Shown: positions 1 to 64,000, counted from the first letter of the stretch. The stretch: DNA of 64,000 nucleotides from Syntrophales bacterium (GCA_963666365.2 CAXXNF010000002.1:1600001-1664000); one strand, 5' to 3'. Program-made: numbers and translations. The notes: generated from the sequence alone by a model not told the origin.

Positions 1-505
1 GGAAACGATTCAAACTGTCGATCCGCCTTTTTCGAATGAGATTGTCCTGCACAAGATACATTATTGACGAGCAGCAGGCCAACGCAAAAAAAGCGCCGCC
101 CACAAGTGAACACACCACATGGATCGTCACCCATGACGCCTTGAGCGTATCGTGTATATGCACGGCGCCGATGACCCCCGCCGATGAGGCAATAGAAAGC
201 AGAAGCGCCAGCGGCGCCACAAAGGCCCCCAGTACCCGCGTCCTGGTCCTGGCCTGAAAGGCAAGATAGACCCCCGAAACGGCCCATGCAATAAATGACA
301 GGGCCTCAAAGGAATTGACCACGGGACTGTATCCGCTGTGCACCCATCGAATAATTATATAGGCAGTATGAAAACCGAAGGCGCCCGCAAGCACCCAGGT
401 GGCAGCCCTGGCGACGCCCACACGACGTACCACCAGCGAAGCGATGTAGGCAACCGTGCTGATCAGGTATACGACAAGGGCGCACTTAAAAATAATAATA
501 TCCAT
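1..505 (-). CDS. Cytochrome c biogenesis CcsA/HemX-family membrane protein (3' end outside window)
   Basis: Not in the ORF track because it runs off the edge. Manual translation from ATG 505: MDIIIFKCALVVYLIST...RWVHSGYSPVVNSFEALSFIAW...SWVTIHVVCSLVGG...MYLVQDNLIRKRR; hydrophobic with CcsA-like motifs; follows the siroheme synthase gene. Confidence 0.85.
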   Translation of the reverse strand, partial: MDIIIFKCALVVYLISTVAYIASLVVRRVGVARAATWVLAGAFGFHTAYIIIRWVHSGYSPVVNSFEALSFIAWAVSGVYLAFQARTRTRVLGAFVAPLALLLSIASSAGVIGAVHIHDTLKASWVTIHVVCSLVGGAFFALACCSSIMYLVQDNLIRKRRIDSLNRF

Positions 506-530
506 TGTACCTTTTGACTCTTAACCCTGT

Positions 531-1196
531 TTATAATAAGTTTTTTCGAATTTCAGTGAGATCTACTTCTTCTCCTGCACACTCGAAAATTACTTTTTCC
601 ACGCCCTGCCAGTCTTTCCTTATGATGAGATCGAGAATTTCCGAATCCAGAAGCGCTTCAAAGAACCCGCGGTTTTTCTCCGAAGGCATCCCGCGTGAGA
701 GAATTCGACATCTCAATTCTCCCATTATATCAAGAAGGATGGCGTATTCATTCCCGTAGCGCTCTTCTATCTCCTCTCGTATTCTGCGGGCAAGGGCGGG
801 GCTCTTACCGCCCGTTGAAACGGCAACGGCAAGATTCCCCCGTTGAAAAAGGGAAGGAACAATGCAGTTGCAAAGGGGGGGGTTATCGACAATATTAACC
901 AAAAGCCCCCTGGCGTGGCCGTCCTTGTATATCCGCTCATTGATCTCCACCCGGTCGGTCGCGCCGATCACGAGAACGGCGCCTTCGACATAGTCGCATC
1001 GATACTCATCGTTCACATGTTCTATTTCGACACGCTCCCTCATTCGGGCAAGCGCCGGCGTCAAAAACCGCGCTACCACTCTCACGCGGGCGCCGCATTC
1101 CACAAGCCTCTCCACCTTCCGCTGTGCTACCTCGCCGCCGCCTACAACCACGCAGAGCCGATTTTCAAGATTGAGATAGAGAGGATAATAGGCCAT
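531..1196 (-). CDS. Precorrin-2 dehydrogenase / sirohydrochlorin ferrochelatase (SirC/Met8p/CysG N-terminal type)
   Basis: YYPLYLNL, VVGGGEVAQRK Rossmann motif, NIVDNPPLCN, AVSTGGKSPALARRIR; alternative GTG start at 1208. Confidence 0.92.
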   Translation of the reverse strand: MAYYPLYLNLENRLCVVVGGGEVAQRKVERLVECGARVRVVARFLTPALARMRERVEIEHVNDEYRCDYVEGAVLVIGATDRVEINERIYKDGHARGLLVNIVDNPPLCNCIVPSLFQRGNLAVAVSTGGKSPALARRIREEIEERYGNEYAILLDIMGELRCRILSRGMPSEKNRGFFEALLDSEILDLIIRKDWQGVEKVIFECAGEEVDLTEIRKNLL

Positions 1197-1343
1197 TGTT
1201 TCACTCACAAAAAGGGGTCAATGAAAAAAGTTTAGTTATCACGAAGATTAGCAAAATTCAAGTGACTTGAATTCTCTCGGAAAAGAAGCTATATAGTACA
1301 AGCACTACGCTATTACGGGGGTTTCGTGAAGGAGGGACACCAT

Positions 1344-2276
1344 ATGCCCACGGCAAAAGAATCGTGGATCGAAATTGTTCTTGAAGCGCCATCCGAAATG
1401 AGCGATGCCATTTCGAATTTCCTTGAGGAATTGGGCACACAGGGCGTCTTTCAGGAAGAGGGGGGAGAAGATTCCTTTGAGAACCTTCAGGCATCGCGGG
1501 AATACGAAAAAATCAAGGCCTACCTGGCCGATGATACAAAAGTAGAGGGGAAGCTCGATGCCCTTCAGGGCTATATCCGAAGCCTTTCGGAACTCTTCCC
1601 GGGCGCGAAAAGGCCCACCTTCACTACCTCGACCATTGTCGATCCAGACTGGGCGGAACGGTGGAAAAAATATTTTAAGCCGCTCCGGATCAGCAAGAAC
1701 ATCGTCGTAAAACCGACATGGGAGCGTTATAGCCCGGAAGGTGGCGACATCATTGTCGATATCGATCCGGGAATGGCCTTTGGGACGGGACAGCACGCCT
1801 CTACGAGGCTCTGCATAAATGCAATAGAAGATATTATTCTGAAAGACAAGCCGCATCACGGCTGGAACGTGCTTGATGTGGGCACCGGCACGGGCATTCT
1901 GGCCATTTGCTGCATCAAGCTGGGAGCGGAGCATGTCACCGCCATTGATGTGGATCCTCAGGCGGTTGATATTGCAGGTAAAAATGTGATTATTAACGGG
2001 GTTGCCGATAAAATCGACATCATGAACCGAGAGGCTACCATGGTACGTGGCGCCTTTAACCTCATTGTGGCCAATCTGACGGCGCCGACCCTCATCAATC
2101 TCCAGGAACAATTGTCTTCGATGATCGAGCCGGGGGGATATCTGGTGGCATCGGGAATCACCGACATGTATATCAACCAGATAGAAAAAGTATTCAAAGC
2201 CGACGATATCGCCGTCTACGAGAGACTCGCCGAAAAGGAGTGGGTCTGCTTCGTATTCAAAAAGAAGGACGCTTGA
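1344..2276 (+). CDS. prmA: Ribosomal protein L11 methyltransferase
   Basis: DWAERWKKYF, IDPGMAFGTGQHASTRLC, VLDVGTGTGILAI, LIVANL; AAGGAGG RBS before ATG 1344. Confidence 0.95.
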   Translation: MPTAKESWIEIVLEAPSEMSDAISNFLEELGTQGVFQEEGGEDSFENLQASREYEKIKAYLADDTKVEGKLDALQGYIRSLSELFPGAKRPTFTTSTIVDPDWAERWKKYFKPLRISKNIVVKPTWERYSPEGGDIIVDIDPGMAFGTGQHASTRLCINAIEDIILKDKPHHGWNVLDVGTGTGILAICCIKLGAEHVTAIDVDPQAVDIAGKNVIINGVADKIDIMNREATMVRGAFNLIVANLTAPTLINLQEQLSSMIEPGGYLVASGITDMYINQIEKVFKADDIAVYERLAEKEWVCFVFKKKDA

Positions 2277-2277
2277 G

Positions 2278-3048
2278 GTGACGGTTCCAAGAATTTACAG
2301 CCCCGGTCGGAAAGATATCGAAGGCACTATCGAACTGGGAGCAGAAGATCTCCACTACATAAAACATGTACTCAGGCTCAAACCGCATGACCCGATTGTC
2401 GTCTTTGACGGCGGAGGGTCTGAATACGACACGGTCATCGATCGGTTTACCCCTGCCGGCGTGCTCCTCAACATCCTGTCGTCAACGCGCGTTGATACGT
2501 TCCCCGTCAGAATCACCCTTGCACAATCCCTTCCTAAGGAAAGTAAGATGGACCTCATTGTGCAAAAGGCCACCGAACTGGGCGTATGGCGTATTGTACC
2601 ATTCATATCATCGAGAACCGTCCCTCGCCTCACCGAAGAAAAGAAGGCGGCGCGGGTGAAGAGATGGCGAAAAATTGCGGCCGAAGCGTCAAAACAGTGC
2701 CTGAGGGCGCACATACCGAACGTCGGTGACATTGTTTCCTACCGGGACATGCTGGCAGAGGCCGATCCGGAAGCCCTTAACATCATTTTCTGGGAAGAGG
2801 AAACACAACGGGGCATCAAAGAAATTCTTACCGACTCCTCTTATATGAAAATGGAAGACCTTCTCGTCGTGATCGGACCTGAGGGCGGCTTTTCCAGGGA
2901 TGAAGCGGCCATGGCTCAGGAGCATGCGCTCGTGACCGCCCATCTGGGAAGGCAGATTCTCAGGGTGGAAACGGCGTCGCTTGCAGTGCTCGCCATCATT
3001 CAATACGAAATGGGTCTCATCGGTTCGACGGTCAGCAGGGAGAAATAA
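2278..3048 (+). CDS. rsmE: 16S rRNA m3U1498 methyltransferase
   Basis: HYIKHVLRL, QKATELGV, IGPEGGFS, LGRQILRVETA; typical prmA-rsmE linkage. Confidence 0.95.
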   Translation: MTVPRIYSPGRKDIEGTIELGAEDLHYIKHVLRLKPHDPIVVFDGGGSEYDTVIDRFTPAGVLLNILSSTRVDTFPVRITLAQSLPKESKMDLIVQKATELGVWRIVPFISSRTVPRLTEEKKAARVKRWRKIAAEASKQCLRAHIPNVGDIVSYRDMLAEADPEALNIIFWEEETQRGIKEILTDSSYMKMEDLLVVIGPEGGFSRDEAAMAQEHALVTAHLGRQILRVETASLAVLAIIQYEMGLIGSTVSREK

Positions 3049-3051
3049 GGC

Positions 3052-3636
3052 ATGAAAGAACATATCTACGGGGGGTTCTGGCGACGGGCTGTGGCCTTCA
3101 GTCTTGACGGCGTCATCATCTTTGCATTCCTGTCGTTGCTTCTGTTCCTTATGGAAAGGGCACTTCCTTCGGCAGCCTACTCCGCTGCCGCCTCAAAATG
3201 GAGCTTGATTGCAGTGCTGCCTTACTACGGGACGGCCCTTATCCTGAACATGTGTTATTTTACTTTTTTTCACGGTTTCGGGGGCCGTACGCCGGGCAAG
3301 ATGCTGCTCGGACTTATGGTCATTCAATCCTCAGGGGACCCGATGACGCCGGGGCTGGCCTTTCTCAGGTGGGTAGGGTCCATAATCTCCCGCATCGTCT
3401 TTATGCTCGGCTTCATCTGGGTCGCCTTTGACGGCAGGAAACAGGGCTGGCATGATAAAATTGCCGGTACCTACGTCATCAAAACCCGCGGTCAGTCCCA
3501 TGGACCGATGGAATCGGCAGCAGCTTCACACAGCGGCTATCCCTTATCACCCCGACACGACTATGATGAAAGATCTGCGGTCCACTGGGAAGACAGTCAT
3601 TATGAAGAAATCGAAAGACATTGGGGACCCTACTAA
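3052..3636 (+). CDS. RDD family membrane protein
   Basis: YGGFWRRAVAFSLD, GRTPGKMLLGL, KQGWHDKIAGTYV. Confidence 0.9.
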   Translation: MKEHIYGGFWRRAVAFSLDGVIIFAFLSLLLFLMERALPSAAYSAAASKWSLIAVLPYYGTALILNMCYFTFFHGFGGRTPGKMLLGLMVIQSSGDPMTPGLAFLRWVGSIISRIVFMLGFIWVAFDGRKQGWHDKIAGTYVIKTRGQSHGPMESAAASHSGYPLSPRHDYDERSAVHWEDSHYEEIERHWGPY

Positions 3637-3656
3637 AAAAGACCTTTCAAAAAAGC

Positions 3657-3685
3657 TTGACAAAAAAAAGGAGATCGGCTATTCA
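3657..3685 (+). promoter_or_regulatory. sigma70-type promoter of tRNA-Phe
   Basis: TTGACA (3657-3662), 17 nt spacer, TATTCA (3680-3685), about 20 nt before the tRNA. Confidence 0.65.
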
Positions 3686-3706
3686 ACATTGCCTCAACGG
3701 AACCGT

Positions 3707-3782
3707 GGGTCGGTAGCTCAGTCGGTAGAGCACGGGACTGAAAATCCCGGTGTCGGCAGTTCGATTCTGCCCTGACCCACCA
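3707..3782 (+). tRNA. tRNA-Phe (GAA)
   Basis: 76 nt; acceptor stem GGGTCGG/CTGACCC, D-arm GCTCAGTCGGTAGAGC, anticodon loop CTGAAAA, TTCGATT T-loop, encoded CCA. Confidence 0.97.
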
Positions 3783-3790
3783 TGAAATTC

Positions 3791-3824
3791 AAGAGGTCGG
3801 CCACTGCGGTTGACCTCTTTTTTT
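3791..3824 (+). terminator. Intrinsic terminator after tRNA-Phe
   Basis: AAGAGGTCGGCC-ACTGC-GGTTGACCTCTT hairpin followed by a T-run. Confidence 0.85.
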
Positions 3825-3877
3825 GTATCTATTGCATGGACTGCGCCTGCACAGGTTCATGCCTGTGTATCTGTTAT

Positions 3878-4288
3878 TTATTGCTTGCAGAAACCATAAT
3901 CCCGCGTTTCTGTCACGTGACCGCTCCCTCGTTTCCTGCATACTTTCCAGGCGCTGTTCCAGCAACCGGCCGAGAAACCAGAAATCCCTACCTCATGTCC
4001 CAAAATGCTCGTTTCTGCCAAACTCGAAGCATATCTGTGGTATATAGTCCCGGTAAAACCCGAAGGGCACAAACCTCCCGTATCAAATGTATGGGATCCC
4101 CCTGCGCAGATTGTTACCTCCTCATGTAATCCATTTACAATAAAATTCACGTACAGCCTCACACTGACAAGATATTCCGTATCATTTTTCACCGTAACCA
4201 GCCACGCCTCGGACGATGTAACAGAGCAGAAAACCACAAAAAATACAATACAGATGACAAAGAAGATCTTTTTTGCAGGAAACATCAT
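3878..4288 (-). CDS. Hypothetical secreted Cys-containing protein
   Basis: GGGAGGA RBS before ATG 4288; signal-peptide-like N-terminus ending SEA-W; five Cys in the predicted mature part. Confidence 0.65.
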   Translation of the reverse strand: MMFPAKKIFFVICIVFFVVFCSVTSSEAWLVTVKNDTEYLVSVRLYVNFIVNGLHEEVTICAGGSHTFDTGGLCPSGFTGTIYHRYASSLAETSILGHEVGISGFSAGCWNSAWKVCRKRGSGHVTETRDYGFCKQ

Positions 4289-4402
4289 GGTCCTCCCTGT
4301 AACGGTAATATTGAAATGCTGCATTTCAAGTGATACGTATTTGTGCTGTGTAGATTATTCCAAGTTATTTTCCTGAAGTACCCTCCATTGTCAAGAAGAA
4401 TT

Positions 4403-4434
4403 AATATGGGGACACCATACCTATTTCTTGACTT
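4403..4434 (+). repeat. REP-like repeat A (left of RAYT)
   Basis: AATATGGGGACACCATACCTATTT has a perfect 24-bp inverted copy at 5130-5153; 4408-4434 has an exact 27-bp direct copy at 7308-7334. Confidence 0.9.
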
Positions 4435-4463
4435 GCTGCCCCTGCAGGTGTAGGTGATTGTCT

Positions 4464-5135
4464 ATGGCAAGGATAGCGAGAGTCGTGGCTCCAGGGTTTC
4501 CACACCATATAACCCAGCGTGGAAATCGTCGGCAGCAAACTTTTTTTTATGATGACGATTACCAGGCATACTTGGACCTGATGTCTGAGTGGTGTTCCCG
4601 TTGTGGCGTTGAGGTCTGGGCGTATTGCCTCATGCCGAACCATGTCCATTTGATTGCCGTTCCAGAATCTGAGGATGGTCTGCGGCTGGCGATAGGTGAA
4701 GCGCACCGCCGCTATACACGGCTCATAAACTTCCGAGAAGGCTGGAGAGGACATCTCTGGCAGGGAAGATTTGCTTCCTATGTCATGGATGAGCAATATC
4801 TGCTCGCCTGTGCCCGCTACGTCGAGATGAATCCTGTCAGGGCAGGGCTTGTGACAAAACCGGAAAAATGGCTGTGGAGCAGCGCATCGCCACATATGTC
4901 AGGTCATGATGATACACTTGTGAAGGTTGCCCCGCTGCTGCAGATAGCCGGAGGCATGTGGGAGGATTTTTTGCATATCACGGCCGGGGAAGAAGAGATC
5001 ACAGAGCTGCAGAGACATGAACAGACAGGTCGGCCGCTTGGCAGCATACGTTTTATCGAAGGTCTGGAGAACTTCCTGGATCGTCTCTTGCAGCCGAAGA
5101 AGGCGGGAAGAAAACCGAAAGATACAGATAAATAG
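4464..5135 (+). mobile_element. REP-associated tyrosine transposase (RAYT, HUH/Y1, IS200/IS605 superfamily)
   Basis: HHITQRGNRRQQTF, AYCLMPNHVHL (HUH), LWQGRF, YVEMNPVRAGLV, WLWSSA; flanked by inverted repeats; no tnpB. Confidence 0.9.
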
Positions 5136-5153
5136 GTATGGTGTCCCCATATT
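5130..5153 (-). repeat. REP-like repeat B (inverted; contains the RAYT stop codon)
   Basis: Exact reverse complement of 4403-4426. Confidence 0.9.
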
Positions 5154-5168
5154 TTAGGAGTTGTACGC

Positions 5169-7331
5169 ATGTTGGGTGAAAATGTATTCATTGAAATAGC
5201 AGCTATACTTGGCATTGCTACGGTGACAGGGATCATAGGGCAGAAATTACGGCAGCCCTTGATCATCATGTTTCTGGTAACGGGCATTCTGGCCGGTCCG
5301 TCGCTATTTGGCATCATACACAGTTATGAGCAGATTGAACTCCTGGCCCATATCGGCATAGCCCTTCTGCTGTTTATTGTTGGGCTCAAACTCGATCTTA
5401 ATCTGATTCGGACAACCGGGCCCGTCGCTCTGGCGACCGGCCTCGGGCAGATCGTGTTTACATCGATTATCGGGTTTGTCATTGCCCTTGCCATGGACAT
5501 GTCATATCTCAGTGCGGCTTACGTTTCGGTTGCGCTTACTTTTTCAAGTACAATCATCATCGTAAAGCTCCTGTCCGACAAAAAAGAAATCGACTCTCTT
5601 CATGGTCAGATCGCTCTTGGCTTTCTGATAGTTCAGGATATCGCCGCCATCCTGGCGCTGGTCGGGCTGACGACACTGGGGTCATCTATCAGCGGCGAGG
5701 GGTCGGGATATCTCTCGTTCCTGATGATCGGCGCAAAAGGCGTGGGACTGTTGGGTGTGGTCGCTCTGCTGATGAGATATGTCATTCCTTACCTGACCCA
5801 GCGTCTCTCTCATTCGCTGGAACTGTTGACGCTATTCGCCATCACATGGGCTGTCATTCTCGGAGCGGGAAGCGAGCTCTTGGGCTTCAGCAAGGAGGTC
5901 GGTGCATTCCTGGCTGGAGTTTCACTGGCATCCACACCATACCGGGATGCTATCGGTGCACGGCTGACAAGCCTCCGGGATTTTCTCCTTTTGTTTTTCT
6001 TCATCGATCTTGGCGCACGTTTGGATTGGTCCATGGTGGGCTCGCAAATAGGCGCATCGCTTGTTTTTTCCCTCTTTGTGCTCGTCGGCAACCCGCTCAT
6101 TGTTCTGATCATCATGGGAGCCATGGGATATCGCCGTCGCACCGGTTTTCTCGCCGGTCTCACGGTAGCCCAGATCAGCGAGTTTTCGCTTATTTTGGCG
6201 GCCCTGGGGCTGAGTATCGGCCACATTACCGAAGCAACAATGGGGCTGATCACCCTCGTGGGGGTGGTGACCATATTCCTGTCCACCTACATAATAATCT
6301 ATTCCTACCCGCTTTATCGTGTTCTCTCCTCCCCCTTGAAAATTTTCGAAAGGCGCAATCCTTACCGGGAGGCGGACATAGATACCTTCGTGGAAATCGG
6401 AGCAGTCGACGTCATTTTAGTGGGATTGGGTAATTATGGCAGCGGGCTGATGGAACACCTTCTCCGGCGAAAAAATGCCATAGTGGGGATCGACTTCGAT
6501 CCCGTCACTTTAGATAGGTGGCGCAAGAAAGGGGTGCCTGTTCTTTACGGGGACATCGCGGACCCGGAAATGCATGAGCAATTGCCGTTGAAAAAGGCGC
6601 GATGGGTTATCAGCACCGTTCGCTCCAAAGAGATGAATTTGGCACTAATCCATAATCTTAAGAAGGACGGCTATGCTGGAAAAGTGGTCTTGACTGCGAC
6701 GAGCAGTCAGGAAGCCGCTGAGTTCGAAAAAGCTGGCGCCAATCTGGTATTTCGGCCTTTTAAGGATGCAACGGAACAAGCGGCCGATTCGTTGACCTAT
6801 GCGATGGATTTCCTTCCGGAAAGCATTGATTGGCCTGTCTCGTTTCTCGAGGTGCGTATTCGTTCGGATGCTTCGGCCGCCGGGCAGACCATAAGAGAAC
6901 TCCCTCTGTCGACTTTGGGAATATCTATTCTGGCGGTCAGTCGAGGAGGATACACCTTCCATGAGCCGAATCCGGATTTCAGGATTTTCCCGGCCGACCG
7001 GCTACTCCTTATGGGACATCCGGCTGGCTTGAAGGAGTCTGAAACCATACTTAATCAATTTGAAGCGCAGAGAAACGCAGAAGACACGGACCGCTTTGAA
7101 ATTGCTGAGATCAAGGTGTCGGAAAATTCGGACCTTTCAGGCAAGTCTTTGGCGGAGCTTCACTTTCGGCAAAAGTTCGGCGCGACTTTGGTCGGCATAC
7201 GCAGAGGCCAGGATCAGATTACGACAATAAACCCTGCGGAGCGCTTTCAGAAGGGCGATTGTCTGATTGTTATCGGCAAGTCGAGTGCCATCAAAGAACT
7301 AAAATCCGGGGACACCATACCTATTTCTTGA
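5169..7331 (+). CDS. Kef-type cation:proton antiporter (CPA2) with TrkA_N and two TrkA_C (RCK) domains
   Basis: Multi-TM N-terminus with FSSTIIIVK and LIVQD, AQISEFS; GLGNYG RCK motif; two C-terminal TrkA_C repeats. Confidence 0.92.
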   Translation: MLGENVFIEIAAILGIATVTGIIGQKLRQPLIIMFLVTGILAGPSLFGIIHSYEQIELLAHIGIALLLFIVGLKLDLNLIRTTGPVALATGLGQIVFTSIIGFVIALAMDMSYLSAAYVSVALTFSSTIIIVKLLSDKKEIDSLHGQIALGFLIVQDIAAILALVGLTTLGSSISGEGSGYLSFLMIGAKGVGLLGVVALLMRYVIPYLTQRLSHSLELLTLFAITWAVILGAGSELLGFSKEVGAFLAGVSLASTPYRDAIGARLTSLRDFLLLFFFIDLGARLDWSMVGSQIGASLVFSLFVLVGNPLIVLIIMGAMGYRRRTGFLAGLTVAQISEFSLILAALGLSIGHITEATMGLITLVGVVTIFLSTYIIIYSYPLYRVLSSPLKIFERRNPYREADIDTFVEIGAVDVILVGLGNYGSGLMEHLLRRKNAIVGIDFDPVTLDRWRKKGVPVLYGDIADPEMHEQLPLKKARWVISTVRSKEMNLALIHNLKKDGYAGKVVLTATSSQEAAEFEKAGANLVFRPFKDATEQAADSLTYAMDFLPESIDWPVSFLEVRIRSDASAAGQTIRELPLSTLGISILAVSRGGYTFHEPNPDFRIFPADRLLLMGHPAGLKESETILNQFEAQRNAEDTDRFEIAEIKVSENSDLSGKSLAELHFRQKFGATLVGIRRGQDQITTINPAERFQKGDCLIVIGKSSAIKELKSGDTIPIS

Positions 7332-7334
7332 CTT
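7308..7334 (+). repeat. REP-like repeat C (direct copy of A; encodes the antiporter C-terminus GDTIPIS-stop)
   Basis: GGGGACACCATACCTATTTCTTGACTT identical to 4408-4434. Confidence 0.9.
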
Positions 7335-7343
7335 CTCCCTTGT

Positions 7344-8570
7344 CTATTGACCGGGAACAAATCGCGCCATTAATACTGACCGCAGCGCTTCTTCTGATGA
7401 AACCATCATCATATCTTCCCATGTCTTCTGAAAATCAACAAGTTGGTGAAAGGCGTCCTTTTCAGCAAGAGCGCTTTTCCTTACAATATCAATATTCTTG
7501 AGCGTTTCGGACATGTCATTCTCTTTGCCCTCGGCGCGGTAGTCTTCTGCCAGAACCATGCAGGCGTTTGTTATTTTCTCCTCAAGGTCGTCCTTTAAAA
7601 ATGCACCGGGGTAAGGAGACAGTTCTTCAGCCGACACATGGCACATACCCTTCATGGCGCCATCCTGACCGCGGAGCTTTGCCCTCTCAAAGAGAAATCT
7701 GTAAATATCCTCCCGAAGCTGTTTCCAGGTCGGATGAGACTTGGGAGGTGGCAGGTGTTTGATGGAAAGTGTGTTGTCAAGAAAGAACGTGTGTCCGAAC
7801 ATTCGCATGTTGATAAGAAAATCTATGTCTTCTCCCCGCGTCACGTTCGGGTCGAATGGAATGCGGGTAAAAATATCCCGGTGAATCACCATATTCCCGC
7901 CGAAGACAAAGGAGGTTTTTTTCAGCCTCGGCGCCCTGCCAATCGTCTGCTCAAAGGCCTCGTTCATTCTGTCTACCTTGTCCCAATGGTGCATCCATTC
8001 ACGTTTCATCCGTGTGACCCGCCACTCTCCATCGGGCTGAAGGTAGTAGCCGGCAACGGCGCCGATAAATTCACCATCCAGCGTTCTTCCGATATACTCA
8101 CGCGCCTTTCGCATAAAGGCGGGATCCTCGAAAACCTCGTCATCGTCTATGAGTACGGCAATGTCGGAACCCATCACGTGGGGCAGGAACAGGCACAGGT
8201 TGCGTATGTTTGAGTAGCCCTTGAGGCTGAGGAGTTCACAGAACCGCTCGCCACCAGCCTCTTTCAACAATTGATGCACGTGCCTTAGGTGTGAGTGGCT
8301 GAAGAGATAGGTGGGGACGTGGGAAGGAACGGATGCAATAATATGGGACACCTTATCTTCCACTCTTTCTGCAATGTCGTGATTGGCGGCAACGGCGATC
8401 ACGATCAGATTGAAATCCTTGTCTTCGAGAACACTGACGCTTTCGAGAGTCCTTTTGAGTGTTCCTTCCTCGTCAAGGGGAGTGGGATGATCGTACACCG
8501 CGTCGGTTTCTTTCGTCCCAAGCGCACGTTCCCGTGTCCAGTAGGAAGGGATGACCATTGTTGTTTTCAT
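7344..8570 (-). CDS. Putative GT-A fold glycosyltransferase (GT2-like)
   Basis: MVIPSYW, GYSNIRN, LIDDDE (DxD), FGGNM, RGEDID motifs; AGGAGG RBS before ATG 8570. Confidence 0.65.
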   Translation of the reverse strand: MKTTMVIPSYWTRERALGTKETDAVYDHPTPLDEEGTLKRTLESVSVLEDKDFNLIVIAVAANHDIAERVEDKVSHIIASVPSHVPTYLFSHSHLRHVHQLLKEAGGERFCELLSLKGYSNIRNLCLFLPHVMGSDIAVLIDDDEVFEDPAFMRKAREYIGRTLDGEFIGAVAGYYLQPDGEWRVTRMKREWMHHWDKVDRMNEAFEQTIGRAPRLKKTSFVFGGNMVIHRDIFTRIPFDPNVTRGEDIDFLINMRMFGHTFFLDNTLSIKHLPPPKSHPTWKQLREDIYRFLFERAKLRGQDGAMKGMCHVSAEELSPYPGAFLKDDLEEKITNACMVLAEDYRAEGKENDMSETLKNIDIVRKSALAEKDAFHQLVDFQKTWEDMMMVSSEEALRSVLMARFVPGQ

Positions 8571-8613
8571 AGGCTGCCTCCTGAAAGAGAGAGTATCAGG
8601 CAATGTCTTAATA

Positions 8614-9453
8614 TTATTCCTCCTGGTAGAATTCCGGATACAATTTTTTTGCACAGTCGGGACAGATGGAGTGGCTGAATTCCGCCTCCGAGTGGTCTCT
8701 GAGATACTCCTCTATCTGTTTCCAGTACCCTTTGTCGTCCCGTATTTTTTTGCATGAGGCGCAGATAGGGAGCATGCCGTGCAAAGTTTTTATTTTATCG
8801 ATTGCTTCCTTCAGTTCCCGGATAAGCTTTTCCCGCTCTTCCTCTGTCTTTTTGTGTTCTGTAATGTCGTGAATAATAGAATGAAGGATCGCTTTGCCTT
8901 CAGTGGCGGTGATGTTGTTGCTGTAGACCGCCACGTCGCGAACTTCACCGTTGGCCAGTCGGTGGCGGAACTCGAAATAGATGCGTTGACTCTTTCTGGC
9001 TTTTTCCATCTCGCGCTTCACGTCGTCAGGCGGGAGAGTATTGATATCCTGAATCTTCATCCGGCGCAATTGTTCTTTTGACCAGCCGTAATAGGTGACC
9101 GCCGCCTTGTTGGCATCGAGAATGTCCCCGGTATCGGGATCAATGAGCAGTTTGACGGCGGCATGGTTCTCAAAGACATTCCTGAAAAGTATCTCGCCGC
9201 TTTCACGCAACGCCTCTTCGACCCTATTGCGCTCGTGATCGCTTTGTCCCGGATCGATACTCACGCCCTCGTCACATTGCCCTTTTTTCGTATCGTCGTC
9301 TTTCATATTTTCTACATTCCCCACGATTTCCCATTCATTTCCTCTGGAACAATCTATCATATTGGAAAATTTCATGTTTGATGTGAATCCACGGCCCGTC
9401 ATTGGCGGAATCAGACCGAATTTGATCGCGCCTCCGATGCTGATGACGGCCAT
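8614..9453 (-). CDS. PAS-domain protein with C-terminal Cys/His motif (start uncertain; possibly 9306)
   Basis: PAS (ILDANKAAVTYYGWS...HDITEHK), coiled coil, then LPICASCKKIRDDKGYW...SHSICPDC. Confidence 0.8.
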   Translation of the reverse strand: MAVISIGGAIKFGLIPPMTGRGFTSNMKFSNMIDCSRGNEWEIVGNVENMKDDDTKKGQCDEGVSIDPGQSDHERNRVEEALRESGEILFRNVFENHAAVKLLIDPDTGDILDANKAAVTYYGWSKEQLRRMKIQDINTLPPDDVKREMEKARKSQRIYFEFRHRLANGEVRDVAVYSNNITATEGKAILHSIIHDITEHKKTEEEREKLIRELKEAIDKIKTLHGMLPICASCKKIRDDKGYWKQIEEYLRDHSEAEFSHSICPDCAKKLYPEFYQEE

Positions 9454-9465
9454 ACCCCCGATCTC

Positions 9466-10995
9466 TTACTCATAAGGCCGATAGGCCAGGACCACTCTCC
9501 ATTCCTGCCCATGCAGCCTGACGGTCTGCCAGACGGCATGTTTGATCACTTTTTCACGCAAGCCGGGCGCAAGGAAAATGTAGTGGTCCTTTCCTTCAGG
9601 AACGGATACGATTTTCCTGCCCAGCGCGAGCAGACTTTCGTGTTTTGCATACAGAGGATCACTGAACAGCATCCTGCCGATCTCTTCAGAATCCTTGTCG
9701 TATATGATCATTCCATCGGTCTGTATGATCCAGAGTTCGTGGTCGTCCGGCATCGCACTCGTCTTGAGAAGGGGCGCCACGAGCAGTTCGGGGCGCAGCA
9801 GTACACTCACGGATCCCACGTTTTTCTTCTTCGCATCGTACAACGGACGGGCCACACTCATCGCGAGGAATCCTTCGGCCGCCGTAAACCCATTGCTGAA
9901 AATCGGCTGCGGTGTGTTCCTCATGGCGCCGACATGTTCCTGGGCGCTGATGTCACTGTTCTCAAAATTCATGTAGTCCCGCGGTTCTATCTGGCGCATG
10001 ACGCCCCGGGAATCTACGTAACAGGCATTGACCACGGCGGGGTTCTCCCCGATAATGTCGCTCAGGAGCCTTCTGATTTCATCTTCCTGTGTGACGTCGA
10101 CGGCGCTTTTTTCAATCGCCCTCTTAAGAGAACCGTCGATCCGATGAAGACTGTCACGCAAGGCCGGGACAAAACGTTCGAGCGAAAGCTTCAGGGGAAT
10201 CGGCGCAGGCATCTCCGCTCCCTCCATTTTTGCCAGAACCATCCACCAATCCATGGTCGGCAACTTCCGATAGCGGGCGTTCCGTATGATCCCGTCAAGT
10301 TCGTAATGCATCACACCGCTATCACAATTCAGCGCTTCAGAAACCGCCTCGCGCAGGGAAGGACTTCCGCCGGCAAGGGGATTCATAAAGATGAAATCAC
10401 TGTCCCTGTCCAGCATCGTGTTACCCTTCTCATTCAGGACAAACCATGTATAGTTACTCGGAAGGACGAGCATCCGGCTGAGCGCCAGGCGCAGCTCTTC
10501 CAGGAAGACCGAGGCGCCGAGCGCCCCCGTCGCCTTGCCGTCAACCATAATGGGCGCCGCCATGAGGGCCGATTTTTTACCCGTGGAACGGCTGTAAATC
10601 GGATACCCCTTTACCTGGTTGCCGGCAAAAAGAGCACTGAAGTATCCACGATTGCGCAGGTTGAGATTGGTGTAATCTTTTTCTACGCTGTAGTAGTTTC
10701 CATCGGGCAGGACGAAAAAATAGACGCCCGGTACGATCGATGCGAGCCTGCGCAGGTACGTCTTGATCCCCTGCCAGTCGCCGCAACGGGCCTCCGGGCT
10801 GGAGGCAACCAGATCAAGAGAGGCCAGGGTATGGACCAGCACGGTATCGATATAATACGCGGCGGTGTTGAGAATGGTTTCAGACTCCCCTCCCGGCGGG
10901 GTTTCAAGCGGCGCCGAGGCCCAGGCAGGACCAAGCAAGATAAACGAGATCAGTACTATAGATACTATTGCCTTCATGTGTTCCCTTTTGACCAT
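9466..10995 (-). CDS. Exported protein with two Cache-like sensor modules
   Basis: Signal peptide (AWA-S); RNRGYF...SRSTGKKSALMAAPI and DISAQEH...FTAAEG...ARPLY Cache-like motifs; no C-terminal TM or output domain seen. Confidence 0.7.
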   Translation of the reverse strand: MVKREHMKAIVSIVLISFILLGPAWASAPLETPPGGESETILNTAAYYIDTVLVHTLASLDLVASSPEARCGDWQGIKTYLRRLASIVPGVYFFVLPDGNYYSVEKDYTNLNLRNRGYFSALFAGNQVKGYPIYSRSTGKKSALMAAPIMVDGKATGALGASVFLEELRLALSRMLVLPSNYTWFVLNEKGNTMLDRDSDFIFMNPLAGGSPSLREAVSEALNCDSGVMHYELDGIIRNARYRKLPTMDWWMVLAKMEGAEMPAPIPLKLSLERFVPALRDSLHRIDGSLKRAIEKSAVDVTQEDEIRRLLSDIIGENPAVVNACYVDSRGVMRQIEPRDYMNFENSDISAQEHVGAMRNTPQPIFSNGFTAAEGFLAMSVARPLYDAKKKNVGSVSVLLRPELLVAPLLKTSAMPDDHELWIIQTDGMIIYDKDSEEIGRMLFSDPLYAKHESLLALGRKIVSVPEGKDHYIFLAPGLREKVIKHAVWQTVRLHGQEWRVVLAYRPYE

Positions 10996-11003
10996 CTCCC
11001 TAT

Positions 11004-12611
11004 TTATCGCTTGCCTATATGAAGGATCCCTTTGGTAATATTACAGAGGTGATCGTTCAACCGTTCAAGGTTCGTCAGGAGGTCGGAGTACACCAGGCCG
11101 GCATCGCTGACACAAATTCTCTCCTCAAGCCTGGTGAGATGGTTGAGCTTGTATTGTGCGATTAATGCATCTATTTCACGGTCTATGTTCAGTGTGATAA
11201 GGGCGGCCTTCTGGTCGTTGTCGGCAATCGCCTTTTTCGTGTATTCCATCAGGACCTTTGTCTTGTCGAAGAGCCGTCTCATTTCATCCTCCGCCCCGGA
11301 AGAAAAGGAGAGATTATTTTCATAGGTCCGCTGGGCGAGGATCACGATATCCTCACAATAATCAGCTACTTTTTCCACATCATTGACACTGTGGAGAAGC
11401 GCCGGGATCAGACGTCGCTGTTTATCCGTAAGACCCGCCTGGGTAATTTCCACGAGATAATTGGTGATGCTCTTCTGCATCTCGTCAACGGACTCTTCGT
11501 CGATGGTGACTTCATTTTTCAGTTTGTGATTATACATGAGAGAACACTGCTCCGCCTTTTCCAGCATTTCGCGACAGATATCCAGCATTACGCCCAATTC
11601 CTTGATCACGGCTTTGATGGCGAGATTTGGCGTGGCCAGCAGGGTGACGGCAAGATAGCCCCCCGTTTTCTTTTCGTAATCCTCTCCCGGCACCAGCTTG
11701 TCCAGAAGTTTGATAAAAAGGGGCACAAAGGGAAGAAGCACGATCGTGTTAATCACATTGAAGATGGTGTGGGTATTGGCGATCTGCCGGGCAACATCAC
11801 CCGAAAGCATGGGCATGTAATGCACATACAACGATATAAAGGGCAAGGCGATCAACGTGCCGACCACATTGAAAAGGGTGTGCCCCAGCGCGAGCTTTCT
11901 GCTTACCAGCTTACCTCCCACACTGGCAATAACTGCGGTAACGCAGGTCCCTATGTTATCCCCCAGCACCAGGTAAATCGAAGAGGGAAGATCGAGCAAT
12001 CCCGCTGAGGCAAAGGCAATAACCATGCCGATAGTCGTACTGCTGCTCTGAAGGATGACCGTCACCACCAGGCCCGTCAACACTCCGAGCAGCGGATATT
12101 TTCCGAATTGGATAAAAAGGTTGATAATCGTTTCGTTATCTGCCAGGGGCTTGACGGCCGATCCCATCGTCGCAAGTCCCAGAAAGAGAATTCCGAACCC
12201 CAAGAGCGCTGATCCTTTGTGTTTATTCTTGATCTTTTTCGCAAAGAGATAAATCAGCGATCCAACGAATATAAACAAAAAGGCCGACTTGGTCAACTTG
12301 AAGGCAATCAACTGGGCCGTGATGGTCGTGCCGATATTTGCCCCGAAGATAACGGGAAGAGAGGCGGTCAGATTGATGAGCCCGGCGTTGAGAAACCCGA
12401 TGAGCAGCACCGACGTGGCGCTGGAGCTCTGAATCAGCATCGTGACGGCAATTCCCACAAAAGCTGATTTTACCCGGTTTGAGGTGACTTTATCGAGAAG
12501 GTCCTTCAGCAGACCGAGTGACAAGGATTTTAATGAATCACTGAGGATGTGGATGCCGAACAGAAAAAGGCCCAATCCCCCCGTTACTCCCAGTATGACA
12601 CTCCAATACAT
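11004..12611 (-). CDS. Na+/phosphate cotransporter (NptA/YjbB family) with PhoU-like domains
   Basis: GGLGLFLFG; two QSSS repeats (IQSSSAT, LQSSSTT); GANIGTT/GDNIGTC; C-terminal LERLNDH. Confidence 0.93.
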   Translation of the reverse strand: MYWSVILGVTGGLGLFLFGIHILSDSLKSLSLGLLKDLLDKVTSNRVKSAFVGIAVTMLIQSSSATSVLLIGFLNAGLINLTASLPVIFGANIGTTITAQLIAFKLTKSAFLFIFVGSLIYLFAKKIKNKHKGSALLGFGILFLGLATMGSAVKPLADNETIINLFIQFGKYPLLGVLTGLVVTVILQSSSTTIGMVIAFASAGLLDLPSSIYLVLGDNIGTCVTAVIASVGGKLVSRKLALGHTLFNVVGTLIALPFISLYVHYMPMLSGDVARQIANTHTIFNVINTIVLLPFVPLFIKLLDKLVPGEDYEKKTGGYLAVTLLATPNLAIKAVIKELGVMLDICREMLEKAEQCSLMYNHKLKNEVTIDEESVDEMQKSITNYLVEITQAGLTDKQRRLIPALLHSVNDVEKVADYCEDIVILAQRTYENNLSFSSGAEDEMRRLFDKTKVLMEYTKKAIADNDQKAALITLNIDREIDALIAQYKLNHLTRLEERICVSDAGLVYSDLLTNLERLNDHLCNITKGILHIGKR

Positions 12612-12773
12612 GTGACCTGTCCATGAAGCAGCATGTGCATGTATACTATCTCTGGGACGCCTTTCCGGCGACCTCTCTCGTGAGAGACGGCTTAAAATTT
12701 GACCATTGAAACGAATAGTTACATAAGAATGTTGCCCCTGTCAATTGTTAAGGATCGGAAACAGCAACATCCG

Positions 12774-12806
12774 AAAAAAAAAAGCGCTTCCGAAGAAGCG
12801 CTTTTC
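12774..12806 (-). terminator. Intrinsic terminator downstream of the cold-shock gene
   Basis: AAAAGCGCTTC-CGAA-GAAGCGCTTTT hairpin; the A-run on + is a U-tract on -. Confidence 0.85.
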
Positions 12807-12825
12807 AATGCAACACATTAAGATC

Positions 12826-13026
12826 CTACAGAATCTTTACATTCGCAGCAGCGGGACCCTTTTTGCCCTGCTCGATATCAAACGATACTCGCTGATCTTC
12901 ATGCAGAACCTTGAATCCTTCAGCCTGAATGGCGCTGTAGTGGACAAAGACATCGCCGCCTTCGTCGTTCGCGATGAAGCCGAAGCCTTTGCTTTCATTA
13001 AACCACTTTACTACACCTGTACACAT
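12826..13026 (-). CDS. Cold-shock protein (CspA family)
   Basis: [15 protein letters not shown] (RNP1), DVFVHYSAI (RNP2); AGGAGG RBS. Confidence 0.97.
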
Positions 13027-13192
13027 TTCGGCAATCCTCCTTTCCTTGGTGTTCTAAAGCTGGATCGCCCACAGGTGTGAAAAATTCCGAAGATAGAAAA
13101 AATGGGGTATTCAATTTCGCTCTTCAAAAGGTCTCAATCCATACTTTACCGCACCCCACTGACTATCTGTCCCGGGTGCAATTTGCTGCGAG

Positions 13193-13220
13193 ACTATATG
13201 CTTTTTTATCGGGAAGTCAA
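13193..13220 (-). promoter_or_regulatory. sigma70-type promoter of the csp gene (implies a 5'UTR of about 160 nt)
   Basis: TTGACT-16 nt-TATAGT on the minus strand. Confidence 0.55.
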
Positions 13221-13846
13221 GACAAATTTAGAAAAATTCCGATAATTGCCAGAATGATCCATCGGAAAAAGTCGATAACCGGATTCAGCACTCCGAAAAA
13301 CAGCAGTCCGATGATGATAAAAAAACCGTAGGGTTCCAACCGGGAAAGCGAATATTGCAGGCGGAGCGGCAAAAATCCCATGAGAATCTTCGAACCGTCA
13401 AGGGGCGGAATCGGAATCAGATTAAAGGCCGCCAGGATTATATTGATGTGGGCAAAATAATACAGCATCTGCCCCGCTACAGTCTGCGGAGAAATCGCCA
13501 TGGCTCGCAGCAGAAAGAGCGCCGCAAAGGCGAGACACATATTGACGACGATCCCTGCCGCCGACACAAAAAGTTGCGGTGCCCTGCCCTCGCGAAGATT
13601 TGAGAAATTGACGGGAACCGGCCTGGCCCAGCCGAATCCGACAAAAAACAGCATAAGCGTCCCTATGGGATCGAGATGTCGCAGGGGATTGAGACTGAGC
13701 CGCCCCATCATCTTCGCCGTCGGGTCTCCCATGCGCCAGGCCACCCACCCGTGGGCCAGCTCATGAAAAATCACCGAATACAGCAGCGGCACGGCGATCA
13801 ATACAAACGTCAGAGGATCCTTTAAAAGCAGATTAAAAAGTCCCAC
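13217..13846 (-). CDS. Site-2 protease family (peptidase M50)
   Basis: HELAHG zinc motif, FNLIPIPPLDG. Confidence 0.93.
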   Translation of the reverse strand: MGLFNLLLKDPLTFVLIAVPLLYSVIFHELAHGWVAWRMGDPTAKMMGRLSLNPLRHLDPIGTLMLFFVGFGWARPVPVNFSNLREGRAPQLFVSAAGIVVNMCLAFAALFLLRAMAISPQTVAGQMLYYFAHINIILAAFNLIPIPPLDGSKILMGFLPLRLQYSLSRLEPYGFFIIIGLLFFGVLNPVIDFFRWIILAIIGIFLNLS

Positions 13847-13859
13847 TTTGCACCCATAT

Positions 13860-14741
13860 TCATGTTCTCGCTATCCTCCCACAGCCGTCGCTGATTGCTT
13901 TCGTTCCGCTTTCATTGAGGACGGCAAAGAACAGTTCGCTGGCGTCGCGGCTCTCTCGTCTCTCAAGGAGTTGCACGGTGATATTCGTGCCGGGACGCAC
14001 CATTCCCGTAAACCGGCAGGACACTTGCTTCAATACTCGGGGATCGCCACCGGCTTCGCGGTTGATAAGTTCGCGCACGGCATAGGCAAGTGTGGCCGTT
14101 CCCTGGAGAATGATTCCGGGCAGGCCCACCTGCCGGGCGAACCGGACGGAGGTATGAATCGGAAAGACGATATCGGTACAGCCATCATACAGATAGGGCT
14201 GCAGGGGATCGACAGGGAGGGATGCCTCCCAGAGAACGGGGGCAGCGGCCCGGCAGGCAGGCGTTGTCGGAAGATCCCGTCCTCCTTTCCCGCCATCGGC
14301 ACATTGAATGCCTCTCAGTAAACTGCCGATATGTTCGGTGAAGATCGCCCCGCCGGGATCATTCAGTGCATCGTAACGTATTACGATGCGTGTTCCCGCC
14401 TTGTGGGGCACAACGGCAGCCACACGCCCTTTGATGATAAGTCTCTCACCCGGTTTCAGTGGCCGATGAAACTGAATGTGCTCCGTGTAATGCACGCCCG
14501 TAAGGGCAATCTCGGGCGGATAGCCCGCTGATTCGAAATGTTCGGCAAGCCCTGCCGTAATCGGCCAGGTGGCAGCCACGGCATACATGGGCGGCGCGAT
14601 CACCCCTCCTTCCTGTTCGTCATCGAGGTACCAGGAGTTGTTATCGCCTGTGGCGGCGGCATAGTTCATCGTGTCGCGCCACGTCGGTGTAAACGAATAT
14701 TCCTTCAAGTCAGTGCCTGCAAGTGCCGAGTCAATCTCCAT
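13860..14741 (-). CDS. Double-hotdog MaoC-family dehydratase
   Basis: YAAATGDNN, VHYTEHIQFHRPL, DIVFPIH, ILQGTATL, CRFTGMVRPG; the ORF-track extension to 15059 runs through repeats and is doubtful. Confidence 0.8.
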   Translation of the reverse strand: MEIDSALAGTDLKEYSFTPTWRDTMNYAAATGDNNSWYLDDEQEGGVIAPPMYAVAATWPITAGLAEHFESAGYPPEIALTGVHYTEHIQFHRPLKPGERLIIKGRVAAVVPHKAGTRIVIRYDALNDPGGAIFTEHIGSLLRGIQCADGGKGGRDLPTTPACRAAAPVLWEASLPVDPLQPYLYDGCTDIVFPIHTSVRFARQVGLPGIILQGTATLAYAVRELINREAGGDPRVLKQVSCRFTGMVRPGTNITVQLLERRESRDASELFFAVLNESGTKAISDGCGRIART

Positions 14742-14885
14742 AGAAAAGCTCCACACACACCTTTCCAGTTTTAAATCTCTAATTTTGACGGTACCGTAAG
14801 AAGCTCCATCATGCCGACGCATCGGCACTATAAGAGCAAGTAAATCACAGTTTCCTGGCCAGAGTACAGAAAAAAGAACAGAACT

Positions 14886-14951
14886 TCGCACAGAGACGCT
14901 GAAAGCAAGAGGAAATAAAAAATGCGTCGGCCTCTTGGCGTCTCTGTGTGA
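14886..14951. repeat. Palindromic intergenic element
   Basis: TCGCACAGAGACGC ... GCGTCTCTGTGTGA inverted arms. Confidence 0.6.
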
Positions 14952-15009
14952 GACAATGAATCCGTTGCTTAATAGTAGAAACTCACTCTGCTCCCTCGAG
15001 AGGCTGTGT

Positions 15010-15099
15010 TGTAATGGAGGGAGTATCACGACCGAAGCAATCTCATAACACGCTGACACTACAAGATTGCCGCGCTCCCTAAGGCCGCTCGCAATGGCA
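15010..15099. repeat. Degenerate GTCATTGCGAG...CTCGCAATGAC-type palindromic repeat
   Basis: CGAAGCAATCTC ... AGATTGCCGCG ... GCTCGCAATGGCA; related copy at 40357-40496. Confidence 0.7.
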
Positions 15100-15114
15100 A
15101 ATCGGAAGAAAAAT

Positions 15115-15144
15115 TTGACATAGTGTAGACGACTGGTCTATTAT
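15115..15144 (+). promoter_or_regulatory. sigma70 promoter with overlapping operator-like palindrome
   Basis: TTGACA-18 nt-TATTAT; TAGAC-N5-GTCTA inverted repeat (15126-15140) in the spacer. Confidence 0.6.
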
Positions 15145-15180
15145 TACCTTTCATGAAAAGAACCCACAAAGGAGCAGACG

Positions 15181-17118
15181 ATGAATACACTCAGCAACAT
15201 TTTTTCACCTCTGGAGATCAAATCCATGGTATTGGCAAACCGTGCGGTGATGCCGCCGATGGGGACGAATCTGGGCAATGCCGATGGAACGGTCAGCAAG
15301 GAAAACATTGCCTACATGCGGCGCCGCGCCCAGGGAAAACCGGGATTGATCATCACCGAAATCACCGGTGTCCATCCCAGCGGCATTGTAAGTCCCAATC
15401 AACTGGGCGCCTATGACGACCGCTTTATCCCTGGGCTTTCGGAACTGGTGTCGGTGGTCCATGATGAGGGAAGCAAGATCGCCCTTCAGATTCACCACGC
15501 CGGCCGTGAGAGCTTTTATTTGATCAGCCAGAACAAGGCCATCGGTCCTTCGGCTATACCGAGCATCGTCTTCAGAGGCGAACCTCGGGCGATGACCATC
15601 GATGAAATCCACGAAGTGATCGCATCCTTTGGCGCGGCGGCCCTTCGCGCCAAGAAGGCGGGATTCGATGCCGTCGAGATTCATTGCGCCCACGGCTATC
15701 TCCTCAATCAGTTCCTCTCCGCCCTGTCGAACCAGCGGACGGACGAGTACGGCGGCGCCACTCTCAAAGAACGCTCCCGGTTCGCTGTAGAAGTCATTGA
15801 GGCAGTACGGAAGAATGTGGGACCCGACTTCCCCATCTCGGTGCGGATCTCCACGGAAGAAGCCATCAAGGGGGGGTATACAGCCGACGACATGCAGTCT
15901 GTCCTGCCCGGTTTCGTGGCAGCGGGCGCCGATATTATTCATGCCTCCTTCGGAACCCACGGCAGCCCCGCAGGCATCACCCAGGCGCCTGCCGAGTATG
16001 CCCCCGGTTTCAATGCCTGGCTGGCACGAAAGGTTAAGGATGCGGTGACGGTTCCCGTAATCGCCGTGGGGCGCTTTACCGAACCGACGCTGGCCGACGA
16101 GGTAATCGCACGGGGCGATGCCGATCTGGTTGCCTTCGGCCGGCAGTTCCTGGCGGACCCCGATTTTCTGATCAAAGCGAAGGAAGGCAGACCGGAGGAT
16201 ATCCGCCGGTGCATTGCCTGCAATCAGGGGTGTATTGAACGGGAGATTCTCGGAGAAGGCAACATCCGCTGCTCCATCAATCCGGAAACGGGACAGGAAA
16301 CCATCCGCCCGGATGGACCGGCGGCAACGCCGAAGGATGTCTGGGTCGTCGGGGCCGGTCCCGGCGGACTAATCGCCGCTTCCGAGGCGGCACGGCTCGG
16401 CCACCGGGTCACACTCTTCGAAAAGGAGACGCGCCTGGGGGGCCAGACGCAGTACGCCCGCATACCGCCTCACAAAGAGGTCTATGGGGAGTGGATCGAC
16501 TGGCAGATCGCCCAGGTAGAAAAATCCCCGATTACGATCAAGACGGGAACGGAAGTGACGGAGGCCATGCTTGCAAACGACAAGCCCGGCTTTGTAATCC
16601 TCGCCACCGGCGGAGAGAAGATCATTCCCCCTGTTCCCGGCATCGACAGAGACTTTGTCTGTGACGCATGGCAGATTCTAGGCGGCGACGTGGCACCGGC
16701 AAAACGGGTGCTCGTCATCGGTGGAGGATTGATCGGCATGGAGGTCGCTGATTATCTCAGTGAACGGGGTACCGAGGTCACGCTGGTGGAGATGTTGAAA
16801 CGCTCACCGGTCCTGAAAATCACATCCCACGGCTACATGCTTCACAAACGTCTGCGCGACAAGAACTGCCAGTTGCTCTTCGCCACGACGGTTACTTCCA
16901 TCGGCGACGGAAACGTAGAAGTGGAAACGGCGGGAGAAAAGGCCACCATCGAACCCATCGATCAGGTGGTGGTGGCTGTGGGCCTCAAGGCACGGGACAC
17001 CCTCAAGGACGTGCTTGAATCAATGAAAATTCCCCACGCCGTCATCGGCGATGCCAGGAGTGCGCGGCGCATCATCGAGGCGACGGAAGAGGGGGCACGC
17101 GCCGCCTGGGAGATATAG
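15181..17118 (+). CDS. NADH:flavin oxidoreductase (OYE / 2,4-dienoyl-CoA reductase-like, FMN + 4Fe-4S + FAD)
   Basis: LQIHHAGR, EIHCAHGYLLNQFLS, NQRTDEYGG, CIACNQGC...CSINP, VVGAGPGG, IGGGLIG. Confidence 0.92.
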   Translation: MNTLSNIFSPLEIKSMVLANRAVMPPMGTNLGNADGTVSKENIAYMRRRAQGKPGLIITEITGVHPSGIVSPNQLGAYDDRFIPGLSELVSVVHDEGSKIALQIHHAGRESFYLISQNKAIGPSAIPSIVFRGEPRAMTIDEIHEVIASFGAAALRAKKAGFDAVEIHCAHGYLLNQFLSALSNQRTDEYGGATLKERSRFAVEVIEAVRKNVGPDFPISVRISTEEAIKGGYTADDMQSVLPGFVAAGADIIHASFGTHGSPAGITQAPAEYAPGFNAWLARKVKDAVTVPVIAVGRFTEPTLADEVIARGDADLVAFGRQFLADPDFLIKAKEGRPEDIRRCIACNQGCIEREILGEGNIRCSINPETGQETIRPDGPAATPKDVWVVGAGPGGLIAASEAARLGHRVTLFEKETRLGGQTQYARIPPHKEVYGEWIDWQIAQVEKSPITIKTGTEVTEAMLANDKPGFVILATGGEKIIPPVPGIDRDFVCDAWQILGGDVAPAKRVLVIGGGLIGMEVADYLSERGTEVTLVEMLKRSPVLKITSHGYMLHKRLRDKNCQLLFATTVTSIGDGNVEVETAGEKATIEPIDQVVVAVGLKARDTLKDVLESMKIPHAVIGDARSARRIIEATEEGARAAWEI

Positions 17119-17173
17119 TTATCTGGTCTGTCTGGTCTGTTATGTGTTGAGACCGCAGATTAGCTAAACACAC

Positions 17174-17212
17174 AAAAGGGGAAGACACAGTGTGGTGTCT
17201 TCCCCTTTTTTT
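17174..17212. terminator. Bidirectional intrinsic terminator
   Basis: AAAAGGGGAAGACAC-AGTGTG-GTGTCTTCCCCTTTT between convergent genes. Confidence 0.85.
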
Positions 17213-17257
17213 CTATTCGCTGCCATTACCAGGCAAGATAAAACTGTGGACCGGTCC

Positions 17258-18091
17258 TTATTTTTGCTGGAGAAACTCGACCAGAAGCCTGTTGACCTCT
17301 GCCGGTTTGTCGAGCTGCAGCCAGTGGCCGGCATCCTCGATGCGCTCGTAGCGCCAGGGCCCGGTTACGTAATCGGCGGAGCGAACCATGGGTCGCTCGG
17401 TCAGATAGGCGTCGCCGCTGCTCCAGATCCCCATGGTGGGAACAGATATCGCGGGAATCGTTACAGGCTCTTCAAGTTCTTTTTCGGGACCGAGATTCGC
17501 CCGGTACCAGTTAAGAGCCGCCGTGAAGGCCTTCGGATCGGAAAAGCCTTCTATCCACTTTTCGACCTCGCTGTGATCTCGCAATATCTCGCGAAAGAGC
17601 TTCCAGTTGTTCCGGCTCAGCAATGCTTCCGCCGTTCCTTTGAACTGAAAAAAGAGAAAGTACCAGGATTTCTCACGCTGTTCCGGCGTTCGCTCCCGGG
17701 TGCACATGGGATGTCCCACAGAAAGAGGAACGAGACTGTTCACCCGCTGGGGATAAAAGGCGGCCAGCACCCAGGCGATGGCCGCGCCCATATCGTGACC
17801 TACCACATGAGCCTTTTCGATTTCGAGTGCATCGAGAACCCCCACCATATCGCCCACGAGGTTGATCAATCCGTAGGCGGCAGTCTCCTCCGGTTTGTCC
17901 GACTTTCCGAATCCCCGCACATCCGGGGCAATTACCCGGAACCCGGCATCCACAAGAGCCGGCATCTGGTGTCGCCACACATAGGAGGTATCGGGAAATC
18001 CATGAACCAGAAGCACCGCAGGGCCTTCGCCCTCATCAATCACATGTAAATTCAGCCCATTGACTGTCAACATCTTCCCTTTCATGTTCAT
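17258..18091 (-). CDS. Alpha/beta hydrolase, epoxide hydrolase-like
   Basis: LVHGFPD, GHDMGA (Asp nucleophile), NWYRAN, AGHWLQ. Confidence 0.9.
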   Translation of the reverse strand: MNMKGKMLTVNGLNLHVIDEGEGPAVLLVHGFPDTSYVWRHQMPALVDAGFRVIAPDVRGFGKSDKPEETAAYGLINLVGDMVGVLDALEIEKAHVVGHDMGAAIAWVLAAFYPQRVNSLVPLSVGHPMCTRERTPEQREKSWYFLFFQFKGTAEALLSRNNWKLFREILRDHSEVEKWIEGFSDPKAFTAALNWYRANLGPEKELEEPVTIPAISVPTMGIWSSGDAYLTERPMVRSADYVTGPWRYERIEDAGHWLQLDKPAEVNRLLVEFLQQK

Positions 18092-18115
18092 CGCTGCACC
18101 TTTCATCGGGTCATC

Positions 18116-18191
18116 GGGGACACTTCCCTATTTTTACATTTTAAAAAGGAATGTGTCCCCGCGTTATCTGAAAAATAGGGAAGTGTCCCTA
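18116..18191. repeat. REP cluster (three GGGACAC-type units; REPIN-like)
   Basis: GGGGACACTTCCCTATTTTT (+, 18116-18135), GGGGACACATTCCTTTTT (-, 18143-18160), GGGACACTTCCCTATTTTT (-, 18171-18189). Confidence 0.85.
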
Positions 18192-19547
18192 CTTCTTGCA
18201 TCGCTCCAGATCATCCGGCACCGGGGGCATACAGTGTTCTGCGGGAACTACGAAGGGGGCTGTGTAACTTGCATAATCCTCACTCCATGAAGTGGGAAAC
18301 CCGAGCTCCGTCACATACATGTCCCGAATGACCTGATGATCGCACGCCCTCATTTTGGTCATTCCATTAATGGCCTTGTATTCGTCTCCTTCCCATAGGG
18401 CTATAATTTTTTCTGCATCCGTAGTACCGGCTCGTTCTATCACATCCATGAGCCAATACCCCATTGACGTAACCGCACCGATGGGACCAAATGGGTATTT
18501 CCACAGTTTATGGTTATATGGTTTTTCCCACTTTTCCCATGCCGCACTCCATGATTTTACTAAAGCCTTTTGCTCGGGCGTATCGATGGTAAGCACATTA
18601 TCTGAAATGACCACAATTCCTACTCCGGCCGGTCCGCCAATTGATTCCAGTGCAGAAACATGGTCCGTTTCATATCCCGCGATGGGAAGCTTTATCCCCA
18701 GACTCTTTGACTGCTTAATGAGGTTTTCAACATCGGCGCCCCAATCGGATGTTACGATAACATCTGCATCGGAACCTTGAATCTTGGTCAGATATGGCGC
18801 GAAATCTTTAAGGAACAGGGGATGATATTCCTCCCCAACGATAACCGCATCCGGTTTATACTGTTTCAAGCCCTTTTTAAAGGCATCGGCAAAGGAATGG
18901 CCGAATGAGTAATCCTGATTGAGGATGTAAAACTTGTTTTCTGGTCGTTTTGAATAAAAGTATCCCAGTGCACTGAACATGCTTGTGTTCTGCCGAATGC
19001 GGAAGGTGTAACGATTAAAGTTCTTACCATCCATAAGAGAGTCCGAATACCCCGCATAGTTTACAAAAATCACCTTATGTTTATCTGCAACGTTTTGGGC
19101 GACCAAACAGAGGTGGCTTCCCGTCACACCCACGATCACATCGACTTTTTCTTCAAGACAGAGCTTTTCCGCCGCCTTTTTGGTCGTAGCCGGCTTTCCT
19201 TGGGCATCCGCCTTTACAATCTGTATCTTTTTCTTTTTTCCATCGACAAGGATACCGCCTCGCTTGTTAATGTCATGTATAACCCAACCGAACACCAGGC
19301 TGTAGGCAACACCGCTTAAGGCGCCAGGTCCTGAGAAGGTCTCCAAATGGCCTATCTTTATCGTATCGCCGGTTGGAACGATCTGGTTATTGGGATCGAA
19401 ATCAGACATGTCCGACATTTTGCTTGCATCAAAACCCGACATGACGGCCAAGGCCTGCGACATCATGAGACCGAACAACATCACCACGCACAAGAATCCA
19501 ACCGCCACTACTCGCCTACTCTTACGAACGACTATCCTACTTTTCAT
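18189..19547 (-). CDS. ABC transporter substrate-binding protein, branched-chain amino acid (LivK) family, orphan
   Basis: Signal peptide, TIKIGHL, INKRGGI, NQDYSFGHS, DFAPYLTKI, MRACDHQ; AAGGAGG RBS before ATG 19547. Confidence 0.88.
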   Translation of the reverse strand: MKSRIVVRKSRRVVAVGFLCVVMLFGLMMSQALAVMSGFDASKMSDMSDFDPNNQIVPTGDTIKIGHLETFSGPGALSGVAYSLVFGWVIHDINKRGGILVDGKKKKIQIVKADAQGKPATTKKAAEKLCLEEKVDVIVGVTGSHLCLVAQNVADKHKVIFVNYAGYSDSLMDGKNFNRYTFRIRQNTSMFSALGYFYSKRPENKFYILNQDYSFGHSFADAFKKGLKQYKPDAVIVGEEYHPLFLKDFAPYLTKIQGSDADVIVTSDWGADVENLIKQSKSLGIKLPIAGYETDHVSALESIGGPAGVGIVVISDNVLTIDTPEQKALVKSWSAAWEKWEKPYNHKLWKYPFGPIGAVTSMGYWLMDVIERAGTTDAEKIIALWEGDEYKAINGMTKMRACDHQVIRDMYVTELGFPTSWSEDYASYTAPFVVPAEHCMPPVPDDLERCKK

Positions 19548-19583
19548 ACGTGCCTCCTTTGCGCTTTTAACGCCTTTTTTTGA

Positions 19584-19673
19584 GGGACACTTCCCTATTT
19601 TTTTTTGCGGACAGACCTGTGTTTCCACTTTTATATCAAGCGGTTACAGACAAAAAATAGGGAAGTGTCCCTA
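19584..19673. repeat. Inverted REP doublet (REPIN-like)
   Basis: GGGACACTTCCCTATTTTT (+, 19584-19602) and its reverse complement at 19653-19671. Confidence 0.85.
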
Positions 19674-21320
19674 CTTTTTAACCTCTTCGTCCCTCAGAAT
19701 CCTCCGAAGGACCTTCCCTACGGCCGACTGTGGCAGGCTCTCCCGAAACTCGACCAGTTTCGGCACCTTGTAGCCGGTCAGCTTCTCCTTGCAAAATGTG
19801 ATGATATCGTCTGCCGTCGCACTTTCCCCCTCTTTCAGCACGACAAACGCCTTGACCGTTTCGCCGCGATATGCGTGGGGTACACCGACCGAGATTGCCT
19901 CTTTGACCTTAGGGTGCTGGTGCAACACTTCGTCGATCTCCCGGGGATAAATATTGAATCCCCCGGCGATGATCATATCTTTCTTGCGGTCGACGATAAA
20001 AAAATACCCATCTTCGTCCTGAATGGCAACATCGCCGGTATAGAGCCATCCATCCTTTATCTGCCCCGCCGTTTCTTCGGGATTGTTCCAGTATCCCTTT
20101 GTCACGGTGGGACCCTTGATGACCATCTCTCCCGGCTCTCCCTGGGACACTTCGGTAATCTCATCCTCCAGACTGACGAGACGCACGTCGGTATCAATAA
20201 CGGGGATGCCGATGCTGCCCGCCTTTGAAAGGCCGAGCAGGGGATTCTGCGTGCCGGCACAGGTGGTTTCGCTCATAGACCAGCCTTCGCTGTAGAAAAT
20301 GCCCATATCCTTTATGCGGTTAATGATTTCCACCGGCATGGGCGCCCCGCCGGAATTCAAAAGTCCCAGTTTTCTGTCGAGCCCCATTGATTCCGCACGG
20401 GGATGATTAATAATGGCCGAAATCATCGTGGGCACCGTGGGGAAGGCGAGAATCTCCTTGTAGCCAGCGAGCAGATCCATCATCTCGTCGATCCTGAACT
20501 CCGGTACGAGGATCTGGGTGGCACAGTTGAACACGGAAAGATTGATGACGGCGATATTCCCGTAAATGTGGAAAAAGGGAATCGCCCCCATCCAGAACCG
20601 GCGTTCCGGCGGTGTCAACTGGGCGATGGGACTCGTCCACAGCGACTGACCGACAGTGGCAGCGATCACATTGGCATGGGACAACACGGCCCCTTTGGGC
20701 ACTCCCGTCGTGCCCCCCGTAAACTGTATGAGGGCCGGATCTTCCGGCCTGATCGCCACCTGGGGACGGCGCGTGGCAGTGCATTCGTCAAGCACTTTGG
20801 AATAGTAGTGCCATCCCTTTTCGAGCTCCGGCGGCCTCTGCGATCCACCCGGCTTGGCGAAATCCCGAAGCCGCGTCACAATGACCCGTGCAACCTCCAC
20901 ATTCTTTGACAAGACACTCACCGTGGGAAGCGCCGTATCAACGGTAAACAGGGTTGTAATGCCGGTGGACTCAAAGACTCCCTTCAGTTCTTCGGCCGTG
21001 TAGAGAGGGTTGAGATTCACCACAATGGCCCCAAGCGACAGTATTGCGTAATAGGCGATGATATACTGCGGGCATGTGGGCAGATGCACGCCGACCCGGT
21101 CTCCCTGCTTCACCCCCATGGCGCCCAGGGCATTGGCCATGCGCAGCACCTGCTGCCGCAATTGCCAGAATGTGATTTCCGCCCCGAGAAAGTGGACCGC
21201 CGCCTTGTCCGGATAGGCATTGGCGGGAATCTGGAGAAGATCGGACACCGCAAGGCGGGGCCTGCGGATTGTAAGCGGCACATTATAGTCATAGTGACGA
21301 TGCCAGCGTTTCTCTTCCAT
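19671..21320 (-). CDS. Long-chain-fatty-acid--CoA ligase (AMP-forming)
   Basis: QFTGGTTGVPKG, EGWSMSET, GWLYTGD, DRKKDMIIAGGFNIYPREI, AVGKVLRR. Confidence 0.93.
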   Translation of the reverse strand: MEEKRWHRHYDYNVPLTIRRPRLAVSDLLQIPANAYPDKAAVHFLGAEITFWQLRQQVLRMANALGAMGVKQGDRVGVHLPTCPQYIIAYYAILSLGAIVVNLNPLYTAEELKGVFESTGITTLFTVDTALPTVSVLSKNVEVARVIVTRLRDFAKPGGSQRPPELEKGWHYYSKVLDECTATRRPQVAIRPEDPALIQFTGGTTGVPKGAVLSHANVIAATVGQSLWTSPIAQLTPPERRFWMGAIPFFHIYGNIAVINLSVFNCATQILVPEFRIDEMMDLLAGYKEILAFPTVPTMISAIINHPRAESMGLDRKLGLLNSGGAPMPVEIINRIKDMGIFYSEGWSMSETTCAGTQNPLLGLSKAGSIGIPVIDTDVRLVSLEDEITEVSQGEPGEMVIKGPTVTKGYWNNPEETAGQIKDGWLYTGDVAIQDEDGYFFIVDRKKDMIIAGGFNIYPREIDEVLHQHPKVKEAISVGVPHAYRGETVKAFVVLKEGESATADDIITFCKEKLTGYKVPKLVEFRESLPQSAVGKVLRRILRDEEVKK

Positions 21321-21423
21321 CGTTTCTTACCTCCTTGCACTCACAATCTGATAATTATCACGCGGTAAAATCTTCAAGTCAACGACGAAAAAATGGTCGT
21401 ATAATGTGAGCATTTTACTAACA

Positions 21424-22332
21424 CTAACTAAGTGACGCGAGAAAGGACTGGAGATTAACTTTCCGGTGTTTCAGGCCGAGTTTATTGCGTATGTGGTAAC
21501 GATGAAGGTGGACGGCACTGGGTGTCACATGGAGCAGCACAGCAATCTCTCTGGATGTTTTACCATTCCTGATAAGATCGGCCACTTCTATTTCCCGGGG
21601 CGTGAACTTCGAATAGCGGGCTTTCATGGTCACGAGAAAGGGGGAAAGCACTTCGTTGAGATGCGCTCTGATGATGTCAAGATATGCTTCCTGCTGTGCA
21701 TCGAGCGACGTCGTTGCAAGTCTTTCCACATAGGGAATCACAAGTTCCTTAATGTTGGAAAGGAATTTCTGCTCGATTTCTTCTTGATCGTTCTCCCGAT
21801 GCGCGAGAAGCACCTTCAAGGCCGTGTTGGTCTCCTCAAGGTTCCGGCTTTTCGTCTTCAAATCTTCTTCCGTCTGCTTCTTCTTCGTAATATCGCTCAC
21901 GAAATTTAAGGTCGCAGGGCGGCCTTCCCATAAAATCAAGACCGCATTCAGTTCCACCCATTTGACATTCCCTTCTTTATCCACGATTCTGTGGTGGTAG
22001 ATGCGTGACATGTTCTCACCGGCAATCATTCTCTTAAACCCTTCTGACACTATTTCTTGATCTTCAGGGTGGGTAAGGAGCATCCTGTCCATTGTAAGAA
22101 GTTCTCCCCTGGAATACCCTGACATTTCTTCGGTCTTGGGATTTACAAACTTCATCCTGTCATCCTGGGCAACAAAGATGGCTTCGTGCGCGTTCTCTAT
22201 AATCAGTTGGTAATGGTGTTGGTTCCATGTGTGGGAGTCGTCTTCCCTGGATCCTTTTATCCACTCAGATTCACTAATGCCGCTTTTTATCTCACGTAAC
22301 TCCCGCATCGGTGATTCCCCGATCTTTTTCAT
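21424..22332 (-). CDS. PAS + LuxR-type HTH transcriptional regulator (start uncertain)
   Basis: PAS (FVNPKTEEMSGYS...SDITKKK); FTPREIEVADLIRNGKTSREIA...HIRNKLG. Confidence 0.88.
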   Translation of the reverse strand: MKKIGESPMRELREIKSGISESEWIKGSREDDSHTWNQHHYQLIIENAHEAIFVAQDDRMKFVNPKTEEMSGYSRGELLTMDRMLLTHPEDQEIVSEGFKRMIAGENMSRIYHHRIVDKEGNVKWVELNAVLILWEGRPATLNFVSDITKKKQTEEDLKTKSRNLEETNTALKVLLAHRENDQEEIEQKFLSNIKELVIPYVERLATTSLDAQQEAYLDIIRAHLNEVLSPFLVTMKARYSKFTPREIEVADLIRNGKTSREIAVLLHVTPSAVHLHRYHIRNKLGLKHRKVNLQSFLASLS

Positions 22333-22530
22333 GTTCTTAAAGGCCTCTTCCCGATCTGAATTAAAGACGCCGCATCGACGAGCATGCTGAAAATCCTTGA
22401 CATCGACACAGATAGCGGTATTGTCCTTAATTGTTCGCAATAACATCTTTTTCGACTTTTTGCGAGCCTGTCAAAGGTATCCGTAGACGACCGCTGCACA
22501 CTCAAATCCGCAAGGATGGGGGGAATATCC

Positions 22531-23310
22531 ATGATATTTTCTGATATTACGTATGAAAAAACAGAAGGTATTGCCAGAGTTACCATCAACAGACCGGAAC
22601 ACATGAATGCTTTTCGCACGGAAACGCTTATTGAAATGGCACAAGCCTTTGAGGATATTGGGATCGACCGATCAATCGGCGTGACCGTTTTGCGAGGCGC
22701 CGGCAACCGGGCGTTCTGTGTGGGAGGCGACACGGGCGATGCGGAAGGCGCCGGATACCGTCCCGAGCTTATGGTGTATGTTCGTCGTGTTCACGATCTC
22801 ATCAGGAAAACGCCCGTTCCGGTCATCGCCGCCGTAAACGGTTATGCTATTGGCGGCGGCCAGGTGCTGCAGGCCCTCTGCGATCTTTCGATCGCCGCGG
22901 AACACGCTGTCTTCGGACAGGTCGGTCCCAGGGTGGGCAGCTTCGATGCCGGCTACGGCGCGGCCTATCTTACCAGGGTTGTGGGAGAAAAAAGGGCGCG
23001 TGAAATGTGGTTTCTCTGCGAACGCTACACGGCTCAGGAAGCAAAAGAGATGGGGCTTGTAAATAAAGTGGTCCCAAAAGAAAATCTGGACGAAGAAGTG
23101 CAGAACTGGTGCCGTAAAATTATTGCCTTGAGCCCTTCGGCGCTGCGAATTCTGAAGGCCTCATTCAACCGTGAAAGCGATCATATCTCCGGTTCCGAGG
23201 CAATGGCCTTTAACACGGCTGAACTATACTATAAAACGGAGGAAGCAGAGGAAGGAAAGAGAGCCTATATGGAAAAGAGAGCAACGGATTTCGGCCGCTT
23301 CAGAAAATGA
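22531..23310 (+). CDS. Crotonase-family enzyme, BadI (2-ketocyclohexanecarboxyl-CoA hydrolase)/MenB-like
   Basis: AFCVGGD, GYAIGGG, FGQVGPRVGSFDAGYG, VGEKRAREMWFLC, YYKTEEAEEG. Confidence 0.8.
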   Translation: MIFSDITYEKTEGIARVTINRPEHMNAFRTETLIEMAQAFEDIGIDRSIGVTVLRGAGNRAFCVGGDTGDAEGAGYRPELMVYVRRVHDLIRKTPVPVIAAVNGYAIGGGQVLQALCDLSIAAEHAVFGQVGPRVGSFDAGYGAAYLTRVVGEKRAREMWFLCERYTAQEAKEMGLVNKVVPKENLDEEVQNWCRKIIALSPSALRILKASFNRESDHISGSEAMAFNTAELYYKTEEAEEGKRAYMEKRATDFGRFRK

Positions 23311-23323
23311 AAGGAGAAACACT

Positions 23324-23725
23324 ATGGCAAGAACACACAATAATACTCATAATATGGTGATAGGCTATATTCTCTGGATCTTCGGCTTTCTGGGCGCCCA
23401 TCGGTTTTACTACGGAAAGCCTGTGACGGGCACCATCTATTTTTTCACCCTGGGGCTTCTCTTCATCGGCTGGATCGTCGATCTCTTCTTAATCCCCTCC
23501 ATGGATCGCCAGGCCGATCTTCGTTTCACCAAGGGGCCCATTGACTATAATATCGCCTGGATTCTGCTGACCTTTCTCGGCATCCTGGGGGTTCACCGCA
23601 TGTACATGGGGAAATGGATTACCGGCATCATATACCTTCTTACGGGCGGCCTCGTCGGTATCGGGTATATTTACGACTACTGGACACTCAACGATCAGAT
23701 CACGATGCTGCACAATCGGTCCTGA
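23324..23725 (+). CDS. TM2/NINE domain membrane protein (two repeats)
   Basis: GFLGAHRFYYGK and GILGVHRMYMGK; AAGGAG RBS. Confidence 0.88.
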   Translation: MARTHNNTHNMVIGYILWIFGFLGAHRFYYGKPVTGTIYFFTLGLLFIGWIVDLFLIPSMDRQADLRFTKGPIDYNIAWILLTFLGILGVHRMYMGKWITGIIYLLTGGLVGIGYIYDYWTLNDQITMLHNRS

Positions 23726-23736
23726 AGCAGCAACAC

Positions 23737-25143
23737 TTACAGGCCTGTCGATTCGTTCCGGAATGTGTGATATCGGTAAAGCGCCCACAGGGCCTTCGCA
23801 GCCGTCTCCGGCGCACTCACAATTGTCAGATGAGGGCCGAACATATCCTTTACAAGGCTCATCCAGTATTCGCTTCCCACGGTGTAGAGGAGCACCGGTT
23901 TCTCCGGCGCGGCCTTTCTTATTTTTTCGGCTTCACCGTATAGAATGGATGGATCGATACCCCCCTCGACAATAGCCTTGATGATTGTGCCCGGTATCAC
24001 CGGGATGGCGATAACGCCGTTCACGCGTTCGTCCTTCAGCGCCGCCTCCAGGGCAACGCCGAAGAGCCCCGAGGGCCCTACGTCAAGAGGATTCCTGACA
24101 TTCATCCATGCCGGGGCCTGACTCTTCACCGCCGCCACCGCCTCCGGACCCAGTTCGGGAAACTGCAGACCAAGCTGAAAAGCGGCGTCGGCGGCCATGA
24201 CACCAAGGGAACCGGACGATGTGACCACTGAAATATTTGGACCTTTCATGAGCGGTTCACGGGAAAAGACGCGGGCCATATCAAAAAGTTCCTGAAACGT
24301 CGCGGCCCGGATCACCCCGGACTGATGGAAAAACCCCTCGTAAAGGGCATCATCACCGCTCAGGCTCCCCGTATGAGAGGCGGCCGCCTTCTTTCCCACC
24401 TCGGTGCGACCGCTTTTATAGATCAGCACCGGCTTTTTTAACGACACTTCCCGGGCCGCCTTCATAAATCGAGATCCCTCTTTCGCCCCTTCGAGATAGA
24501 GCACAATGACATCGGTTCTTTCATCGGCGCCGAAATGGTACAGCATATCCGTTTCATCGACATCGATACGATTGCCGATTGTCACCAGTCCGCTCAAGGC
24601 CAGATCCTGGCTGGGCGCCCAGTCGGCGACAATATTGCCGAAAACGCCGCTTTGGGCAATAACGCCAACATTTCCGGGACGAATTGCATCAAAATCCACC
24701 TCAGTTGAGGCAAAGCGCTCATGGGGATTGACAAGTCCCACGCAATTGGGACCGATGAGTCGTGTACCGGTCCCGCGAATAAGTGTCTCGATATCTTTCT
24801 CAAGAACCGTCCCCTCTGACCCTGTCTCACTGAATCCGGCGGATTCAAGAATGACGGCGGGAATTTCTTTTTCAATACAGTCACTTATAACTCCATGCAC
24901 CTGCGCTTTTGGCACGATGATGATCGCAAGGTCGATGCGATGGGGAATTTCAGTTACCCGCCTGTAGACGGGCAACCCCTCTATCTCCGTTTCACGGGGA
25001 TTGACAGGATAGAGACAATTGCCGTAGCCGTTTCGCTTCAGAAAAGCGGGAATTCCGCTGCCGAATCCGGCTTTTTTTGTCGCCCCGATAATCGCGATTG
25101 AACGGGGCCTGAAAAATTGATCGGGAAGAGCAGGGAACAACAT
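23737..25143 (-). CDS. Acyl-CoA synthetase (NDP-forming) alpha-subunit-like CoA-binding protein
   Basis: FFRPRSIAIIGA, YPVNP, SAGFSE, IGPNCVG, AQSG, AAASHTGSL (phospho-His); no ATP-grasp domain. Confidence 0.85.
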   Translation of the reverse strand: MLFPALPDQFFRPRSIAIIGATKKAGFGSGIPAFLKRNGYGNCLYPVNPRETEIEGLPVYRRVTEIPHRIDLAIIIVPKAQVHGVISDCIEKEIPAVILESAGFSETGSEGTVLEKDIETLIRGTGTRLIGPNCVGLVNPHERFASTEVDFDAIRPGNVGVIAQSGVFGNIVADWAPSQDLALSGLVTIGNRIDVDETDMLYHFGADERTDVIVLYLEGAKEGSRFMKAAREVSLKKPVLIYKSGRTEVGKKAAASHTGSLSGDDALYEGFFHQSGVIRAATFQELFDMARVFSREPLMKGPNISVVTSSGSLGVMAADAAFQLGLQFPELGPEAVAAVKSQAPAWMNVRNPLDVGPSGLFGVALEAALKDERVNGVIAIPVIPGTIIKAIVEGGIDPSILYGEAEKIRKAAPEKPVLLYTVGSEYWMSLVKDMFGPHLTIVSAPETAAKALWALYRYHTFRNESTGL

Positions 25144-25306
25144 ATGCGAACTCCTTGTGCCTTTGGATGGGTGAGAGGTACTACAGAAAAGACAAAGAAG
25201 CAATCGTTTTAAAGTAGGAAGAGTAGGAACGTCAAAGGGAGTAAAAGTTCTGGTAAAAAGGGTCTGCCTTTGTTATACGTATTCGTTCATTTTATGTGCA
25301 TGAGGT

Positions 25307-26599
25307 ATGGCAATGAGCGAAAAAGCAACACTGATTATTGATGGAAACACTTATGAACTCCCGATCGTAACCGGGACTGAAGGCGAAAAAGCCATAGATA
25401 TTTCAGAGTTATTAAAGAGAACAGGATATATTACTCTTGATCCGGGCTATGTCAATACAGGAAACTGTATAAGCGCGATCACGTACATGGATGGGAAGAA
25501 AGGGGTTCTGAGATACCGCGGCATTCCCATTGAGCAGCTTGCCGAAAACTCCAGGTTCGTGGAGACCGCCTATCTTCTTATCCACGGTGAACTCCCTACC
25601 GCTCACGAACTTGCCTCTTTTTCAGGCCTCCTCAACGATCACTCACTGGTCCACGAAGACATGCGGGCCTTCTTCGAAAATTATCCCCGGCGCGCGCATC
25701 CCATGGGTATTCTGTCATCCATGGTTAACGCACTGCGGGCGTTTTATCCTGCCGTTCCCGAACGCTCCGAAGAAGAAGAAATAGACCTTACCGTTGCCAG
25801 ACTGCTGTCGAAAATACGAACAATGGCCGCCATGTCCTTCAGAATCTCACGGGGGCATCGAGTGGTCTATCCCTCCCATCAATTGAGTTATTGTGCAAAT
25901 TTCCTCAATATGATGTTTGACTCCCCTGTCCGGCCCTACGTGATTGATCCGGATCTGGTGCGCGCCCTTGACGTGTTTCTGATTCTGCATGCCGATCACG
26001 AACAGAACTGCTCAACCTCGGCCGTGAGGCATGTGGGAAGTGCGAAGGTAAATCTGTACGCCTCCATTTCCGCAGGCATCTGCGCCCTCTGGGGACCGCT
26101 TCACGGAGGCGCAAATCAGGCGGTAATCGAAATGTTGCAACAGATCTACGACAGCGGCGGCAATCCGGCGCCCTTTATCGCAAGGGCCAAGAACAAACAC
26201 GATCCCTACCGCCTCATGGGCTTCGGACACCGTGTCTACAAAACCTACGATCCGAGGGTCCCCATCATAAAAACAATGTGCCATCGAATTATGAACAAGC
26301 TCGGGATAGAAGATCCGCTGCTTGATATTGCGCAGAATCTCGAGGAAGTGGCAACCCACGATCCCTACTTCATCGAACACAATCTCTACCCCAATGTGGA
26401 CTTTTACAGCGGCATTCTGCTCCGCACAATGGGGGTTCCTTTGAACATGTTCCCCGTCATGTTCGCCATCGGGCGACTGCCCGGATGGATCAGCCAGTGG
26501 AAAGAAAGCATAGACGATCCGCAATGGAAGCTCCACCGTCCCCGTCAGGTATACAAGGGGCATGAAAAAAGAGAGTATGTGCCGATAGACAGGCGATAG
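25307..26599 (+). CDS. gltA: Citrate (Si)-synthase
   Basis: LRYRG, LHADHEQNCST, GPLHGGAN, LMGFGHRVYK, YPNVDFYSG, RPRQVY. Confidence 0.96.
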   Translation: MAMSEKATLIIDGNTYELPIVTGTEGEKAIDISELLKRTGYITLDPGYVNTGNCISAITYMDGKKGVLRYRGIPIEQLAENSRFVETAYLLIHGELPTAHELASFSGLLNDHSLVHEDMRAFFENYPRRAHPMGILSSMVNALRAFYPAVPERSEEEEIDLTVARLLSKIRTMAAMSFRISRGHRVVYPSHQLSYCANFLNMMFDSPVRPYVIDPDLVRALDVFLILHADHEQNCSTSAVRHVGSAKVNLYASISAGICALWGPLHGGANQAVIEMLQQIYDSGGNPAPFIARAKNKHDPYRLMGFGHRVYKTYDPRVPIIKTMCHRIMNKLGIEDPLLDIAQNLEEVATHDPYFIEHNLYPNVDFYSGILLRTMGVPLNMFPVMFAIGRLPGWISQWKESIDDPQWKLHRPRQVYKGHEKREYVPIDRR

Positions 26600-26653
26600 G
26601 TAATAGGTTGTGGGTTTTGGGTTGTGGGTTTTGGGTTGTGGGTTGTGGGTTAT
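26591..26653 (+). repeat. Heptamer tandem repeat (RGGTTNT-like, about 9 units)
   Basis: aggcgat aggtaat aggttgt gggtttt gggttgt gggtttt gggttgt gggttgt gggttat. Confidence 0.9.
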
Positions 26654-26663
26654 GACCTGATGC

Positions 26664-27302
26664 TTACGCCTTTTCTCTTTCTGCGTTGTCTTTGAAGTGC
26701 TCGTAGTACTGGAATACCTTGGCGATATAATCCCGCGTCGCCTGAAACGGGGGGACGCCTCGGTGCATGCGCACTTTTCTAGAGCCCGCATTGTAGGCCG
26801 CCAGTGCCAGTTCGGTATTTCCGTCAAAACGCGTTATCATCAGTTTCAAATACCTTACACCGGCGTCTATATTTTCCCTCGGATCGAATATATTTTCCAC
26901 ACCGAGAGATTCAGCCGTACCCGGCATAAGTTGCATGAGCCCCCGTGCGCCCTTTTTTGAAATTGCCCGGGGATTATAGCCTGACTCAGCCATGATGACC
27001 GCCTTGACGAGCACGGGATCGACATGGTACCGACGTGCCGTTTGCTCAATAATTTCATCAAGGGAATCCGCCTCTTCGCGTTGAATCGGCGCCTGATTCA
27101 AAGGCGCGTTTTCTGAACGCAGGCATACTTCTTTCTGAACCGGTACTGGAGTGGAATAAGTGGTCTGTGCCGCATTGTGTGGCACCGTGGGAGTTGATCT
27201 GATACCGCCCCGGGAAAAACAGAGGACAAGAGTCAAGAGTACGGGAATGAGCAGACGGGCCAACAGAACCGCCCATAGTTGCCTTGGCAGCTCGTCATTC
27301 AT
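26664..27302 (-). CDS. Lytic transglycosylase (SLT domain)
   Basis: AVIMAESGYN, GARGLMQLMPGT, LAAYNAG. Confidence 0.93.
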   Translation of the reverse strand: MNDELPRQLWAVLLARLLIPVLLTLVLCFSRGGIRSTPTVPHNAAQTTYSTPVPVQKEVCLRSENAPLNQAPIQREEADSLDEIIEQTARRYHVDPVLVKAVIMAESGYNPRAISKKGARGLMQLMPGTAESLGVENIFDPRENIDAGVRYLKLMITRFDGNTELALAAYNAGSRKVRMHRGVPPFQATRDYIAKVFQYYEHFKDNAEREKA

Positions 27303-27455
27303 GGTATTCTCCTTTTACGAAACACGTATAAATCGCGGTACATAAATCTATACACGCACAATGTCAAGGATTTGTTTTTTTATTTAATGTTTGAACCGGC
27401 GGCAATGACGGTGTATATATCATGGTCGTTACTCATATTGAGAAGGATGGGCGCA

Positions 27456-28283
27456 ATGATTCTTGAAACTACAGTGCTCACAGGGGGGATCAGCTTTCCC
27501 GAAGGTCCCCGCTGGCACGAGGAAAAACTCTGGTTCTCCGACATGAATACGGGAGTGGTCATGACGGTCGATTGCGAAGGAACACTTGAACGGATAGTCC
27601 CTGTAGCGGGTCATCCCTCCGGACTCGGCTGGCTTCCGGACGGCAGACTTTTAATTGTCTCCATGCTCGACCGTCGACTGCTGCGTCTCGACCCCGGAGG
27701 CCTTACCGAAGTCGCTGATCTTTACGATCTCGCATCATACCATTGTAACGATATGGTCGTCGACGGAACGGGACGGGCGTACATCGGCAATTTCGGATTC
27801 GACCTCAACCGGCCTGATCCCTTTTCACCGGCGGAAATCGTGCTGGTCACTCCCGATGGATCGGCGCGCGTCGTGGCCCGCGACCTGGCCTTCCCCAACG
27901 GCTCTGTGATCACCCCAGACGGAAACACGCTTATTGTAGGTGAGTCATTCGGCGGGCGCCTTACCGCCTTTGACATCAGAGAGGACGGATCTCTCGACAA
28001 CCGTCGTCTCTGGGCGGACATTGCGCCGGCCACGCCCGACGGCATCTGCCTAGACGTCGAAGGTTGCATTTGGGTTGCATCGCCGGAAACTGGAGAAGTT
28101 CTGCGAGTCCGTGAAGGTGGTCTGATCACTCACCGTGTGAGGGTTTCGACCCGACCCTATGCCTGCATGCTTGGAGGCGAGGACCGCCGCACGCTTTTTG
28201 TCTGCACCTCCGGCGCTTCCCCCTTTAACGGCGGCCGCATTGAAACCGTAAAGGTCGAGGCTGCCGGCGCCGGATATCCCTGA
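27456..28283 (+). CDS. SMP-30/gluconolactonase/LRE family protein
   Basis: FPEGPRW, CNDMVVD, FPNG, PDGICLD, LGGEDRRTLFV. Confidence 0.92.
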   Translation: MILETTVLTGGISFPEGPRWHEEKLWFSDMNTGVVMTVDCEGTLERIVPVAGHPSGLGWLPDGRLLIVSMLDRRLLRLDPGGLTEVADLYDLASYHCNDMVVDGTGRAYIGNFGFDLNRPDPFSPAEIVLVTPDGSARVVARDLAFPNGSVITPDGNTLIVGESFGGRLTAFDIREDGSLDNRRLWADIAPATPDGICLDVEGCIWVASPETGEVLRVREGGLITHRVRVSTRPYACMLGGEDRRTLFVCTSGASPFNGGRIETVKVEAAGAGYP

Positions 28284-28376
28284 AGGCCGATGTCACCGAC
28301 CCGATGGTGGTGTGTTGCATGGCGGACACATGACATACACGGCTCCGAACAGCAATGACAGAAAAGGAGGTCATCA

Positions 28377-29192
28377 ATGAAAAAGGTAATTTCCGCGATT
28401 GTGATCGTTATAATTGTGGCGATTGTCGCCCTGCTGGCAGCGGGGTATCTGATGATGGGCAAAATCGTCCGTACGGGAATCGAAGTCATCGGCCCCGAAG
28501 CCACCGGTGTCGCGGTAACCGTTGACAACGTCGATATCGGACTCCTGCAGGGCAAAGTGGGACTGGACCGTTTTGTCATGGGAAATCCTCCCGGCTTTAC
28601 CAACAACAATTCATTCTCTTTAGATACCCTGAAGGTTGCCGTCGATCTCAACTCGGTCCTGGGCAACGTCATCGTTGTCAAAAATATTCTTGTAGACGGC
28701 GCACACATTACCTGGGAAGGGTTCGCCGGTGACAATCACAAAAAAATCATGCAGAACATCGATGCATACGCCGCACGATTCAAAAAAGAAGGGACGCCTA
28801 AGGAAACTAAAGAAACGAAGAAGGGAGGAGCACCCGAAAAAAAGGTGATTATCAACAATTTCATTCTCAAAAACAGTTCTCTCGACTTCATTGTGGGGGG
28901 CAAGAAAATCGCCACTATACCCGCTCCCGATCTCCATTTAACGGATATTGGGAGAAAAGAGGGCGGTCAGACTGTACAGGAGGCGATTAAACAGACCTAT
29001 CAGCAGGTCATAGCCGCTTTCGGCAAATCAGTGAGCTCCAACACCGCCATGCTTCGTAAAAAAATGACCGAACTGGGGGCAAAAGGGCAGGAATTGCTTA
29101 AACAGGGCGCCGACCTTTTGAAAAGCGACGGTGCATCCTCAGGACTGGATGATATTAAAAAGGGAGTAGGCGACCTTTTTAAAAAGAAATAA
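28377..29192 (+). CDS. Hypothetical membrane-anchored protein (AsmA-like)
   Basis: N-terminal TM, GNPPGF, HLTDIG pattern; AGGAGG RBS. Confidence 0.65.
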   Translation: MKKVISAIVIVIIVAIVALLAAGYLMMGKIVRTGIEVIGPEATGVAVTVDNVDIGLLQGKVGLDRFVMGNPPGFTNNNSFSLDTLKVAVDLNSVLGNVIVVKNILVDGAHITWEGFAGDNHKKIMQNIDAYAARFKKEGTPKETKETKKGGAPEKKVIINNFILKNSSLDFIVGGKKIATIPAPDLHLTDIGRKEGGQTVQEAIKQTYQQVIAAFGKSVSSNTAMLRKKMTELGAKGQELLKQGADLLKSDGASSGLDDIKKGVGDLFKKK

Positions 29193-29220
29193 AAGGAAAG
29201 GGGTTCGGCTGGATACTATC

Positions 29221-29772
29221 ATGAATGCGGGGAAAGGAGCGGCTTCGGCCATGCGGTTCTGCCCTTTGTGCGGGAGCGTGCTGAGGACCGACGATATCGA
29301 CGGGGTGCCAAGGCTTCACTGCAGTTCCGAAGAGTGCCCCTATGTATTCTGGAACAATCCCGTCCCTGTGGTTGCCGCTATTGTAGAACTCGAGGGGAAT
29401 GTGATTCTGATACAAAACAAGGGCTGGCCGGCGCATATTTACGGACTCGTCTCGGGGTTTCTCGAGAAGGGGGAAACGACGGATGAGGCAATACTGCGGG
29501 AAATAAGGGAAGAGCTCAACCTGAAGGGTGAACAGGTACACTTTATCGGACTGTATCCCTTTTTTGCTATGAACCAGATCATCATCGCCTATCATGTCGA
29601 GGCGTCGGGCCGCATTGAGATCGGTGAAGAACTGGCCGATTTCCGCATTGTACCGCCTCATCGCCTTCGCCCCTGGGACTTCGGCACGGGACCGGCCGTT
29701 CGCGACTGGCTGGCATCCAGGACAACAAATCAAGAAACCAACAAGGAGATACTCTCAAATGACCGCAGCTAA
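29221..29772 (+). CDS. NUDIX hydrolase with N-terminal zinc ribbon (NudC-like)
   Basis: FCPLCG...C...C, WNNPVPVV, GFLEKGETTDEAILREIREE Nudix box. Confidence 0.9.
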   Translation: MNAGKGAASAMRFCPLCGSVLRTDDIDGVPRLHCSSEECPYVFWNNPVPVVAAIVELEGNVILIQNKGWPAHIYGLVSGFLEKGETTDEAILREIREELNLKGEQVHFIGLYPFFAMNQIIIAYHVEASGRIEIGEELADFRIVPPHRLRPWDFGTGPAVRDWLASRTTNQETNKEILSNDRS

Positions 29773-30565
29773 CACAGAAGAAGTCATCTACCGCAAAGAG
29801 GGGCATATCGCCACTATCACGCTTAATCGTCCGGAACGACTCAACACCATATCGGCGGTCATGCTTGATTCGCTGGTGGAATGTTTCACCCGGGCCAATG
29901 AAGACCCTGAAGTGCGTGCCGTGATATTTACCGGCACCGGTCGTGCCTTCTGCGCCGGCCTTGACCTTCAGGCGCAAACGGGCGGCGGTGGCGAGGCGCT
30001 TATCGACGACAGCGGCGCCATTACCAATCTGAATCTTCGCAACACCCCTCCCACGGTGATGCATGCCATGGACAAGCCGACTATCTGCGCGCTGAACGGC
30101 TCTGCGGCAGGCTACGGTATGGATATGGCCCTTGGATGTGACATTCGCATCATGGCACAAGAAGCCAAAATGGCCGCCGCCTTTACCAAGCGAGGCATAC
30201 TCCCCGAATCGGGCGGAACCTGGTTTTTGCCGCGCCTTCTCGGGTGGTCAAAGGCAGCCGAATTGATATTTACGGGAAGAACACTTTCTGCGGCTGAATG
30301 CCTCCAATGGGGTCTCGTCTCGCAGGTAGCACCGGCGGAATCAGTCATGAAGGAGGCACAGAAACTGGCAGACGAAATCGCGGCAAATGCGCCGCTGGCA
30401 GTTCAGGCGGCCAAACGGATGATGCGCATGGGATACAACGAACCCTTTCCGGAACATGTGCATCATGTTTTTTTGCAGCTTATGGCGCTTATGAAAACAG
30501 ACGACATCAAAGAGGGCATGATCGCCTTCCTTGAAAAAAGGGACCCTCTCTTTAAGGGAAGATAG
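29759..30565 (+). CDS. Enoyl-CoA hydratase/isomerase family protein
   Basis: TLNRPERLN, AFCAGLDL, NGSAAGYG, GILPESGG, EGMIAFLEKR. Confidence 0.92.
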   Translation: MTAANTEEVIYRKEGHIATITLNRPERLNTISAVMLDSLVECFTRANEDPEVRAVIFTGTGRAFCAGLDLQAQTGGGGEALIDDSGAITNLNLRNTPPTVMHAMDKPTICALNGSAAGYGMDMALGCDIRIMAQEAKMAAAFTKRGILPESGGTWFLPRLLGWSKAAELIFTGRTLSAAECLQWGLVSQVAPAESVMKEAQKLADEIAANAPLAVQAAKRMMRMGYNEPFPEHVHHVFLQLMALMKTDDIKEGMIAFLEKRDPLFKGR

Positions 30566-30582
30566 AAAGTTCGAAAGAGTCA

Positions 30583-31326
30583 ATGTCAGAGGATATCTAT
30601 ACCGGGCACTATACAATTCGCTACTCCGAAATAGGCGCCGACGGAAGATTGAAAGTCGGCGCCATTTTCAACTATCTGCAGGATGCGGCGGGGGAGCATG
30701 CAGCCCTTCTGGGAGTTTCGGGAGGGGATCTTCTTCCCCGAAATCAGGGCTGGGTGTTGTATCACTATTATCTTGCCATTGATTCCTTCCCGCTCTGGAA
30801 GGAAGATATTACCATCCGTACCTGGAAGTTCCCCTATCGCCGGCTTTACGAACTGAGGGAATTCGAAATAGAGGACCAGGCGGGATCAGTTATTGCGCGG
30901 GCAAAGAGTTCCTGGATTCTGATAGATCTCATATCGCGAAAACCGCTGCGCCTGGACAGAAATCTGCCCGATCAGGGCCATAACCACACAAGGGAGATAT
31001 CCTTTACCTTCAAAAAACTTCCCCCCGTCGAGCGCGTGGACAGGGAGGCCTTTTTTACGGTAAGGCCCCACGATCTCGATTTTAACAGACACGCGAACAA
31101 TACCTGTTTTATCCAGTGGGCCCTCGATTCCGTGTCTCCTGAAACGGCGGACCTGAGGCGTCCACAAAAAATCGAGGCGACCTTTCTCGGCGAGGCCCTG
31201 CGGGGCGATTCCCTTGCGTCGCAGGTACAGATTATGAAGGAGGCATCGAAGGAAGCTTTCCTCCACCGCATCATTAACAGGGAAAACGGCAAAGAACTGA
31301 CGCGACTTTCCACTGTCTGGCGGTAA
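30583..31326 (+). CDS. Acyl-ACP/acyl-CoA thioesterase (FatA/FatB-like)
   Basis: YLQDAAGEHA, DLDFNRHANN. Confidence 0.88.
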   Translation: MSEDIYTGHYTIRYSEIGADGRLKVGAIFNYLQDAAGEHAALLGVSGGDLLPRNQGWVLYHYYLAIDSFPLWKEDITIRTWKFPYRRLYELREFEIEDQAGSVIARAKSSWILIDLISRKPLRLDRNLPDQGHNHTREISFTFKKLPPVERVDREAFFTVRPHDLDFNRHANNTCFIQWALDSVSPETADLRRPQKIEATFLGEALRGDSLASQVQIMKEASKEAFLHRIINRENGKELTRLSTVWR

Positions 31327-31350
31327 CAGTGACAATTCCTGCGGAAAAAG

Positions 31351-32445
31351 TTATTCCCTCGAAATGAAGGCTTCCGTCATACGATAGGCCTCATCGTCGG
31401 TATACTGCCTGAGCGGGTGCTTGCAAAAATAAGCCGACGGTCCCTCGAGAACCCCGCCTATTTTGCGATCGAGCGCCAGTTTGATGCAGCGGATTGCATC
31501 TATCGCCACACCGGCGGAATTGGGTGAATCTTCTACGGAAAGCCTGAGTTCCAGATTCATCGGCACATCGCCGAAAAGCGATCCTTCCATGCGCAGGAAG
31601 CACACCTTGTTATCCCTCTGCCAGGGGATGTAATCACTGGGACCGATACGAATATTTTTATTGTCAAGACGGCGCGCCGCCACTGACTGCACTGCCTCCG
31701 TTTTGGATTCCCTTTTTGAAATCAATCGCGTTCGATTCAGCATGTTGAGAAAGTCCGTATTGCCGCCGGTATTGAGCTGATAGGTCCGCTCCAGCTTTAC
31801 GCCCCTCTTCTTGAAAAGATCGGTGAGCACGCGATGTACGATGGTCGCGCCGAGCTGCGACTTGATATCGTCTCCGATGAGGGGAATGCCCCGTTCCTCA
31901 AAGCGGCGCGCCCATTCGCCGTTGCTGGCAATGAACACCGGCATGTTGTTGATGAAGGCCACCCCCGCTTCCAGCGCGGATTCGGCATAAAAACGGGCGG
32001 CCTCTTCCGAACCGACGGGCATATAGTTCAGGAGTATTTCCGCACCGCTTTCCTTCAGGATTTTTACGACATCATCCCGTTCCGGTTCGGGATCGAGGGC
32101 GGGAATGAATGTACAATCTTCTTCATACTCGCGCATATGTTCGGAAATGCCGTCAAGTATTCTTCCCATCTGTACGGGTACTCCCGATGAGGGAAGGTCG
32201 GGACAGAAAAGGGCGGTACAGTTGGGACCGGCAAAGACAGCCTCATGGAGATCTTTCCCCACTTTTCTCCTGTCGATATCGAAGGCCGCAACGACTTCGA
32301 TGTCGCCCGGCTTAAATCCACCGATATCCCAGTGCATCAATCCGATCGCCTCTTCAGCATCCTTGTGCATATAGTAGTGAATACCCTGTACGAGAGAACA
32401 GGCACAGTTTCCCACTCCTGCCACGGCAATTTTTATGCTATCCAC
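31351..32445 (-). CDS. ino1: myo-inositol-1-phosphate synthase
   Basis: GVGNCACSLVQG, GDDIKSQLGAT, QLNTGGNTDFLNM, EDSPNSAG. Confidence 0.95.
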   Translation of the reverse strand: MDSIKIAVAGVGNCACSLVQGIHYYMHKDAEEAIGLMHWDIGGFKPGDIEVVAAFDIDRRKVGKDLHEAVFAGPNCTALFCPDLPSSGVPVQMGRILDGISEHMREYEEDCTFIPALDPEPERDDVVKILKESGAEILLNYMPVGSEEAARFYAESALEAGVAFINNMPVFIASNGEWARRFEERGIPLIGDDIKSQLGATIVHRVLTDLFKKRGVKLERTYQLNTGGNTDFLNMLNRTRLISKRESKTEAVQSVAARRLDNKNIRIGPSDYIPWQRDNKVCFLRMEGSLFGDVPMNLELRLSVEDSPNSAGVAIDAIRCIKLALDRKIGGVLEGPSAYFCKHPLRQYTDDEAYRMTEAFISRE

Positions 32446-32618
32446 GGATCATCAACTCCCTTCTCACGAACTACCACCCTTTATACACTCAGAAAGAACC
32501 ATCTCATGCTGACGTGAGTGATATTGTACATAAACATCATTTAAAAGCAAGTGTCTTGGCAGAGACGAAGGGGGAGGTGAGTTATTTCCTGAAGCGAGCG
32601 GGCGGATGGGATCGATCG

Positions 32619-32666
32619 ATCCCTTGCAACTCCCTGCCCCTTAAGCCGCAGGGAGTTGCAAGGGAT
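32619..32666. other. Perfect 19-bp stem-loop downstream of the TRAP operon
   Basis: ATCCCTTGCAACTCCCTGC-N10-GCAGGGAGTTGCAAGGGAT; no U-tract. Confidence 0.7.
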
Positions 32667-32681
32667 GTCCACACCGGTTGG

Positions 32682-34013
32682 TTAATCGATAATCATTCCG
32701 GGCAGCCACATAATCGCATCCGGGAAGAACGCGCATATTAAAAGACCTATAACCATCAGTACCACAAAGGGTATAATACCCCGGTACACCTTTCTGATAT
32801 CGATCCTGTCGGGATCGACGCCCTTGATGTAGAAGAGGGCGTATCCGAAAGGCGGCGTGAGGAACGACGCCTGAAGGTTCACCGCCATCATCACGACAAA
32901 CCAGATTGGATCGAAACCGAATTGTTTGGCAATAGGCAGAAAGAGAGGAAAACAGATGAGCACGATGCCGATCCAGTCGATGAACATTCCCAAGAGAAAT
33001 ACAATCGCCATCATGACCCAGAAGGTTCCCCATTTGCCCAGCCCCAGTCCCAAGACAAAGTCCGTCACCACATCGCCCCCGCCGACGCCGAGAAACACGC
33101 CGGTGAAACAGGTGGCACCGCAGAGAATTATGATCACCATGGTATTGGTTTTTGCCGTCTGGACCACGGCCTTGGCAAATCCCTGCCATGTAAATTTCCC
33201 GTAGGCAATCACCATGAGAAAGGCCAGAAAGGCGCCCACCCCTGAGGCCTCGGTCGGCGTGGCAATGCCAAAAAATATTGAACCCAGCACACCGAGTATG
33301 AGAATCATAGGCGGCACAAGAGATTTCAGGACCATGAAGCCAACCTGGGCATTGGTGACCCCGGCTCTCTCTTCCTTACTGATGGGCGGTCCGAGTTCGG
33401 GCTTGATATAGCATTTCACTCCCACATACACCAAGTAAAGCACAGAAAGGATGATCCCCGGAAACACCGCTCCGGCGAACAACTTTCCCACAGAAAGCGT
33501 CGCCTGGCTGGCCATGACGACCAGCATGATGCTCGGTGGAATCAATATTCCCAAGGTCCCCCCCGCACATATGGAACCGTACGACAATTTCTCGTCATAC
33601 CCGTATTTTCTCATCATGGGTATTGCCAGAAGCCCCATGGTGACCACGGAGGCACCGATGATGCCGGTGCAGGCGGCGAAAATCGTGGACACCGCGATGA
33701 CCGCCAGCGCGATGCCGCCCCGCGTCTGGCCCATCAGATAGTGCAAGGCCTTGAAAAGCTCTTCGGCGACCCCTGACTGGTCGAGGAGTTGCGCCATGAA
33801 TATGAAGAGGGGAATGGCAAGAAGGACATAGTTGTCCATGGTCCCCCAGATCCGATTCATAAACACATAAAACACCGACGGCCCCCAGCCCAGATATCCG
33901 AATATCACCGCCAATCCACCCAAGACGAAGGCAAGGGGATGGCCCATGAACAGTCCTATCAAAAGACCGCTGAACATCAGAATTGTGATCAATTCAGGGC
34001 TCATATCTATCAT
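32682..34013 (-). CDS. dctM: TRAP transporter large permease
   Basis: LLAIPLFIFM, GGTLGILIPPSI, GIATPTEA, SFLTPPFG. Confidence 0.94.
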   Translation of the reverse strand: MIDMSPELITILMFSGLLIGLFMGHPLAFVLGGLAVIFGYLGWGPSVFYVFMNRIWGTMDNYVLLAIPLFIFMAQLLDQSGVAEELFKALHYLMGQTRGGIALAVIAVSTIFAACTGIIGASVVTMGLLAIPMMRKYGYDEKLSYGSICAGGTLGILIPPSIMLVVMASQATLSVGKLFAGAVFPGIILSVLYLVYVGVKCYIKPELGPPISKEERAGVTNAQVGFMVLKSLVPPMILILGVLGSIFFGIATPTEASGVGAFLAFLMVIAYGKFTWQGFAKAVVQTAKTNTMVIIILCGATCFTGVFLGVGGGDVVTDFVLGLGLGKWGTFWVMMAIVFLLGMFIDWIGIVLICFPLFLPIAKQFGFDPIWFVVMMAVNLQASFLTPPFGYALFYIKGVDPDRIDIRKVYRGIIPFVVLMVIGLLICAFFPDAIMWLPGMIID

Positions 34014-34519
34014 AGCTCAACCCCCTTAATGAGGTATATTCTCTTAATAACTTCCGATATCCCCTGTATGAAAAGCAGTATGAACGATATGATGATAACC
34101 GTTTTAATTGGGTACACCGGCGGCGCAAAGACGCTCCAGGTGGTTTCCTTCATCGCCCATGACCGTGCGGCGAAGGAATAGCCCTGCCAAGTGCATACGA
34201 TCACGAAAGGGAAGAAGAAGATAACGTAACTTATGATGTCAAGTATGGCCTTTTTCTTTTTTGAAAGGACCATGGTAAAGACATCGACCGACACATGGGA
34301 GCCGTAGAGTAGGCCAAAGCCGGCGACAATCATAAAGTGAAGGCCGTAGAGTTGCTTGAGCACCTCGAAACTCCATATGGTGGGCGAGTTGAGAAATCTG
34401 CGGAGTATCACCTCCATCACCGTAAGCAGCACAAGAGGAACGATAACCCAACTGAAGATCCTTCCTGTCCACTCGTTGATTGCGTCGCAGAATTTTGATA
34501 ATTGTTTTGCAAAATTCAT
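34010..34519 (-). CDS. dctQ: TRAP transporter small permease
   Basis: 4 TM segments, EVILRR, HVSVDVF; overlaps the dctM start. Confidence 0.9.
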   Translation of the reverse strand: MNFAKQLSKFCDAINEWTGRIFSWVIVPLVLLTVMEVILRRFLNSPTIWSFEVLKQLYGLHFMIVAGFGLLYGSHVSVDVFTMVLSKKKKAILDIISYVIFFFPFVIVCTWQGYSFAARSWAMKETTWSVFAPPVYPIKTVIIISFILLFIQGISEVIKRIYLIKGVEL

Positions 34520-34797
34520 AGGAACCTCCGTCCTGTTCCGCACATGCCGACACGATGTATCGGCATCATCATGTAACGATTGGAACGACTTAAAATTACC
34601 AATTCATCCCGACTCTGATGGATATCCTCCATGGACATTGAAGCTCCTGTCATTACGCTGGAAGGGATGTCCGAGTGTCAAGGAATTGTCTGTATTTCTG
34701 TTTGCTATATTTTTGATCAAAAAATAATATAGAGGTCCCGCGTAACGGCATTGGGGACCTCTACGGCGGTTTTTACCTACCTTTTAATCCTTCGCTA

Positions 34798-35898
34798 TTA
34801 ATCAAGGTTAGGGTAGGCGTCCGGGCTCGGGTTATATCCGAAGCTAAAGGGACTTTCCATGGAACGCCATCTTTCATAGGCTTTCCTGTATTCAACCTGA
34901 GATTTCATGGATTTCTTGAAAAGCGGGTTCGCCTTGGCCGATGCCTCGGTATGGGGCTTAATCAGTTTTTCTATGGTAAGCAGATCCTCATCGGGGTAAC
35001 GGGTAACCTTTATGCCCTTGTCGATGAATTTCTGAGTGTACTCAATCGCCATATAAAACTGTCTTGTGCTCTCCTCCATTGCGGTCGCCTTGGCGGCGTA
35101 CTGGAGGTTCTCTTTGGTATCGGCATCGAGCTTATCCCATTCCTGTTTATTGATCATCACCCCCAAAACCGATGCAGGCTGGTGCCATCCGGGAACGGCC
35201 CAGAATTTGGTTACTTCCTGGAAACCCATGCCCCAATCACAGGAAGGACTGGAGAATTCGGCTGCATCCACCACGCCCTTCTGAAGGGCCTGATAGATTT
35301 CCTGGCCTGACATCGCTGTCTGTGCAGCCCCCAGATCCTTCAGGAGTTTTCCCTGGTGTTGTCCTGACATTCTGATTTTCATCCCCTTGAGGTCCGCAAG
35401 AGAATTAATAGGCTTGTTGCTGCGGAGACCGCTTTCCATGGTGGTCACTCCATATAACAGGTAGACCATGTTGTATTTGCCATAGGCCTCGTCATAGATC
35501 GCCTTCCCGCCGCCATGATAGTACCATACCAGGTAGTCGATGGGAGTAAGCCCCATAGGATAGGAACCGAGGGTATCGAACACGGAGTTTTTACCTGCCC
35601 AGTAGTTGGGCCAGTCACCGGAAGCCTGAATGGTTCCCTTGCTCACCGCATCGAATACTTCATAGGAAGGCATAAGGCTTCCACCCGGGAAGAATTTAAT
35701 CGAAAGCTTGCCCTTGCAGAGATGATTTGCAGCCTCTACGAAGGCCTTGTCAATCTCCATAAAGTTGATGGACGGCGGCCATGTGGATGTCATCTTCCAC
35801 TTCAGTTCTTTTCCCGCGGCCATAGCCGTTGACGCAGCCAACACCATTCCAAAGACAAGAGCTGCCGCTAGGGCAATAACGAACACTTTCTTTCTCAT
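34798..35898 (-). CDS. dctP: TRAP substrate-binding protein (TakP-like monocarboxylate/2-oxoacid subfamily)
   Basis: WKMTSTWP, FDAVSKG, YWAGKN, DLKGMKIR, DAAEF, PGWHQP; AGGAGG RBS. Confidence 0.9.
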   Translation of the reverse strand: MRKKVFVIALAAALVFGMVLAASTAMAAGKELKWKMTSTWPPSINFMEIDKAFVEAANHLCKGKLSIKFFPGGSLMPSYEVFDAVSKGTIQASGDWPNYWAGKNSVFDTLGSYPMGLTPIDYLVWYYHGGGKAIYDEAYGKYNMVYLLYGVTTMESGLRSNKPINSLADLKGMKIRMSGQHQGKLLKDLGAAQTAMSGQEIYQALQKGVVDAAEFSSPSCDWGMGFQEVTKFWAVPGWHQPASVLGVMINKQEWDKLDADTKENLQYAAKATAMEESTRQFYMAIEYTQKFIDKGIKVTRYPDEDLLTIEKLIKPHTEASAKANPLFKKSMKSQVEYRKAYERWRSMESPFSFGYNPSPDAYPNLD

Positions 35899-35972
35899 TG
35901 TGATACCTCCTCTTTCTTGTATGTTGATGTTACGTGAAAAAAATACAGATACCCTCGAATTGCTCTTTTCCC

Positions 35973-35988
35973 TGCAATTTTCAGACCA
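35973..35988 (-). promoter_or_regulatory. sigma54 (-24/-12) promoter of dctPQM
   Basis: TGGTCTGAAAATTGCA on the minus strand (GG-N10-GC). Confidence 0.6.
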
Positions 35989-36160
35989 ATGCATTAGTAA
36001 ATCGGAAAAACGTGTCTATTGTACAATTTCAATAGAACATCACGCTGCACCTCAAAAAAAAGTTGACATTGATAACACCGAATAAGTATACCGATTGTAA
36101 CATGTAGGTTCTTTGCTACACTTTTTGGATCATTCACTAGTACACGGACAGAGGTGAGAA

Positions 36161-37609
36161 GTGACATCAGAAAATGCACGCAAGGCCTTAAAGCACATAA
36201 AAGATCAGCTTGAAATCTTTTCACTTATTTTCGACAGCATCCACGACGGAGTCGTCGTCACCGATGCGGAAGGATTCGTAACTCATTTCAATAAACCTTA
36301 CGGCAGATTCCTCAAATTAAACCCCGAAGAGCAGATTGGCAAGCACTGCACAGAAGTGGTTGAAAATTCGAGGATGCATATAGTGGCAAAAACGGGCGTA
36401 CCAGAGATCAACCATTCTCATTTGATAATGGGACAAAATATGGTAGTGCAGCGTATTCCCATCAAGAGGGACAACAAGGTGATCGCCGTATACGGTCAGG
36501 TGATGTTCAAGAATGCAAAGGATTTAACAAAGCTGGCCAAAAAACTTTCTCAACTGGAATCGAAGGTAAGAGAATACGAAAAAGAACTTCTCACCCTTCG
36601 CGCACGGCGCTTCACCTTTGACAGCATTATAGGGGTAAGCAGCGCAATGATTTCCCTGAAAAAAGAGGCCGAAAAAGCCGCTGCAAACTCTTTTCCCGTG
36701 CTGATCACAGGGGAGAGCGGCACAGGGAAGGAACTTTTCGCCCACGCCATCCACAATGCAAGCTCCCGAAAAGTCTATCCTCTGGTGCGAATAAATTGTT
36801 CTGCCATTCCGAAGGAATTGATCGAAACGGAGTTATTCGGATATGACAAGGGGGCCTTCACCGGCGCCAGCGCAACAGGGAAAAAAGGTAAATTCGAACT
36901 GGCGGACAACGGCACGATATTTCTCGACGAAATCGGCGACATGGCGCTTGAAATGCAGCCCAAGCTGTTGAGAGTGCTTGAAGAAAAGGAATTTTCCCGA
37001 GTGGGGGGCACATCGGTAATCCGTTCCGACTTCCGTCTCATCGCAGCGACGAATCAGAACCTTCAGGAAATGGTACCGGAAAAGAGATTCAGGATCGATC
37101 TTTTTTACCGGTTGAACGTCATACCACTTCATATCCCTCCCCTGCGTGAACGAAGAGAGGACATCATCCCCTTAGCGAAACACCTGCTACAGAACCTTGC
37201 GGAAGAAACCAATATCGGCAACATATCGATTTCTCCTGAAGCCGAGGAAATCCTGACATTTAACAATTGGCCAGGGAACACTCGGGAACTCCAGAATGTA
37301 CTGGAGCGCACAATGTCATCGCTGGAAGGCACTACCATTCGTGTCGAAGATCTTCCTTTCTATCTGAGACATCGCCCCCATGGCATGCATAGAGAAAAAC
37401 AAAACACCACCATCAATAAAAACAGGGACTGCCTCAAAGACATCCAGGAAGCGACAGAAAGAGAGGCGCTTGTTCACACACTCCACAGCACGAATTATAA
37501 TAAGAGAAAGGCTTCGCAGATCCTGGGCATTCATCGTACTCTCTTGTACAAAAAGATGAAGAAGTACAATATTCCGCTTCAGGGACAGGAAGAATCCTTT
37601 CATCCTTAG
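36161..37609 (+). CDS. PAS-domain sigma54-dependent enhancer-binding protein
   Basis: PAS, GESGTGKE, GAFTGA, FLDEIG, WPGNTREL, Fis HTH. Confidence 0.95.
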   Translation: MTSENARKALKHIKDQLEIFSLIFDSIHDGVVVTDAEGFVTHFNKPYGRFLKLNPEEQIGKHCTEVVENSRMHIVAKTGVPEINHSHLIMGQNMVVQRIPIKRDNKVIAVYGQVMFKNAKDLTKLAKKLSQLESKVREYEKELLTLRARRFTFDSIIGVSSAMISLKKEAEKAAANSFPVLITGESGTGKELFAHAIHNASSRKVYPLVRINCSAIPKELIETELFGYDKGAFTGASATGKKGKFELADNGTIFLDEIGDMALEMQPKLLRVLEEKEFSRVGGTSVIRSDFRLIAATNQNLQEMVPEKRFRIDLFYRLNVIPLHIPPLRERREDIIPLAKHLLQNLAEETNIGNISISPEAEEILTFNNWPGNTRELQNVLERTMSSLEGTTIRVEDLPFYLRHRPHGMHREKQNTTINKNRDCLKDIQEATEREALVHTLHSTNYNKRKASQILGIHRTLLYKKMKKYNIPLQGQEESFHP

Positions 37610-37739
37610 CAACAATGATACACTTTTGTTCATAACCGCTTTTCCTCCCCCCTTTCATCAACATGATATTGCAGCTATGAAGAAATGGAGAGGTGAGATA
37701 CTCTTTCTCTCACAGGATATACCCTGTCAATATAATTAA

Positions 37740-37755
37740 TGGCATGTTATTTGCT
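37740..37755 (+). promoter_or_regulatory. sigma54 (-24/-12) promoter of the MaoC/CoA-transferase genes
   Basis: TGGCATGTTATTTGCT; near-consensus TGGCACG-N4-TTGCW. Confidence 0.8.
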
Positions 37756-37820
37756 TAGAATAATTATCGAGCCAAGATTCAGTAACCGATACGCTTGTAT
37801 CTCTCCGAGGGAAAGGGCAT

Positions 37821-38243
37821 ATGCACGGCAAGACCATTGATGAGCTTACAGTAGACGATTATGAGGAGTTTGCGAAGACAATTTCCGAGGCAGACGTCTA
37901 TCTTTACGCGGGCATAAGCGGCGATCATAACCCGGCACACATTAACGAGGAGTACGCGAAACATACCTTTTTCAAGACCCGAACCGCACAGAGCATGCTT
38001 TCGGCCAGTTTTATTTCGGCGGTAATCGGCACGAAACTGCCGGGACCGGGGACCGTGTATCTCGACCAAACTCTCAAATTCCTTGCACCGGTACGGATAG
38101 GCGACACAATCGTCGCAAAGGTTGTAGTTATTGAAATCATGGTAGAAAAAAATAAGGTGCGCCTTAAAACCACCTGCACCAACCAGGATGGAGTTATCGT
38201 ACTGAGAGGAGAGGCCGTGGTAAGCCCTCCTACACCGATGTGA
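37821..38243 (+). CDS. MaoC/PhaJ-type (R)-specific enoyl-CoA hydratase
   Basis: SGDHNPAH catalytic Asp/His motif, LPGPG, FLAPVRIGD. Confidence 0.9.
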   Translation: MHGKTIDELTVDDYEEFAKTISEADVYLYAGISGDHNPAHINEEYAKHTFFKTRTAQSMLSASFISAVIGTKLPGPGTVYLDQTLKFLAPVRIGDTIVAKVVVIEIMVEKNKVRLKTTCTNQDGVIVLRGEAVVSPPTPM

Positions 38244-38309
38244 CAGAGACGCACTTCTTTATCGCAGGTTGACAACATAGCGGCTTCGACAAGAATGAGG
38301 AGGTATTTT

Positions 38310-40310
38310 ATGACATCTAATCAAAGATCATCCGTAAGGACAAGCGGCCACCCCGTGCTCCTTGGCACTATGCGGACAAAAAACAAGGTAGTAACGGCGG
38401 AAGAAGCCATTCAGCTGATCAATGACGGGGATACGGTCGCAACAAGCGGATTTTGCGGAAGCGCCTTTGCCGAAGAACTTGCGATCATGATCGAAGAGAC
38501 ATTCTTGAAAACCGGACATCCACGGGACTTAACCCTGATTTTTGCAGCCGGCCAGGGAGATGGCGGCGACAGAGGCCTCAATCACTTTGCCCGTGAAGGT
38601 CTCTTAAAGGGGTTTATAGGGGGGCACATGGGCCTTACCCCTAAACTGGGGAGAATGGCAACGGAAAACAAGATCATCGCCTACAATCTGCCTCAGGGAG
38701 TCATATCTCACATGTACAGAGATATCGCAGCCCATAAGCCAAGAACAATCACGAAAGTTGGGCTGGGAACATTTGTAGACCCGAGGAATGGCGGGGGAAA
38801 GGTAAATGATCTTACTAAAGATGAAATCGTGGAACTTGTCGAGTTTGATGGTATAGAGTATCTTGCCTATAAGCTCCGACCCATAAATGTCGGGCTTGTA
38901 CGAGGTACGACGGCCGATACCGACGGCAATATCACCATGGAAAGAGAGGCGTTGACCCTGGAAAACCTTTCCATTGCAACCTCCGTAAAAAATTCGAACG
39001 GCATTTTGATCGTACAGGTTGAAAGAATTGCCGAGAAGGGGACATTGGATGCCAGGCAAGTGAAGATACCGGGAATTATGGTGGATTGCGTAGTGGTGTC
39101 TCATCCGGAAAACCACTGGCAGACATTTGCAGAAATCTATAATCCTTCTTTCAGTTGCGAAACAAAAATTCCCCTGCAATCCATGCCTCCCATGGATATG
39201 GACGCGAGAAAGATCATCGCCCGCAGGGCGGCCTGCGAACTGAAGGCCAACGACATTGTCAACCTGGGAATCGGCATGCCCGAGGGGGTTGCCAATGTAG
39301 CCAACGAGGAAAAAATCCTTAATTATTTTACCCTTACCGCGGAGCCGGGCGTGATCGGGGGAGTGCCCGCAGGCGGATTGAACTTTGGCGCCGCCACCAA
39401 CACCGATTGTCTTATCGATCAGCCCTATCAATTCGATTTCTACGACGGCGGCGGTCTGGATATCACCTGCCTCGGCATGGCGGAAACAGACAAGGACGGC
39501 AACGTCAATGTGAGCAAGTTCGGCCCGAGGCTCGCGGGATGCGGAGGATTCATCAACATCAGCCAGACTGCCAAAAAATGCATATTCGTGGGGACCTTTA
39601 CGGCGGGGGGGCTGAAAGTGTCCGTAGACGATCACAAGCTTATCATTGATCAGGAAGGCAGAACAAAAAAGTTTGTCAATCAGGTCGAACATATGACCTT
39701 CGGCGGCAGGTACAGTGCCGAGCAGGGTCAGTATGTACGCTACGTGACCGAGAGGTGCGTCTTCTCGCTCACCAGTGCGGGAATGGAACTGATCGAAATT
39801 GCGCCGGGCATCGATCTTGAAAAAGATATTCTTGCGCTCATGGACTTTAAGCCCATAATAAAAAAATTGGCGCTGATGGATGAAAGGATCTTCTCTCCGG
39901 AACCGATGGGCCTTGAAAACGATCTTCTGAGCATACCGCTGGAAGAACGGCTCACCTATTATCCGGAAGAAAACCTCTTCTTCGTAAACTTTGAGGGATA
40001 TCACGTAAAATCCAGCCAGCAAATCCAGGATATCGATCGGGCAGTGCGGACCATCCTCGAACCGGTGGGTAAAAGGGTCTATACGATCGTCAATTACGAC
40101 AATTTCAACATCCTGCCGGATCTCATCGATGAATACACGGAACTCGTCAAGTATATAGTGGAAAAATTCTATGTCAACACAACGCGGTACACTACCAGCG
40201 CATTTGCGCGAATGAAACTGGGAGAGGCGCTTGCGGAAAAGAAGTTGATACCCCATATGTATGAGAGTAGAAAAGAAGCGGAAAAGGCGTTAAAAACAGC
40301 CGATTGTTAA
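38310..40310 (+). CDS. Family I acyl-CoA:acetate/propionate CoA-transferase (YdiF/Pct-type) with extra C-terminal domain
   Basis: AAGQGDG, YNLPQG, GLGTFVDPR, NLGIGMPE, TAEPG (catalytic Glu), GCGGFINISQ, YVTERCVF. Confidence 0.92.
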   Translation: MTSNQRSSVRTSGHPVLLGTMRTKNKVVTAEEAIQLINDGDTVATSGFCGSAFAEELAIMIEETFLKTGHPRDLTLIFAAGQGDGGDRGLNHFAREGLLKGFIGGHMGLTPKLGRMATENKIIAYNLPQGVISHMYRDIAAHKPRTITKVGLGTFVDPRNGGGKVNDLTKDEIVELVEFDGIEYLAYKLRPINVGLVRGTTADTDGNITMEREALTLENLSIATSVKNSNGILIVQVERIAEKGTLDARQVKIPGIMVDCVVVSHPENHWQTFAEIYNPSFSCETKIPLQSMPPMDMDARKIIARRAACELKANDIVNLGIGMPEGVANVANEEKILNYFTLTAEPGVIGGVPAGGLNFGAATNTDCLIDQPYQFDFYDGGGLDITCLGMAETDKDGNVNVSKFGPRLAGCGGFINISQTAKKCIFVGTFTAGGLKVSVDDHKLIIDQEGRTKKFVNQVEHMTFGGRYSAEQGQYVRYVTERCVFSLTSAGMELIEIAPGIDLEKDILALMDFKPIIKKLALMDERIFSPEPMGLENDLLSIPLEERLTYYPEENLFFVNFEGYHVKSSQQIQDIDRAVRTILEPVGKRVYTIVNYDNFNILPDLIDEYTELVKYIVEKFYVNTTRYTTSAFARMKLGEALAEKKLIPHMYESRKEAEKALKTADC

Positions 40311-40328
40311 AAAAACAGGCAGCACGTT

Positions 40329-40523
40329 ACGAGATCTTTGCATAATTGCGAATACGGTCATTGAGAGGAGCAACGCGACTCGGCAATCTCTTTCATTATC
40401 AGTATGTTCATCCCGACCGCAGGCGGTCGGGATGAATGGGGCCGCGCCTTTCGCCGCGGCCCCATTATGAGATTGTTTCACTTCGCTCGCAATGACAATG
40501 TAGGGAGTATGCAACGTTCTCGT
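40329..40523. repeat. Nested palindromic repeat composite
   Basis: Outer arms 14/16 complementary, middle GTCATTG..G/CTCGCAATGAC arms, two inner perfect hairpins. Confidence 0.8.
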
Positions 40524-40589
40524 TATTTAGAATGAAGTGGGTTGTGTCGCCGTTCCACAAATTAGAACAGATAAGAAAGGAGACCTGAA

Positions 40590-41105
40590 ATGGCACTTAA
40601 GATAAAGAAGATTCTTTACGCAACGGATTTGTCACTGAATTCCGCTTACGCCTTTCGTTTCGCCGCGGATCTCGCAAAAAACCACAAAGCGGAAATAATT
40701 CTTCTCCATGTTGTTGAAAAACTCCCTCCTTCGCAAGAAGCATTGGTTAAATACTATATCGAAGATAAGGACCCGCGGCATTACGAGAAACTCATAGTAG
40801 ATTCGATAGCGCGTGCGAAAAAACGAATAGAAGTGTTCAGGAACAGGGAACTTTTAGAACATCCGGAAGTAATCAGTGAACATACCCACATAGAAGTAAT
40901 AGAAGGCTATCCTGCCATCGAGATTTTAGAGAAAGTCAAACAGTATGAATGTGATGTCATTGTCATGGGAACCCACGGCAAAGGATTCCTCAGCCACTCC
41001 CTGCTGGGAAGCGTGGCGGAAAGAGTCATGCGAAGGACCGACAAGCCGGTTACGATCGTTCCCCTGCCGGAGGGGAAAACGGATCTGTCAATTCCCGAAT
41101 TCTAA
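40590..41105 (+). CDS. Universal stress protein (UspA family)
   Basis: KILYATDLS, DVIVMGTHGKG, LLGSVAERV. Confidence 0.94.
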   Translation: MALKIKKILYATDLSLNSAYAFRFAADLAKNHKAEIILLHVVEKLPPSQEALVKYYIEDKDPRHYEKLIVDSIARAKKRIEVFRNRELLEHPEVISEHTHIEVIEGYPAIEILEKVKQYECDVIVMGTHGKGFLSHSLLGSVAERVMRRTDKPVTIVPLPEGKTDLSIPEF

Positions 41106-41134
41106 GAGCTCGGGGTTGCGTTATCAATTATATC

Positions 41135-41148
41135 ATCATCCAGATGAT
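41135..41148 (-). promoter_or_regulatory. Candidate bacterial SECIS hairpin
   Basis: AUCAUCUGGAUGAU stem-loop starting 17 nt downstream of the in-frame UGA at 41166-41168. Confidence 0.5.
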
Positions 41149-41576
41149 TAGGTGCCGGGGAACAGTCAGGTGTTGATCCCTTCCGCGACAAGACTTTCAT
41201 CCTGGTTTCTTATTCGCCATTTGTAGGTGATCAAACCGCCGCCTCGTTTGGATGCTTTTTTTGCGATCGGTTCAACCTCGGCCGAAATTCGATCGCCCGG
41301 CACTACCGGGGTCTTGAATGAAATGTCGGTGGCACCCGACCATACCGCATCGGCCAAGAATCCCTGCTTCGCCATTAAGCCCATCATACAGGCGATGAGA
41401 TACGCTCCCGGCGTCACCCGATCTTTAAAACCCCAGCCCCGTGCAAAATCCGCATTTAGAAATCCCGGAAGATCCATTCCCGACATCTGGGCCACCATAT
41501 CAATTTCCGTTCCTGTAATCGGCTTGGTCAAATTGGATTTATACACCCTGCCTTCTTCAATCTCGTCATACCGCAT
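41148..41576 (-). CDS. MaoC-like hotdog-fold protein, putative selenoprotein (ends 41166 if TGA is a stop; 41148 with Sec read-through)
   Basis: RVTPG, FKTPVVPGD, NQD hotdog motifs; AGGAGG RBS; ...AEGINT-TGA-LFPGT-TAA. The fold call is firm; Sec is inferred. Confidence 0.8.
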
Positions 41577-41677
41577 AAGAACACCTCCTTTTTAATTTGA
41601 TTGCCTGAATTCGATTTAATTGATCGTTCATGTCACGGATTTTATGCGTTCATTTATTTTTCTAAATCTTCTTTTCC

Positions 41678-42175
41678 GATATTGTCAACTATTTTGTGTG
41701 AAATTTATTTCTGCCAATTTTTTTAATGACGTCAGGTCCTCAGGCACCTTGCAACTGGGATTTGATCTCCAATGGACTTCCATCTTCAAACATACAAACG
41801 TAAGGAGCATATAGCAGGACCGTTCGCCGGCAAAGATCTCCATCGGCTTTGTCCTGCGTTTACACTCTTTGTTGACCCCTTCGATGACATTGGTCGTACG
41901 CAGGCATAACCATTTATCTTCCGGGAATTGTAAATAGGTGAGGCATGATTCCAACAAGTTTTCGAGACATTTTACCACAGATGGAATCTCTTGTTCCCAG
42001 GTATCCTTAAACTGTTCAAAGAATTCAAGGGCTTTTGCCTTTCAGGATACGTAAAACATGGAACGAACTTCATCCCCAATTTGCTCTTTCAGTTTTTTCG
42101 GAACCTTTGCCAATATGTTCCGCGCCACGTGGACCTGGCACTGCTGGGTCTTGGCTTTCGGAAACTCCTCTTTAT
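41678..42175 (-). mobile_element. IS256-family transposase remnant (C-terminal half plus right end)
   Basis: EEFPKAKTQQCQVHVARN (CxxH), in-frame TGA, LRTTNVIE...KRRTK; terminus GATATTGTCAACTATTTTGTGTGAA. Confidence 0.85.
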
Positions 42176-42864
42176 GGATGATTTCCCTGTACCCAGAAGA
42201 ACGTCCATCGCCCGGTAGAGATGCTGAAGATCAATCGGTTCAGGATTTCCCAAAGCAACATCTTCTCGGATCCAATCCTCAACACCGCCTTTGGAGTCGG
42301 GCGCCAAAGCCCGATTGGCCGTCATGGAAAGGCCGCCCACTCCACCGGCAACGTAAAGGACCTTCCCTTCAGACAATCTTTCAGAACCGCATGAAGGCTC
42401 AACCTCTCCCATAGTGAACGCAGAAGGTAGGCGCCGCCCTTCGGCACGCTTTTGAGGAAGGTCTGTGGAACGGTTTCCCCTTAGGAGATAGCCCGCGTCT
42501 GAATGGCCACTTCCGAGGAGAAAAAACGGCAAAGGCTTCGGGGCAATCTCTTGATTGCCGTCACATCCAGATCATCGGATCGGCCAAAGGTGTGTAGAAC
42601 GTTTGCCTTGGGCTGACCCGACTTGGAATCGCGGACATTGTGGGTGAGCTGAACGTAGGTCACGGTGGAGCCGTCTTTGTTTTTCCGGGACATCGTTCTT
42701 ACGTACATGTCTACTCCAATAACGTGCACGACCAGCGCCTTCAAGTAATAAAATCATATTCGCATCCCTACTCGTTTTTCGGTTTTTCGGATGTCAGACC
42801 AATGAATTTCAATAACTTGCGACGCCCAAAAGGCTAAAATATATTTACAATTGTCGAACCCGGG
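42176..42864 (-). mobile_element. IS1634-family-like transposase remnant (N-terminal part, frameshifted, plus left end)
   Basis: MYVRTMSRKNKDGSTVTYVQLTHNVRD..., ANRALAPDSK...QHLYRAMD in another frame; end-like TGTCGAACCCGGG. Confidence 0.75.
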
Positions 42865-43342
42865 AGGCCGTTCTTCTCCCGTGCAGAGAGCGGCCTTTTT
42901 TTCATCTCGGCAGACCGCAGGCGCGATGACGCAATGTAACCCGCACCCGAGTGACAATCGATATTTCACTATAAAAAAAAGTTCTCCTACCGCTATCAAT
43001 GTATAATCTGGCATGATGTACTTTTATACATTCAAAAAAGATAATGCCTGTACAAGATAATGCTTGACTTTCAAACTCGGTAAAGGCACGGTAACCGAAT
43101 AGTGGTGGGGCCTTGGAATCTTTGCAGAATCGCACAAAATCATGAATTTTGTCATACCGGCAGATCCGGGATCAAGGCCGCAAGGCATCTAGTGTTTTCA
43201 GTTGCTTTCGGGTTTCTTGTTACTCCGGAATTGACGGAAAAGGAATCCAGGCAACGGTCTCTCTGTGATGCCTGTTCTTTCACGTGTCTATTTTCTTTTG
43301 GCTGCCTTTCAGCCATTTTTCCTGTAAAGGTAAGGGATATCG

Positions 43343-43732
43343 ATGAGTTCCAAAGAAGAAACACCACGTGACAACAAAAAAATCCACAAAAATAGAATCA
43401 AAGGGCTGCCGATTCTGAAAACCGCCGAAAGCATTTTCGCGGAAAAGGGCTTTTACGAGGCAATCATCGCCGACATCGCACGAGAGGCTCATGTTTCAGA
43501 AGCAACGATGTATGAGTGTTTCGGTTCAAAGAAGGATCTGCTTTTTTCCATTCCTGCGGAAGCAATCAGTCAATCTCATCAGAAAAGCAAGGAGATACTC
43601 GAATACCTCGTTGGATCGGCACACAAGCTTTCGACACTGATCTGCCGTCACCTGCGCATCTATATGGACAATCCCGACTGCGCCAATGTATTTTCATTAA
43701 AGATCGAGCATATACAAAAAACGACACCCTAA
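43343..43732 (+). pseudogene. Truncated/degenerate TetR-family regulator
   Basis: AESIFAEKGFYEAIIADIAREAHVSEATMYECFGSKKDLL HTH; only 129 aa, ligand domain cut short. Confidence 0.65.
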
Positions 43733-43849
43733 AGTGACGTTCTATCTGAAGGGTGGAGGGAGGTGATAGCTTTACATAAGCAATCCGAAAGACTCGACGA
43801 CATCTATAACAAACCGTAAACGGGAACACTTACTCTAAGGAGGGATATC

Positions 43850-45073
43850 ATGAAACAAACCGCACGCTATGCAGTTGTTGTTATGTCAGTATGTGCCTTG
43901 ACGGTTTTCGGAATGGGGTTCTTGGGGGGCGCCCTTTCCACCGCATCGGCAGACACCATTCATATCGGCTTTTCCGGTCCCCTGAGCGGCGGCGCCGCCA
44001 AGTACGGGAACAACTGCCTGACAGGGCTCAAGATTGCCGTCGAGGATGTCAACAAAAAAGGGGGCATCACGGTGGGCGGCAAGAAATACGACCTCGAGCT
44101 GACCGCCTACGACGACATGTACAAACCGGCCAATACCATCGCCAATGTACGAAGGATGATATCGAAAAATAAGCCCATCGCCGTATATTGCCCGCACTCG
44201 GGCGGCATTCTGGCACTTGAAAAAATTAATGAGAAAGAAGGTTTCATTATCAGCGGGTACACCACCAATATTGCCATCATCAGCCAGGGAAACAAGCTCG
44301 TCTTTTCCGTCCCCGCCCGCGGGGATTTGGCCTATGGAGTCGAGCTGGTAAAGAGGGCAAGAGATTTCGGCTCAAAACTCGCCCACTTGACAGGCACCCA
44401 CGAAGCCGGGGTTGCCTGGACCAAAATCGCCGACGAGGCATGGAAGAAGAACGGCGGAGAGGTGATCGCAAAGGATTCGGTCAATTATATGGGTGTGACC
44501 GACTTTTATCCTTACCTCACCAAAATTCTTAATGAAAAACCGGATGTCATCAATCTGTACGGGCCATCCGAACCGACGGCCATGATTGTCAACCAGGCCC
44601 GCGAGCTTGGGTTCAAGGGTGGGTTCCTTCTGGGAGATCAGATCAAACTGGATGAAATGGCGAAATTTGCTAGCATGGAAAACCTCAACAATTCCATAGG
44701 AGTGTGTCCCTTTGACATGCGGCCGCTCCCCCTCGCCCAGGCCTTCGGCACCCGCCTGAAAAAACTCTACGGCGAGGATTATGTCCCCACCTACGAGTCC
44801 GCCGCTCATTATGAAGTCGTCTGGCTTATTGTGAAGGCCATTGAAAAGGCCCAGAACAAAGATGATCCTTATAAAATTTTTGCCGAAATTCAGAATGTGC
44901 TGCCTGTCGGCGAGTACGCCACGACCATGCGGGACGGCATCGGCCCCCACGGAGAACTGCTCGGCGTCACCTTTGGTATGGCGGTGAAAAACAACAAGTT
45001 TACCGAACCGATCGCTCTGATCTGGGGCAAGGAATTCTATCCTCCGGGAAAAACATCGGCCTGGAAAGAGTAA
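43850..45073 (+). CDS. Branched-chain amino acid-type ABC substrate-binding protein
   Basis: Signal peptide, IHIGFSGPLSG, VNKKGGI, QARELGFKG. Confidence 0.92.
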   Translation: MKQTARYAVVVMSVCALTVFGMGFLGGALSTASADTIHIGFSGPLSGGAAKYGNNCLTGLKIAVEDVNKKGGITVGGKKYDLELTAYDDMYKPANTIANVRRMISKNKPIAVYCPHSGGILALEKINEKEGFIISGYTTNIAIISQGNKLVFSVPARGDLAYGVELVKRARDFGSKLAHLTGTHEAGVAWTKIADEAWKKNGGEVIAKDSVNYMGVTDFYPYLTKILNEKPDVINLYGPSEPTAMIVNQARELGFKGGFLLGDQIKLDEMAKFASMENLNNSIGVCPFDMRPLPLAQAFGTRLKKLYGEDYVPTYESAAHYEVVWLIVKAIEKAQNKDDPYKIFAEIQNVLPVGEYATTMRDGIGPHGELLGVTFGMAVKNNKFTEPIALIWGKEFYPPGKTSAWKE

Positions 45074-45135
45074 CATTACGCAACATTACCGGGAATTTTT
45101 ACACAGATACCCGGGGGACTCGATAGAGCATGACA

Positions 45136-45181
45136 CATATCGAGACGATGATCACACTGCGCCGGTTATCGTCTCGATATG
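45136..45181. other. Intercistronic stem-loop after the binding-protein gene
   Basis: CATATCGAGACGATGAT ... GTTATCGTCTCGATATG. Confidence 0.6.
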
Positions 45182-45313
45182 ACGCTCGCGATCTCACGGC
45201 ATCTTCAAATACTCCATTCAGCAGAGTGAAACAAAGAGGCCTTCAAGAGTCGGGACAGGAGGTCCGGAAAAGAGAACGGAGCAGTTCCTGAAGAAAAATG
45301 GAGGAGTCTAATC

Positions 45314-46177
45314 GTGTCGCTATTCATGCAACAAATTTTAAACGGAATCATGGTTGGCAGCATCTACTCCCTGGTGGCCCTCGGTTTGACCCTGGAATAC
45401 GGCATACTCAACATCCCTAATTTTGCCCACGGGGTTCTCTATACCGTGGGGGCCTACATCGCCTTTCTCTGCGTTATGTCATTGGGATTTAATTACTGGA
45501 TAGCCATACTCTGCGCCATGGCCGTCCTCGCAGTTATCGGGATCATCATGCATCGCCTGGTATATCATCCCCTTGTCAAAGCGCCTCACTTGAATTCCTT
45601 CATTGCCGCCATTGGACTGATTTTCATGTTCAAAGCGGGAATGCTGATTATCTGGGGATCCGATTTCAAGAGGTTCTCCAATATCAACGAAGGCGTATTC
45701 AACATTGCAGGCACCATCATCACCACGCAACGCATCGTTATCGTCGTGGTGGCGGTGGCGCTTATCGTTCTGCTCAATCTGTTCATCAAAAAAACAATGA
45801 TGGGCGCCACGATAGAGGCTCTTGCCCAGGATCGCGAAGGCGCCCTGCTTGTGGGAATCAACGTAAACCGGGTCGAAACAATGGTATTCGCCGTAGGGTC
45901 GGCCCTGGCGGCGGTCGCCGCGGCCCTGATCGCTCCCATATTTCTTGTCTACAATACAATGGGCGACGCAGTTATATTAAAGGCCTTTGTCATTATTATT
46001 CTGGGAGGCATGGGGAGCATCCCCGGGGCAATCATCGGCGGATACATGATCGGTCTGGTGGAAAGCCTCGGCGGCGCTTACGTAAGCACCGATTTCAATG
46101 AAATCATCGCCTTCGGCATTCTGATTGCCGTGCTTGCCTTCAAACCTACCGGACTGTTCGGAGCGAGGTCACACTGA
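45314..46177 (+). CDS. livH: Branched-chain amino acid ABC permease
   Basis: YSLVALGLTL, NFAHG, ILGGMGSIPGA, KPTGLFG. Confidence 0.92.
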   Translation: MSLFMQQILNGIMVGSIYSLVALGLTLEYGILNIPNFAHGVLYTVGAYIAFLCVMSLGFNYWIAILCAMAVLAVIGIIMHRLVYHPLVKAPHLNSFIAAIGLIFMFKAGMLIIWGSDFKRFSNINEGVFNIAGTIITTQRIVIVVVAVALIVLLNLFIKKTMMGATIEALAQDREGALLVGINVNRVETMVFAVGSALAAVAAALIAPIFLVYNTMGDAVILKAFVIIILGGMGSIPGAIIGGYMIGLVESLGGAYVSTDFNEIIAFGILIAVLAFKPTGLFGARSH

Positions 46178-47157
46178 TGAATATGCGAGAAAACATACAT
46201 TCAATAAAATGGTGGCTCTATGTCCTCCTCCTTGCGGCTTCATTGGCGCTGCCGCTTGTAGTGAAGGACAGGTATATTCTTCATATAGTCATTCTCATCT
46301 GCATCTGGGGAATCTCGGCGCAGTCCATGAATCTCATCATGGGCTACACCGGGCAGGCCAATCTGGCCCTGGGGGGGTTTTTCGGGATAGGGGCCTATGC
46401 CACTGCCCTCCTCATGCTCAAGGTGGGGATAAACTTCTGGCCCGCCCTTCTTCTGGGAGCACTGCTTACGGCCCTGATCGGATTTCTGATCGGCCTCCCC
46501 ACACTCAGAACCAAGGGATCCTATTTTGCCATCGGCACACTCTGCTTCAACGTCATCGTCTTTATTGCCGTTGAGCGGTGGGAATCCCTGACGGAGGGCG
46601 CCCGCGGCGTCATGGGCATCCCGGGGCCGTCACCGATTCCCCTCCCCTTCGGGTTTTCCCTTTCTTTTGAGTCACTCCCGGCGATGTACTTTCTGGTCCT
46701 TGCCTTTCTGCTGTTAACAATTCTCGTTATATACCGCGTCGTCCGCTCGCTCGTGGGAAGAAGCCTTATGGCGGTAAGAGAAAATGAGGATCTGTCAAAC
46801 TCGATCGGGATCAATACAATGAAAGCGAAATTGCTGGCCTTCGTACTCAGCACCTTTCTTGTGGGTATCGCCGGAGGATTGTATGCCGTCTACATCGGCT
46901 TTCTTGATCCGGAAATCACCAGCCATCATGTAACCTTCGAAGTGCTCCTCTTTGTCGTACTCGGAGGAATCGGCACTATATGGGGGCCACTGGTCGGTGC
47001 GATCGTGATCACCATTCTCGGCGAATTGCTCCACTATCTCGATGCCTACCGCCTGGTCGTCTACGGTCTGATGCTGGTGCTGTTTATCATATTTCTTCCT
47101 GAGGGAATCGTAGGCGGACTGCGCAATTTGTGGGCAAAGGCAACCCAGAAAGCATAG
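46177..47157 (+). CDS. livM: Branched-chain amino acid ABC permease
   Basis: GYTGQ, YFAIGTL, GRSLMAVRENE, VVLGGIGT, PEGIVG. Confidence 0.92.
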   Translation: MNMRENIHSIKWWLYVLLLAASLALPLVVKDRYILHIVILICIWGISAQSMNLIMGYTGQANLALGGFFGIGAYATALLMLKVGINFWPALLLGALLTALIGFLIGLPTLRTKGSYFAIGTLCFNVIVFIAVERWESLTEGARGVMGIPGPSPIPLPFGFSLSFESLPAMYFLVLAFLLLTILVIYRVVRSLVGRSLMAVRENEDLSNSIGINTMKAKLLAFVLSTFLVGIAGGLYAVYIGFLDPEITSHHVTFEVLLFVVLGGIGTIWGPLVGAIVITILGELLHYLDAYRLVVYGLMLVLFIIFLPEGIVGGLRNLWAKATQKA

Positions 47158-47170
47158 ATGAGGAGCAGCC

Positions 47171-47932
47171 ATGTTAGAAACACGACAGGTATCTAAATAT
47201 TTTGGTGGACTGGCGGCGGTCAGCGATATGAGTTTTTCCATCGAGCGGGGTCAGATTGTCAGTGTGATCGGCCCGAACGGCTCCGGAAAGACAACCCTTT
47301 TCAACCTTATCACGGGGGTGCATCAACCGACGGGCGGCAAAATTTTTGCCGGCGGAAAAGAAATTACCCATCTGAAACCCTTTCAGATCGCCCAACGGGG
47401 AATTGCACGCACCTTCCAGCACACAACGGTATATTCACAAAAAACGGTCCTGGACAACCTGATCATCGGGTACCGTCTCAGGACCAGGTCGGGACTTATG
47501 GGCGTTCTTTTCGGAACTGCACGCGCACAGAAAGAAGAACGTGAAAGTGTCCACAACGCCCGTGAAGTCGCCGCATTTATAGGCCTCGAAGCAAAACTGG
47601 AGAAAGTGGCAGACCTCCTGACCCAGGAAGAACAAAAACGACTTGCCATCGGTCTCGCCCTCGCCACCCGGCCGCAATTGCTCCTGCTCGACGAACCGAC
47701 GGGGGGCGTTACGGATCAGGAAATCGGCGCGCTGATGGACTTGATCGGCAGAATCAAGGATTCGGGTATCACGTTGTGCCTTATTGAGCATAAAATGCGG
47801 GTGGTGATGAGCATCTCCGATCGGGTGGTGGTGCTCAATTACGGCAAGAAAATCGCCGAAGGCACACCCGATGAAGTGAGTAGGAACCGGGAGGTTATCG
47901 AAGCCTATCTTGGGGAGGGATACCATGCTTAA
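47171..47932 (+). CDS. livG: ABC ATP-binding protein
   Basis: GPNGSGKTT, GIARTFQ, LLLDEP, VIEAYLG. Confidence 0.93.
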   Translation: MLETRQVSKYFGGLAAVSDMSFSIERGQIVSVIGPNGSGKTTLFNLITGVHQPTGGKIFAGGKEITHLKPFQIAQRGIARTFQHTTVYSQKTVLDNLIIGYRLRTRSGLMGVLFGTARAQKEERESVHNAREVAAFIGLEAKLEKVADLLTQEEQKRLAIGLALATRPQLLLLDEPTGGVTDQEIGALMDLIGRIKDSGITLCLIEHKMRVVMSISDRVVVLNYGKKIAEGTPDEVSRNREVIEAYLGEGYHA

Positions 47933-48632
47933 GATCAGAGACGTCAATGTATTTTACGGCAATGCTCAGGCGCTGAAAGATGTGTCAATCGAAGTGAATG
48001 ACAAAGAAGTGGTGGCGATTCTGGGCGCCAACGGCGTAGGTAAAAGCACTCTTCTCAAGGCCATTTCCGGATTGGTGCGCCCCGCGTCGGGACGCATCGA
48101 ATTTCAAAGCAGGGAAATCAATCATCTCAGCCCGAATCAGATCGTTACCCTCGGCATCTCACAATGTCCCGAGGGGAGAAAACTCTTTCCGGAAATGTCG
48201 GTGTATAAAAATCTGATGCTTGGAGGGTACGTCTTCAGAAGGGACAAAAAAAAGATAGCCGAGATCATGACCACGATATTTGATCTTTTCCCTATATTGT
48301 ACGACCGGAAAGAACAGACGGCGGGCACGCTCTCAGGCGGCGAGCAACAGATGCTGGCCATCGGTCGCGCCTTGATGCCCAATCCCCTGCTTTTGCTTCT
48401 GGACGAAACATCACTTGGACTCGCACCTATTATGGTGGAACACCTTTTCACGGCGATAAAAAATATAAATGAACGGGGAATTACCGTTCTTCTGGTCGAA
48501 CAAAACGCTGCGAAGGCTCTGGAAGTGTCACAAAGAGTCTACGTGCTCGAATCGGGAAGCGTCGTCATATCCGATTCCAGCGACAACCTTCTGAATGATC
48601 CCAAAATCAAGGAGGCCTATCTGGGCATTTAA
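47925..48632 (+). CDS. livF: ABC ATP-binding protein
   Basis: GANGVGKST, PEGRKLF, LSGGEQQMLAIGRAL, LVEQN. Confidence 0.93.
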   Translation: MLKIRDVNVFYGNAQALKDVSIEVNDKEVVAILGANGVGKSTLLKAISGLVRPASGRIEFQSREINHLSPNQIVTLGISQCPEGRKLFPEMSVYKNLMLGGYVFRRDKKKIAEIMTTIFDLFPILYDRKEQTAGTLSGGEQQMLAIGRALMPNPLLLLLDETSLGLAPIMVEHLFTAIKNINERGITVLLVEQNAAKALEVSQRVYVLESGSVVISDSSDNLLNDPKIKEAYLGI

Positions 48633-48705
48633 AAAGGACATTCTCTGTAACCGGGATATTGCACAGGCACGGCAGTGAAGGCCGTGCCTGTCTGTGAGGA
48701 ACGCA

Positions 48706-49203
48706 TTACCCTTTATAGCCACGTTTCCCCCGCCTGCCTGCGGCAGCATTGTCCACCTCATCCTGCCATCCGTTTTTTGAGGTGACGATGTAATCGAATT
48801 TTGCGGTATAAGGCTTGATATCGATAAGCGGCGTACCATCCAATATATCCACGCCGTCGCAGTAAAGTTCGTTCCCTTCACAGTGTATCAGTTCCACGAT
48901 GCTCAGCCCGATACTGTTCGGCCGACAGGGCGCCCGCGTCGAAAACACCCCACGCACAACGTCCTGCAGGAAAGGCTTCACCAGCAACTTCACCGCTCCT
49001 CTCCTGTGAAACTGATAGAGAAGAAATATGTGGGAGAAACCTTCCAGATCGCGCAAACCTTCCACATACTCCGGAAAAACCTCAACCCTGCCCCTACACC
49101 CCCGGGCGTATACCGGCTGTATCGGCGTTTCTTCCGCTGCCGTATGCTCACTGTGGATCACACCGATAGGCCGGTACACTATGGGGTCACTCATAGCCGC
49201 CAT
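48706..49203 (-). CDS. tsaA: TsaA/TrmO-family SAM-binding protein (tRNA m6t6A37 methyltransferase-like)
   Basis: RPIGVIHS, LEGFSHI, GVFSTRAPCRPNSIGLS, DGTPLIDIKPY. Confidence 0.88.
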   Translation of the reverse strand: MAAMSDPIVYRPIGVIHSEHTAAEETPIQPVYARGCRGRVEVFPEYVEGLRDLEGFSHIFLLYQFHRRGAVKLLVKPFLQDVVRGVFSTRAPCRPNSIGLSIVELIHCEGNELYCDGVDILDGTPLIDIKPYTAKFDYIVTSKNGWQDEVDNAAAGRRGKRGYKG

Positions 49204-49220
49204 TCCCTTGCCGCATTTCG

Positions 49221-49616
49221 CTAGTCCTCCGAAGCGCCGGTTTCAAGCTCATCAAGACGCTTTCTGATCGAATCCAACTCCGACTGCAACACCTCGGCTT
49301 GACCTTTCAACGCCTGTTTCTCCATCTCCGGGGCGGGCGCACGCGAAGCTCCTTCCGGTCCGTAATAGGGCGCATCATATGCACCGAACGCTCCCCACCA
49401 TCCCGGTCGACCCGTGGCGTAGAACCGGTGACGCCATCCACGACCACCGCCAAAGCCGCTGCCCCAGAAGCCCCGACCCCAGCCGGCGCCTCTTCCGAAA
49501 CCACGTCCCGGCACTGCACTCATGAATCCGGGCGCTCCAAAACCCGCACAATAACCGGCTCCCCGTCCTGTCATCGGACCCATTCCTGCGGGTCCCGTTC
49601 TATCTCCTCTAGGCAT
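49221..49616 (-). CDS. DUF5320-type Gly/Arg-rich protein
   Basis: MPRGDRTGPAGMGPMTGRGAGYCAG, C-terminal coiled coil. Confidence 0.85.
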   Translation of the reverse strand: MPRGDRTGPAGMGPMTGRGAGYCAGFGAPGFMSAVPGRGFGRGAGWGRGFWGSGFGGGRGWRHRFYATGRPGWWGAFGAYDAPYYGPEGASRAPAPEMEKQALKGQAEVLQSELDSIRKRLDELETGASED

Positions 49617-49634
49617 ACTCACACCTCCTTGTTG

Positions 49635-50240
49635 TTATTCTCTTACCATCGTGGTCCCACACTGGGGACACCCGCGTTCCACACAGGGGACACCCCGCGC
49701 ATGCGGTTCCCTGTGTCCGCACTGAGGACACAGGCAATATCCTGACGGCCCCGCTCCGGCAGCGCCCCCCATACGTCCGGGCCCTCTGCCGCCGCGACCC
49801 TGACCGCGACCCCCTCCGGACCCGCCTGTTCCACTTCTTCTACCATTCATTTTCCATTCCTCCTGATACATCCCTTGCATACCTCGACCGCCTCTTCGCC
49901 GCCCCGCGATGCATCCCGGCATGGCAAAGGCGTTCCCCCGCAGTTTCCCTTGCAACCAGGCCTGCATCACCTGGCCCACATCACCTGCAATAAACGGCAC
50001 TACCTGTATACCATAGGCCGTAACCATCTCATGCACCGGACGGGAAATAGCACCGCATACCAGCACTCCCACACCCAGTTCCGCCAAGCGAAGCGCTTTC
50101 TGAACCGGAAGATCGTCCAGAAGCATCTCCTGACGCTCACTGATGACATGCCCCGAATCAACTTCAATGACCAGTACATGCTTGGCAACATCAAAGACCG
50201 GGGCAATGCGGTTTTCCCATCGGGCAAAGGCGGCTCTCAC
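49635..50240 (-). CDS. NifB/NifX-family (Fe-Mo cofactor-binding fold) protein with C-terminal Cys-rich domain
   Basis: RIAPVFD, LVCGAIS, MPGC; Gly-rich linker; YCLCPQCG..H..GVPC....CPQCG. Confidence 0.82.
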   Translation of the reverse strand: MRAAFARWENRIAPVFDVAKHVLVIEVDSGHVISERQEMLLDDLPVQKALRLAELGVGVLVCGAISRPVHEMVTAYGIQVVPFIAGDVGQVMQAWLQGKLRGNAFAMPGCIAGRRRGGRGMQGMYQEEWKMNGRRSGTGGSGGGRGQGRGGRGPGRMGGAAGAGPSGYCLCPQCGHREPHARGVPCVERGCPQCGTTMVRE

Positions 50241-50278
50241 GTGCGCATGTCCTTTATATGTGTTCTGACTTTATGAAA

Positions 50279-50294
50279 AGCAATAGACGTGCCA
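50279..50294 (-). promoter_or_regulatory. sigma54 (-24/-12) promoter of the nifX-like operon
   Basis: TGGCACGTCTATTGCT; matches the consensus. Confidence 0.88.
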
Positions 50295-50380
50295 TACCAT
50301 TCACTCATCGAGACAAGAATATAATAAATTGATATCACTATATTTATCAGCATATAATGCAATGCCGAATAATTAGAAAA

Positions 50381-50396
50381 GTCGCATATAAGCGAC
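50381..50396. promoter_or_regulatory. Candidate upstream activator sequence
   Basis: GTCGC-ATATAA-GCGAC palindrome about 90 bp upstream of the -24 box, separated by AT-rich DNA. Confidence 0.55.
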
Positions 50397-50419
50397 TCAA
50401 TACACTGATTTTGAGTGCA

Positions 50420-51829
50420 TTATTGCTTCTTTTTTCCTGATTTTGAGGAACGGCCGTCTTGACGGGGAGGAACAATTCCCAGTTTTTTTATCTTTCTGAA
50501 AAGCGTCGATTTATGAATGCCCAGCTCTTTTGCTGCAGCCAGACGGTTAGACTGATGCCGTTCCAGCGCAGCTCTAATAACCTGCGCATCGAGAAGGTCA
50601 TGGGCGGACCGCACGTCCGAACGAGCACCGGCGGAAACACCTTGCAGCGTCAATTCCTCAGGCAGATGATGCAGTCCGACAAACCCATCCCGGCAGAGAA
50701 TGAATGCCCGTTCTATGACATTCTCAAGCTCTCTGACATTTCCCGGCCAGTCGTGCGCCATGAGGAGCGACAGTGCTTCGGCGTCGATGCCTTGAATGGC
50801 TTTTCGCTGCAGCCGGTTAAATCTGTCTATAAACTGTTCGGCCAGCAGCGGAATGTCTTCCTTTCGCTTTCTCAGGGGTGGCAATTCCACACGCACCACA
50901 TTTATCCGGTAGTAGAGATCTTCCCGAAAGGCGCCCTTGCGCATTTCGGCGGCCAGATCCTTATTGGTGGCCACGATCACCCGCACGTCGGCGGTCTCCG
51001 AACGTGTACTTCCGAGCGGCTCATAGATCCTGTCCTGCAGGACTCGCAGAAGCCGCACCTGAAGGGCCTGGCTCACCTCGCCTATCTCATCGAGGAAAAT
51101 CGTGCCCCCTTTTGCAAGGGAGAATCGTCCCGGCTTATCTTTATTCGCCCCGGTGAAGGCGCCGGCCTTGTAGCCGAACAGTTCCGATTCCAGCAGGGTG
51201 TCCGGCAGCGCGCCACAGTTCACTGCGACAAACGCACCCTTGCGGCGCGGACTCAGGCTGTGAATTGTCCGGGCCATCAGTTCCTTGCCGGTACCGGTGT
51301 CTCCGAGTATCAGCACCGTACTCGGACTGGCGGCAATGGCGGGAAGCACCTCAAAGACTTTCTGCATCAGCGGACTTCTACTCGCGAGATCGCCGACCCT
51401 GAATTTACCCTCCAGCTCACTGCGCAGGGCCTCTACCTCGGAAAGATCTCGGAAAGTCTCTGCGCCGCCGATCATGGCGCCCTCTGCATCTTTCAGCACT
51501 GCCGTGGATACACTGATGGGAATGCGCTTTCCGCCGGCATCGACAATATATCCCGATTTACCCACAACGGGCTTTCCCGTTTTCAGCGTCTGTTGCAGAG
51601 CGCATTGATCGCCGCACATGCTTGAACGAAACACCTCGGAACAGCGCCTGCCGAGCGCTTCTTTCACCGGCACACCGGTAATCTCCTGAGCGGCCCGATT
51701 GAAGGACGTAATATTCCAGTCCGAATCGACCGTAAAGACACCATCGGAAATGCTTTCGAGAATCGCCTCCGTCGGCGAGAATGGCACACTGTTTTTTTTA
51801 TCTTTTTTTGAAACTGTTTTTTTTGACAT
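50420..51829 (-). CDS. PAS-domain sigma54 activator, OrpR-like
   Basis: PAS with C-x8-C-x3-C (CSEVFRSSMCGDQC), GDTGTGKE, GAFTGA, WPGNVRELEN, Fis HTH. Confidence 0.9.
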   Translation of the reverse strand: MSKKTVSKKDKKNSVPFSPTEAILESISDGVFTVDSDWNITSFNRAAQEITGVPVKEALGRRCSEVFRSSMCGDQCALQQTLKTGKPVVGKSGYIVDAGGKRIPISVSTAVLKDAEGAMIGGAETFRDLSEVEALRSELEGKFRVGDLASRSPLMQKVFEVLPAIAASPSTVLILGDTGTGKELMARTIHSLSPRRKGAFVAVNCGALPDTLLESELFGYKAGAFTGANKDKPGRFSLAKGGTIFLDEIGEVSQALQVRLLRVLQDRIYEPLGSTRSETADVRVIVATNKDLAAEMRKGAFREDLYYRINVVRVELPPLRKRKEDIPLLAEQFIDRFNRLQRKAIQGIDAEALSLLMAHDWPGNVRELENVIERAFILCRDGFVGLHHLPEELTLQGVSAGARSDVRSAHDLLDAQVIRAALERHQSNRLAAAKELGIHKSTLFRKIKKLGIVPPRQDGRSSKSGKKKQ

Positions 51830-51978
51830 GAACGCCCCTTAACCGCAACTCCGGCGCGTGGTAGGTCGCACTTCACAGGCACTTTGAAAATCACTGAACT
51901 GTGCATTTTTTACCACAGCGACCGATTCCGCGCAATCTGTTTTCCAAATCGGCTATCGGAGCTCAATAAATGAAAGAC

Positions 51979-53238
51979 TTATTGGGATCCCGATGAACGG
52001 CTGTCTCTATCATTCTGCCATGGCGATCGCAACAGGACGGTCAGCACGATGCCTGCAACGGAAAGGAACGCACAGACAATGAAGGCGGTTCTATAGCTTT
52101 CCGATAGATCAAAAATATAACCGGTCAGCCACGGACCAAGCGCGCCCCCCAGGGCAAATCCGCAAGAGATGAGCCCCAGAATGGCCCCGTGCTCCTTCAG
52201 GCCGAACAGAAAGGCCACCAGGGGCGATTCCGCAGTCACTCCCCCACCATAGGCGATGCCGAAAAGCGCGGCAAAAAAATAGAGCGCCCACGCGCTCCGT
52301 GCGCCGACCAGCAGCATCAGTGCCCCCGCCATAAGGATCAATCCCACGAGAAATATGGTCCTGCTCCCGAACACATCGGCGAGTCTTCCCAGAAGAAGTT
52401 TCCCCGCTATACTGAACCCTCCTATAATGGCGAGGATGCGTGCCGCCCTTGCAGGTGAAAAGCCAAGTTCCATGGCATGGGGGGCGGCATGAACCATCAC
52501 CGAAAACACAGAATAACCGAAACAGATGATCATGGTGAAGTAGAGCCAGAAACGCACGGTGTGCAGGACTTCTCTTCTCATAAGACCTTCCAGTTGCACA
52601 TCGAAATCTCTCACGACAGCGGAGTGAGTCGCTCCGTCGGCGCACTGGCCCGTTTCTGAAGGATCACGCCTGAGAAACTGCGCTGCAAGCAAAACCACTC
52701 CAAGCAGCACTCCCCCAAGGATGACATAGGAAGTCCGCCATCCATAGAGTGTGATAAGACGATGGGCCAGCGGCGGCCCCACCACGGCGCCGATGCCGAT
52801 TGCCGCTGCGATCACGCCCGTCATCATACCTCTTTTACGCTCAAACCAGCGGACTACCGTGGACATGAGGGGCACAAATCCTCCGACCATGCCGGTCCCC
52901 ACGATAAGCCCGTAAAAAAGATAGAGCTGCCACGTGCTGTGCACCATGGACATCAGCATGTACCCGACGCCCAAACATATCCCCGACATGGACATCACGA
53001 AGCGCGGGCCATAGCGGTCGTTCATCCTGCCCACGGCAATCCCCGTCACGCCCATGATCACGGACGAAAGCGAAAAGGCGCCCGAGATCGACGCACGGGA
53101 CCAGCCGAATTCATCGAGCATGGGCTTAAAAAAAACGCCGAAGGAATAGTAGATCCCCCACAGCGCGATCATGATCACCGAGGCGGCGCCGATAATTACA
53201 TAGCCGTAAAATATTTTTGGTTGACGGTGTTGTTTCAT
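51979..53238 (-). CDS. MFS transporter (OFA/monocarboxylate-like)
   Basis: FYGYVII, SFGVFFKP, GRMNDRYGPR, GRLADVFG; about 12 TM segments. Confidence 0.9.
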   Translation of the reverse strand: MKQHRQPKIFYGYVIIGAASVIMIALWGIYYSFGVFFKPMLDEFGWSRASISGAFSLSSVIMGVTGIAVGRMNDRYGPRFVMSMSGICLGVGYMLMSMVHSTWQLYLFYGLIVGTGMVGGFVPLMSTVVRWFERKRGMMTGVIAAAIGIGAVVGPPLAHRLITLYGWRTSYVILGGVLLGVVLLAAQFLRRDPSETGQCADGATHSAVVRDFDVQLEGLMRREVLHTVRFWLYFTMIICFGYSVFSVMVHAAPHAMELGFSPARAARILAIIGGFSIAGKLLLGRLADVFGSRTIFLVGLILMAGALMLLVGARSAWALYFFAALFGIAYGGGVTAESPLVAFLFGLKEHGAILGLISCGFALGGALGPWLTGYIFDLSESYRTAFIVCAFLSVAGIVLTVLLRSPWQNDRDSRSSGSQ

Positions 53239-53568
53239 ATAGTTGGGTAGATATGTACCATTTATTACATACAAATGCGACTTTATTCAGCACTTTCGCG
53301 TTTCAGGAAACATGGAAACCGCTGATCGACGCCATGGCGGAAATCGGATTTTTCGGGTACTGCCCCTGCACTGCCGATTCTTTTATTTTCAATTTTGCCC
53401 ACATTCCCACAAATAGCTTGATTTCGACAAAAAAAATGTTATTATCCCGAATTAACAATGCTCTGCCTGCCAAGCGGAACGATTTTTTTCTGAAGGAACA
53501 CGTCAGGTGTGCCTGAACATCCTCCAGTTTAAAATCTTGTTATCAAATCATTAAAGGAGGATGTGCTC

Positions 53569-53769
53569 ATGGCAAACGGTACCGTAAAGTGGTTCAATGA
53601 CAAAAAAGGATTCGGCTTCATCGAGCAGGAAGGCGGACCTGATGTGTTCGTGCACCACTCGGCAATCAACGCAAGCGGTTTTAAAAGCCTGAAGGAAGGC
53701 GACAAGGTTTCTTTCGAGATCGAGCAGGGGCAAAAGGGTCCCTCTGCAGTCAATGTGACGGTAAAATAA
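53569..53769 (+). CDS. Cold-shock protein (CspA family)
   Basis: [33 protein letters not shown]. Confidence 0.97.
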
Positions 53770-53782
53770 TCGTTTTTTTTCG

Positions 53783-53824
53783 AAAGGTCTCTCCCTTTGC
53801 AGGAAGGGGGAGCCTTTTGTTTTT
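53783..53824 (+). terminator. Probable intrinsic terminator
   Basis: AAAGGTCTCTCCCTT...AAGGGGGAGCCTTT imperfect stem followed by a T-rich tail. Confidence 0.6.
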
Positions 53825-53931
53825 CAGGCATCATCTCCAAGGAGCTCGAATATCCCCACCTGCAGTATACCGCAGGGGCGGTAATGTTCTGAGCTGCACC
53901 CTTTTTCGAATATACAAGAAAGGATTATAAA

Positions 53932-54216
53932 ATGAATATTTATATAGGTAACTTATCCTTCAGCACCTCGGAAGAATCATTAAAAAAACTGTTCGACGAG
54001 TTCGGAAACGTCGAAACGGCGAAGTTGATTAAAGACAACTACACCGGCAGGTCGAAGGGGTTCGGATTTGTTGAAATGCCCGACAATTCAGAGGCGGATA
54101 AGGCGATCAAAGCCCTCAACGGAAAGCTGATAGACGGGAAAAATATCAAAGTGAACCAGGCAGACTCCGGCAGCAAGAAAAAATCAAAAAAAACGTTTAA
54201 AAGAAGGAGTTACTGA
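53932..54216 (+). CDS. RRM-domain RNA-binding protein
   Basis: IYIGNL (RNP2), RSKGFGFVEM (RNP1). Confidence 0.95.
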   Translation: MNIYIGNLSFSTSEESLKKLFDEFGNVETAKLIKDNYTGRSKGFGFVEMPDNSEADKAIKALNGKLIDGKNIKVNQADSGSKKKSKKTFKRRSY

Positions 54217-54388
54217 ATATCGTCGACATTCACGCATGGCACATGCCATGCAATAGTTCCGTCAGGGAACGCGCCGTTTTCCCCCCGCTTTTTTTCATCG
54301 AGCAGACACCCCTTGACGGCTGACTCCCGCAGCGCCACAGCGCATTTCCCGCATACGATTATTTTATGCTGCACGCGTTCACGCCTCA

Positions 54389-54859
54389 TCATGATTCCAA
54401 AGCTTCCCGCACTTTCACCTCCAGGGTACGGCTGGAAAAGGGTTTCTGGATGAAATTCAATCCCTCATCCAGCACACCCCGGTGAGCGATGACGTTTGCC
54501 CTATAGCCGGACATGAAAAGAACCTTGAGCTTGCCCACCCCGCCGATGGCATCCCGGGCATTGCCACACAGATTGGCCAGGAGCTGGTCGAGTTGGGCGG
54601 GGTCCACGAAAACCGGCATGCGGCCGGTCCCGGACCGTCAGAACAGGTCGATGTCCTCGCCGATGAGCCGGCGCAGCATTTTGAGCATCCCTTCCACGGT
54701 TTTATTCAGTTCTATCACCTTGGGATCAATGGTCTGCCTGCCGGCAAAGGCCAGTAACTGACGGGTGATGTCCGCAGAACGCCGGGCTGCGTTGAGAACT
54801 TCCTCCAGATCCTCGCGCAGCCTGGCGTCCGGTGTCATCTTCCGCAGGGCGCAGAACAA
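54389..54859 (-). pseudogene. Hybrid histidine kinase remnant
   Basis: ITRQLLAFA...MLRRLIGEDID, TGA in place of Trp, then HATPase start fused directly to receiver end ([18 protein letters not shown]). Confidence 0.85.
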
Positions 54860-55053
54860 AAAAAATAGAAAACCGTCCTGCGATTCATTCAGAAGAAATC
54901 CGCTGACGGCATCCGCCGGGCCTGCGGTCCTTCGCCTTCCAGAAATTATCTGTGGGCACAGGTTTCGTCAATATCGTCAATAAAAAAATTAAAGATCTCT
55001 CACTGCAAATGTGCTACAAGGCTTCTAATTATATAATTGCCAAGTGATTATTT

Positions 55054-55662
55054 ATGAACAAAATCCTCATTCTCTTTGCCCACCCGCGGTTTGAAAAATC
55101 AAAAATCAATCGCGCTCTGCTTGCGAATATCGGACAGATGCACGAAGTTTCACTGCACGATCTGTACGAGGAATACCCCGATTTCAATGTCGATATCGAA
55201 CGTGAAAAAGAATTGCTGCGGGCACAGGACATCATTGCCTGGCATCACCCTTTTTACCTGTACAGTGCGCCGGCACTGCTCAAACAATGGATGGACATGG
55301 TACTGGAACACGGGTGGGCGCACGGAAGCCGCGGAAATAATCTTAAGGATAAACTAATCTTCAATGTGCTTACCATCGGAGGAACCAGAGAAGCCTACAC
55401 TGCCCAGGGCCACAACAAATTTACCATCGGAGAATTTCTCACCCCCTTTGAGCAGACCGCCAATCTGTGCAAAATGACATACCTGCCGCCCTTTGCCGTC
55501 CACGGCACCCACCTTTTAACCGAAAACGATCTGGCCGGTTATGCCCGCCTTTATGAGACGCTTTTAGAGAGGCTTGCCCAGGGCGCATTTGAAGTTGAAA
55601 CAATCCGAAACTATGCGTACCTCAACGATTGGCTCGCTGAAGAAACGGGGACAACTTTATGA
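55054..55662 (+). CDS. KefF/KefG-type NAD(P)H-dependent flavodoxin-fold ancillary protein
   Basis: ILFAHP, HDLYEEYPDF, PFYLYSAPALLKQWMD, PFEQTANLC; overlaps the kef gene. Confidence 0.92.
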   Translation: MNKILILFAHPRFEKSKINRALLANIGQMHEVSLHDLYEEYPDFNVDIEREKELLRAQDIIAWHHPFYLYSAPALLKQWMDMVLEHGWAHGSRGNNLKDKLIFNVLTIGGTREAYTAQGHNKFTIGEFLTPFEQTANLCKMTYLPPFAVHGTHLLTENDLAGYARLYETLLERLAQGAFEVETIRNYAYLNDWLAEETGTTL

Positions 55663-57539
55663 GCGCCTCATTCTTGCACGACGCGGTACTGTACCTGGCT
55701 GCTGCCGTATTTTTCGTCCCGGTCGCCAAAAGGCTGGGAATGGGCTCCGTATTGGGATATCTGATAGGCGGCATCATCATCGGACCTTTTTTTCTGGGTT
55801 TTGTCGGCGAAGAGGGAAAAGACATCATGCACTTTGCCGAATTCGGCGTGGTAATGATGCTTTTTCTCATCGGGTTGGAACTGGAGCCGACCGCGTTCTG
55901 GCGGATGCGCAAAATTATCTTCGGCACAGGCATACTGCAGATGGGCGCGACCACCCTTTTATGCTTTGCGGCCTTATTATTACTGGACTTTCCCTGGCAG
56001 GCGGCCTTAGCCTGCGGGCTGGCTCTCTCCATGTCTTCCACGGCAATTGTAATGCAAACGCTCCGGGAAAAGGGACTTACCAAAACGCAATCAGGCCGGA
56101 GCTCCTTTGCCGTGCTCCTTTTTCAGGACATTGCGGTAATCCCCATTCTGGCCCTCCTGCCGCTTCTTGCCTCGTCAGGGATCCCCGTGTCTTCAGCAGG
56201 GCATGCGTCGTCGTTAACGGAAGGATTGCCCGGATGGGCTCAGACCCTCGTTCTGCTGGCTGCCGCAAACGCGGTAGTCCTTGCCGGCAGATTCCTGTTT
56301 GTACCTTTTTTGCGCTTTATCGCCCGTATACGTCTGCGGGAGTTATTCACGGCGGCGGCATTGCTGATCGTTATCGCCACGGCCGATCTGATGACCATCG
56401 TGGGCCTGAGCCCCGCGCTGGGAACATTTCTTGCGGGTGTGGTTCTGGCAAACAGCGAATTCCGCCACGAATTGGAAAGCGACATCGAACCATTTAAGGG
56501 GGTGCTGCTCGGATTGTTTTTCATTGCTGTCGGGGCCTCCATAAATTTCACGTTAATTCTCGCGAATCCATTCACCGTTGCCCTTCTGGTTTTCGGTCTC
56601 ATGGCAATTAAGGCAACGGTTCTTTTCACCACCGGTAAATTCTCGCGCCTCAGTTTTGACCAGAATATGATTTTCACTTTGGGATTGTCGCAAGTAGGAG
56701 AATTCGCTTTTGTTCTTTTCGCATTCATATCACAGCTCAAAATACTCTCGGCCCATTGGACGGACATGATGATGGGTGCGACCGCCATCAGCATGACGGT
56801 GACGCCGCTTCTTTTACTGGTCAATGACCGTCTTGTGCTGCCCAGGTTTGGCACAAAAGAATCGGCCGACGAAAAAGAAGCTGATATAATTGACGCACGC
56901 GACCCGGTAATAATCGTGGGATTTGGTCACTTCGGCAGCACCGTCGGCCGTTTTCTCCGTGCCAACGGCGTAAATGCCGTTATTTTGGACAACGATTCCG
57001 ACCGGGTGGATCTTTTAAGGAAAATGGGGTGTAACGTCCACTACGGTGATGCCACGCGCGTAGACATCCTGAAAAGCGCGGGGGCTGCTGAGGCTCAACT
57101 GCTTATTGCCGCCATCGATTCGCCGGAAACAAATTTTTTCCTTGTGAATACAATAAAAAAGGAGTTTCCTCACCTGAAAATCATGGTCCGGGCAAAAAGC
57201 AGAACGGACGCCTACGAACTGATCGACGCGGGCGTGGAAAACATTTACCGCGAATCGCTCGATACATCGGTGCGCCTTGGCATTGACGCGCTGGTTGCGC
57301 TTGGTTTTCGTAAATACAGCGCCACCCGTGCGGGTCAAAACTTTATCAAATATGACGAGGCGGCATTGAAAAAACTGGCAGCCCATCGTCACGATCAGGA
57401 TGCCTATATCTTCAATTCTCGCGAGCAGATTGAGCTTCAGGAACAATTGCTGACCAGCGACCGAGAAGCGAGTCCCAATCTTAACGATCACGCCTGGGAC
57501 AGCGAATCGTTAAAGAAAAATATTTCAAAAGAACCATAG
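55659..57539 (+). CDS. KefB/KefC-type K+/H+ antiporter
   Basis: AEFGVVMMLFLIGLEL, LLFQD, RHELESDIEPFKGVLLGLFF, GFGHFG, YGDATR. Confidence 0.93.
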   Translation: MSASFLHDAVLYLAAAVFFVPVAKRLGMGSVLGYLIGGIIIGPFFLGFVGEEGKDIMHFAEFGVVMMLFLIGLELEPTAFWRMRKIIFGTGILQMGATTLLCFAALLLLDFPWQAALACGLALSMSSTAIVMQTLREKGLTKTQSGRSSFAVLLFQDIAVIPILALLPLLASSGIPVSSAGHASSLTEGLPGWAQTLVLLAAANAVVLAGRFLFVPFLRFIARIRLRELFTAAALLIVIATADLMTIVGLSPALGTFLAGVVLANSEFRHELESDIEPFKGVLLGLFFIAVGASINFTLILANPFTVALLVFGLMAIKATVLFTTGKFSRLSFDQNMIFTLGLSQVGEFAFVLFAFISQLKILSAHWTDMMMGATAISMTVTPLLLLVNDRLVLPRFGTKESADEKEADIIDARDPVIIVGFGHFGSTVGRFLRANGVNAVILDNDSDRVDLLRKMGCNVHYGDATRVDILKSAGAAEAQLLIAAIDSPETNFFLVNTIKKEFPHLKIMVRAKSRTDAYELIDAGVENIYRESLDTSVRLGIDALVALGFRKYSATRAGQNFIKYDEAALKKLAAHRHDQDAYIFNSREQIELQEQLLTSDREASPNLNDHAWDSESLKKNISKEP

Positions 57540-57542
57540 TTG

Positions 57543-58010
57543 CTAATTGTCCTCGAAATCATCCTCGTCACCAGGATATTGCGGTGGAGCTTCACCAACA
57601 GCCTTGATAAGTCTTACCCTTTTTCTATTATTTTCAATCTCTATAACCTTTTCCACGCGAATGCGATGCCACCAATCATCACCAAAGTCAAACAAGTAGT
57701 GAAAAACATCCCTTTCAGCCAAATTAGCGCTACCTATTTTAGTGTTTGAAGCTGATTTTTTCTTTTTCCCGTATCCCATCATACCTTCAGTATTGTGAGG
57801 ATGGGTAATTTCCGGAGCATTTATTATAGATCTCATACTTTGAGTATCCGCTTTTGTCACATAGAATGAATATAAATGCGGATCATATCGATTAAAGGCA
57901 TTAAATATAGCCTTATGCAAATCATCAAATGTGCAATTCTCGCTGACTTCAATTATTCTGTACAATTTTGGAATGCCGATTATTGATACTTTCAATTCGT
58001 AATTCTTCAT
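57543..58010 (-). CDS. Plasmid pRiA4b ORF-3 family protein
   Basis: TFDDLHKAI, HLYSF, YLFDFGDDWWH; AT-rich. Confidence 0.85.
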   Translation of the reverse strand: MKNYELKVSIIGIPKLYRIIEVSENCTFDDLHKAIFNAFNRYDPHLYSFYVTKADTQSMRSIINAPEITHPHNTEGMMGYGKKKKSASNTKIGSANLAERDVFHYLFDFGDDWWHRIRVEKVIEIENNRKRVRLIKAVGEAPPQYPGDEDDFEDN

Positions 58011-58408
58011 ACCGCGATCCTTTTCACGCCCTTAAAAGTCGGCTTTTAATTTAAAAAAACCCTGCCTCTCTTATCGAAAATAGTGCTTATGCCTTCAAAT
58101 CACATTTTCCTCTGCGCTATGAAGGTTTCAGTATGTATGTAATCTGATGAAATTGAAGAAATACTTAGAATTTAACTAATCCCACATTCAAGGTTTGTCA
58201 AGCTTTCAAACTATTTTTCCAATCACGATCAACCGGGTCTCTATTACTTCCCTGCCGGTATGCCGGTACATCGATGGTATGTACATGCGGCGGCTTCAAC
58301 TCCACTTTTTGTTGCGGGATCGAACTACAGGGTTTACTATCACTCAATGAAGATGTTTTTATACTGTCAGAACAGGCATTTACGTCGTGGATATTTGAAC
58401 AGGACGAG

Positions 58409-60120
58409 ATGTTTTTCCTGGCACTTGGATTGTTGTGCAGTCTGTTTGTGCCGACGGCGGTCATGGCGCAAAGTCCGATCCTCTCCGCCTTAGAGATCAA
58501 TTATCCGCCTTTTTGCTTTGTCGATGATGATAGCCGGGCCGGGGGTTTTTCAGTGGAATTGATGCGCGCGGCCTTGGCCTCCATGGGCCGCACTGTTACC
58601 TTTCGAACCGGCCCCTGGGCTGAAGTCAGGGGATGGCTGGAGCGTTGATTTGAGCAATAATACCTGCACATGGTCGGACAAAGTTGCCGATATTCATGAG
58701 ATGCCCAGGTGCTATGTACCGTCCCCTACTGGACGGCATAAATTTTTACGCCCCGGAATGGCGGGATAAGATTATGCAGGTTTTCGCGGATTGTGCCGAA
58801 AAAGGCATCCCCTATGATGAAGAAATGGAAATTATCACCCGCAAGGGAAGGCGGGTCTGGGTTCGAGCCACGGGAGAAGCCATTCGAAATGAAAAGGGTG
58901 AAATTGTAGAGGTTCAAGGATCGTTCCAGGACATCACCGACCGCAAACGGGCCGAGGAAGAACAGGATAAACTCCAGGCGCAGCTTATCCAGGCCCAGAA
59001 GATGGAATCCGTGGGCCGCCTGGCCGGGGGCGTGGCCCACGATTTTAACAACATGCTGGGCGTGATCATGGGCAATGCGGAGTTGGCACTGGAAAAAGCG
59101 GTGCCGAATGATCACCTGCATGAAAATCTGAGGGATATTATCGATGCGGCCCGCCGTTCCTCGGATATCACCCGGCAACTGCTGGCCTTCGCCCGTAGAC
59201 AGACCATTGACCCCAAGGTGATCGACCTGAATAAAACCGTGGAAAAGATGCTCAAAATGCTGCGCCGGCTTATCGGCGAGGACATTGATTTTTCCTGGCA
59301 GCCCTTTTCAGGTTTATGGCCCGTAAAAATGGACCCGTCCCAGCTCGATCAGCTTCTCTCAAATCTTCTGATCAACGCCAGGGCCGCCATCGAAGGGGTG
59401 GGTCGGGTCACCATTGAAACAGACAATGTGACTTTTGATGAGGCCTACTGCAATGACCACGCAGGCTTTGTGCCCGGCGATTTCGTTTTGCTGGCCGCCA
59501 GCGACGGCGGCTGCGGCATGGACAGGAACACCCTCGAGAATATTTTTGAACCGTTTTTTACTACAAAGGCCGTAGGCCAAGGCACCGGCTTGGGATTGTC
59601 CACGGTGTACGGCATTGTCAAACAGAATGACGGGGTCATCAACGTGTACAGCGAGCCGGATAAGGGCACGACCTTCCAGATCTATCTGCCTCGGCATGGG
59701 AGGGAAACCGCCGTGATCACGGCGAAAGACCAAGAGAATGTTCCGGTTAGCCAAGGCGAAACCGTGCTGATCGTTGAAGATGAAATATCCTTATTAGATC
59801 TGACCCGAAGGTTCCTCGACAGGCTGGGCTACGCGGTGCTGGAGGCATCTACCCCGGCCCGGGCTATGGATCTTGCCAGGGATCATAAGGGGAAGATCCA
59901 CCTTTTGATCACCGACGTGGTGATGCCTGAAATGAATGGCAAAGACCTGGCCGAACGTTTGCAAGCCCTTTACCCGGATCTCAGGGGGTTGTTCATGTCC
60001 GGGTACACGACCAATGTCATCGCCCATCGAGCAGTGCTGAATGAGGGCGTGCATTTCATGCAAAAGCCGTTTTTCATCAAAGACCTGGCGGTTAAGGTGC
60101 GCGAGGCATTGGATGGATGA
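58409..60120 (+). pseudogene. Disrupted hybrid sensor kinase (SBP fragment / PAS / HisKA / HATPase / REC); the 3' kinase-receiver frame is open
   Basis: NYPPFCFVD...GFSVEL fragment, out-of-frame PAS start WSVDLSNNTCTWSD, then [32 protein letters not shown]. Confidence 0.8.
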
Positions 60121-60544
60121 GTTCAAGCAAAGAAAGTATGACGGCCCTGTATTTTAAAATTCCACAGGCCAGCTCTCCGACGACTAATGGAGGTGCGACA
60201 TCCCTTCGCCGTAACGCCGATGACCTCAAGCACAGGAACTTTCTCTACAATCCAAAAGCAGCATAAATTGTCAAATAACTAAGTTGCTACCAGTAATTTA
60301 CAATTATGTCATTTACTGTTTGCCACTTTCCTCGTAATATGCTAAGTATTTCCTGTAGATTCAATATGTTGCAGGTGAACGACATGGCACATGCACAAGA
60401 CCACAAGATCGGTTACATTTTCGATCCCTGGCGACAAAAGCCATGTGCATGGCATCATCATAAAGGAGACAATGCAATTACTATATGGGGATAAAAAGTC
60501 AAATACTGAATAAAGAATCCTATTGCAAAAAGTAACTAGACAAT

Positions 60545-60928
60545 CGGCTATGCATTGTGTGCGGTACGTTCTCGGCCGATTTTTTTGTCAATCCCGAATC
60601 ACTTTAAGATCCCTACGATTTCATTGTCTCCACAGAGGTCACCGAACACTTTCATCGGCCGGCCGAGGAGTTCGCTCGTTTCAACCGGATGTTGCACCTC
60701 GACGGATGGTTGGAGCTTATAACCTGCTTCCACGCGGACAACGACAGTTTCGAAACCTGTCTTTACCGTCACGATCCGACTAATGTGGTGTTTTTTCGTG
60801 AGGAGAGAATGCGTTACATTGCGCGCCGGTTCAGGTGGCGCTGTGAAATGCCTTTAAAAGATGTTGCATTGATGCAAAAACCCTATGACACAAAAATCAC
60901 GCACAAGGGAACCTGTCATCATGAGTGA
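60545..60928 (+). pseudogene. Class I SAM methyltransferase remnant
   Basis: In-frame CIVCG...stop...PYDFIVSTEVTEHFHRPAEEF...YRHDPTNVVFF; most of the middle is missing. Confidence 0.65.
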
Positions 60929-61263
60929 TTCAATTGACCTCGAATATTTCAAAAAGCACCTTGAGCAGCGTCTGAAAGAGATCACCGACGGCCAGAAGGC
61001 GGACCGCCCCCTGGAACTGGACCAGTCGCGCATCGGCCGGCTGTCCCGCATGGACGCCATGCAACAGCAGGCCATGACCCAGGCCGGCCGCGCGTCTAGT
61101 CGCAATTGAGGAACAGCGCATCCGAACGGCGCTCAAGCGCATGGCTGCCGGTGACTACGGATATTGCATGCGTTGCGATGAAGAGATCGCCGAAGAGCGG
61201 CTGCGGGTGGACCCGAGTGTCCTTACCTGCATCGCCTGCGCCCGGGCCGAGGACAATGGATGA
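60921..61263 (+). pseudogene. TraR/DksA C4 zinc-finger protein with +1 frameshift
   Basis: ELDQSRIGRLSRMDAMQQQAM; one extra base near 61086; continues RIRTALKRMAAGDYGYCMRCDEEIAEERL...TCIACA. Confidence 0.85.
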
Positions 61264-61294
61264 CTCGTGATGCGCAAGGAATGGAGGTAACAGA

Positions 61295-62074
61295 ATGATC
61301 GGTGCTATCGCCGGCGATATTATCGGCTCGGTATACGAAGCCCATCCCATCAAAACCAAGGATTTCAACCTTTTTCATCCCCGGAGCCGCTTCACCGACG
61401 ACTCCGTGCTTACTATTGCGGTGGCTCAGGCGATTTTGACCGATGGCGATTACCGCCGCTGGGTATGGGAAATCGGCCGTCGCCATCCCCATGCCGGATA
61501 CGGGGGAAGCTTCATCGCTTGGCTCCATTCCAGCGATCCCCAACCCTACAACAGCTGGGGCAACGGGGCGGCCATGCGGGTCAGTCCCGTAGGGTGGGCC
61601 TTTGACACCATCGATGATGTCTTACGCGAGGCGGCTCGGACAGCGGAAATTTCGCACAACCATCCCGAAGGGATCAAAGGTGCCCAAGCCGCCGCGCTTT
61701 CCGTTTTCCTGGCCAGAACGACACGGAACAAGGAATTGATTAAAAGTGAAATTTTTGAAAGATTCGGTTACGATCTTGACCGTACGGTGGATCGTATCCG
61801 GCCGTCCTACAGCTTTGATGTATCCTGCCAGGGAACGGTGCCGGAAGCCATCATCTCCTTTCTGGAGGCAGACTCCTACGAGGATGCGGTCCGAAACGCA
61901 ATATCTTTAGGGGGCGACAGCGACACGCTCGCCTGTATCACGGGCGCCATTGCCGAAGCATGCTACGGGGAGATCGGACAGCCTGTCATGGAAAAAGTGA
62001 AAACATACCTGACGCCGGACCTTTGGTCGATAACAGAAGAATTTTGCCGCAATTACGTTGGTCAAAAAGACTGA
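61295..62074 (+). CDS. ADP-ribosylglycohydrolase family protein
   Basis: GAIAGDIIGS, FTDDS, SWGNGAAMRVSP, GGDSDT. Confidence 0.94.
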   Translation: MIGAIAGDIIGSVYEAHPIKTKDFNLFHPRSRFTDDSVLTIAVAQAILTDGDYRRWVWEIGRRHPHAGYGGSFIAWLHSSDPQPYNSWGNGAAMRVSPVGWAFDTIDDVLREAARTAEISHNHPEGIKGAQAAALSVFLARTTRNKELIKSEIFERFGYDLDRTVDRIRPSYSFDVSCQGTVPEAIISFLEADSYEDAVRNAISLGGDSDTLACITGAIAEACYGEIGQPVMEKVKTYLTPDLWSITEEFCRNYVGQKD

Positions 62075-62156
62075 CTTCTTTTTTCAGAGGACGACAGATC
62101 ATGCCGCGTGTTCGTCCGCCGCAGGCGGCGGCAGGCATTGTAAGTCACGGCCTCGC

Positions 62157-62188
62157 TCATCCCGACCGCCTGCGGTCGGGATGAACAT
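62157..62188. repeat. Palindromic repeat identical (inverted) to 40404-40435
   Basis: TCATCCCGACCGCCTGCGGTCGGGATGAACAT. Confidence 0.85.
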
Positions 62189-62338
62189 TGTCTGGACGGG
62201 TCAGCATAAGAATCGCTAATACATTTTTACAGCCGCACCACATGCAATAACGTACACATACGCCGGTATTGGAAAACAGGCGTGTGTCTAAAAAAATGGG
62301 GGAGGTGTGTTTCATATAAGCAGATGCGCAACCGACTT

Positions 62339-62480
62339 GATTAACAAAAGTTGATGGTCGGCGCAAAGCGCCGAACAGCATGCCGATGGTAATTCGCGGG
62401 GCCGATGGCACGGCGCGCAGCGTCCGTGCCATTGTATTTCTCAGCGGCAAGTAAAACGAGTCTGAAGAAAAATGTTGGCC
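62339..62480 (-). other. Possible degenerate attC site after vapC
   Basis: GGCCAAC 2 nt after the stop codon, attC-like CAGACTCG...GCCGCTGAG, distant GTTAATC; poor pairing. Confidence 0.35.
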
Positions 62481-62482
62481 CA

Positions 62483-62866
62483 TCATTTTTTATAGGCAGG
62501 CTTCAAACCTTTGATCATAGGGTAATGTTTAACATTTAAAGTCTTAAATTTTGCATTTTCTTTGTCAGCCGTTGCCGCCAATATTGCATCCGCCAGACCA
62601 ACTCCATGAGATTTGCCGAAATCACGTTTGTATAAACCTCCTGCTTTGGCGATCTCAGAGTCTATCGGAACTACACGGAAGAGGGAGACAAAATTATCTA
62701 ATACAGTTAGCTCATTAGTTCCCTTCACACCTGCGTATAATTCGGCAATGACTATTGGAGATAGGATGATATGAGCAGAGAATTCATCAATAAAAGAAAT
62801 GGCTTTATCGTTGCCACGCAAGAAATCAACCAAAATATCGGTATCTACAAGTATCGCGTTTGGCAT
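62483..62866 (-). CDS. vapC: VapC PIN-domain toxin
   Basis: ILVDTDILVDFLRG, IAELYAG, ADAILAATA, TLNVKHYP. Confidence 0.92.
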   Translation of the reverse strand: MPNAILVDTDILVDFLRGNDKAISFIDEFSAHIILSPIVIAELYAGVKGTNELTVLDNFVSLFRVVPIDSEIAKAGGLYKRDFGKSHGVGLADAILAATADKENAKFKTLNVKHYPMIKGLKPAYKK

Positions 62867-62871
62867 GCCAA

Positions 62872-63102
62872 TTACCTGTCCCATTCAGATCGAATTGCCC
62901 TGAAATCAGGAAGGTCGTCTCGATTTTTCCAGATTCCAGCAGCTTCTTTCAATGCCGCATTTTTTCGGTTTCGTCCGGTTTGATCAATGAATCGATCAAT
63001 AGCCTCACGAATAATTTCGCTCTGCTTTTTTCCCATATTTTCCGCTATTACGGCAAGTTTTGCACGCTGCTTGTCGGTAAGGTAAATTTGGGTACGTATC
63101 AT
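62872..63102 (-). CDS. RHH/CopG-type antitoxin
   Basis: MIRTQIYLT...QSEIIREAID...AAGIWKNRDD; directly upstream of vapC; GAGGTG RBS. Confidence 0.88.
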   Translation of the reverse strand: MIRTQIYLTDKQRAKLAVIAENMGKKQSEIIREAIDRFIDQTGRNRKNAALKEAAGIWKNRDDLPDFRAIRSEWDR

Positions 63103-63161
63103 ACAGCACCTCAATATTTAATGTATACATCACACATATACATTGCATCGTTGATTTGTCA

Positions 63162-63250
63162 AGTTAACGTCACAAATCACCGGCGGCAAAAAATAGAGCG
63201 AGGAACGAGCTGCGTTTTTTGCCGTCCGAGTGCATTTGCCTTGTTAGGGC
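63162..63250 (-). mobile_element. Integron attC recombination site
   Basis: R'' CCCTAAC, 5 nt, L'' AAATGCAC, stem CGGACGGCAAAAAA/TTTTTTGCCGCCG, L' GTGATTT, 5 nt, R' GTTAACT; two extrahelical bases; starts right after the upstream stop codon. Confidence 0.85.
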
Positions 63251-63251
63251 A

Positions 63252-63998
63252 TTATCTCCTTAGTACTGAACAGCTGTTTGAATTTCTAAAAAATGTGGTG
63301 TTATGTGATGTGTGATACACCATACCGTCTTCTGAACGAATGAACAGAGCTCTACCGCCACGAAGAACTTGATTCTTTTTGTAAATCCAGACTTCGTAAT
63401 CGCCGTTCTCGCCTTCACAATAGTATTTTTCCATTGGATCCCCTATATACGTAATTAGGTCTTCCTTAGACATGCCTCCATATGCCATGAAGGCTTTTCC
63501 TTTATCGTCCGCATTTTTTCCTGCATCAAGTCCTGCTGCTCTGAGAAAAGGCCACGTAGCGATTGCAACTGGGATAAGCGGTGCGTACGACAAAGCCTCA
63601 GCAGATTCTTCTTTTGCTTCGCCGGTTGTTTTCCCTTTGGGCTTCACCTTTATCCACCGAATGCTTTGGATTTCCGTGATCTGGACTATTTTCACTTTCA
63701 CCTCTTGTCCATGCGCGTCTTTTACGATCACATCTTCTGGGTCTGCAACCTGTTTTACTTCCGAAATTCCATCAAGGTTCTGTGCTCTTATAATAATTTG
63801 TACCTTCTCTCCCTCGTTTACGGATGCTGACGACAGGATCTTGCGCAAAGAAATATTTGGAAGTTTCTTCACCTCCTCAATAGAGAACTTCCAAGTCCCA
63901 TACGAAGTTTTTTTCCAATAAGGCGTCTTTGTTGTTGCGCAACCAGACAGTAACAGTAATATTACTGCTGATAATGCGGATACAATTACCCAATTAGA
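63252..63998 (-). CDS. Hypothetical lipoprotein, gene-cassette ORF (start outside window)
   Basis: Frame is open to the window edge: SNWVIVSALSAVILLLLSGCATTK (lipobox LSGC), longer than the ORF-track call. Confidence 0.8.
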   Translation of the reverse strand, partial: SNWVIVSALSAVILLLLSGCATTKTPYWKKTSYGTWKFSIEEVKKLPNISLRKILSSASVNEGEKVQIIIRAQNLDGISEVKQVADPEDVIVKDAHGQEVKVKIVQITEIQSIRWIKVKPKGKTTGEAKEESAEALSYAPLIPVAIATWPFLRAAGLDAGKNADDKGKAFMAYGGMSKEDLITYIGDPMEKYYCEGENGDYEVWIYKKNQVLRGGRALFIRSEDGMVYHTSHNTTFFRNSNSCSVLRR

Positions 63999-64000
63999 TT

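Follow-up and report, generated by a model that had tools for sequence, protein, structure and literature searches.

Is the in-frame TGA that interrupts a small MaoC-like gene of a Syntrophales bacterium the end of that gene, or is it a codon for selenocysteine (Sec) within it? The gene lies on the minus strand of the 64,000-nt stretch of DNA analysed here (the window) and begins with an ATG at 41576..41574, with a Shine-Dalgarno-like AAGGAGG, recognised from the sequence alone, at 41584..41590 (-), 7 nt to its 5'-side. The 136 codons at 41169..41576 (-), which are the extent that ordinary gene callers give to it, encode a MaoC-like hotdog domain that matches the Pfam family PF01575 (MaoC_dehydratas) with 33.1 bits against a cut-off of 27. 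They are followed by the TGA at 41166..41168 (-), the proposed Sec at residue 137, then by the five codons CTG TTC CCC GGC ACC (L-F-P-G-T; 41151..41165, -) and by a TAA at 41148..41150 (-), which we propose is the true stop. The frame in the sequence agrees with the first-pass annotation of this DNA, in which the open reading frame was taken to reach the TGA and to read on as U-LFPGT-TAA. The proposed full coding sequence, 41148..41576 (-), comprises 142 codons, with Sec as codon 137, and the TAA stop, and in alignment the read-through product is collinear over its full length with Cys-containing homologs of 142-147 amino acids.

Those homologs belong to a set of 130 that were found by protein search. 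Most of the set are 134-136 amino acids long and end in ..NT, and a minority, of 142-147 amino acids, continue across the same position as ..NT-C-[LI]-F-..; the string ..NTC[LI].. is present in 14 of the 24 database proteins retrieved. A six-frame search of 60 related genomes returned four orthologs (71-76% identity), all from the same order but from other families; each has one in-frame TGA and a match that extends to residue 141. Contig scans of genomes and metagenomes contributed 43 and 80 further loci. From the 129 loci examined, two without the motif, three that run off the contig end and one with an N were set aside, leaving 123 readable loci in which codon 137 is TGA in 107, TGC in nine and TGT in seven, counts that are not independent because many of the loci are near-copies or are the same contig in two collections; by distinct flanks there are 78 Sec forms and 12 Cys forms (78/90 TGA). 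The first-pass annotation had asked whether the TGA is conserved after a GxNT motif and whether other homologs have Cys in its place: the codon is preceded by an [N/S]-[T/S] motif, and the Cys codons are found at 16 of the 123 loci. It had also named a mixture of stops, or Trp or another non-Cys residue, as evidence that would speak against Sec, and neither TAA or TAG, nor Trp, nor any other non-Cys residue occurs at codon 137 in any of the 123 readable loci. In a protein alignment of 81 rows (A4, with U written as C), made up of the window's protein and 80 of its 89 distinct relatives, the column of residue 137 is invariant; the relatives left out, by eye, as near-duplicates are L091, L096, L097, L109, L116, L117, L119, L134 and L145.

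The codons beyond the TGA are constrained at the level of the protein. In the 78 distinct Sec forms the first of them encodes Leu, Ile or Met, the second encodes Phe in 77 (TTC 48, TTT 29) and the third encodes Pro in all 78 (CCC 41, CCG 20, CCT 13, CCA 4), so that the in-frame x-F-P continuation is kept by way of synonymous codons; Phe139 and Pro140 are correspondingly nearly invariant in A4. The next stop lies 5 to 10 codons past the TGA and is TAA in 32, TAG in 16 and TGA in 30 of these forms. Because Phe and Pro are held through third-position change, and because mixed stops appear only at this second stop, the first TGA looks like a recoded UGA and unlike a real stop.

In bacteria the SECIS element is a short hairpin that is bound by SelB, directly 3' of the UGA and with a G in its apical loop. 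At 41132..41148 (-) the window has a SECIS-like hairpin with a 6-bp stem (ATCATC/GATGAT) and a 5-nt loop (UGGAU) that begins 23 nt downstream of the TGA; hairpin and TAA overlap by one base, the last of the stop codon. The start of this hairpin, 17 nt after the TGA, and its G-containing loop had both been given correctly in the first-pass annotation, but the 14-nt string quoted there misses part of the 3' arm. Taken alone, the hairpin of the window does not stand out from chance in its folding (MFE -6.5 kcal/mol, z = -0.18, with 80 of 200 shuffles folding as well or better), and its significance can therefore come only via comparison with its relatives. In a position-specific hairpin test, a stem of 5 bp or more, with a loop that starts 20-24 nt after the TGA, was found in 78 of the 78 distinct Sec forms. 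This covarying element was not found at that place in the Cys forms, of which three of the 12 have some hairpin, of unrelated sequence, in a wider window (loop start at 14-34 nt), and one of those three resembles a terminator, with a T-run after its stem. The MFE of the whole 50 nt downstream was rejected as a discriminator, its mean being -11.3 for Sec and Cys forms alike; the Cys forms have other downstream structures, such as terminators.

Between relatives the two arms change together, and the pairs TCATC/GATGA, TCACC/GGTGA, TCGCC/GGCGA, CCATC/GATGG, CCGTC/GACGG and GCATC/GATGC are all found. A MAFFT alignment from the TGA onwards (A2) put the 5' arm in the wrong place where the spacing is shorter, and we used instead a hairpin-anchored alignment (A3) of 56 distinct hairpins chosen by script. 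Pairing holds in 92.3% of the cells of A3 and five of the seven pairs have changed on both sides (31 cells), although pairing in the inner five is built in, because the alignment is anchored on script-selected hairpins. The covariation score of A3 is 0.276, against 0.150 ± 0.011 for shuffles, none of 500 of which reach it, in a control that ignores relatedness; shifting the register by 1-3 columns brings the score to 0.127 or less. The loop almost always contains a G followed by U or G, with the forms UGGAU, UGUAU, GUA, GUC, GGC, GUU, GCUU and AGUU. The spacing of the hairpin is fixed to the UGA and not to the true stop, which falls before the hairpin in 5-codon tails and inside it in 8-codon tails. 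Its stem is AU-rich and has no T-run, and in several loci separate GC-rich, terminator-like stems lie further downstream.

A covariance model (R1) was built from these hairpins and searched over both strands of 715 kb of sequence. It matches the element after the TGA in every Sec locus searched, which is circular in so far as the model was built from the same sequences; its specificity is still informative. R1 has no match at the end of the gene in those Cys loci that were searched, and on the gene strand it has just one off-target match above 20 bits in the 715 kb. In the window it matches 41130-41150 (-) with 28.7 bits, the sole match there with an E-value below 1. A search of Rfam with 40950-41350, at E-values up to 10, gave a chance match to an sRNA and no SECIS family; bacterial SECIS elements are short and diverse, and the lack of a match carries little weight.

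The window is part of contig 2 of a 4.0-Mb genome. As the first-pass annotation had remarked, sel genes were not found within the window; in other parts of the genome selA (608 bits), selB (361 bits), selD (383 bits) and tRNA-Sec (76 bits) are all present and all above the curated cut-offs. The selD gene itself contains one in-frame TGA (GAG-U-ACK), and the apical GGU loop of its hairpin starts 20 nt after that UGA. A genetic code of the 4 or 25 type, in which TGA would be read as Trp or Gly, was considered and rejected because the homologs have Cys, and not Trp or Gly, at this position and because the genome has a complete Sec system.

The pairing of TGA with Cys, the coding tail, the covariation of the hairpin and the Sec machinery all agree with the Sec-containing hotdog protein put forward in the first-pass annotation and, on this comparative evidence, we give a probability of about 0.9 to the reading that this is a genuine Sec-encoding gene. 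The UGA at codon 137 would then be recoded as Sec by the genome's own SelA, SelB, SelD and tRNA-Sec, guided by the short hairpin with its G-containing apical loop 20-24 nt downstream of the UGA, and translation past the Sec would add the five residues L-F-P-G-T. In the public records more than 100 entries of the family, named 'MaoC family dehydratase', appear to be cut off at 134-136 residues, and six NCBI-named homologs are annotated with 135-136 amino acids under this name or a similar one. If the entries are truncated in this way, the residue most likely to matter is missing from them.

The family is rare, with members in two of 401 genomes sampled across the phylum (E ≤ 1e-30), one of which is the window's own. 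By the titles of their records its hosts are Syntrophales, Syntrophaceae, Smithella and Desulfobacteraceae, together with Syntrophomonadaceae of the Bacillota. A maximum-likelihood tree was made from the residues before position 137 of the 81 rows, with a midpoint root for drawing only. The 15 rows of Syntrophomonadaceae type form one clade (support 100/99) that is nested among Thermodesulfobacteriota rows, and the 11 Cys rows need four changes of label, at least three of which are forced by well-supported branches. The nested clade and the repeated changes of label together suggest that Sec and Cys have been exchanged more than once and that the gene may have been transferred between phyla.

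When a profile was searched against 1.84 billion cluster representatives, the family came out as essentially one 50%-identity cluster (225 bits), and the next relatives score at most 114 bits. Cys occupies the aligned position in 12 of the 149 next-best representatives, and eight others stop exactly before it; most of these are among the top-scoring ones. One more representative, P0148, stops a residue sooner, in ..ENS, and was classed as a fragment. A second sample of the phylum, searched with a profile of the distant forms, yielded a distant locus, L175, that reads ..GHNV-TGA-LFKAE-stop and has a hairpin (read by eye) of 5 bp, the loop of which, AGUUC, begins 24 nt past the TGA; L174 and L176, the two loci most closely related to L175, read ..GINT-Cys-MFK... 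As judged from these sequences, the Sec/Cys trait is one that reaches past the tight family, with the TGA and the hairpin seen at the DNA level in one distant relative, L175.

What might a Sec residue do at the end of a hotdog protein? An AlphaFold2 model made from the 81-row alignment has a pLDDT of 95.7 and matches the solved MaoC and PhaJ structures with Z-scores of 16.7-18.7 and rmsd values of 1.8-2.3 over 131-140 residues. The nearest of these are the MaoC-like structures 4ffu (Z 18.7), 1q6w (Z 18.6) and 3exz (Z 18.6); the PhaJ of Aeromonas caviae, 1iq6, matches with Z 16.7 and an rmsd of 2.1 over 131 residues, residues 3..140 of the model lying on 2..133 of the chain. The TGA had been placed in the middle of the last beta-strand by the first-pass annotation, and it does fall within that strand, which in the model runs from residue 129 to residue 139, but codon 137 is near its end. 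That annotation had also noted that the hydratase motif is replaced by GMDLPGF and that the catalytic His is absent; in alignments of the protein sequence with 1q6w and 1iq6, Phe39 takes the place of the catalytic His and, in addition, Met34 that of the catalytic Asp. All 81 rows of A4 have Phe at position 39; at position 34 the rows inspected have Met, Leu or Ala. The window also contains the ordinary MaoC gene to which the first-pass annotation had compared the read-through tail: it lies at 37764..38243 (+), 3 kb from the hotdog gene, and has the motif SGDHNPAH, but its C-terminus, ...NQDGVIVLRGEAVVSPPTPM, is two residues longer than had been quoted. At the place aligned with residue 137 this ordinary MaoC has Val.

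The catalytic dyad of PhaJ is Asp31/His36 and the chain length of its substrate is set by Leu65 and Val130, according to PMC4823750. The offset between the numbering of the model and that of PhaJ is 7 at residue 128, once the chain index is shifted by one to allow for the initial Met, and 7 again at residue 140 and, because it is the same at both ends of the last strand, Sec137 would correspond to Val130 and Met68 to Leu65. From these alignment offsets, and not from coordinates, we infer that Sec137 of the model takes the position of a residue that lines the acyl pocket of PhaJ, which is the orientation towards the active site that the first-pass annotation had proposed to look for by modelling. 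There is no second conserved Cys in A4, Cys63 being variable, and the usual redox-motif argument for Sec does not apply because a conserved partner Cys is lacking. The 142-residue protein would thus keep an acyl-CoA-binding hotdog scaffold from which both catalytic residues have been lost (Asp to Met34, His to Phe39). Sec137 is likely to be the reactive group because it is invariant and maps to a pocket-lining position of PhaJ in the last beta-strand, and Sec or Cys at this position may act as a nucleophile or as an acid-base group on an enoyl- or acyl-CoA intermediate. The more exact role of a catalytic nucleophile is a tentative proposal, to which we would give rather less than even odds; the 'non-canonical acyl-CoA chemistry' that the first-pass annotation had ascribed to the protein is likewise something that we infer.

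The genes around the family members give a metabolic setting. In a map of 66 loci of at least 6 kb, the hotdog gene has nearby a crotonase-type hydratase or 3-hydroxyacyl-CoA dehydrogenase in 17 (merged into one class via a fused FadB-like protein), an acyl-CoA dehydrogenase (ACAD) in 14, a thiolase in eight, an acyl-CoA synthetase in eight, a B12-binding radical SAM protein in six and a CoA-transferase in four. Among the closest relatives of the window's copy the recurring order is acyl-CoA synthetase, B12-radical-SAM, hotdog, ACAD; the Syntrophomonadaceae copies adjoin a HAD hydrolase instead. The NCBIfam names of the neighbours are those of generic short-chain beta-oxidation, and a substrate cannot be named from them because the ACADs fall below every NCBIfam equivalog cut-off. 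The setting would be a short- or medium-chain beta-oxidation-like pathway of syntrophic anaerobes. The fullest form of our proposal is that these proteins are the first hotdog-fold selenoenzyme family, with a selenolate or thiolate in the acyl pocket that carries out covalent, non-redox chemistry on enoyl- or acyl-CoA thioesters in syntrophic beta-oxidation, for example a conjugate addition for the isomerisation of a double bond; taken as a whole it is possible but doubtful.

Sec might also be inserted into a protein that is not an enzyme, but instead an acyl-CoA-binding or partner subunit of the HadA/HadC or ChsH kind, or a redox or CoA-thiol sensor that forms a selenenylsulfide to CoA or to a partner. 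The absence of both catalytic residues is what would be expected of such a protein; HadA is among its best, though weak, NCBIfam matches, the structural neighbours of the model include chains of HadA and ChsH (Z 15-16), and the ordinary MaoC gene of the window is close by. The HadA score, however, is 22-32 bits, far under the cut-off of 180 for that model, and an adjacent second member of the hotdog cluster was found in none of the 66 mapped loci. Invariant Sec/Cys positions in selenoproteins are nearly always reactive-site residues, which also speaks against this reading, and we consider a non-enzymatic role rather unlikely.

The position of the window's own copy raises a different doubt, namely that the selenoprotein family is real but that this copy is stranded, poorly expressed or decaying after having been cut from its operon by insertion-sequence activity. 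The copy is flanked by a convergent 171-aa ORF, presumably UspA-like, and by a FadX-like CoA-transferase, and it stands beside transposase-like fragments, outside the operon in which its closest relatives have the acyl-CoA synthetase and B12-radical-SAM genes upstream and the acyl-CoA dehydrogenase gene downstream; on its upstream side, 41685-42744 holds only short ORFs of transposase-like appearance. Many relatives, however, are likewise found outside such operons and, since the reading frame, the Sec codon, the extension, the hairpin and a strong Shine-Dalgarno sequence are all intact, we think it improbable that this copy is a relic.

That the TGA is an ordinary stop, giving a 136-aa protein followed by a 3' regulatory or terminator hairpin, with the Cys homologs as C-terminally extended variants, would suit the public annotation of the six named homologs at 135-136 amino acids, the place of the hairpin at the 3' end of the gene and its unexceptional stability in the window (z -0.18), but is very improbable when all 107 short forms end in TGA against a mixture of TAA, TAG and TGA at the next stop, when that TGA aligns exactly with the invariant Cys of the long forms, when the downstream Phe and Pro are kept through synonymous changes, and when the AU-rich, T-run-free stem is spaced from the TGA and not from the real stop and is separate from the GC-rich terminator-like stems downstream of it in several loci.

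A Sec-encoding gene of this kind appears to be absent from current lists of selenoprotein families and from annotation pipelines, in keeping with the remark of the first-pass annotation, made without a claim of novelty, that MaoC was not familiar as a standard selenoprotein family. A 2026 review that describes itself as the most comprehensive (PMC13188914) counts 119 prokaryotic selenoprotein families and subfamilies in its Table 1, and none of them is of the MaoC, hotdog or (R)-hydratase kind. A dedicated model is likewise missing from NCBIfam release 20, where the best match is of 30 bits; neither the main text of deep-Sep nor four of its supplementary files contain an entry for MaoC, a dehydratase or a hotdog protein, and the main text of the ISME J 2016 study has no entry for a MaoC or hotdog selenoprotein. 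A full-text search of the literature gave no relevant MaoC, hotdog or acyl dehydratase selenoprotein, and a paper that mentions both selenocysteine and MaoC (PMC12016498) does not connect them; a 'hypothetical' entry in other supplements could match the family (e.g. 10.1101/2022.07.06.499078, Zhang/Gladyshev).

If a hotdog protein that has lost its hydratase residues carries Sec in its acyl pocket, this would point to a selenium-based chemistry of CoA thioesters that is missing from the current lists. The family is carried by genomes of Syntrophales type and of Syntrophomonadaceae that come from anoxic, methanogenic environments, often within beta-oxidation operons, and the supply of selenium may be linked to the syntrophic degradation of fatty acids or of aromatic compounds. 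The natural Sec/Cys pairs, and a very small hairpin that spans the stop, should also be well suited to studies of the advantage of Sec over Cys and of the minimal requirements of a SECIS element.

Among known proteins, the closest in form are the (R)-specific enoyl-CoA hydratases of the MaoC type (PF01575; PhaJ 1iq6, 1q6w, 4ffu and 3exz), with which the present protein shares the domain match, a single hotdog fold and neighbourhoods of acyl-CoA metabolism. It differs from them in having Met34 and Phe39 in place of the Asp and His and in having Sec or Cys at the position of Val130; to our knowledge, none of these four is a selenoprotein. The HadA/HadC proteins of M. tuberculosis and those of the ChsH type resemble it in being MaoC-superfamily hotdogs that lack the catalytic dyad, but they are heterodimers with an adjacent catalytic subunit, of a kind not seen at the 66 loci mapped here, and have no Sec or Cys at position 137. 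As a selenoprotein it is unusual in both its fold and its metabolic setting: nearly all known prokaryotic selenoproteins are redox proteins with thioredoxin-like folds or with metal sites, whereas the hotdog protein has neither a thioredoxin-like fold nor a UxxC/CxxU redox motif. Its gene is unlike known bacterial selenoprotein genes, such as fdhF and selD, in that its Sec codon is 5-10 codons short of the C-terminal end, with the hairpin overlapping both the true stop and the 3' UTR, and in that the stem of the hairpin is only 5-10 bp. What the gene has in common with such genes is nonetheless the core of such a system, namely an in-frame UGA, homologs with Cys in its place and a G, mostly as GU or GG, in a small apical loop, which here, as in the selD of the same genome, starts some 20-24 nt after the UGA.

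The copies of the Sec hotdog gene (the MaoC-type hotdog gene with an in-frame TGA predicted to encode selenocysteine) found in Syntrophomonadaceae of the phylum Bacillota (L068-L088 and related loci) form one clade nested within the Thermodesulfobacteriota sequences. These copies retain both the TGA and the SECIS-like hairpin that follows it, but they carry an 8-codon tail after the TGA and have their true stop within the hairpin. This pattern suggests that a selenoprotein gene and its SECIS moved together between phyla.

A Sec form also occurs in a distant MaoC-like subfamily, in which locus L175 (genome G441) reads ..GHNV-TGA-LFKAE and is followed by a hairpin at a spacing similar to that of the Sec hotdog gene; two other genomes hold Cys forms of this subfamily, L174 and L176. 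From the profile search, another eight cluster representatives end exactly at the aligned ..NT and may be truncated selenoproteins; a ninth, P0148, ends one residue earlier, at ..ENS.

In the closest relatives (L052, L054, L055, L096, L100 and L101) the gene immediately upstream encodes a B12-binding radical SAM protein, which in NCBIfam matches models of the BchE and methyltransferase types best, though none of these hits reaches its cut-off; the operon containing the two genes is beta-oxidation-like. Whereas close relatives carry acyl-CoA synthetase and B12-radical-SAM genes upstream, the Sec hotdog gene of the window is adjoined on that side by short ORFs of 87-147 aa each (41685-42744, minus strand) that resemble transposase pieces by eye. 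On the opposite strand, some 1-3 kb away, lie an ordinary MaoC hydratase gene (37764-38243, plus strand) with an intact SGDHNPAH motif and, directly downstream, a gene for a FadX-like acyl-CoA hydrolase/transferase of 671 aa (38295-40310, plus strand; 442 bits, below the cut-off of 750). The sole tRNA gene of the window is a tRNA-Phe (GAA) at 3707-3782 (plus strand).

The selD gene of the same genome (L010; contig 1, 483557-484486) is likewise a selenoprotein gene, with selenocysteine in the context GAG-U-ACK. The hairpin of selD carries GGU in its apical loop, which begins 20 nt past the UGA, at a spacing shared with the Sec hotdog gene.
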